Positions 1-37,521 of a stretch of 37,521 nt of DNA are shown here, piece by piece (position 1 is the first letter of the stretch; every line of letters begins with the position of its first letter). The stretch lies in contig CAVXEP010000023.1 in assembly GCA_963760795.1 (NCBI GenBank), forward strand, positions 1-37,521. The letters are read 5' to 3'. The notes beneath the pieces were generated by a model that ran no database searches, was not told the origin of the DNA, and worked only from the letters and a program-made list of their open reading frames with translations. The DNA is from an uncultured delta proteobacterium. GTDB lineage: Bacteria; Desulfobacterota; Binatia; UBA9968. A program made the position numbers and the translations under genes.

Positions 1-255
1 TAGCGGCTGATTTTGCCCCACCATCACATGACCTAGATAAAATACTTTCGGGTCGGCGAGAATTTTTTTGAACTGTTTGCGCAGGCCGGTCTTCATCTTT
101 TCCTTGTCGACAAAGATGCCGTACTCCGCCAGCCCGCCCGGTTTGATGTCGCGATTGATCAAGACCACCCGATGGCCCGCTTCGGTCAATTTGCGCGCGC
201 CGTACAGCCCCGCGGGCCCCGCACCGACCACCGCAACCAAATGTTGATTGGACAT
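1..255 (-). CDS. FAD-dependent oxidoreductase, ferredoxin-NADP+ reductase/FprA-like (N-terminal part; runs off window)
   Basis: Read manually from ATG at 255: MSNQHLVAVVGAGPAGLYGARKLTEAGHRVVLINRDIKPGGLAEYGI... It has a GxGxxG Rossmann motif and a GGLxxYG motif, with an RBS-like GAGG upstream. Confidence 0.8.
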   Translation of the reverse strand, partial: MSNQHLVAVVGAGPAGLYGARKLTEAGHRVVLINRDIKPGGLAEYGIFVDKEKMKTGLRKQFKKILADPKVFYLGHVMVGQNQPL

Positions 256-343
256 CGTCTTTCCTCATAACCAGAAATGTATTTCTCTCGCCGTTGAGAG
301 ATGACTTGAAGAAAAAACTAGAGAGGCAAAGGGCGCCTATGAC

Positions 344-613
344 TTACTGAAGTTCCCTTTTGCCTTCGTATTCTAACTCGGTACCGCGGGAGTCCTTATG
401 GGTAAAGGAAACCATTTCCCAACTGCCATCTTCAAGGGGTCCCTTGAGAATGTAGGAGTTCTCGTCGCTGCCGAGAACCCGAAAGTAGCAAGCTTGCTCG
501 CCGTACCAGCGATCCACGCAGGCTTCGACCTTGATGGTTCGCGCTCCGAGCATGAACTGGGTAGGACTTTCCTGTCCCTTGGAGTCGGCAGAAGATTCGA
601 CTTTGACTTTCAT
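344..613 (-). CDS. small conserved hypothetical protein (89 aa)
   Basis: C-terminal part of ORF 344..850 starting at ATG 613 (MKVKVE...VDRWYG..YFRV..YIL..W). The longer start would overlap the divergent aldolase gene. Confidence 0.6.
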   Translation of the reverse strand: MKVKVESSADSKGQESPTQFMLGARTIKVEACVDRWYGEQACYFRVLGSDENSYILKGPLEDGSWEMVSFTHKDSRGTELEYEGKRELQ

Positions 614-685
614 AGTGGACTCGCTTATCCCAGCAATCGGAACGAGGTAATATAGCTCAAATTTTTCAGACTTTAAAGGAGTCCC

Positions 686-1375
686 ATGACCACCGTCAAT
701 CAGCTGAGAAAAGACATTATCAGCGCCAGCCGGATTCTTTCGCACCTGAAACTCGTCGAAGGGTTCGGTCATGTCAGCGCGCGCATCCCCGACAGCGACC
801 TCTTCTTGATCACCCCGCGCATCAGCCTGGCCATGGTCAGCGAAGAGCAATTACTGACAATGAACCTGAACGGGGACATAGTCGAAGGAAACCACCCCCG
901 CCCTTCGAGGCCTGGCTGCACACGGCGATCATGAAAACCAAGCCGCGGGTCAATGCGATCACCCGCATCCACGCCCGCGTGGCAAATATTTTTTCCGTCA
1001 CCGACCGCCGGCTCGAGCCGGTGCACAATCACGGCAGTTTCTTCGCCGGCGGCGTGCCGGTATTCACCCCTGCCGATCTGATCTCGACCGAGAAACTTGG
1101 CAACGATGTCAGCGAAACCTTGGCTAACCGCCCAGCTGTGCTACTTCGTGGCAACGGCCAGGTGACGGTTGGCAGAACGATTCCGGAAGCGGTAATGATG
1201 GCGATCTATTTGGAAGAGGCGGCGGCAGGTGCTTTACGGCGCGCTCCAGATCGGCACACCGATCCCGTTGACCGTCGATGAATCGAAACAGCGGCAGATC
1301 GAAGCGTTACCGCCAGTCGACATGGAGCGGGCCTGGAATTTCTTTAAGAATAAGGTGGAGCGCGAGAGCAGATAA
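686..1375 (+). CDS. class II aldolase/adducin family protein (2 apparent frameshifts, ~900 and ~1225)
   Basis: ORFs 686..934 and 931..1281 plus a third frame ending TAA at 1375. Motifs GFGHVSAR, (F)EAWLH, LLRGNG, EAVMMAIYLEEAA; AAGGAG RBS. Confidence 0.8.
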
Positions 1376-1389
1376 GCGGCTTAGAAATG

Positions 1390-1425
1390 AAAAAAGCGCG
1401 GCACCCGGAAGATGTCGCGCTTTTT
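1390..1425. terminator. bidirectional intrinsic terminator
   Basis: AAAAAA-GCGCGGCA-loop-TGTCGCGC-TTTTT between convergent genes. Confidence 0.75.
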
Positions 1426-1445
1426 ATCGATTGATGCGAAAAAAT

Positions 1446-2159
1446 TTACTTGCCGGCGACTTCGAAGCTTACCTTGGCGTCTTCTTTCGCCTTGACCGCA
1501 ACCTTCTGGGTGCTCTTGCCGAGCTTTTCATGCCACACCTCGACGGTGTAGCTACCGGCGGGCACATCAGTCAGCTTGAAGCTGCCCGATCCGTCGGTAA
1601 CCGCAAAATAGGGGTTGGCGGTGGCCACGAGCCAGCCATGCATCCAGCCATGGACATCGCACTTCACTTCCACCGCTTCCGGTTTGTCGATCTTCACTTC
1701 CAAGGTCTTTTTAAACTTGGGCTGAGCCTGATTGAACGGGGTGTTAGCCTTGCTATAGGAATGAACGTTATGAAGGATACCGTCAGGATTGAGGATTTCC
1801 ACAGTTGACCCAGCCGGAAAAGCTAGTACATGCGGTTTATACTCGCAACCGTTTTGGTCGAGAGTCACCTTTTTGGCATCGATCTTCTTGCCGCTCTTGA
1901 TATCCGTGATCGTCACTACCGCATTGGCCAGGTTGCCGTCTTTCACGATCAAAGACTGATCCATCTTTGGCGATTTGTCGCAAACTTCTTTATCTTTGCC
2001 GACGTCGAGCTTTTTGGGTGCTGGCGCCGTCCCTTTGAATTTGACGGTACCGGAAATTGATCCGCCATCTTTCACATCCCCACCGGTATATTGCGCCATT
2101 ACCGTCACCGGCGCCGTCACCAGAGCGGTAGTCAACATAAGAAAACCAAACTTATTCAT
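1446..2159 (-). CDS. periplasmic protein with cupredoxin-like core and carboxypeptidase-regulatory-like (prealbumin-fold) domain
   Basis: Signal peptide; HNVH ... CDVHGWM (His...Cys-x2-His-x2-Met, type-1 Cu-like); C-terminal FAVTDGSGSFKLTDVPAGSYTVEVWHE. Confidence 0.75.
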   Translation of the reverse strand: MNKFGFLMLTTALVTAPVTVMAQYTGGDVKDGGSISGTVKFKGTAPAPKKLDVGKDKEVCDKSPKMDQSLIVKDGNLANAVVTITDIKSGKKIDAKKVTLDQNGCEYKPHVLAFPAGSTVEILNPDGILHNVHSYSKANTPFNQAQPKFKKTLEVKIDKPEAVEVKCDVHGWMHGWLVATANPYFAVTDGSGSFKLTDVPAGSYTVEVWHEKLGKSTQKVAVKAKEDAKVSFEVAGK

Positions 2160-2229
2160 AAATTCCTCCTTCGACCTAACTGGTCATCGGTTGGACGACC
2201 AGGCTACTGCGATATTCATCTATTAATCG

Positions 2230-4928
2230 CTATTTTGCCGGTTTTGTTTTAGCCACCTGCGGCGCCGCAGCGGCAGCCGCTGGCGCCCCGCCGCGCCCGA
2301 TCGACATCAAGTAATCGCGCAATGCCTCGATCTGCAAGTCTTCTTTGCCGCCGAGGATGTTATCCGGGCCGCCCGGATAGAACGACGGCATTTTTGTCCC
2401 CGGCTGAACTTTCTGCGGATCCTTGAGCCACTTGATGATCCAGTTGGGATTCAACCGCTGCCGCGCCATGGCTAAATCAGGAGCCCAACCGTCTTTCGGC
2501 CCCTCGGGATTTTTCGCTCCCTGGACATGGCAACTGAAACAGTTGAAGTAGTCCGGGGAGGTCATGGTTTTCGCGGCATCGATATGCTCCGCCGGGATCT
2601 TGCGGTCGTCGATGTAATGATACGGCTGCTCGACCTTCGACAAGGCCGTTGAAGTAGTTCACCAGTTGCGTGGTATGCTCATCGGACAAGCCGAAAGTCG
2701 GCATTCTAATATCCAACCATGGGCGCAAAATGCTAGGCGACTTCAGGAAGCTGAAGAGCCACGGCGATTGCACCTTCTCGCCCTCGCCGTTCAACGGCGG
2801 CGGCGCCAACGTCACATTCTCCTGATAATACTTGCGCACGAAACCGCCGCGTTTTTCGATCTCGTGACAGCCGACGCAGTTGTACTGCTGCATCAAGCGC
2901 CGACCTTCGACCACCTGTTGGACGCGCGACCCTTGATCGGCCAGGTAACGGTGACCGACTTTGCGCTCGCGGAAGCCGCCCAACAACATCCGTAGAGCCT
3001 TGATGTCCTCGTCTTCTAAATCGAACTGCGGCATCAGCTGTTCGACGCGCTCGGTCGCATAGCCTCGCGGAGTCTTAATTTTATGGTATGTCCAGTCGTC
3101 CCAGGTATGCTTGACGTCGGTGCGATTGCCGAACGACAGCTCTTCAACCGTCTTGGAACCAAAAGTAGTCAGCTCGGCGCCGATGCGGGACTCCTTCTCC
3201 ATGCCTTTGATATCATGGCAGCCGGAACAGCCCCATTTACGCACCAGTGTCTCGCCGCGCTTGATGTTGTTGGCATCGGCGAGCTTTTCCTGAATGCCGG
3301 CAACCGGATCCGGCTTGCCGCCCAAGGTCATCAAATAGTTGGTGATGGAAAACGCCTCGTCGTCGGACAAGCGCAAGCTCGGCATACGCGTGTCATGCTG
3401 GAAGCCGCGTGGGTCCTTGATCCAATGGTAGATCCATTGGGGGCCAGCAACTTTGGCTGCGATATCCTTGAGATTGGGAACCAGATCTTTTGATTTGCCC
3501 AAGGGCGTAGAGAATTCGCCGTCGGCAAATCCGTGGCAGCCCTTGCAGCCGATGGTCTCCACGAGCTTTTTACCCTTGGCGATATCGTTGGGATCGCCCT
3601 CGCGAAATCCCGCCGGCGCCGCATGTTCCGCGGTCCATTTGTCGCCCTCTTCCTTGGACTGCGACCAGATGTAGGCGGCCACCGCCACAGCGTCATCCGG
3701 TTTGAGCTCGAAATTCGGCATGCGCGTGCGCGGCCGGAACTTATGCGGGTTTTCAATCCAGCGCACCATCCAGCCGGGATCGACTTTGGCGCTGATCTTT
3801 TTCAGGCTCGGCGCGATCTTGGGAATGTTTTCGTAGCCTTTGACTAAATGGCAACCGGTACAACCGACCTGCTCGAATAATCTTTGGCCCTCAGCGAGTA
3901 GCGGCGCATCTTCGGCGAACTTCTGCACATCCAGATGGCAAGAGGTACAGCTCGACTGCACCTTGCTGCCGCGCAGCAACGGAAACTCCCACAGATGCAC
4001 GTCACCATGGGCCTGTTTGACACTATTGACGGCCATCCCCTGGCCTTCATGACAGCCGGTGCAACCGACACGGTCCGGTGAATGGGCGCTATCGGCGAGC
4101 AACACTTCGCGCCGCGGGTGGGTCTTGAAGGGATTGGCTTCCTTCTCGAAGCCGGCTCGATTAATCGCCAGATGACAGGTCTGGCAACGATCCACGCGAG
4201 CTACCGGTTGGTCGAAACGGTTGCGGTCGAACTCATCGAGAGAAACTTGCTGGATCTTGGCGATTTTGAAGAAAGCTCATGGGACCGAGCTTAAAGGTCA
4301 CGTTTTCCTTTACCCGGATCCATTTGTCCCGCTCGCCGGTCATTTTGCCAAGTTCATTCTCGATTTCCTTGGCGCCGGACTGGATCTTTTTGATCTCGTC
4401 CTTTAACTGGTTCCGCCTGGCGCGCACCGGCTCAAGCTCCTTCTCCAAAACCGCCTTTTTCTTGTCCAGTTCAGCAATGACATCGAGATAAGGTTGCGGG
4501 TTGCGCTTTTGCTGCACCGCGTGATCATGCTCGTACCAGGCCTCTTCGAGCTCGCTCTTGACGTCCTTAACCTTTTGATCGGTCTCCTGAAACTTGACCG
4601 TTACTCGGGCTTCTTCGCGTTCGAGCGCCTTGAGCTTCTTGCCGGTCTCGCCGCTCGCTAAATCGGCCTGAAACGCCGCAAGCTTTTGCGACAGCTCTTT
4701 GTATTTCTCGTCCGCCTGAAGCTTCTTGTCTTCTTCATCGTAAGCGGCTTGGGCTTTGTTGTAATCGAGCCGGTAGAATTTCGCCTGGACGCCTTTCCAA
4801 GGGCGCCGCGTGATGTTGTCGTCCAAGTAAGCCCAGAGAGACAACGCCGCCAGTATGCCGGCACCGAGGACGAAAGCGCTGCCGTAAGACTTCTTCTCTT
4901 CTTTTGGGTCGACTCCTCGTTCCGCCAT
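2230..4928 (-). CDS. membrane-anchored octaheme cytochrome c of the Rieske/cyt b complex (frameshifts ~4270 and ~2640)
   Basis: Joins ORFs 4233..4928 (TM anchor plus long coiled coil), 2477..4195 and 2230..2643. Eight CxxCH motifs: CQTCH, CTGCH, CTSCH, CTGCH, CKGCH, CSGCH, CVGCH, CFSCH. Repeated distal MP motifs. Confidence 0.85.
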
Positions 4929-4938
4929 CCCGACTCCC

Positions 4939-5106
4939 TTACACTGCCTTGCGCTCCAGCGCGCGGCCCAATGAAAACACTCCGAGACCGATGAGCGTCA
5001 AAACTATTTCTTCCGCCATGGAAGAATTTCTCATGATGCCGACAAACAAAGCATATCCGATATCCGCAAGCCCCAAAGCCTGCAGAATTTTCGCCACGTA
5101 AAACAT
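4939..5106 (-). CDS. 55-aa two-TM membrane peptide inside the bc-complex operon
   Basis: Manually translated MFYVAKILQALGLADIGYALFVGIMRNSSMAEEIVLTLIGLGVFSLGRALERKAV*. Starts 2 nt after the upstream stop and ends 10 nt before the cytochrome c ATG. Confidence 0.7.
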   Translation of the reverse strand: MFYVAKILQALGLADIGYALFVGIMRNSSMAEEIVLTLIGLGVFSLGRALERKAV

Positions 5107-5108
5107 AC

Positions 5109-5877
5109 CTAGATATTAATCCACGGCGTAACCAAAACGTATTTGACGTTAAACGCGAGGCGTAAAAACATTTTCGCCGGCAGCGACATCATCAGGACAA
5201 GAATCACGCCGGTGATGGTGAAGCGCACCATGCCCCAGCGCTCAAGAAACTCTTTGCCTTTGACCTTGATCACAAACAGGTAGAACAGCAACATGCCGAC
5301 GACAAAGTAGGCGCCGATCGCGACCAATCCGAATACCGCCGCGAACCAATAATCGCGAATTCCGAGCAGGTAGGGCAAATCGACGTTGGTCAAGGCGACA
5401 ACTTTATGGGCGTCCCAGTGCTGCCATGGCCAGAATAAGGTTCCAGCCGGGACCGCGGAAAAAGGTCCCGATGATAATCATCACGACCCAGAGAACGTGA
5501 AAACCGAATATGAAGGTCAGGATCTCCCACTTGCGGTCCTTGAAGCAGTAATAGCCGTTGCCGCGTGGATTGGTATCGATGAACGGGATCACCATCAGGC
5601 CGACAATGATAAGGGTCGGCAACACCACGCCGGCATGCCAGGGGTCGAAGTAAACCAGCATCTCTTGCAAGCCCAAAAAGTACCACGGCGCCTTCGAAGG
5701 GTTGGGCGTTTTGGTCGGATTGGCCGCTTCTTCGAGCGGCGCGTCGATGGTCAGCGACCAAATCGTCAGACCGATCATCACGAACAACATCACCAGAAAC
5801 TCCATCCGCACCAGATGGGGCCAGGTATGAATCTTATCGTCGACCGGAAGTTTTCGCTCTTGTGCGGCCTCTGCCAT
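5109..5877 (-). CDS. cytochrome b6 subunit IV-like (cyt b C-terminal) with extra C-terminal TM helices (frameshift ~5430)
   Basis: ORFs 5404..5877 and 5109..5393. TWPHL...APLEEAANPTKTPNPSKAPWYF (PEWY-equivalent). Confidence 0.85.
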
Positions 5878-5901
5878 AGATCAGCCTCGTTTTCGCGTTG
5901 C

Positions 5902-6673
5902 CTATAAGGATGGACCGGAAAAACCGTCGCGGCGGATGCGCCAAAAATGCACGGCCATCAGAATGCTGGCGACCAGCGGGATAAAAATGCAATGAAGAAT
6001 ATAGAAGCGTAAAAGCGTATGCGGTCCGATCTCGCCGCCGCCGAAGAGAAAGGCACGGGCATCGTAGATCGGATTAGCGCCGACAAACTCGGCGAAGGGA
6101 CCTTCATAGCCCAACAGCGGCGTCGCCCGGGCCATGTTGGAACCGACGGTAACCGCCCAGATCGCCAGCTGGTCCCAGGGCAGCAAGTAACCGGTGAAAC
6201 TTAACAGCAGCGTGAGCACGAGCAGCAGCACGCCGACGATCCAGTTGAACTCGCGCGGCGGTTTGTAGGAACCGGTGAGAAAAACGCGGAACATATGCAG
6301 CCAGACAAATACGATCATGGCGTGGGCCGCCCACCGGTGCATGTTGCGCATGAGCATGCCGAAGGGCATATCGAACTCGAGATACTTCATGTCGGCATAG
6401 GCGTACTCCGCCACCGGCCGGTAGTAAAACATCAGATAGATGCCGGTGATGGCGGTGATGAGAAACATCAAGAAAGGTGAGACCGCCCATGCACCAGGTA
6501 AAGCGCATGCGCACGGCATGGCGCCGCACTTTGGCGGGATGGAGATGGAGAAACACGTTGGCGGTCACCATCATCACCCGGTTACGCGGCGTATCGTCAT
6601 AACCGTGACGGAAGATCGCCTTCCAAACTTGGCTTTCGACGATATCGTTTTTGATCTTTTCTAATGGACTCAT
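5902..6673 (-). CDS. cytochrome b6-like (cyt b N-terminal) (frameshift ~6475)
   Basis: ORFs 6104..6673 and 5902..6519. WCMGG (heme ci Cys), MHRWAAH...[32 protein letters not shown]-x14-H. Confidence 0.9.
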
Positions 6674-6684
6674 GATTTTTCCCG

Positions 6685-7203
6685 CTAGGCTTTGAGAATA
6701 CTTTCGGGATACTGCTCGTCTGGATCGGCCCCCGCAGTACCTTTGAAAATCTTGTTCTTATCGACCACCAGCTGGCCATCGTCGCCGACAGTTAGCAGAA
6801 ACCGGTCGAGCGGGCGCGGCGCCGGTCCTTCGAAATTCAGGCCTGACTTATAAAAGCCGCTGCCATGGCAGGGACATTTGAATTTGCTCTCCGCGGCGAG
6901 CCAGCGCGGCGTGCAGCCCAGGTGCGTGCACTTGGCAAAAATCGCATAAACGCCGGTCTCTTCGCGGATGATCCAAACCCGCTGGTCCTGTTTGTACTTT
7001 TCACTCACTTCGCCGAGGGCATAATCAGATGGAAAGCCGGCTTTAAACGTTGCCGGCGGTTGAAACAGCACCCGGGGAAACGCCGAGCGCAGAAAACCGA
7101 GAAGACTCAAGCCGCCAAATACGCCAAACCCGCCCCAGCCCAAACGCGTGAAGAAATCCCGCCGTGACCAAATGCCGCCTTTTTTCTTTTCCGATTCTGC
7201 CAT
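6685..7203 (-). CDS. Rieske [2Fe-2S] subunit of quinol:cytochrome c oxidoreductase
   Basis: Tat motif SRRDFF plus TM helix; CTHLGC and CPCHGS boxes; GPAPRPL. Confidence 0.95.
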   Translation of the reverse strand: MAESEKKKGGIWSRRDFFTRLGWGGFGVFGGLSLLGFLRSAFPRVLFQPPATFKAGFPSDYALGEVSEKYKQDQRVWIIREETGVYAIFAKCTHLGCTPRWLAAESKFKCPCHGSGFYKSGLNFEGPAPRPLDRFLLTVGDDGQLVVDKNKIFKGTAGADPDEQYPESILKA

Positions 7204-7205
7204 AA

Positions 7206-7556
7206 CTATTTCGCTTTCTTAAGCCAGCTGATCAACGCTCCCCAAACTACAAAAGTTATGCCGCCTAACATCAGCAGCAGCCCTACCGGGCCGAATACAA
7301 ACGACAACCCGCCACCCAAAAAGAACAACAGGACTCCGGTTCCCAGTGGATTGAAAGGCGCCGGTGTCGCCCCCGCACCCGGTGCCGGTTCAGCCTTGTG
7401 GATGAACTCTTCGCGCATCAGCGCGATGGCCAACTCCGAGAGATCATGGCGCCGCTCAGGGTCGGCGCCCTGAATCAGACGGCCAAGCTCTTGAGCCAAC
7501 CTTTCGATCTCTTGTTCGCGCGCTTCCGGCGCAAGATTGGGAGTATCGGATGTCAC
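7206..7556 (-). CDS. hypothetical membrane protein (2 C-terminal TM helices), first gene of the bc operon
   Basis: 116-aa ORF ending 2 nt before the Rieske start; hydrophobic C-terminus. Confidence 0.65.
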   Translation of the reverse strand: MTSDTPNLAPEAREQEIERLAQELGRLIQGADPERRHDLSELAIALMREEFIHKAEPAPGAGATPAPFNPLGTGVLLFFLGGGLSFVFGPVGLLLMLGGITFVVWGALISWLKKAK

Positions 7557-7567
7557 CTGAGATTAGG

Positions 7568-7605
7568 ATTGTTGATTATTATAGAAAATATTCTTTGTCA
7601 ACAAT
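7568..7605. promoter_or_regulatory. AT-rich imperfect palindrome upstream of the bc operon (candidate promoter/operator)
   Basis: ATTGTTGA-N22-TCAACAAT. TTGACA and TATAAT hexamers occur on the minus strand, but only 12 nt apart. Confidence 0.35.
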
Positions 7606-7623
7606 TTAGCCCTTCCTGTAGCG

Positions 7624-8106
7624 TTAACGACCGAGCAAAATCACCGCAGTACCCGCCATTCCCTGCCCTTTGCCAAGCCAACCGAGCTTCTCGGTGGTGG
7701 CGGCCTTGATGCTAACCTCGCTTACGGCAAGTTTGAGCAGGCCGGCAACGCTCTTGCGCATGGCGGGGTAGTGCGGCGCCAGCTTGGGCCGCTGCGCCAC
7801 CAAAGTCACATCGACATTGACGATCTTAAAACGCTTGCGCCGCATGATCGCCAGCACCTCGGCAAGTAGCTTGGCGCTGGCAATCCCCTTGTAACGGCGA
7901 TCGGCATCGGGAAAATGGCTGCCGATATCCCCTTCGCCCATGGCGCCCAACACAGCATTGATCAGCGCGTGCAAAACCACATCGGCGTCGGAATGGCCAA
8001 GCAAACCGACCGGCGACGGAATTTCAACGCCGCCAAGGATCAATTTCCGGCCACGGCGAAAGCGGTGCACGTCGAAACCATGACCGATACGAAACTGTTT
8101 TGCCAT
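7624..8106 (-). CDS. ispF: 2-C-methyl-D-erythritol 2,4-cyclodiphosphate synthase
   Basis: RIGHGFDVH, GHSDADV, GDIGSHFPD, KAATTEKLG. Start taken at MAKQF (8106). Confidence 0.95.
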   Translation of the reverse strand: MAKQFRIGHGFDVHRFRRGRKLILGGVEIPSPVGLLGHSDADVVLHALINAVLGAMGEGDIGSHFPDADRRYKGIASAKLLAEVLAIMRRKRFKIVNVDVTLVAQRPKLAPHYPAMRKSVAGLLKLAVSEVSIKAATTEKLGWLGKGQGMAGTAVILLGR

Positions 8107-8305
8107 CGCTTTTCTGTCGGTGCCGGTATCATCGCCCGAACCGCTGCGACATTCAACCGAATTTCCGGTCGAAGTGAGATTGCCGGCGGGAATTTCGTTA
8201 TTTCCGGCCGAAGGAAATACCAATCGCACCGACACCCTACGACGAAATGGCAGTTATGGAGTTCACAGCGTCTATCCGCTATACTTTGCGCCTAGTTCAG
8301 GAACC

Positions 8306-9052
8306 ATGCGACAGCGAATGCTAATCATCTGCTTGCTGATCTTTGTCGCCCTGCCGCTTTATACCGTGCTCTCCGGTCAAGCGCCGCAGGGACGCGACTT
8401 TCGCACCGCGGACCGCTCCAGCGCCGGCATCGCGCCGCGCGCCGAGTCGACGCCGGAAGCGGTGGTGCAAGTGTATTTCGCTCGCGCGCTCAATTGGCGC
8501 GGCATTTTCGGCGTCCATACCTGGGTCGCCACCAAACCGGCGAACGCCACAGAGTATAACGTGCATCAGGTCATTGGCTGGCGGATTTATCGCGATCTGC
8601 CCGCGGTGTTCTCAGCGCCGGGCATCCCGGACGCCCGTTGGTTCGGTAACGCTCCGACGTTGATCGCCGAGCTGCGCGGCGACGACGCCGCCAAAGCGAT
8701 CCCGAAAATCACCGAGGCAATCGCCAACTATCCTTATTCCAACGAATATAAACTTTGGCCCGGCCCCAACAGCAACACCTTCGTCGCTTTCATCGGCCGC
8801 GCGGCACCTGAACTGCGCATGGATCTGCCCTCCACCGCCATCGGCAAAGACTATCCGATCAACGGCTCAATGATCGATCGCACCCCGAGCGGCACGGGCT
8901 ACCAGCTCTCCATGCTCGGCGTCCTCGGCGTGACCATGGCCCGCGAAGAAGGATTTGAACTGAATCTTCTAGGACTCACCTTCGGCATCGATTTCTACAG
9001 GCCGGCGCTCAAACTGCCCTTCATTGGGCGCCTCGGCATGGGCGAAAACTAA
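8306..9052 (+). CDS. DUF3750 domain-containing protein
   Basis: ADRSSAGIAP, WRGIFGVHTW, WFG, YKLWPGPNSNTF, AIGKDY; N-terminal signal/TM. Confidence 0.85.
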   Translation: MRQRMLIICLLIFVALPLYTVLSGQAPQGRDFRTADRSSAGIAPRAESTPEAVVQVYFARALNWRGIFGVHTWVATKPANATEYNVHQVIGWRIYRDLPAVFSAPGIPDARWFGNAPTLIAELRGDDAAKAIPKITEAIANYPYSNEYKLWPGPNSNTFVAFIGRAAPELRMDLPSTAIGKDYPINGSMIDRTPSGTGYQLSMLGVLGVTMAREEGFELNLLGLTFGIDFYRPALKLPFIGRLGMGEN

Positions 9053-9088
9053 CAAGAATTCTTCGGCCCGGATTCACAAAGCTCCAGG

Positions 9089-10399
9089 ATGCCAGAACGG
9101 TCAACCGCCTCGACGCCAAACCGCACCGTCGTGTTCCTGGCAACCGCGTTCACGCTTGCGGTCTTCATCTTTCTCATCGACAACAACTTATTCTCTCAGC
9201 CCGAACGGTTCCAAGAATCCGATTTCATTATGACCTTTTACGTCGCCGGCCGTCTGGTAAGCGAAGGCCGGGCGAGCGAACTTTATCCCGAACCCAGCGC
9301 CAAGACTTTCGTCAACTCACGGTTCGACAAAGCCGCCCATGAGTACCTGCCCACGCTGCCCAAAGACTCCACCGGCGCCTACATGTACATTCCGCTGGTC
9401 GCCGGTTTTTTCGCGCCGTTCAGCCGGCTCAATCCCAACGTTGCTTTACTGCTGTGGCAAACGATTTCGGTACTGGCGCTCCTCTGGTGCTGCCGCGAAC
9501 TCGCAGCTCTCACGGCAGCGAAGACCAGTGAAATGTTTTTTTTGGCCTTCCTATTCCTGCCGATCTTTCTCACCCTGTGGGCCGGTCAATTGGGGCTGAC
9601 GTTTGGTTTGCTACCTTTGTGCCTGGGTTTCAGCCTGCTAGTGAAAAATCGGCCGCTGCTGGCAGGTGTGATTTGGTCGATCCTGCTGCTCAAGCCGCAA
9701 TACTTCCTCGCCGCGGCGTTCGTCTCGCTGGTACTGCTATTAAGCGGACGCTATCGGACGTTCATCGGCATGAGCTCCGGGGTCATCGGGCTTCTGATCG
9801 TTACCAGTCTCGGATTCGGTCCGGAGCTGACTTTACAATGGCTGCAAAGCCACCAGGCAAGCGACGCCATGTATTCGAGCGGCCAGCAAGGTATTCCGAG
9901 CCAGCTCATCACCGGCCTGCCAGCCAACTTGATGATTTTATTCCCGGTGGCGCAAAGGGCGGCGCTAAAATGGCCGCTTTACTTAGGCGCGGCGATGCTT
10001 TGGGTTGTCGGATTTTGGTCGGCGATGAAACTGGCCAAGCGACAAATAGTAGATAGTTTGCCCAACCTAGCCATCGCTTTAACGATCGGAATTTGCTTGT
10101 CGGCGATCACTCTGCCGCATCTACTCTATTACGACCTTTGCGTGCTAGCGCCCGCCGGGGCGTTGCTCCTGACCAAAACCGGGCCCTGGGCCGGCCGCAA
10201 TGAGCTTCGCTGGCTCGCCATTCTCGGCTGGGTTTGCGTCAGCGGCTTCCTCGCGCCCATGTTGGCATTTGCCAGTGAAAAACTGATCCCGCTGCTGTTG
10301 GAAATTATTCTGACGGGGCTGTTCTTCGTGTTACTGCGACAGCTTGCGCGAATCTCACCGCCAACCGCTGGTCGCAGTTATGCGCGAATCAAGCTTTGA
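9089..10399 (+). CDS. GT87/DUF2029 polytopic glycosyltransferase (GT-C)
   Basis: DF..FY.AG, YMYIP, GQ, LKPQ, PHLLYYD motifs; many TM helices. Confidence 0.85.
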   Translation: MPERSTASTPNRTVVFLATAFTLAVFIFLIDNNLFSQPERFQESDFIMTFYVAGRLVSEGRASELYPEPSAKTFVNSRFDKAAHEYLPTLPKDSTGAYMYIPLVAGFFAPFSRLNPNVALLLWQTISVLALLWCCRELAALTAAKTSEMFFLAFLFLPIFLTLWAGQLGLTFGLLPLCLGFSLLVKNRPLLAGVIWSILLLKPQYFLAAAFVSLVLLLSGRYRTFIGMSSGVIGLLIVTSLGFGPELTLQWLQSHQASDAMYSSGQQGIPSQLITGLPANLMILFPVAQRAALKWPLYLGAAMLWVVGFWSAMKLAKRQIVDSLPNLAIALTIGICLSAITLPHLLYYDLCVLAPAGALLLTKTGPWAGRNELRWLAILGWVCVSGFLAPMLAFASEKLIPLLLEIILTGLFFVLLRQLARISPPTAGRSYARIKL

Positions 10400-10411
10400 C
10401 CGCTGCGGCAA

Positions 10412-11902
10412 TTAGCGCGCTTCCCGCGACACCCGCACCGCGCTGATCGCCGCGCCGCAAAAACATAGCACCGCCGCCGCCAGACAAGCAAAGTAAAAGC
10501 CGCGCATAAAAGCAGCGAGTCCGACGCCACTACCGGCCGTCCCCACCTGATTGGCAAACGACTGCAAGGACGATGCCCCGGTCGCTGTCAGCTGCGCGCC
10601 GACAATCGTCGTCGCCAGCGCCGTACCGATGGAGTAACCCAAGCTGCGCACGATCGACAGAAACGCCGAACCGACACCGAGACGGTGGCGCGGCACGGCG
10701 GTCATGAGCAGATTGTTGTTCGGCGTTTGAAAAAGTCCCATGCCGATGCCGACCAGTCCGAGGCATACAACGATCTGCACGGACGTTGACATGGGCGACA
10801 GCAAACTCATGAGCACAAAGGCGCTGCCGCTCACCGCCAGTCCCGCAGCGCATAGCCGTTCGGCGGCAAACCGTTCCGACATCCAACCGGTCAGCGGCGC
10901 CAGTAGCGCCATCGCCAACGGCGTCGGCGCGACCAGGAACCCGGCGCGCAACGGATCCAAACCGAGCGCGAACTGCAAGTAAAAAGGCATCAGCAAGATG
11001 CTCACGCTCATGGTGATAAAACTGATCCAGCGCGCCAGGTTGCCAACAGTAAAAGCGGGGATGCGAAAGAGCGCCAGATCGAGGAGCGGTGCGCGCGCGC
11101 GCCGCTCCCAATGGATGAAGAAAAACAGCAGCGCGAAGCCGGCGATCAAAGAAACAACCACCGGCGGCGATTGCCAACCGCCCTTCTGCGCCGTGGCGAG
11201 GCCAAATAGTATCAGCGAAATGCAGCAAGCGAAGGACAGCGCACCGATCAAATCGAAAGGCTCTTTTTTCGCCCCTTTGGCAACTGAGGGTTTGAAACTT
11301 TCCGGCGGCAAAAGCACCCGCGCGGCAGCGAAACCGCCAATGGCAAGAACCGAAGAAACAAAAAAATTCGAGCGCCAGCCCAAGCTATGAGTCAGCAGAC
11401 CGCCGATCACCGGACCCATCGTGTAACCGATCGCCGAGATCGCGCCGCCGGCGATGCCCATCGCCCGGCCGCGCTCTTCGGGGGGAAACAACGCCGTCAC
11501 CAAGGCGAAATTATTCGCCATGATCAGCGCGCTGCCGGCCGCCTGCAGGGCGCGAAAGATCACCAACTGCACCGCGCTCTGCGACGAGCCCGCGGCGATG
11601 GAACTCAAGGCATATAAAATAAACCCGGCGAGAAACAGGTTGCCGATGCCGAGCAGATCCGCCATGCGGCCACAGGGCAGATAGAGCGAAGCCGTGATCA
11701 ACGCATAAACCAGCGCAATCCAACTCGCTAATGTCAGGTCGGCGCCAAACTCAGTGATGATCAGCGGCAGCGCGATGCTTAACTGGCCGGTGTCGGCGGT
11801 GACGATCAGAGTGGCAATCGACGCCACCGATAGCGACCACCAGCGGTTGCGTGGCGGCGATGCCGGATTGTTTGTTGATGCATCCATCAGTAATCTAGAC
11901 AC
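10412..11902 (-). CDS. MFS transporter, DHA2 (14-TM) family
   Basis: IALP, GRMAD, FRALQAAG, FPPEERGRAMG, GPVIGG, PLLDL.LF. Confidence 0.9.
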   Translation of the reverse strand: MSRLLMDASTNNPASPPRNRWWSLSVASIATLIVTADTGQLSIALPLIITEFGADLTLASWIALVYALITASLYLPCGRMADLLGIGNLFLAGFILYALSSIAAGSSQSAVQLVIFRALQAAGSALIMANNFALVTALFPPEERGRAMGIAGGAISAIGYTMGPVIGGLLTHSLGWRSNFFVSSVLAIGGFAAARVLLPPESFKPSVAKGAKKEPFDLIGALSFACCISLILFGLATAQKGGWQSPPVVVSLIAGFALLFFFIHWERRARAPLLDLALFRIPAFTVGNLARWISFITMSVSILLMPFYLQFALGLDPLRAGFLVAPTPLAMALLAPLTGWMSERFAAERLCAAGLAVSGSAFVLMSLLSPMSTSVQIVVCLGLVGIGMGLFQTPNNNLLMTAVPRHRLGVGSAFLSIVRSLGYSIGTALATTIVGAQLTATGASSLQSFANQVGTAGSGVGLAAFMRGFYFACLAAAVLCFCGAAISAVRVSREAR

Positions 11903-11958
11903 CTTCGCGGCTTGTCGAATGCGTCAACAGGGGTAACCACTCACACCCTCCGAAACCT

Positions 11959-11986
11959 TTGAACTTTTGAACCTTGAACCCTGAAC
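11959..11986. repeat. short 7-mer tandem array (TTGAACC-like)
   Basis: ttgaact-tttgaacc-ttgaacc-ctgaac just downstream of the ABC ATPase stop. Confidence 0.6.
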
Positions 11987-11995
11987 GGAATTTAT

Positions 11996-12790
11996 TTACC
12001 GCCCAACCGGCCAGAAACGTCCACCGCGTTTGAGCAGCGCCAGCGGCGCACGATATAGCTCCTGCAATAGCCGTGGCTTGAGAACATCTTGAGTCTTTCC
12101 GGCATGGAGCACCTGGCCATGACGCAGAACTAGTGTCTGCTTAAACATCGGTAAGATTTCCTCGATGTGGTGCGTCACGTAAATCAGCGCGGGAACTTGT
12201 TTTTGCCTGCCGAGAGCGCTGAGGCTCGATAGGAAATTCTCCCGTGCCCCCGGGTCCATGCCGGCACATGGCTCGTCGAGCAGGATCAGGTAAGGCTTGG
12301 TCATGCGTGCGCGGGCGATCAAAACCTTCTGCTGCTCGCCTTGCGATAGCGAACCGAACTCTTGATTACGCAAATAACCGCAGTCCATCTCGACCAGATA
12401 ATGCAGCGCCAAGCGGTAATCGCTTGCGGTCGCTTCGCCACCTAACTGTTCCATCAGCCCGATCTGCGCGAACTTGCCTGAGAGGACCGTGCGCAGCACG
12501 GTTTCGCTCTGCGGTATTTCGGCCACTAACGACGAAGTCACCCAACCGATGCTCCTTCGCAGCTCGCGTAGATTGAGCAGAGTTTTGCCTCTGCGGTGAA
12601 CCGTACCGCCAGCGTTGGGCCAAAGGTAGCCGCAAGCGATCTTGAGAAGTGTCGACTTGCCCGCGCCATTGGGCCCGAGAATCGCCCAATGCTCGCCGGG
12701 TAGAACGGTCCATGAGATTGAATCGAGAATTTTCTTGTTGCCGGCAAGATATGAAACGGCACGGAGTTCGAGCGCAGGAGTTTTTTTCAC
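11996..12790 (-). CDS. ABC ATP-binding protein (ModF/YlmA-like, no adjacent permease)
   Basis: GEHWAILGPNGAGKST, LSQGEQQKV, LLDEP, YVTHH. Start estimated (GTG 12790 or 12820). Confidence 0.9.
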   Translation of the reverse strand: MKKTPALELRAVSYLAGNKKILDSISWTVLPGEHWAILGPNGAGKSTLLKIACGYLWPNAGGTVHRRGKTLLNLRELRRSIGWVTSSLVAEIPQSETVLRTVLSGKFAQIGLMEQLGGEATASDYRLALHYLVEMDCGYLRNQEFGSLSQGEQQKVLIARARMTKPYLILLDEPCAGMDPGARENFLSSLSALGRQKQVPALIYVTHHIEEILPMFKQTLVLRHGQVLHAGKTQDVLKPRLLQELYRAPLALLKRGGRFWPVGR

Positions 12791-12824
12791 GCTGGAGTAG
12801 AGTCCTTGGTTGACAATCACCGCC

Positions 12825-14084
12825 TCATGGACCGGTCGCGCCCACGCGAACCAGATCGAGGACATTGACTCGCTTGAGATCCACCACTGCCACTTCATCC
12901 GAACTTTCGCAGCCGACGAACGCCAATGCACCGTCGGGGCTGAAGGCGATATGCGCCGGCGCGCCGCCCACCGGGAGCCGTGCTCGTGGTTCGTGGGCGT
13001 GGGTGTCGATCAAACAGATACTCGATTCGCCGGTGTTGGAAACTACCAGCCACTTGCCATCCGGACTCAAAGCGAAGAAGTGCGGATAGATACCGACGGG
13101 AATAGTTGCGATAACCCCGTGAGTCCGGCAATTCCACACTGTCAGACTATCGGCGGCGAAGTTGGCGACGTAGCCAAAACGACCATCGGAACTCAGCGCC
13201 GGCAAATGCGCGCCGGCACCGGCGGGAATCGTCGCGACAACTTCATGATCGCCGGTGCGCATCACGGTCACATCGTCGGAAAGCGTATTGGCGACGTAGG
13301 CAAAGCGGCTTTCGCGATCGAACGCGATATGGCCAGGTCCCAAGCCGACTTTCACTTCGCCAACGACTGAATAGTTTTTGCCGTCGATCACGGTCACGGT
13401 GTGCGAAGCGGAGTTGGGCTGATAGGCCCAACGGCAGTCCGGCGACACCGCCACGTCGTGCGGCGCCACACCGACGGGTACGGTTTTCTTAAACTCACCC
13501 TCAGCACCGAGAACCGTGACATTCCGATCCGGCCCGCTCGGTAGGTAAACCGACTCGCCATTTGGTGCGACGCACGGAAGCAATGGTCGCTTTCCCGTCG
13601 GCGCGGTCATTAGCACTCCATCGTTGGCCGTGTCGACGATCGTCACATCGTTGGAACCGCTGTTGGCGACATAAAGCCGCTTGCCATCGTGCGCCAACTC
13701 CAAGTGTGACGGATCGTCGCCGACGGCGATATGCTTAATGACTTCGCGCGTCGATCCGTCGATCACGGCGACGCGATTATCCGTCGTGTTGGTATAAACA
13801 CGCCCGTCAGAATGGCAAGCGATGGAATGCGCCCCGCGCAAACCCAAACGCGGCGTCGAACCATCGGGCCAAAGCTTTAGTAAATAACCGTCATTGTCAC
13901 GCTCAAGCCCAACCCGGTAACCGCGCTCGAGCATCGAGATATACTGGCGTACCGGCAGCGCGCCGACGCGGGCGCGAACTTCGGAATTCGTGCCGCGCAA
14001 ACGCAGATATTGATCTTTCAAGCGATCGACTTGCTGGTCGGGTGCGAGATCACTGAGATCGAGTCGAATCATTGCCATTGTCAT
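12825..14084 (-). CDS. YVTN/YncE-type beta-propeller protein with small N-terminal domain
   Basis: About eight 42-aa repeats (VG..P..SPDG..YVAN..S..VTVID); no signal peptide. Confidence 0.85.
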   Translation of the reverse strand: MTMAMIRLDLSDLAPDQQVDRLKDQYLRLRGTNSEVRARVGALPVRQYISMLERGYRVGLERDNDGYLLKLWPDGSTPRLGLRGAHSIACHSDGRVYTNTTDNRVAVIDGSTREVIKHIAVGDDPSHLELAHDGKRLYVANSGSNDVTIVDTANDGVLMTAPTGKRPLLPCVAPNGESVYLPSGPDRNVTVLGAEGEFKKTVPVGVAPHDVAVSPDCRWAYQPNSASHTVTVIDGKNYSVVGEVKVGLGPGHIAFDRESRFAYVANTLSDDVTVMRTGDHEVVATIPAGAGAHLPALSSDGRFGYVANFAADSLTVWNCRTHGVIATIPVGIYPHFFALSPDGKWLVVSNTGESSICLIDTHAHEPRARLPVGGAPAHIAFSPDGALAFVGCESSDEVAVVDLKRVNVLDLVRVGATGP

Positions 14085-14107
14085 CCGATTGGTCTTCGCT
14101 CAATCAC

Positions 14108-14206
14108 GTAGGGTGGGTTGAGGCGTTTGGCGCCGATACCCATCGCCTCTTCCGAGTAAACCAATAACGATGGGTTACGTCGCTCGACGCGGCTAATCCA
14201 TCCTAC
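14108..14206. repeat. GTAG-type REP doublet (REPIN-like)
   Basis: GTAGGGTGGGTT...ACCCATC and the inverted GATGGGTT...AATCCATCCTAC; each arm is itself palindromic. Confidence 0.7.
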
Positions 14207-14252
14207 GAACTCGCGAGCCAAAACTCGAAACGCGAAACCGCGGCAGCGCCGC

Positions 14253-15248
14253 CTACTGTTTGAACCGGCTGAACACTTGCAGCGCGTTCCGGTCGAAGAT
14301 CTTCGCCTTGTCGTCAGCCGTGAGCCATGGAATGCTGTCGATGTTCGGCTTCACATCATCATACCATTTGCCGGTGCGCGGATCGGTCTTCGAGCCGGCG
14401 CCTGGGCGTTCGGTGCCGAACAGACAGCGCTCCGGTCCGCAGATGCGAAACAACAGTTTCAACGACTCGATGCTGTACAGCGCGGTATCGAAATAGAGCT
14501 GCTTCAGACGCTGATCGAAAGTCTCGGTATCATTGGGACCGCGCAACTGGGAGCGCCAACGGCCGACTTGATAGGGCACCGAGCCGCCGCCATGGGAAAT
14601 GATCAGCTTAAGTTTGGGAAAATCCTTGAACACGTTGGAATCGACCAACGAAAGAATCGCGATGCTCTCCTCGGTAATAAAGTGGCCGTGGAACGACTCG
14701 CGCGGGTTCTTGCAGCTCGCGCCATGCACCAGGCCGGGGATGTCCATCTTGACCATTTTCTCGTAGAGCGGATACCAATACTCCTGGCCCATCGCCGGCG
14801 TCATGCCGTCGCCCTCTCCTGGATCGGGGTTGATCATGATGCCGACGAAGCCGAGATCGTTGATGCAGCGGTCGATCTCGTCGAAGCTGTTGGTCACCGC
14901 CACGCCGGCGTTTTGTGGCAGGCCGCCAATCGCGCGAAACTTGTTGGGCTCCATTTTCACTTGCAGCGCCAGCGCGTCATTGACCGCCTGGCAATACCAG
15001 TGAACGATCTTTTCCGGTTTCGCCGAGTGCATCATGGTGTAGGGCCGCGGCGAGATGAAAGCGAAGTCCGTGCCGACCTCGCCGAGCACTTCGGAATGGC
15101 GGTGGCCATGCCACTTAGCGGCTTGAATATCTTTCTCGGTAACAACCACACCGCGCGGCTTGTGAAACCCCGCGCTGTTGATCAAGCCGGCCTGGAAGGT
15201 TTGCAGCTGCTCGCCGGCGACGATGTGATTGTGAATATCGATAACCAT
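14253..15248 (-). CDS. amidohydrolase-2 family, 4-oxalomesaconate hydratase (LigJ)-like
   Basis: IDIHNH, SPRP, LPQ, NPDP, WYPLYEKM, HGGGSVPY, YFDT, FGTE, DP.TG..YDD resemble LigJ motifs. Confidence 0.75.
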   Translation of the reverse strand: MVIDIHNHIVAGEQLQTFQAGLINSAGFHKPRGVVVTEKDIQAAKWHGHRHSEVLGEVGTDFAFISPRPYTMMHSAKPEKIVHWYCQAVNDALALQVKMEPNKFRAIGGLPQNAGVAVTNSFDEIDRCINDLGFVGIMINPDPGEGDGMTPAMGQEYWYPLYEKMVKMDIPGLVHGASCKNPRESFHGHFITEESIAILSLVDSNVFKDFPKLKLIISHGGGSVPYQVGRWRSQLRGPNDTETFDQRLKQLYFDTALYSIESLKLLFRICGPERCLFGTERPGAGSKTDPRTGKWYDDVKPNIDSIPWLTADDKAKIFDRNALQVFSRFKQ

Positions 15249-15327
15249 GGAACGATCCTCCTGAGTGATTTGTCCCTCTACCTAACAGAGAAATGCGAGT
15301 AGGAGCAAGGCGAGATAAGCATGAAAC

Positions 15328-15424
15328 TGGAGTGATGGAGTATTGGAGTGGTGGAGTAATGGAAATCCGAATTCCTGAACCAACACTCCAGTACTCCAAC
15401 ACTCCATTCTACCGCGCTCCATCA
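15328..15424. repeat. inverted 8-mer tandem arrays (TGGAGTNN x4 / NNACTCCA x3-4)
   Basis: tggagtga tggagtat tggagtgg tggagtaa tgg ... cca acactcca gtactcca acactcca. Confidence 0.85.
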
Positions 15425-15426
15425 CC

Positions 15427-16725
15427 TCAATTCTGCTGCCGCGGCGGCTTCAACATGAGACTGAGCAGCGCCGAAATCGCCAGCACGGCGCCAAAGATCG
15501 CAAACGACAGTCCGTAGCCGCCGGTGATGTCGAAGAGGAAGCCGAAGAACGGCGGACCGATAGCGGCAAGAAAATGGGATATCAGCAAACCTAAACCGCG
15601 AATCTTGCCGAGGGACTGGCGCCCGAAATAATCGGCCCATAGCATGTCCGGCAACACCATGTTGCCGCCCAGACCGATGCCGTAGAGGAAAAAACCGGCA
15701 TAGAGGCAGAGCAGATTACCGGTCAGTATCGCCAGCGCCAATCCGCAGCCCTGGATGACAAAGCGCAAGGTCGCGGCATAGCGCACGCCGATTCTCTCGG
15801 CGAGAAGTCCCCAGCCCAAAGGTGAAGCCAGCTGCATCGACGCGATGATGCTCATCACCGTGGCCGCGATCACGGCCGAGTAGCCGGTGTCAGTGACGTA
15901 GGAGTAGACATGCAGATTGAGGCCAGTCACACCTATACTGGATATGCCAAAGGTAATCACCAGGAGCCAGAACGCCGTCGTCCGCGCCGCTTCGGCACGC
16001 GTCCAGGTCGCATCCTGTGCACCGGTCTCAGCCATGCGCGCCGCGGACTGATGCGCGCTCGCGTCAGCGCCGGCCACTGATCCCGTCGCGCCGTCTGGCA
16101 ACAATCCCATTGCCTCCGGCGAGCGCCGGATGATCAACAGCGCCGGCAGCACCAACAGCCCTAACGTCATCAAACCGAAAGCGAACCAGGTCTGGCGCCA
16201 GCCGAGCCAGAGAATCAGCGAAGCCGCCACCACCGGCATGCAGACTTTGGCGAAACCCACGCCCATGCTCGAGATCGCCAGCGCCCGGCCGCGCTGGCGC
16301 ACGAACCACTGGGCGATGATGACGTTGACCACCATGTAGCCCATCATCGAGTCGCCCAGGGTCACCAGCGTCAAGCGGATCGCCGCGAATTGAGCAAAGG
16401 AATCGATCTGACTCAAGAGAAAATAGCCCACCGCGACGATGCCGGTGCCGATCACCATCAACCAACGCCCGCCGTAACGGTCCACCAAGGTGCCGATCAG
16501 CGGCGCGATGCACGCAGCAATGATGCCTTCGCCGGAGCGCAGCAAAGAAAAGACTCCACGGGAAATTCCCAGATCAGCGGTCAGCGGCTTGAGAAAGATG
16601 CTCATCGTACTCGCTAGCGCGAAGGACGATGCGATGTTGGCGAGAAAGCCGACGGCAACGATGTACCAACCGTAGAACATTTTCGGCTTGACGGGGTTGC
16701 GGGTTAACTCAGCAGTGGATTCCAC
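15427..16725 (-). CDS. MFS transporter (OFA/MCT-like, 12 TM)
   Basis: FYGWYIV, GTLVDRYG, WFVRQRGRA, GWRQTW, FWLL, YFGRQSLG. Confidence 0.9.
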   Translation of the reverse strand: MESTAELTRNPVKPKMFYGWYIVAVGFLANIASSFALASTMSIFLKPLTADLGISRGVFSLLRSGEGIIAACIAPLIGTLVDRYGGRWLMVIGTGIVAVGYFLLSQIDSFAQFAAIRLTLVTLGDSMMGYMVVNVIIAQWFVRQRGRALAISSMGVGFAKVCMPVVAASLILWLGWRQTWFAFGLMTLGLLVLPALLIIRRSPEAMGLLPDGATGSVAGADASAHQSAARMAETGAQDATWTRAEAARTTAFWLLVITFGISSIGVTGLNLHVYSYVTDTGYSAVIAATVMSIIASMQLASPLGWGLLAERIGVRYAATLRFVIQGCGLALAILTGNLLCLYAGFFLYGIGLGGNMVLPDMLWADYFGRQSLGKIRGLGLLISHFLAAIGPPFFGFLFDITGGYGLSFAIFGAVLAISALLSLMLKPPRQQN

Positions 16726-16824
16726 ATTCTTGGTTTAGCAGGAAAAGCGTCGCACTAGCAATTCGGCGGGCGGCGGTAAGCGCAGCAATTATTCTTTTGT
16801 TGTCAATCAAAGATCCGATGGACT

Positions 16825-16890
16825 GTCATCTCGAACGAAGTGAGAAATGTCGTGTGCCGACGAGAGATTCCTCGCGCCGATCGGAATGAC
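16825..16890. repeat. GTCAT...ATGAC REP-like palindrome
   Basis: gtcatctcgaacgaagtgagaaat...gagattcctcgc..tcggaatgac; related copy at 18240. Confidence 0.6.
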
Positions 16891-16918
16891 GGAATTGAAA
16901 AGTGACGGCAGCGTCTCG

Positions 16919-17362
16919 CTATTCTTTGGCCGTGTCATCGCCGAGCGGATAATCCGGCGCCGACTCGACTTTCGGTTTCTTCGCTAAATGCGCCGTTTCG
17001 TGGCCGATCAACGCCGCGTACACTCTGGCATCGGCGCCGACCAACTTGACCATGCCGACGTTGATACCCATGATGTTGCGCCCGGTCGCATCCGGACCCG
17101 CGAACGCGTTCGGCTCATCGCCGGCGGCGATATGGAGTTCGCTCTGTACGTTGGCCGTCCGGCTAATGCGCGTGTGCGCCAAAAACATTTCCTGTATCGT
17201 CCGAGTCGGCACCGCAAGGACAAGCTCACCGTCCGGACCTGCCAATCCTACCGCAGGGATGGGCGACAGGACGACGTCCTTTACCCGCCAGACGAGCCTA
17301 TCTGGTTGAACAGCGCAGCCGGTAAAGAGTAAAAGTAAGAATATTCCGATGAACGATTTCAT
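16919..17362 (-). CDS. M48-family peptidase-like lipoprotein, apparently C-terminally truncated
   Basis: Lipobox-like LFTGC; EPNAFA; I.VG; ALIGHETAH (HExxH) followed by only ~23 aa. Confidence 0.6.
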   Translation of the reverse strand: MKSFIGIFLLLLFTGCAVQPDRLVWRVKDVVLSPIPAVGLAGPDGELVLAVPTRTIQEMFLAHTRISRTANVQSELHIAAGDEPNAFAGPDATGRNIMGINVGMVKLVGADARVYAALIGHETAHLAKKPKVESAPDYPLGDDTAKE

Positions 17363-17472
17363 CGCCGCCTCGTCTAATTTTTTGACCATATCGCAGTCGC
17401 GCGTCAAAGATAGCGGCCCGGATGCTATTGCGGTAGGGGTCGAATCATCGCCCGTGGCGAAAAGGATTGCAC

Positions 17473-18195
17473 ATGAAGCAATTGTCTATTCATATTGTCA
17501 TATTGCTCGCTTTGGCGTCCGCGGCCTTAGCCCAACAAAGCCCAGAGCGGCGCCCCCGGCCGCCGTCGATATCGGTTAACGGCGAAGGCATCATCGCCGC
17601 CGAACCTGACCAGGCGCAGATCGATATCGGCGTCACCAACCAAGCGCGCAACGCGCCGGACGCATCGCGAGAAAATGCCGAGCGGATTTCCCGCGTTCTC
17701 GGCGAAGTAAAAAAGCTTCTAGGCAAAGGGGACGAAGTGAAAACCAGCGGCTACTCGCTCACGCCGCAATACCGCTATCCCCAAGGCGGCAAACCGGAAA
17801 TCGTCGGCTTCACGGCGAATAATATCGTGCGCATCAAGACCGCCAAACTCGACGAGGTCGGCAAGCTGATCGATGTCGCCATGCAGGCCGGCGCCAACAA
17901 CATCAACCGTCTGGCCTTCACATTAAAAGATGAAGAAGGCGCCCGCCTCGACGCCCTCAAGCAAGCCGCCGCCAAAGCGAAAGCGAAAGCCGAAGCCATC
18001 GCCGCGTCATTGGGACTGAAGATCGTCAGAATCGCTTCGGTGATCGAAGGCGAACGCTCCTTTCAACCGGTTTTTCGAGCGATGCCCATGGCAAGAGCCG
18101 AAATAGCGGCTGCCCAAGCACCTACACCGATCGAGCAGGGTACCGTCGACGTCAGATCGACGGTAACTTTGGTCGCGGAGGTCAGCGAGCGGTAG
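17473..18195 (+). CDS. SIMPL (DUF541) domain periplasmic protein
   Basis: Signal peptide; ISVNGEG...PDQA.IDIGV, GANNI, AKAKAEAIA..LG, PIEQG. Confidence 0.9.
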   Translation: MKQLSIHIVILLALASAALAQQSPERRPRPPSISVNGEGIIAAEPDQAQIDIGVTNQARNAPDASRENAERISRVLGEVKKLLGKGDEVKTSGYSLTPQYRYPQGGKPEIVGFTANNIVRIKTAKLDEVGKLIDVAMQAGANNINRLAFTLKDEEGARLDALKQAAAKAKAKAEAIAASLGLKIVRIASVIEGERSFQPVFRAMPMARAEIAAAQAPTPIEQGTVDVRSTVTLVAEVSER

Positions 18196-18239
18196 ATTAT
18201 CGATTCGCGTGGGACAATGATTGACGGTTTCAAAGATGT

Positions 18240-18322
18240 TGTCATGCCGAGCCGAGCGTGGCATCTCATCTCGTCAGCCGCTTGCGAAGGCGAGATCCTT
18301 CGGCCATCGCCTCAGGATGACA
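18240..18322. repeat. TGTCAT...ATGACA REP-like palindrome
   Basis: tgtcatgccgagccgagcg..atctc...gagatccttcgg..ctcaggatgaca, between convergent genes. Confidence 0.65.
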
Positions 18323-18384
18323 CACATCAGATTTCCGCGAGCTAAGGTAAAAGCGCTGCTATCCGTTAATCATTCAGGAGACAT

Positions 18385-19832
18385 CTAGCTAAACACCGGC
18401 TTCTCTTTCAGATAATGCGCGCGCATCGCCGGCCGGTGGCGCTCCATCAAATCGCGGTTCAATGCTAGCGGCGGTTTCTGATCCGGCGGCAACAGCGGGC
18501 GGTATTCCGTGTCGCCGATCTCTGCTTTGAAAGTTTCCTTCGCCTGAGCGACTAGTTTGGGGTCCATGAACAGGTCAAGCGCTGACGCCGCCATCGCCTT
18601 GGCACCGGCGATCGCGCCCTTGTGCGCGATGGTCGTCGCCAACGACACGCCGGCGGACCAGTGATGATAAGAAACGCCGGGGATGTTCGACGGAAACGTG
18701 ATCAATCCTGTCGGCACCACCCAGGATACTTCGCCCGAGTCATTGGCGGAGACCGATTGCACACATTCTTTCAGAGGCATTATTTGCGTCGGCATACCGG
18801 CGGCTTTCTTGTTGATCTTGGCTTGCAAGTCGCAGACTAGCTTCTGCTCCCCTTCGGCCCATTGCGGCATGCCGATCGCTTCGACGTTGGCCTGAATAAC
18901 TTCGGCCAAAGTCCGATTCGCCCGCGTCGGCCAGACGGCGCTCAGCACATTCACGGAATATGTCGTGTCGGTCATCATCGCGGCGCCCTCGGCGATGCGC
19001 TTGGCCTTTCTCGAACAGCGCGCGGGTTTTCTCCGCCGTCGCTTCGCGGAAGAACCACCAGATCGCCGCCTTGTTGGGAATCACGTTGGGCTGGTCGCCG
19101 CCGTTGGTGATCACTCGGTGGCTGCGCTGGGTCGGCTCCAGGTGCTCGCGCAGTTTGTCCCAACCGATGTCCATCAATACCACCGCATCGAGGGCGTCTT
19201 TCGCGTTCCACGGCGCAGTCGCCGCATGTGCGGACTGTCCCTTGAAAGTAAACTCGGCGGAGATCAGCGCGTACTGGCGCAGGCCGAAAACCGTGCCGAA
19301 GCCGGTGCCGATATGATCGTGCAATGCCACGTCGACATCTTTGAAATAGCCATCGCGCACGAAGTAGGGCCGGCTCACCAGTTGCTCTTCGCCTGGCGCG
19401 CCGAAAACTTTCAGCGTGCCCGTGAGACCGAAGCGATCCATCGCCTGCTTGATCGCGATCGCGGCACCGATCATCACCGCGCCGTTGACGTTGTGGCCTT
19501 CCGTGTGTCCCGGCGCACCATCGACGATCGGCGCCGGCTCGATGACGCCGGCCTGCTGCGAGCACCCCGGCGTCGCGTCGTACTCGGTGTGCAAAGCGAT
19601 CGACCGGCTTACCCGAACCGTAAGTTGCGACGAAACCGGTCGGCATGCCGGAAAGATTTCGTTCGATGGAGAAGCCCGCCTTCTCCAACAGCTCCATCAT
19701 CAAGCCCGAGCTCTCGAATTCCTGCATGCCTAGCTCAGCGAAATAAAAAATATTGTCACATAAGTGCGCGATCGCCTCGCCGTTACGCTCGACGGTATCG
19801 AAAACAAACTTCTTTTCTAAGCCAATGCCCAC
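18385..19832 (-). CDS. M20 amidohydrolase, p-aminobenzoyl-glutamate hydrolase subunit B (AbgB)-like (frameshifts ~19600 and ~19010)
   Basis: ORFs 18975..19832, 18740..19594 and 18385..18978. AELGMQEFES, MPTGFVA.YGSG, EYDA, GH.EGHN, GEE, HAA..PW, GGDQPNVIP; GGAGGAG RBS. Confidence 0.85.
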
Positions 19833-19850
19833 AACTCACTCCTCCGATCG

Positions 19851-19876
19851 CCTTACCCCTTACCCTTTACCCCTTG
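19851..19876. repeat. 7-mer tandem array (CCTTACC-like)
   Basis: ccttacc-ccttacc-ctttacc-cctt between the deacetylase stop and the AbgB RBS. Confidence 0.6.
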
Positions 19877-19886
19877 CGGTTTCTCC

Positions 19887-20768
19887 TCACCCGTCAAACT
19901 TCCCCGGATCCTTATAGTAATTCTTGTAGTACCACTCGGCGATTTCCCATCCGGTCGTGCGCCACACGCCCTCGTGCGCACACATATACTCCAGCGCCAT
20001 TTCCAAATATTTAATCCGGAACGGCATGCCGATGACAAACGGGTGGAGCGGCAAGCATAACACCCGGCCGCCCGAAACGCTGTCTTTGTAGAGCGTGTCG
20101 AAGTGATCGCAAACCATTCGGTAGTACTGCTCCGGCGTGTGATTCTCACGCTGGAAAACCCGAATGTCGTTGACGCCCAGCTCGTAGGGCACCACCACCA
20201 TGCGCCCGCTCTTCACCCGCATCGCCGTCGGCTGTTCGTCATTGCCCCAGTCGCAGACATATTCGAATCCCTCGGCGGCCAGATGATCCGGCGTGTCGTG
20301 GGTTTCACCCAGGCCGGGACCAAGCCACCCTTTCGGCGCTTTGCCGGTGGCCTTGGTGATGATCTCTTTGACGTTGTGAATGATCGCCCGCTCTTCTTCC
20401 GGCGCATAGTCGAGCATCGAGATACTGTTGGTCATGCCATGGCCGAGCCACTCCCAATTGCGCTTGTTGCCCTCTTCGATGATCGGCGGGTGTTTCTCGC
20501 ACACCTCCGCGTTCAACAGCACGCTGGCGCGGATGTCGAACTTGTCGAGCACGTCCATGATGCGATAAACGCCGACGCGCGCGCCGTAATCGCGCAAGCT
20601 ATAACCCGGCACGTCGGGCCAATGACTGCTGCCGGTGCCGCGGATCGGCATGTCGTAATGGAAATATTCGATATTCGGCGCCACCCACAAAGCGACACGG
20701 CCATGATTAGGCCATTCGATCTTGGGCCGGCGAATGATCGGTGAATAGTCGTAGCGGCGGTTGTCCAT
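19887..20768 (-). CDS. polysaccharide deacetylase family (CE4/PuuE-like)
   Basis: YSPI..RP...WP, RDYG.RVG, GHG, GWLGPGL, DW.NDEQP, LHPF. Start MDNRR with AAGGAG RBS. Confidence 0.85.
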   Translation of the reverse strand: MDNRRYDYSPIIRRPKIEWPNHGRVALWVAPNIEYFHYDMPIRGTGSSHWPDVPGYSLRDYGARVGVYRIMDVLDKFDIRASVLLNAEVCEKHPPIIEEGNKRNWEWLGHGMTNSISMLDYAPEEERAIIHNVKEIITKATGKAPKGWLGPGLGETHDTPDHLAAEGFEYVCDWGNDEQPTAMRVKSGRMVVVPYELGVNDIRVFQRENHTPEQYYRMVCDHFDTLYKDSVSGGRVLCLPLHPFVIGMPFRIKYLEMALEYMCAHEGVWRTTGWEIAEWYYKNYYKDPGKFDG

Positions 20769-21046
20769 TGTGGCTTCGAGCTCCTTTATGAATTTCAAAA
20801 CTCTGCGGCGGCTAACAGCCTTAACCTACGCCAGGAAAGGATTGACGGTCAAATACTTCGCCAACGACCAGTGCGTTGAATGTGCAGCTCAGCGGGACTG
20901 TCGAAGATCTCCTTCCATAAGCAGCGACAAGTCGATACTTGAAAACTGACGCTGCCCGCCATTCTCGGCGCCGAAAATCAACGAGATCGAAAACGGCGAC
21001 TCATTACTGACAAGCACCATCACAATTCTGGTGCCTCTTACCAGTA

Positions 21047-21541
21047 CTCGTAGGTATGGTAACGCCACTTACGAGTGATCCATGTGACGTCGCTCCTACC
21101 TCCCCAATTTACTACAATAACCAGGAGTCAAACTTCTGACCGTGTTGACTTATGTAGCGCACGAGCGCATTCGCCGACGTGGTCACCTCGCGTGCAGTTT
21201 GGGTCCCCTTATCATTCTTCGATCCAAAACCACACAGATCTTTTGGGGTCGCCGTTCAAGGTTTATTGCCGTTATTTCTCCGCCGCCAACTACCAGTATT
21301 AAACCCTTGACGCCCAATTCTTCTAATTTTTCCTTGAACCCGGGTAAGACCACTGGTTCTTGAATCGAGTTCAATGAGTTCATCCGGGAGTGAAAGTCTT
21401 TCCGCGTTGCTGTCATTCAGAGATGGAGTATCCTTTGATTAAAGAAATAATAAGCAGCCGACGGCCGCTAGCAAGAGCACAGCTACACCCGACCCGATGG
21501 CGACGTTGCGCTTTATAGAAATAACATTAGACTCGACTCAT
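21047..21541 (-). CDS. probable AT-rich small secreted/anchored protein, broken by several indels
   Basis: Strong RBS AAGGAGG 6 nt before ATG 21541. Correcting one indel gives MSESNVISIKRNVAIGSGVAVLLLAAVGCLLF, continuing into ORF 21183..21416. 3' end uncertain. Confidence 0.4.
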
Positions 21542-21599
21542 TGTTTTCCTCCTTCTGATTTTTTGCGGGATGATTCTGTTCGCTGTCTCGCTGTTCAAT

Positions 21600-24500
21600 C
21601 TAAAAAGCCAGAGTTGAAACGAACGGAGACGGCTAAACTCGGGTGGAAACGGCAAGGACGACGGTAATCCAGTTCGCTCCCGGGGTCTTCTGTTTTGTAA
21701 GCCCTCATAGCGGTAGTTTTGATTTAACATGTTTTGCAATTGCACCTCCAGGATCCCCAAACGTCTAGGCAGCCGATAACCCAAATTCAGGTCTAGAAAC
21801 GTTGCGCTGTCACTGTCAGATCCGGTATCAAGCGCAACCTTTTGTTTGAGGTAACTGGCCCGAAGTTTGGCAAAAAACCCTGAGGGACTGAAATAAGAAA
21901 CACTGAAAGGGATAGTTTGGGTGTCGGTGTCGAGCGGTCCAAAAGATTCTGAATTATCGAAATTCTCCCTTGAGTACTCGACTTCAACAGCCCAGCGTGG
22001 ATGCGGTGTAAGTTGCAGGTAAGCTCGATAAAGCGACTCTTCCCAAGCTGGTCTATATTCAGAGGGCCCGTTACCGGAAATCTTAGATTTCTTTGAGAGA
22101 TTTCTACGCCACCGGTGAGAACAGGACTAAAGCGATGGTCTATGCCTACACCCCACCGCTCGGACTTGGTTCCTGTAGGGTCATCAAACAACTGGTTAAA
22201 ACCTGCGACTTGAGTGGGTTCGAGTGTTTGGTTGAATAAGGCCGAGCGTTTGAACTGTCCTGAACCAGGCGGCCCTAAACACGGTTTTTCCGCTAATATT
22301 CCATAGCATGCCAACCTTAGGGTTGACATGACTCCTTTTCTTTGTAAAAGCAGTCACTATCAAAAATGTCGCCGCTCAACCCTAGTGTCCAGGTTACAGA
22401 TGAAGGAAACTGCTGTCGCGCATAAAGGTAAGCGTTGCCATGCTCTGTTCTTTCTCTTGTTCGGGAACCTGCCGTCTCAAAGTCTTGGTTCAGCCGTAAT
22501 ATCCGCCACCGAGAATGGCGTTAAAGGTTTCCTCTCGAAAGAGATACTGCGTTTCTGCGAGATAGCCATTGCTGGTGCTGAATGTGGCGGGATCGACGGG
22601 AAATACTCTAATCCTGCCGTCTTCATCGAGATAAATCAACGAAGCTAAGAAGTCAGATCGTTTCGATGGCGAAACATGAAGGCCAAGACGATACGTTTCA
22701 GAATCCGATTCCTCACGAAAATTCCGCTGTCTTATCAGATCGGTTGCGCGTCGGTGAAAATAACGAATCTAAATTGCCACTTTTGACATCGCGATGGCGC
22801 ACCTCTGCTTGCACGTTTAACTTGGGCGAGATCTTTGCCTGTACGAAAGCGTTGTAGATGTTGACGTTTAAGTCGTTATTTTCCCGAAATCCATCCGTTT
22901 GAAAATGAAACTGCCCAAGGCTGTAGGAGAGATTATTCCAAACACCGGACTGCGTTACTTCATCACCGAGAGTATAGTTACTGCCAAAGACACCAGATGC
23001 TTGCAGCGCTAAGCGGTTTCGCGTGAACAACGGATTGAATTCATTAAACGATGGAGAGGACGGGCCACTGCCTGCCAGGAGAAGCAAGTTGCTTTCCGCC
23101 AGAACAGGCTGTACAGGCGTGATATTAATCGGCTGTAATAACTGCGACTGCAGCAACTCACTCACCCTGGCAATTTCATGCCGTGGCAACCCAGCATAAT
23201 TATCCGCCAACAACCTATGCGCCGAATAATTACTAGGGTCGGTATTGACCGATTTCCAGCCTTCCACCAAGCCCAGCTGCTGAAATCCGAGGTCGTTGTA
23301 GATGCGTCCAAGGCTGGCGCTCCGTGCGGCGAGATCCTCGTCGAGCAACAGGCGCGACCGGTAGACCGCTCGGTTATCGTTGAGCTCGATCGCTTTCTGC
23401 ATGTCCTGCAACGCTTCGACCGGTCGGTTGGTGGTCTGTTTGCGGATGGCGTCATAAAAGTAGGGCGTCGGATCTTTCGGATCCAAGTTCTTTGCCATCT
23501 CGTATTGATCCGCCGATTGCTTGTCCAACTTTTCTTCGTAGTAGGCTTTGCCGAGGTAGCTGCGCAGCAGTGAATTATCCGGATCCAGGCTCACGGCGAT
23601 ATCGAGTTCGCCGCGGCCGGCGTCGAGATCTCCTTCTCGGATCATTGCCAGTCCTAAGACCCAGTCGCGGCAACGGGTCGGCTTGATCGAGTTCTATTGC
23701 CCGTTCGAACGCCTTCTTCGACTCGGTGGTTTTGACCTGCGTCAGATAAGCGAATCCTAAAACTGTCTGCGTTCTCGACAGACTCGGATCGATGGCCGCA
23801 GCTTTCTGCGCCGCTTCGAGGGCGTCGTCGAGGTCGGCGAAGGACATATGCAACTCGGCCAGCCGCGCCCAGGCAAGGGCGTCGTTGGGATTGGCTTCGA
23901 CGGCCTGCTGCAAACTGGCGCGCGCGCCGGTGAGATCGAACTGGGCCTGCTGCGCGTAGGACAGCGCGATCAGCGCCGCGCTCGATTTTGGATCTGCCGT
24001 AACCGCTTTTTGCCCGGCCTCGAGCGCTTTGTCTTTGTCATTTTGCGCCACGGCGATAATCGCCTGAAGCGCCAACGCCGCGCTGTCAGCGGCGCGCAAA
24101 CTCAGCGCCCGCTCGACATCACGGCGCGCTTCGTCGCTGCGCCCCACTGCCAACAACAGCGCCGCGCGATAGCTGAAGAAGCTCGGGTCTGCGATGGTAT
24201 CCGGCACGCCTTTAATGCTTTCGAAGGCCGCGGCAAAATCGCCCTGCTTGTAGGCCGCGATCGAGTTTGCCGCGACCGCCTGCCAGGTTGGGTCTTGAAA
24301 AGTCTCAGGACGAAAATCGAAGACCGGCGGATAATAGAGCGCCCATTGCACCGCGTCGCGCGGCCGCACGATGGTGGCCAAAACCGGCGCGCTGCCTTGG
24401 CGCGCGATCGCCGATTGGCCGCTCGTGAGAATGAGGCTGCCGGCAGGGTTCGAAGCGATGACCTGGCCTTCGAAGATGGTTATCAAAGTGCTATCGGATT

Positions 24501-24963
24501 CGACTTTGACCAATCCTTCGGTGCCTTCGACGCCGGCGTTAACAAAGGGCGTAGACACTTCCAGATGGCCCGATAGACGGCTGAAAAAATAGAGCGCGCC
24601 GCGCAGCAATTGCACGACGGAGCGTCTTTCGTCCCGGACCCCCGCCAAGGTAATCGTCGTGTTCTGCTCCAAGCGAATGATCGGGCGGTTGACTAGCGCA
24701 ATGTCGGCGCGGCTTCTTTCGCCCACCTGGACTCGGTCGCCGGCGCAGTAGGTGTCGTTGAGCGTGGCCCGTTGCCACTGCGTCTGGCCGGCGCGGCTGA
24801 CCTCGACGTGACCTTGGGTGGAAACCATCCTGGCGACCCAACGATCGCATGTGATCGAGGCCGACAAACTTCCAGTAATTAGCAACAACGCCGCCAATCC
24901 GGCAAAGTTAAAAACACCCCACTTCAGATTGCGCTTCTTCACGATTCGCCTGCTTTCGGTCAC
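21600..24963 (-). CDS. FecR-TPR-beta-barrel outer-membrane protein (NsrA-like), multiple frameshifts
   Basis: ORF 23575..24963 (signal, FecR STPFVNAGVEGT, QWALYYPP, TPRs); 22713..23645 (TPRs, LNDNRAVYRSRLLLD); 21793..22329 (QTLEPTQVAGFNQLFDD); 21527..21784. Correcting one indel gives a C-terminal ...RFTLAF* at 21600. Confidence 0.75.
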
Positions 24964-24992
24964 GCCATTTTATTACATCAATACGACGCCGA

Positions 24993-27251
24993 TTATTTTT
25001 CAGCCATCGCGATCGTGCCGTTCCAGTTTTCCGGTGGCGGGTTGGAGCGATACTGGGCACAAAGCTGACGATAAAACCGCGAGACACCATCGCCATTAAA
25101 CAATTGGTCCGACTGCATGAATTTCTCATCGGCCTCATCCCAGAGGCGGCGCTCGAAAAGCTGCCGCGCCTCGGCAAATATCTCGCAAGCTTTTTTTTGC
25201 CAGTCGGCGCAGTCGGCGGCGCGGCAGATCAATTCATGAGCCACGATCGGTTGGGACTTGCCTTTCAGGAGAAATACTCCGACCGCCCGAGTCACGAACT
25301 TATCGAGGTCGCGCATCACTTCATCGGATACCAGAATGTTGCTCCCCAGGTATTTATTTAACCCGTCCAATCGCGCCGCCGTGGTGACCGTATCCCCGGT
25401 CACTCCATATTCGTAGTGGGTTCCGGCGCCGATGGTGCCGAGAAAGATCGGACCGGCATGAAGGCTAATCCGAGTGGGGAGTTTGAGCGCGGCGTCGGTG
25501 GATTGATTGAAGCGGCGTACCGCTTCGGCCATGTCGAGAGCCGCTTCGCAGGCCTTTTGCCGGAACACCAGTTCGCCCAAGCTGCCTTTCCAAATGGCCA
25601 AGATCGAGTCGCCTTTGAGCTCGACAACCAGACCGCCTTGCTTATGAATCTGTTCGAATGCCGCTTCAAGATATTTGTGCATCAGCTCGCTCAGGTCTCG
25701 CGGCGTCATCGATTCGGAAACCGGCGTGTAGCCGGCAACATCGGCAAATAAACATGTGCCGTAAACGGTTTGGCCGTATCGGCGAAGGTCGATCGTGTCC
25801 CTAGCCACCCGGGTGACAACTTCTTCCGGCACGTAATAGCCGAGCGCCCTGGTGATTCTCTTGCGTTCTCTATTGATCTCGAAAAAGTTCCACAAGAGCG
25901 CGCCGACATAGCCGCCAGGCGCCTGGAAAAACAACGGCACAACGATCGGGAACCATATGGCGTTGGCGCGGAACTGGTAGCTGGCAGCAAACACATAAGC
26001 GGTACTGCACAAAATGACCGCAACAGCCGCGGAGAGAGGAGCCGTCAAGCGGCAAATAAGCCCCACGATCATGCCCCAAAGCAGAAGCGTAGCGATTTGA
26101 TAACTTGGGCGGAGCGGTTTGACCGAGGTGCTCGTCAATAGATTCAAAAATGCCGTGGCGGCGATTTCGACGCCGCTGACAAAAACGCCTTTGGTTGTAG
26201 AGAAAACCGTATGAAAGCTGTCCTGTCTTTCGGCAAGCAGGTTTTCCGATAGTCCGATGAAGACCGCTTTTCCGCGCAGGTCCATGGGCGCGCCGTTGGT
26301 GCCATCGGTGCCGAGCTGTAAGGCTTGATAATACGGCAGGGTGGTCACCGAGCGGGGCGGGCCGTAGAAATTTAGGTATTGGCGATTCGTACCGGTGTAC
26401 AGATGGACCATCGCACTTACCGGTCTGTGATCGCTGCCGGAGCCAACAGCGACGTGCGCCAACGCGTCGCCGAGATGAGAATCGCTGCGAAAGATTTGTC
26501 TCAAGTTCCTGGTGAATTTTGACGCTCCGGTCGATTCGATCGCCGAACTTGCGTCGCTCGGCAGCAACGCTGCTAATTTTGGGCTCGCCTTTTCCAGCAA
26601 TGCTCGAACATCTGGATAGGCCGGGAGCGTATAGAGTTGCAGCGCGAGGACGGGGAACGTCGGCGTATCCCCCGCATCGGTTTGAAAAGTCCAATACTGG
26701 CTCACCCGCACCGGCATGCGCGGCAAAACGAATGGAGCCGTGGCAAAGGCGGCACGCGAGAAAAGTTCGATCGGCTTTAATGCTTCGACAATCTTATGGC
26801 CTGCGTCGTCTACCATAGCATCGCCTGCTGAAGTGACTTCTTTCGCCCTCAATTGTTCGGCGAGCACGACATTACCGGCTTTCTTTATCGCTGCGGCGAG
26901 CGCCGCGTCCTCCTCCGGCGACCTGGGCTCGGCAAAATAGAGATCGAAAACTATCACGCGGGCGCCGGCTCGTTTGAGTGCTTCGATCAAGCGCGCATGC
27001 AAGGTGCGCGGCCAGCGATCAGGATTCTTGGCGATGTTCAGACGTTCGGAAGATTCGCTGTCGATAGCGACGACAAGCGCCTCGGCTGGAGCTGTTGTGG
27101 CGCCCCTTAACTGAAACAGCAAATCCAGCCCGATATGTTCCTCGACCGCGCGAACATCATCGTAAACATTTGCGATGTTTCCCAATAGCCCTAGTAATAG
27201 GCCAAAGGCGGCAGCTTTGAGCAAGCTTAACAAGTGAGTCGTTCCCGCCAA
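24993..27251 (-). CDS. CHASE2-domain class III adenylate/guanylate cyclase
   Basis: VVAID..S, WPR..HA, FDLYF, GVEI.A (CHASE2); 3 TM helices; FADVAGYT, GD, HAG, GDTV..AARL; C-terminal TPR-like tail (PP.NWNG). Confidence 0.9.
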   Translation of the reverse strand: MAGTTHLLSLLKAAAFGLLLGLLGNIANVYDDVRAVEEHIGLDLLFQLRGATTAPAEALVVAIDSESSERLNIAKNPDRWPRTLHARLIEALKRAGARVIVFDLYFAEPRSPEEDAALAAAIKKAGNVVLAEQLRAKEVTSAGDAMVDDAGHKIVEALKPIELFSRAAFATAPFVLPRMPVRVSQYWTFQTDAGDTPTFPVLALQLYTLPAYPDVRALLEKASPKLAALLPSDASSAIESTGASKFTRNLRQIFRSDSHLGDALAHVAVGSGSDHRPVSAMVHLYTGTNRQYLNFYGPPRSVTTLPYYQALQLGTDGTNGAPMDLRGKAVFIGLSENLLAERQDSFHTVFSTTKGVFVSGVEIAATAFLNLLTSTSVKPLRPSYQIATLLLWGMIVGLICRLTAPLSAAVAVILCSTAYVFAASYQFRANAIWFPIVVPLFFQAPGGYVGALLWNFFEINRERKRITRALGYYVPEEVVTRVARDTIDLRRYGQTVYGTCLFADVAGYTPVSESMTPRDLSELMHKYLEAAFEQIHKQGGLVVELKGDSILAIWKGSLGELVFRQKACEAALDMAEAVRRFNQSTDAALKLPTRISLHAGPIFLGTIGAGTHYEYGVTGDTVTTAARLDGLNKYLGSNILVSDEVMRDLDKFVTRAVGVFLLKGKSQPIVAHELICRAADCADWQKKACEIFAEARQLFERRLWDEADEKFMQSDQLFNGDGVSRFYRQLCAQYRSNPPPENWNGTIAMAEK

Positions 27252-27467
27252 CAGTTAGTCTACACCGCGTGACAAATCATCCGGCGTCGTTCACCCGACA
27301 AACTCGCGACCCAGGCTGGCTAGCTCGGTCTATAGTCCAAATTCGCGGGGATGTGCAAGTAGAATGCATTGCAGGAGCTGGCAAGAGTTCACTGCGTAGG
27401 CTTAGCATCCGCGCAATCTGATTCAACGACCTTGTCGCCACTTCTAAGATCCGGCCAAAAATACCGC

Positions 27468-27497
27468 TTGACACCAGAACGCCGGCTTTGTTACAAG
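27468..27497 (+). promoter_or_regulatory. sigma70-type promoter for the DUF4212/actP operon
   Basis: Perfect TTGACA (27468) and extended -10-like TGtTACAAG (27489-27497). Confidence 0.5.
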
Positions 27498-27503
27498 CCC
27501 GCG

Positions 27504-27612
27504 TTACTGGCTAGCTTCCATGCTGCGGGTAGCGATTCACAAGCGCTGCCCATGGGAGACCGGTGAATAAATCCCACCCCGAGCGGCGCTCGACTGCAGT
27601 AATGCCGAGCTC
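27504..27612 (+). ncRNA. candidate structured 5' leader
   Basis: Long irregular hairpin 27504..27566 with GU pairs, and a GNRA (GTAA)-capped hairpin 27588..27610, in the ~190-nt leader. Confidence 0.35.
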
Positions 27613-27693
27613 CATTTGAATGAAATTACGTCTAGGCAGCGACGATTTTCCTTCGTAGCGACAGATTCAATAAATTGCATCGAGGAGGTGCGT

Positions 27694-27963
27694 ATGGCTG
27701 ATCTCTCGGAGGAACAAAAGAAGTCCTATTGGCGTTACAATATCACACTGACAACCGTCCTGCTGATCATTTGGTTCGTCGTCACCTACCTGGTTTCGGG
27801 TCTTTGGGCTGCCAGTCTCAATCAGTTCTCCTTTCTCGGCTTTCCCCTTGGCTACTACATGGCGGCGCAGGGCTCGCTGGCGATCTTCGTCATCGAGATC
27901 GCCGTGTACGCTTACCTGATGAACAAGCTGGATCTCAAATACGGCATCCGAGAGGAGGGCTGA
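27694..27963 (+). CDS. DUF4212 small subunit of sodium:solute symporter
   Basis: YWR.N...LL.IWF.V, FLGFPLGYYMAAQGS, MNKLD..YG; GAGGAGG RBS. Confidence 0.9.
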   Translation: MADLSEEQKKSYWRYNITLTTVLLIIWFVVTYLVSGLWAASLNQFSFLGFPLGYYMAAQGSLAIFVIEIAVYAYLMNKLDLKYGIREEG

Positions 27964-27966
27964 GCC

Positions 27967-29911
27967 ATGAGTCTAGGAAAAATTTTCGGCCTTTACACCG
28001 TCTGTTTTCTCGGCGTCACTATTCTGATCGGCCTCGCGGAGATATTTCTCGGCCTGTCGCCGCAATGGATCGGCTGGATCTTCATGGGCTTGTCGCTGGG
28101 CATTTACATCGTCATCGGCATCATCACGCGCACGTCGAACCCGGATCAATACTATGTCGCCGGCCGCGGCGTGCCGGCCGTGTTAACGGCATGGCCACGG
28201 GCTCGGACTGGATGTCCGCGGCGTCGTTTATTTCGATGGCCGGCGCGCTTTCCGCCCAAGGATTCGCCGGCCTTGCGTATGTGATGGGCTGGACCGGCGG
28301 CTACCTACTGCTCGCGGTTTTCCTCGGTCCCTATCTGCGGCAATTTGGCGCCTACACGATTCCCGACTTTCTCGGCGCGCGCTATGGCGGCAACTTGCGC
28401 GCGTATCATCGGCGTCGTCGCCGCGATCACCTGCTCGTTCACCTATCTGATCGCTCAGGTCACCGGTGTCGGCCTGATCGTCTCGCGTTTCATCGGCTTG
28501 GATTTCCAAATCGGCGTCTTCGTCGGTCTGATCGGAGTGCTCTTCTGCTCGGTGCTTGGCGGCATGAAGTCGGTCACCTGGACTCAGGTGGCGCAGTATA
28601 TCATCCTGATCGTTTCGTACCTGGTTCCGGTGGTCTATCTGTCTTGGATCAGCTTTTCGCGATTACCGGTTCCAGAACTGACCTACGGCAGACTGTTGCA
28701 GCAAAATAATACCAAAGCGATTCGAGATCACGCGCGACGCCGAAGGAGAAGGAGACCCGCGCGCTGTGGAAGAAAGACGCCGACGAGGCCAATGCCAAGA
28801 TCAAAATGGGCAATCTAACCGAAACAGAAAAAGACAAACTTCAAGGCGGCCGCAAAAGACAGCCACCGCAGCAGGCCACGGCGCCGGCAGCGAGTGACGA
28901 CGCGAAAATTGGCCGCTACTCTAACCGTGCCCAGCGGCGTCGGCATGTGGAACTTCCTCGCCCTGACTTTCTGCCTGATGGTCGGCACGGCGGGACTGCC
29001 GCATATCCTCACGCGCTATTACACCACGCCGTCGGTGCGCCAAGCGCGCACGTCGGTGGCTTGGTCATTGTTCTTCATCTTTCTGCTTTATTTCACCGCG
29101 CCGTCCTACGCCGCCTTTGCCCGTTTCATGATCTTACGCAAACTGGTCGGCACCAAAGATCGCCGAGCTGCCGCGCTGGGTCACGCTCTGGCAGCCTGCT
29201 GGCTTGTTCGACGTCGTCGACAAGAACGGCGACGGCATCGTGCAGTGGGCGGATTTCGTCGATCAAGTCGACGGACTTCGTCGTGCTGTCGATGCCCGAG
29301 GTCGCCGGCCTGCCATTCGTGATTACCGGTTTGGTCATGGCCGGCGGTTTAGCAGCAGCGCTTTCCACGGCTGACGGCTTGCTTGCTCACCATCGCCAAC
29401 GCCTTCTCCCATGACTTGTATTACAACGTCATCGATCCCAAGGCGATCTCTGACCAAGCGGCTCACGATCACCAAAATACTTGCTGGTCGTCACCGCTCT
29501 CGATCGCCGCTTGGGTCGCGACATTCCGGATCGCCATCATCGTCGAGTTGGTGGCTTGGGCGTTTAGCTTAGCCGGGGCATCGTTTTTCCCGGCGCTGGT
29601 AATGGGCATTTGGTGGAAGCGGGCCAACAAGACCGGCGCTTGCGTCGGCATGATCGCCGGATTGGCTCGTAACCACGTATTACATGATCGGCAGCCGCTT
29701 TTACGGCGTATCCTGGTTCGGCACCTTAACTATCGCGTCGGCGGTCTTCGGTTTGCCGGTGGGCTTCCTAGTCATTTGGTTGGTTTCACTGATGACTGAA
29801 GAACCGTCGAAGGAAGTCCAAGAACTGGTCGCCAACGTGCGCTATCCCAAGAGTGGTCAAGCCACCACCGGCGATCCGCTGGGACGCGAGCAGCCGGCAG
29901 GCGCCCACTAA
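27967..29911 (+). CDS. cation/acetate symporter ActP-like (SSS family, VC_2705 subfamily), many frameshifts
   Basis: YYVAGRGVP, NGMATGSDWMSAASF, GGMKSVTWTQVAQY, MVGTAGLPHIL, AALSTADGLL, VAWAFSLA, WWKRAN across several ORF fragments. Confidence 0.85.
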
Positions 29912-29923
29912 GATAAGACTTAC

Positions 29924-29961
29924 CCACGGCGGCGAGACAACCCTATGTCTCGCCGCCGTGG
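29924..29961 (+). terminator. perfect 16-bp stem-loop after actP (no U-tract)
   Basis: CCACGGCGGCGAGACA-acccta-TGTCTCGCCGCCGTGG. Confidence 0.6.
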
Positions 29962-29973
29962 ACGGCCAGTAAC

Positions 29974-30252
29974 TTGATCGAGCCAACCGCGCAAATCATT
30001 TTTCTGCTGCGCTTCTTCTGCTTCATGGCGGTCTTCTATCTCGCCCTGCACAAGATCGTCGCGCGCTTGAGCCGCAAGCCAGGTAGTAAACTGCTCTGGT
30101 TCTTCGGGGTGCTCACCACGCCACTGACAGCGCCCGTGAAAAGGTATTCATCCCCCGACGCGACCAATGACCAAATCGTCTCCTATTCGCTGATTTTCTA
30201 CGGTCTCCTCTGGTTAGCGCTGATTTTCGCCGGCCGCTATTGGGTAAATTGA
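29974..30252 (+). CDS. small membrane protein (YggT-like)
   Basis: Two hydrophobic ends around FF..LT.PL..PV.R; TTG start. Confidence 0.55.
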   Translation: MIEPTAQIIFLLRFFCFMAVFYLALHKIVARLSRKPGSKLLWFFGVLTTPLTAPVKRYSSPDATNDQIVSYSLIFYGLLWLALIFAGRYWVN

Positions 30253-30355
30253 CTCTGCCAAACCGGCAAAGCGCCATATTCCTATCGGAAACCTTTCATC
30301 CTAGACTGAAAACATCACGCATCGGCGCCGCTAAAATCAGGCGACCGCGCATCCC

Positions 30356-31769
30356 ATGGCGACCTCAAACATTACCTTGACGGACTCCCACCTGGCACTG
30401 CCGGTCAAGCATCTGATCAAGCGCGCGCCGCTGTTCGTTGACGCCAGCGTGAGCGTCAAACAAGCTGCGCAAGCCATGCAGAACGCCCGCGTCGGCTCCA
30501 TGCTCATCGCCAGCGAGCCGCCGGGCATCGTCACCGACCGCGATCTGCGCGGTCGAGTCCTCGCCGCAGGACTTGGGCCGGACACTCCCGTGACCCAAGT
30601 GCTGTCCCGCCCGCTTATCACCATCGACTCCGGCGCGCCGGCATTCGCCGCTCTGCGTCTCATGCTCGATGAAAACATCCATCATCTACCGGTGGTTGAA
30701 GAAGGAAAGATAATTGGCGTAGTCAGCGCCACGGATCTGCTGCTCCATCAGGGACACAATCCACTTTACCTGCGCGGCATCATTGAAAATTGGCATAACT
30801 CGCACGCGGTGAACTACGCCCAAGAGATCGGCACCTTGGTGCATACGCTCTTCAACAGCGGCCTGGCGGCGGTCCATATCAGCAAGATCGTCTCCAGCCT
30901 CAACGACGCACTGGTCAAACGTTTGATCGCGCTTACGGTCGAAAAACTCGGCCCCGTGCCAACACCATTCGCTTGGATCGTCTTCGGCTCCGAGGGACGG
31001 TTGGAACAAACTCTGCTCACCGATCAGGATAATGCGCTAATTTTTCAGGATGATTCCGACAGCGCGCGCGCTTACTTCGCCGATCTGGCCAAGCAAGTCG
31101 TCGATGCTTTGATCGAAGCCGGCTTCCCGCCTTGCGCCGGAGGTTTCATGGCGACTCATTGGTGCAAGCCATTCGCGGCCTGGCGAGAACTGTTTACCGA
31201 CTGGATCCGCCTGCCCAAGCCGCAAGCGCTGCTCGACGCCGCGATCTTTTTCGATTTTCGCTCGGTTGCGGGAACGCTTGCGCTGGATACATTGGAGGAA
31301 ATCGTCGGCGCTGCGAAATCCGAGCGACGGTTTTTGTCCCATCTGGCGCGCGGCGCGCTGGATTTTTATCCGCCTTTGGGATTCTTCAATCACCTGCGCA
31401 GTGACAACGGCAAAGTCGATCTTAAAAAAAGCTTCCATAGCGCCGATCGTCGGGCTGGCCCGGGTCGCCGCCCTGGCCGCGGGCTCACGTGAACGCTCGA
31501 CGTTGGCGCGGCTCGATGTCGCCAGAGAGTCCGGTCTTGTGCTGAGCGCCGGCGACGCCACCGCCCTGGCGGAAATCTTTCCATCCCTGTTTCAGCTCCG
31601 CTTGCGCGCGCAACTCGCGGCGCTGGCCGCCAAGACGCCCGTCGATCACAGCGTGCGCTTGAAAGATTTATCGGTTTTGGAGCGGCGCCATCTAAAAGAA
31701 ACGTTTGTCATCATCAAGCAAATTCAGAACGGAATTCGCGCCGTCTGGCAGCTCGACCAGCTCGCTTAA
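30356..31769 (+). CDS. CBS-pair + DUF294 nucleotidyltransferase-like protein (frameshift in poly-A ~31430)
   Basis: GIVTDRDLR, IHHLPV (CBS); GSEGRLEQTLLTDQDNAL, C.GGFMA, IFFDFR, DLKK...PIV..AR, ST..RL. Confidence 0.88.
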
Positions 31770-32561
31770 TCCCGCCAGTCGAACCTTGCCATAAGTGGCA
31801 CATGATCCGACGGTTCTTCCGCCGACGGCAAGATCGTCTGGTCGACGATCCGGCTCAGCACTGACGCCTCAGCGGTCAATCCTGCCGAATAGAAAAGATA
31901 ATCGATCAGCCGCGCGCGGCCGCCAATGTTGCAGGTATAAACATCGGCCAGATTGTGGTGGGGATATTGCATTCCCGCGCGCAATGCGAGGGCGACGATC
32001 TCACTTTCCGGTGTGACATTGAAATCGCCGCTGATGAGCCAGCCGTGGGCTTCGGCATTGCGGTTTTGATATTCAGCCAAGCATTGCTGCACTTGGCGCA
32101 AGCCGCGCTGCGCCTCGCGGGCGGTAGTTGGCGGATCCCAAGTCAGGTGGGTATTGATCACGCCGAGGATCTTTTCTGCATGCCGTAGTAGTACCAACTG
32201 GGCAACGTAGCCGCTGTTCGCCGTTACCCCAGCGCCGTCGTTGTATGGGATAACCTTTGTGTTAATCCGAGTCAAAGCTGGTGCGCCGATAGAAGACCGC
32301 CAACCCCTCGGGACGCCCCGCGAGTTTACGCGCGTACTCCGCGCCGTAGCCGCGCTCGCCGAGATAGCTGCGCAATGCGACGAAGGTTACCGGCTCGACT
32401 TCCTGCAAGCAAAGGAGATCGGCGTTGAGCAGGGAGATATACTGCACCAACGCCGGCACTCGCCAGGCGGGATTCAACACCAGCGCCGGCGTGCGCCGGT
32501 ACCAAGCGCGCTGAATGTACGCGCTGGCGAGAACATTATACGAGGCAACGGAAAACGACAT
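31766..32561 (-). CDS. EEP (endonuclease/exonuclease/phosphatase) protein, CCR4/nocturnin-like (frameshift ~32270)
   Basis: SYNVLA, LCLQEV, EG.A.FY, NTHL.W, GDFN, IDYLFY, PSDH. Confidence 0.85.
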
Positions 32562-32670
32562 AGAAGATTGGTTATTCTAGCGCCGCGCCCGACGCAAGTC
32601 TTCGACGTTAGCTAGACAATGTTGACGTAGTAAACATGCACCGCGACGAACAGAAAACGAAGGATTCAGA

Positions 32671-32769
32671 CTACGTGAACTTCCCCACGAGAAATTGATT
32701 GATCTCCTCGGAGCCCTTGATCGACTTGCCGTCGACCACCAAAACCGGAACTGATTTGGCGCCGGTCAT
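32671..32769 (-). pseudogene. glutaredoxin/thioredoxin-fold C-terminal fragment
   Basis: Manual translation MTGAKSVPVLVVDGKSIKGSEEINQFLVGKFT* (cis-Pro VP motif, DG, GS..I..FL); no intact N-terminus. Confidence 0.45.
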
Positions 32770-32843
32770 CAACGCGGCACACACGGCAAAGTAGGATTTT
32801 GCTCTGAGTCGATAACTGCTCAGACAGCAGAAAAGGCGAGAGA

Positions 32844-32881
32844 CTCCTGCCCGACGGGAATAATTCCCCGACGGGCAGGAG
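32844..32881 (-). terminator. hairpin downstream of tpx
   Basis: CTCCTGCCCG...CGGGCAGGAG inverted repeat. Confidence 0.55.
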
Positions 32882-32912
32882 GTTTGACTTGAAAAGGAGC
32901 AAATTGTGAATG

Positions 32913-33416
32913 TTATTTGGCAGCGGCCAGAGCAGCGTCGTAGTTCGGATGCTCACCGATGCTGCCGACATATTCGACATGTTTCAGCTGGTTATCCGCC
33001 CCGACCACAAAGACCGCGCGCGCCAGCACTCGATCGAGCGGCCCGCCGGAAATCAACAAGCCGTAATTCTTACCGAAAGATGCCTCGCGATGATCGCTCG
33101 CGGTGATGATTTTGTCGACGCTCGAAGCCCCGCACCAGCGTTTTTGCGCGAACGGCAGATCCATGCTGACGACGACGACTTCGACATTGGCGAGCTTGCT
33201 CGCTTCCTCGTTAAAGCGCTTCGCCTCGACATCGCACACCGGCGTATCCAATGAAGGCACCGTCGCGATAATCCTGGTTTTGCCGGCGCCACTCGCCAAG
33301 GTGTAGTCACTCATGTCCGCGCTCTTCTGGACTTTGAAATCCGGCGCGGCCTGTCCAACCTTCACCTCGTTGCCGAGCAAGGTCAGAACGTTGTCTTTGA
33401 ACTTAACCGTAGCCAT
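32913..33416 (-). CDS. tpx: thiol peroxidase (atypical 2-Cys peroxiredoxin)
   Basis: VPSLDTPVC, RFN, VSMDLPFAQKRWC, SDHR, ARAVFV, HPNYD; AGGAGG RBS. Confidence 0.95.
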   Translation of the reverse strand: MATVKFKDNVLTLLGNEVKVGQAAPDFKVQKSADMSDYTLASGAGKTRIIATVPSLDTPVCDVEAKRFNEEASKLANVEVVVVSMDLPFAQKRWCGASSVDKIITASDHREASFGKNYGLLISGGPLDRVLARAVFVVGADNQLKHVEYVGSIGEHPNYDAALAAAK

Positions 33417-33506
33417 AATGTTTCCTCCTGTGATTTTTGGACTCGATAACAACTTCAACATATTTACTGGGTTCAACCGGAACTAGCAAGACAGAACATC
33501 TGGACC

Positions 33507-34220
33507 TCAGCGGCTAAATTTGAATTCTGTGCTGAGATTTTTCCACGAAGGGAATCGGGAAAATTCCTGTAACACCGTGGTGGTCGGCGGCAGGATCGGA
33601 AAATCGCGCCGGTTCATACGCGCCAACGCGTCCCCCGGCTTGATCCATAGACTGTGGGTCACCTCTTCCGAATATGTCAATGGAACTTGTCCTGACGGCA
33701 GAATCGCCGCATAAAAACGCGTATCGAAGCGCATCGAGTACATATCCGGTGTCACCCAATGATCGAAATAGACGGCCTGCGAAAGATCGCAATACAGATT
33801 CTCCGACTCCAGGAAGCCGGCGAAGTCCAGCTGCTTTTTTACCATCGCCTGACGTTTTTGCTCCACCCGCTGCTGGGTATCTGCGTCAATCGGATAAAAA
33901 GCCTCACCGGATTCGTTCACGCCGAGGAGAATTCCGACTTCCTCGAACAGCTCCCGTGCCACCGCTACCCAATGGCCGATAGCTTCATCCGGTTCGTGAT
34001 GGTTGCCGAGAATCTGCCGCGCCGTCGTACCGGACAAACGCCGACAACGCCGCAGCATCTCTGGAGAGAAATCATCGCGATGCACCGTCCCGCCGGGGAA
34101 AACATAAAAGCCGCCAAGAAAACGCATGGTTTCCGGCCGGCGAGTTAAGAGAATATCGAAACCACCCATTTCATCGGGCCGCAAAAGAACAACAGTGGAG
34201 GCGTTACGAGGTTGAACCAT
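33507..34220 (-). CDS. NUDIX hydrolase (NUDT19-like)
   Basis: RR...M.F.GG..VFPGG, ARELFEEVG, HWVTP, RFDTRFY, PPT. Confidence 0.88.
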   Translation of the reverse strand: MVQPRNASTVVLLRPDEMGGFDILLTRRPETMRFLGGFYVFPGGTVHRDDFSPEMLRRCRRLSGTTARQILGNHHEPDEAIGHWVAVARELFEEVGILLGVNESGEAFYPIDADTQQRVEQKRQAMVKKQLDFAGFLESENLYCDLSQAVYFDHWVTPDMYSMRFDTRFYAAILPSGQVPLTYSEEVTHSLWIKPGDALARMNRRDFPILPPTTTVLQEFSRFPSWKNLSTEFKFSR

Positions 34221-34228
34221 AGCCAATC

Positions 34229-34448
34229 AAATACGAAATCCGAATATCGAAATCCTAAATCCGAAACAAACTCAAATAACTATCAAACTCGGAAAATCCA
34301 AAACGCGGAATCCAAATTAAATTTGTTTCGTGCTTTCTGTATTTTGGGTCATTTGAATTTTTTTCGAGCTTCGTGCTTGGGTCCGCGGGGCCGCTTTCGT
34401 GCTTTGAACTTTGCAATTCACCTTGTCCCTTTACCCCTCACGCCTTAC
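34229..34448. repeat. gene-less inverted heptamer arrays (AAATCCG-type) plus a CCTTACG-type array
   Basis: aaatacg aaatccg aatatcg aaatcct aaatccg aaacaaa ctcaaat ... atttgaatttttttcg agcttcg tgcttgg. 34262-34277 vs 34351-34366 match 14/16 in inverted orientation. Confidence 0.75.
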
Positions 34449-34452
34449 GTCC

Positions 34453-35569
34453 CTATTCCTTGAGCCCCAGAACGTTGTAAGCAACAACCGCGCGCTGGAA
34501 CCCCTTCAATGATAACTCGCCGATCGATTCGACCTCGGCGAGATCAGCAATACTAGCGAGAAGCCGTTGCGGTAGCAAAATCTGCCCCGGCTTGGCCTCG
34601 CCGCATAGGCGCGAAGCCAGGTTACAAACCGTGCCGATGGAGCCGTAGTCCCAGCGTCCCTCGAAGCCGATAGCACCGATGGTCGCGTAACCTTGGGCGA
34701 TGCCGACGCCGAAGCCGAGTTCGTAACCGAGCTTCGACCATTTGCCGGACAATTCCTCATTGCACTCGCGCATCGCCAGCGCCATGCGGACCGCGCGCTC
34801 TTGCGGATTAGGCACCGGCACCGGATCGTTGAAAATCACCATCATGCCATCGCCGATGAAACACTCGAGCGTCCCCTCGTGCTCCATAATCAACCGGCCC
34901 ATGGCCGCGTGATATTCGCGCAGCACGCCCATTACTTCCTCGGGCTCGGCGGTTTCAGCGAACGCCGTGAAGCCGCGCAGGTCGAGAAACACCACTGTCA
35001 CATCGCGCCGGTGGGTCTTGAGCGGATCGTCGGCGCCGCCCGCGACGATCAATTCGGCGAGCTGCGGAGAGAAGAATCGTTTCAGCCGTTCCAATCGTTC
35101 CAGTTGTTCCACTTGCGTCTGAACGCGCAATTCCAGCGTCTTGTTCCACTCGGCTAATTGCGCCGCTTGCACTTGCACCATGTCATGCAATTCTTTGACG
35201 CGCAGCAGCGACTTCACCCGCGCCAGCAGCTCCGATTGATTGATCGGCTTGGTAAGAAAATCATCGGCGCCCGCGTCGATGCCTTTCACCCGTTCGACAC
35301 TGGGATCGAGCGCCGTGACCATGACCACCGGCAGCATCGCCGTCGCCGGATTATTGCGAATCGTCAGGCAAACCTCATAGCCGCTCATCTCGGGCATGAC
35401 GACGTCTAAAAGAACTAAATCCGGTGGCTCTGTATCGATCTTCAGCAACGCCTCCCGTCCCGACGCAGCCGTAATCACCGCATAGCCCTTCACGCCCAGC
35501 AAATCGGCCAGAAGCTTCACATTGCGCGGCGTATCGTCAACGACGAGAATTTTGGCAGGGTGTATTCAT
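34453..35569 (-). CDS. response-regulator receiver + class III nucleotide cyclase (frameshift near 5' end ~35558)
   Basis: ATG 35569 then (frame-corrected) AKILVVDDTPRN; LLDVVMP; FLDLRGFT, FIGD, GFEGRWDY, NLASRL. Confidence 0.9.
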
Positions 35570-35580
35570 TGTAGAAAATT

Positions 35581-35726
35581 AGTAAGGAGTAAGTAGTCAG
35601 GAGTGAGGGGATCCGCCCGGCGACTTTTCACGTTTTACGATCTTGCCAAGCTTACCTGGCGTCCTTTGCGCCTTTGCGCGAGAATCTCCCTCCGATCGCC
35701 TAACCCCTTACCACTCACGCCTTACG
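35581..35726. repeat. inverted heptamer arrays (AGTAAGG x4 / CCTTACN x4) enclosing a CTTTGCG repeat
   Basis: agtaagg agtaagt agtcagg agtgagg ... cctggcgtcctttgcgcctttgcgcg ... cctaacc ccttacc actcacg ccttacg. Confidence 0.7.
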
Positions 35727-36098
35727 ATTCTCCCCTAGAACCCGTTCCACTTCAGCGAAAAAGTCCTTCAACGTGATCGGCTTGGTTTGATAGCCGTCGA
35801 AGCCTTCGGCCAACATCGCCGTCCGATTATTCGTCATTGCCGATGCGGTGATCGCGATGATCGGGATGCTCTGCGTCTGCGCATCGGCCTTCAACTGCTT
35901 CATCGCCGTGATGCCGTCCATGCCCGGCAGCTGAATGTCCATCAGAATCAGCGCCGGTGATTCACTGCGCGCCAAATCGAGCCCCACCTCGGCAGTCTCC
36001 GACTCGATGGTCCGGTACCCTTTCACCTGCAACACATCGCGGCACAACTTCCGGTTCTTCTCGTTATCCTCGATGATTAGAATTAATTCGCCAGCCAC
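35715..36098 (-). CDS. single-domain response regulator (DivK-like)
   Basis: ILIIEDNEKN, ILMDIQLPGMDG, IAITA, GFDGY.TKP; GAGGAG RBS before GTG 36098. Confidence 0.92.
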   Translation of the reverse strand: MAGELILIIEDNEKNRKLCRDVLQVKGYRTIESETAEVGLDLARSESPALILMDIQLPGMDGITAMKQLKADAQTQSIPIIAITASAMTNNRTAMLAEGFDGYQTKPITLKDFFAEVERVLGENRKA

Positions 36099-36150
36099 GA
36101 GGCTCTCCTCTCTAGTGTGACGTAACGTTGCGCTCAATACTTCGAGATTA

Positions 36151-36601
36151 TTCACCACGAAGGTCACGAAGGACACGAAGGTTCAGAGAACAAATCTTCT
36201 AATGCCCTTTCTCAAGACATCAACGTTAAAGTTGATCAAAAGCCCGACTCCGACTTCAGTAAGTTTCATGTAGGTCAAAACTTGCGCTTCATGAATCTTG
36301 AGCAATTGATCGACGCTCTTCAGTTCAACAATCATCCGGTCATCAGCTAACAGGTCGATTCGATATCCACAGTCGAGCCTGATCTCTTTGTATTTAACAG
36401 GTAGTTCAACCTGAAGCTTAAACGGTATATTTGCCTGGTTCAGCTCGTAAGCCAAGCACTGCTCGTAAGTCGATTCAAGCAAACCAGGCCCGAGCTGGCG
36501 ATGCACTTCAATCGCACAACCAATCACCTTGTTCGATAATTCATCAAACTTCACTATCGTATTACTCTTACCTTCGTGCCCTTCGTGTCCTTCGTGGTGA
36601 A
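36151..36601. mobile_element. putative GxxExxY-nuclease intervening element bounded by 32-bp inverted repeats
   Basis: Left arm 36151-36182 ttcaccacgaaggtcacgaaggacacgaaggt. Right arm 36570-36601 is its reverse complement at 30/32. Encloses one ORF. Confidence 0.6.
36183..36554 (-). CDS. GxxExxY protein (PD-(D/E)xK nuclease fold)
   Basis: VIG.AIEVH..LGPGLLESTY (GxxExxY), RIDLL...IVELK, Q..TYM, G.LINF. GTG 36554 is the likely start; an in-frame ATG exists at 36635. Confidence 0.92.
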   Translation of the reverse strand: MKFDELSNKVIGCAIEVHRQLGPGLLESTYEQCLAYELNQANIPFKLQVELPVKYKEIRLDCGYRIDLLADDRMIVELKSVDQLLKIHEAQVLTYMKLTEVGVGLLINFNVDVLRKGIRRFVL

Positions 36602-36631
36602 CACCTCCAACAGCAAACTGAGCTGCCACAC

Positions 36632-37521
36632 TCATTGAATTGGCAGCGTAAATGTAAAAGTGCTGCCTTTGCCCACTTCGCTTTCGACCCAGATTTTGCC
36701 GCCGTGCATTTCGACGAAACGTTTCGTCAGCGTCAAACCCAAACCCGTCCCTTCGCGCTTGTGCGCGTAGTTGCCGCTGGCTTGACGGAACTCTTCGAAG
36801 ATCGCTTCTTGGTCTTCCTTGGCGATGCCGATGCCGGTGTCGACGACCGACAGGATCACCGCGCTGTCGCCCAACCTCGCCTCGACCTTCACCTGCCCGC
36901 CCTCAGGCGTGAACTTTACCGCGTTGGTCAGCAGGTTGACGAGGATCTGTTTGATCTTGCGCTCGTCGCCGGTGTAGTCGCCCAAGCGCTCGTCGATCTC
37001 CTGGTCGAGTTTGATACCGTGACGGCTGGCGCGCTCGCGCACCAGTAACATGGCGTTGTCGATGGCGTCGGGCAGGTGAAACGTCGTCACCTCCAACTCC
37101 ATGCGCCCGGCTTCGACCTTCGACAGATCGAGGATGTCGTTGATCAACGATAGCAAATGGCGCCCGGAGGAAAGAATGTCGTCGACATATTCATTTTGCT
37201 TGTCGTTGAACTCGCCGAAGTATTTTTCCAGCAGCACTTCCGAGAAGCCGATGATCGCGTTGAGCGGCGTGCGCAGCTCATGCGACACGTTGGCGAGAAA
37301 TTCGGACTTGTGGCGATTGGCCGCTTCGATCTCACGGTTTTTGTCGCCGATCTCGCGGAACAGCCGCGCGTTGTGGATCGCCAGAGCCGATTGCGTCGCG
37401 AAAGTTTGCAGTAGATTAATCACATCCGGTTCGAACTCGCCCACTTGTCGCCGCCACACCGTCAGGCCGCCCATAATCTGCTGTTCGCGCAACAACGGCA
37501 CCGTGAGCAGCGAGCGGTAAC
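36632..37521 (-). CDS. GAF-HisKA-HATPase sensor histidine kinase (C-terminal part; runs off window)
   Basis: FATQSALAI (GAF end), [38 protein letters not shown]. Confidence 0.95.

Follow-up and report, generated by a model that had tools for sequence, protein, structure and literature searches.

A GxxExxY nuclease gene inside a dispersed tandem-repeat hairpin: a putative selfish cassette in a bacterial kinase-receiver operon

Introduction

Terminal inverted repeats, an intergenic location and gene-less miniature copies that outnumber the gene-bearing ones are characteristic of MITEs and TIR-bounded insertion sequences. The 23S rRNA gene of Coxiella burnetii carries, in helix 45, an intervening sequence (IVS) described as having a 28-bp terminal stem in which RNase III cuts, with tandem heptamers and an AG-rich stretch upstream of its ORF (PMC4990558). 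Its distribution is described there as patchy, and it has been termed selfish (PMC4990558). The origin of ORF-bearing rRNA intervening sequences is a question that has been standing since the 1990s.

The DNA analysed here (the window) is a stretch of 37,521 nt, and contains a cassette that resembles the published description of this IVS. Both are elements of about 430–450 nt with complementary termini, which form a stem of about 28–32 bp around a small ORF, and in both the arm that precedes the ORF has short tandem repeats and an AG-rich stretch (PMC4990558). Unlike the IVS, the window cassette lies between protein-coding genes of an operon and not in a 23S rRNA helix. Its gene belongs to the GxxExxY proteins (PDDEXK_3), a large family without an assigned function, whose entry in a survey of the PD-(D/E)xK superfamily reads 'Unknown' (PMC3424549). 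A literature search with family names and topical terms brought up no published account of repeat arms beside GxxExxY genes; the hairpin cassette is widespread, and is undescribed in the literature searched.

We argue that the best explanation as a whole, to which we give a probability of about one half, is that the cassette is a hairpin-borne selfish element that undergoes exchange at the DNA level by a putative mechanism set out in the Discussion.

Layout of the locus

The source genome (G000; other genomes compared have similar handles, and contigs are numbered with a C) is an assembly of 6.58 Mb in 35 contigs, with a completeness of 89% and a contamination of 6%. The gene order on the minus strand is a histidine kinase gene (which ends at 36632), the nuclease cassette, a receiver gene, and then a receiver-cyclase gene. 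The features are, in the direction of transcription:

36632..37521, minus strand: 3' part of the histidine kinase gene (GAF, HisKA and HATPase_c domains), cut off by the contig end.
36602..36631, minus strand: spacer of 30 nt from the kinase stop codon to the 5' arm, within the tract that is identical in a second copy of the locus.
36570..36601, minus strand: 5' arm (sense strand of the gene), TTCAC followed by three CACGAAGG-N units and containing a Shine-Dalgarno-like GAAGG; identified by inverted repeat and pattern enrichment.
36555..36569, minus strand: leader of 15 nt from the arm to the GTG start, carrying AAGAG as read from the sequence; the closing stem of the RNA fold extends into it.
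36183..36554, minus strand: GxxExxY PD-(D/E)xK nuclease gene, 123 aa from the GTG, with PF13366 and TIGR04256 matches.
36151..36182, minus strand: 3' arm (sense strand), complement of the 5' arm; identified by inverted repeat and pattern enrichment.
36099..36150, minus strand: spacer of 52 nt from the 3' arm to the GTG of the receiver gene, carrying that gene's ribosome-binding site GGAGAG.
35715..36098, minus strand: receiver-domain response regulator gene (PF00072, E 3.4e-23), downstream of the cassette and in the same orientation.

A repeat search finds the inverted arms at 36151-36182 and 36570-36601, each of 32 nt, 387 nt apart and complementary at 30 of 32 positions (94%). Both have the same composition, namely a TTCAC head and then three CACGAAGG-N units. 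The two-unit arm pattern has four matches in the 37.5-kb window, all of them in the arms, where 0.05 are expected, and none of 100 shuffled sequences reaches four. The stop codon of the nuclease gene (36183-36185) directly abuts the 36151-36182 arm, and its GTG start (36552-36554) is 15 nt from the other arm. The GC content is 0.42-0.475 within 36100-36599, compared to 0.53-0.62 in the flanks. No Rfam family matches within 35400-36800.

The start of the receiver gene at 36098 was picked as a GTG preceded by a ribosome-binding site. For the nuclease gene, an ATG at 36635 that overlaps the kinase stop codon, and from which the arm would be read as HHEGHEGHEG, was considered as the start. It was rejected because the family model starts after the GTG, and because in relatives the stretch from arm to GTG is interrupted by in-frame stops.

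There is no target-site duplication at the ends of the window arms. Among 95 members of the hairpin family described below, 89 have no abutting direct repeat and 6 have one of 1 nt, which equals the shuffled expectation; element ends were assumed in this test, palindrome-like composition runs about 10 nt further out, and the true ends are uncertain.

An earlier note on this DNA had described the make-up and pairing of the arms, their distances from the stop and start codons, the AT-rich unit separating a histidine kinase gene from its receiver gene, and the absence of a target-site duplication. The repeat search, the coordinates, the GC content and domain matches, and the duplication test (with its assumed ends) bear out these points in turn.

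The receiver-cyclase ORF further downstream has its first ATG, GTG or TTG (a GTG at 35520) at position 12 of the receiver-domain profile. The in-frame sequence upstream of this codon (35520-35560) resembles the missing N-terminus (ILVVDD), so that translation may really begin at a non-canonical codon; alternatively, the gene may be damaged.

The nuclease protein

The only Pfam and NCBIfam matches of the cassette protein are PDDEXK_3 (PF13366; E 1.4e-43, 148.5 bits against a cut-off of 22) and GxxExxY (TIGR04256; 151.3 bits against a cut-off of 35). The latter covers profile positions 1-116 of 116, and thus the whole model. The window protein contains both the GxxExxY motif and the catalytic residues of PD-(D/E)xK nucleases (E, D and ExK). 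In an alignment of 66 sequences including the window protein, residues E28, Y31, D68, E78, K80 and Q92 are invariant, while G25 is conserved in at least 90%. Values of dN/dS are 0.02-0.08 in the 10 of 28 pairs with a computable dS, the remaining 18 pairs being saturated.

AlphaFold2 generates a confident model (pLDDT 94.5, pTM 0.88) with a restriction-endonuclease-like core. All leading structural matches are PD-(D/E)xK nucleases: Cas4, BpuSI, CinB, BglII and Hjc. The best Foldseek match is Cas4 SSO0001 (E 4.4e-3, TM 0.59), and the structural Z-scores are 7.7 for BpuSI, 7.5 for CinB and 6.4 for Hjc. Every score is within the common-fold range and none of these Z-scores exceeds 7.7, so that the fold class alone is supported. 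The model thus supports a predicted restriction-endonuclease-like PD-(D/E)xK fold for the window protein, as the earlier note had stated for the family. The predicted fold is a generic nuclease core, in which no DNA-recognition domain is obvious. A sequence search for solved relatives gave none, the matches being two sortase chains at E 0.3.

A similarity to Cas4 is also detected by Cas4 HMMs, as a weak match to residues 54-100 only (E 4e-4). Apart from this weak Cas4 core, defence-system models give no match, and there are no cas genes among the ORFs of 33000-37521.

Arms across the GxxExxY family

The arms are a feature of this gene family. In public genomes from many phyla, 51 of 79 GxxExxY genes have inverted tandem-unit arms scoring at least 16, compared with none of 560 shifted controls; an 80th locus was left out as its flank was too short. 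Within the genus and its sister family, flanking inverted arrays scoring at least 14 are present at 22 of 28 GxxExxY loci (two of them from the unpublished genome G004) and at none of 162 shifted controls.

The arm unit changes with the protein lineage, the units found being CACGAAG, CACGGAG, CACAGAG, CGCAGAG, CGCAAAG, CAGTGAG and CATGAAG. Armed genes at least 70% identical to the window protein all have CACGAAG arms (13/13), and armed genes at most 60% identical never do (0/16). The combination of CACGAAG arms with a window-type gene is found in Binatia-like, planctomycete, Desulfobacterota-like, Lentisphaerales, Pontiella and Pseudomonadota records. Different gene types within one genome have different arms, which argues that the arms go with the gene and not with the host. 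Comparison between hosts shows arms and gene to have travelled together.

In eight window-type cassettes the heptamer cores are identical at 296 of 301 positions, compared to 46% identity at third codon positions, a core value that is biased upward because counted units were limited to at most one mismatch from the core. In G005 one compensated arm change is seen, with CGCGAAG opposite CTTCGCG. To judge from these comparisons, strong constraint acts both on the protein and on the cores of the arm units.

A dispersed family of hairpins in the source genome

The arms at the window locus are not unique to the nuclease gene, and belong to a dispersed repeat family. The source genome contains 258 CACGAAGG arrays, which form 86 convergent pairs and leave 86 solo arrays. 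In 84 of the pairs the two arrays are 16-49 nt apart and form short hairpins without a gene. The other two pairs, at 403 nt, are the window locus and its copy on contig C7. The short hairpins are mostly intergenic, with 67 of the 84 outside the ORFs of a crude annotation that gives a coding density of 0.83, and most are about 50 nt from each adjacent gene.

As for genes, the genome has one locus of the window type (in two near-identical assembly copies) and one GxxExxY gene of another type. The third GxxExxY gene of the genome, on contig C4, is bracketed by an inverted array of CGCAAAG type, which is also dispersed.

The abundance of the hairpins appears to be linked to the presence of the nuclease. 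Genomes with an intact window-type gene have 45-279 CACGAAGG arrays in eight cases and 13 in G005. In those where no intact window-type gene was found, the count is at most 18 in 16 of 21 genomes, and is 118 in G040, 74 in G041, 57 in G037, 43 in G036 and 34 in G035. Three of these (G040, G041 and G037, with 57-118 arrays), which speak against the reading preferred here, are 91-97% complete. The link is suggestive, the counts being uncorrected for relatedness.

A separate observation concerns a stretch of about 7.2 kb in the source genome (C18:110244-117438), which holds three CACGAAGG hairpins and is unaligned in G040, G003, G013 and G006. In G040 there are about 750 nt between the matching flanks.

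Turnover at the kinase-receiver slot and at a second locus

The slot between kinase and receiver genes was extracted from 15 genomes of the genus. Its occupancy falls into three groups:

G000, G038 and G007: window-type gene, 78-90% protein identity, CACGAAGG or CACGGAGG arms.
10 genomes: gene of a second type (type B), 40-49% identical, CGCAAAGG arms.
G003 and G010: gene absent, 146-166 nt with other repeat arrays.

At least 3 of the 10 type-B slot genes are broken, the gene of G011 being split and those of G032 and G040 having in-frame stops. By flank identity over three loci, the nearest relatives of the source genome are G040 (93-95%) and G003 (89-92%). The window cassette type is absent from the slot in both, and present in the more distant G038. 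The G040 slot has one arm of each kind: on contig C27, a CACGGAG/CACGAAG-type arm and a CGCAAAGG-type arm surround a type-B-like gene with an in-frame TGA. This hybrid may represent an intermediate in recombination between cassettes of the two types.

The slot of G006 (C180) has, beside its type-B cassette, three extra hairpins of about 100 nt in tandem, with CGCCAAG/CGCTAAG-type arms, so that one slot can accumulate several hairpin modules.

A second locus, between two other genes, has a window-type cassette in G005, G006, G008, G011, G013 and G016 and in the unpublished G004. In the source genome this locus holds two arms in register with a loop of 43 nt and no gene. In 17 further genomes it holds a short hairpin of TGGAGT-type 9-mers (15 genomes), a broken cassette (one) or a composite (one). 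Three more CACGAAGG hairpin sites of the source genome have other array families in G040 and G003. This occupancy of orthologous sites by differing array families indicates that hairpin modules take one another's place at set positions between genes.

No clean empty site was found at these loci, and hence no exact junction: the gene-free slots of G003 and G010, and the three hairpin sites, all hold other arrays. Comparison of the genomes shows that a given intergenic slot can acquire a cassette, lose it or have it replaced by another, and that a cassette can drop its gene while its hairpin stays. Movement is rare, since many cassettes have stayed fixed at one site through speciation, as with type B in 10 genomes.

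Exchange between two copies of the window locus

Positions 1-3481 of contig C7 are a 95.2% copy of window positions 34051-37521. The flanks of the two copies differ at 148 of 2602 columns (5.7%), whereas the cassette and adjoining spacer (36151-36631) differ at only 2 of 481 positions (P = 2.6e-10). An identical tract at 36111-36632 corresponds to the whole intergenic region. Third codon positions account for most of the differences in the flanks (28 of 35 in the kinase gene, 15 of 18 in the receiver gene and 53 of 68 in the cyclase gene), an excess that shows the divergence of the copies to be real. This suggests a recent exchange of the cassette at the DNA level, with the reservation that the copies lie at contig ends that overlap, in a metagenome bin for which assembly effects or strain mixture are possible.

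Transcription and RNA folding

The strongest alternative to the preferred reading is an IVS-like device that acts in RNA, which we consider unlikely. The arms would pair in the operon transcript and RNase III would excise the cassette, freeing the mRNA with little harm to the host operon. The role of the nuclease, cellular or selfish, would then be unrelated to the arms, and the cassette would spread by ordinary recombination. This is close to a loop-out in the mRNA, which the earlier note had offered as its own alternative.

Several observations are consistent with such a device. The architecture matches that of the Coxiella 23S IVS as described in PMC4990558. The minimum-energy RNA fold of the cassette is closed by the arms (-180 kcal/mol, z = -7.2), and its stem covers the leader and the stop codon. 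The nuclease gene shares the orientation of the gene upstream in 57 of 70 loci and of the gene downstream in 61 of 77, and where both neighbours point the same way the nuclease gene follows them in 48 cases and opposes them in 5, as judged by crude longest-ORF calls. Neither promoter-like nor terminator-like sites were found in the window cassette. Contigs from RNA libraries cover parts of the nuclease gene, one of them extending across into the kinase gene, which is a weak hint given that DNA can occur in such libraries.

The arms themselves argue against it. Mismatches between them on the sense strand are G.U in 44 cases and A.C in 55 (61 cassettes, 5 of the 66 rows having been dropped for a pyrimidine-rich 5' arm), with no excess of G.U (p = 0.31), and thus the RNA stem leaves no selective trace. 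The loop-out idea therefore fits the fold and the gene orientation, and gains no support from the wobble test. In addition, the unit sequence itself is conserved beyond pairing (the 296/301 core positions above, with their upward bias), and the gene-less hairpins have no orientation bias relative to their neighbours (among the 19 of 95 elements that could be classified). Finally, an RNA device leaves the 84 gene-less copies and the replacement of cassettes unexplained.

Excision products were also sought, in contigs from two RNA and two DNA soil runs. Joints that skip about 390 nt were rejected as such products, because their loop letters differ, which marks them as further short members of the hairpin family. 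Where contigs end at the arms, this was read as assembly broken at a repeat.

Four-helix-bundle genes and other hairpin families

The nuclease is not the only gene found in such hairpins. Of six matches to TIGR02436 (the IVS-protein family) in the source genome, four are enclosed by inverted tandem arrays built of other units. These four are all of the near-full-length genes, and the two without arms are fragments. One of the repeat families concerned, TGGAGT, consists in the source genome of 32 short hairpins and one with a loop of 482 nt that holds a four-helix-bundle gene (C31:29940-30450). TGGAGT arrays occur in 31 of 31 genomes of the genus and four-helix-bundle genes in 30 of 31. Hairpins of this family also occur in 9 genus genomes where no GxxExxY gene was detected with the window protein as query, and hairpins can therefore persist without a GxxExxY nuclease.

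The window itself contains further members of these families. One of the 32 short TGGAGT-type hairpins is at 15343-15406. At 11954-11972, on the minus strand, is a tandem array of GTTCAA type, a pattern with 363 matches in the genome; arrays of this type also flank, as arms, the four-helix-bundle gene at C32:416210-416530. The spacer between receiver-cyclase and receiver genes contains an inverted repeat (35582-35725) with arms of 32 nt that are 78% complementary, 14-nt GTAAGGAG-type units and a loop of 80 nt, inside which is a solo CGCAAAGG array (35661-35678). In the nearest relatives, G040 and G003, this spacer is 739-741 nt long and has a TIGR02436-like four-helix-bundle gene between CGAAATCCGAAA-type arms.

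These families bring in a further alternative, which we regard as improbable: the repeats would be host or autonomous elements similar to REPs, spread by some other factor or by recombination, with the small genes as passengers in their loops and the nuclease serving the cell in repair or defence. It would account for the presence of two unrelated gene families in hairpins of different unit families, for the swapping of hairpin families at orthologous intergenic sites without any gene, and for the TGGAGT hairpins in all 31 genomes, and the weak Cas4-like similarity of the nuclease would fit a cellular role. It does not account for the arm unit tracking the protein lineage across phyla, nor for the differing arms of different types within one genome. 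Furthermore, CACGAAGG counts are high mainly where the window-type gene is present (uncorrected for relatedness), and the only match to defence models is the weak Cas4 core.

That this is simply a vertically inherited gene, flanked by a repeat through chance or as an assembly artefact, is very improbable: a GxxExxY gene is indeed carried by 13 of 15 orthologous slots, which goes some way towards the constant synteny that the earlier note had named as the contrary case, but the genes in the slot are of two types, with different arms and no more than 40-49% identity, some slots have no gene at all, and the arm pattern is far beyond chance and recurs in independent assemblies.

Discussion

Our preferred reading remains that of a hairpin-borne selfish element. 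As the hairpin is one copy of a genome-dispersed repeat, the window cassette has the appearance of a selfish gene-carrying unit of an undescribed kind, with affinity to the spacer elements of rRNA genes. The earlier note had proposed a minimal self-mobilising or self-excising element whose nuclease recognises its own repeat ends. The comparisons uphold this in so far as the cassette is discrete and exchangeable, as seen in the slots, at the second locus and between the two copies, and in that such arms go with the gene family in many phyla and vary with the protein lineage. They speak against a self-contained element, in that the arms are shared with 84 gene-less hairpins, and hairpin families with four-helix-bundle proteins, which are not enzymes, show the same pattern of one gene and many hairpins.

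The putative mechanism is as follows. The unit would be one gene-bearing copy of a hairpin-forming intergenic repeat family, in which two inverted arrays of the 7-nt core CACGAAG, spaced 8-9 nt, surround a small intact nuclease gene. The gene would be transcribed within the kinase-receiver operon, and so ride on the host operon. In the transcript the arms would pair into a stem of about 45 bp that hides the ribosome-binding site and the stop codon, and which may be cut by RNase III by analogy with 23S rRNA intervening sequences. The nuclease would recognise and cut the tandem units of cognate hairpins in DNA, and repair from another copy would then spread or replace cassettes and hairpins. Such spread would be homing-like, with no target-site duplication.

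A wider generalisation is possible, though we rather doubt that it holds in full. GxxExxY and four-helix-bundle (S23p/Avd-like) genes would be two cargos of a single pan-bacterial class of hairpin cassettes, of which the 23S IVS is the special case resident in rRNA. The nuclease would cut cognate hairpins, and repair would drive homing, replacement and the amplification of gene-less hairpins.

If true, this would provide a way to make dispersed palindromic repeats without a transposase. More generally, if the cassettes are of the kind that these comparisons point to, an orphan nuclease family, the S23p/four-helix-bundle family and many REP-like tandem-unit hairpins of soil and aquatic bacteria would merge into one testable system. 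Their study would also yield a candidate nuclease, specific for sequence or structure, whose target is known, and would account for how quickly intergenic DNA turns over between genomes whose flanking genes are 89-95% identical.

Comparison with known systems

The 23S IVS has two further similarities to the window cassette beyond those given in the Introduction. It is transcribed as part of a host RNA (PMC4990558), as the cassette probably is, and the TIGR02436 IVS-family genes of the source genome sit in the same kind of hairpin outside rRNA. Unlike the IVS, the window cassette encodes a PD-(D/E)xK nuclease and not a four-helix-bundle S23p protein, and it has dozens of dispersed gene-less copies in the genome.

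REPIN-RAYT systems, as described in PMC3337134, PMC3116915 and bioRxiv 10.1101/2022.05.22.493013, are similar in their many short, palindromic, intergenic and non-autonomous repeats, in having an associated gene, present once or a few times, with the repeat on either side of it, and in their long persistence within a lineage. They differ from the window system in the protein, which there is an IS200/IS605-like tyrosine (HUH) transposase and here a PD-(D/E)xK nuclease of 123 aa. The window arms are, moreover, arrays of tandem 8-9-nt units, with the gene inside one hairpin and cassettes that cross phyla.

With MITEs and TIR-bounded elements the window cassette shares inverted repeats, an intergenic site and an excess of gene-less copies. 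It differs in having no duplication at its assumed ends and no DDE or other known transposase, and in its arms, which are tandem arrays that form one long hairpin.

Nucleases of the Cas4/RecB type (4ic1, 4r5q) provide the best Foldseek matches to the model of the window protein (E 4.4e-3 and TM 0.59; Z 7.5). In contrast to Cas4, the window protein is about 80 residues shorter, aligns in the catalytic core only and is found outside a CRISPR context, between the arms of a hairpin.
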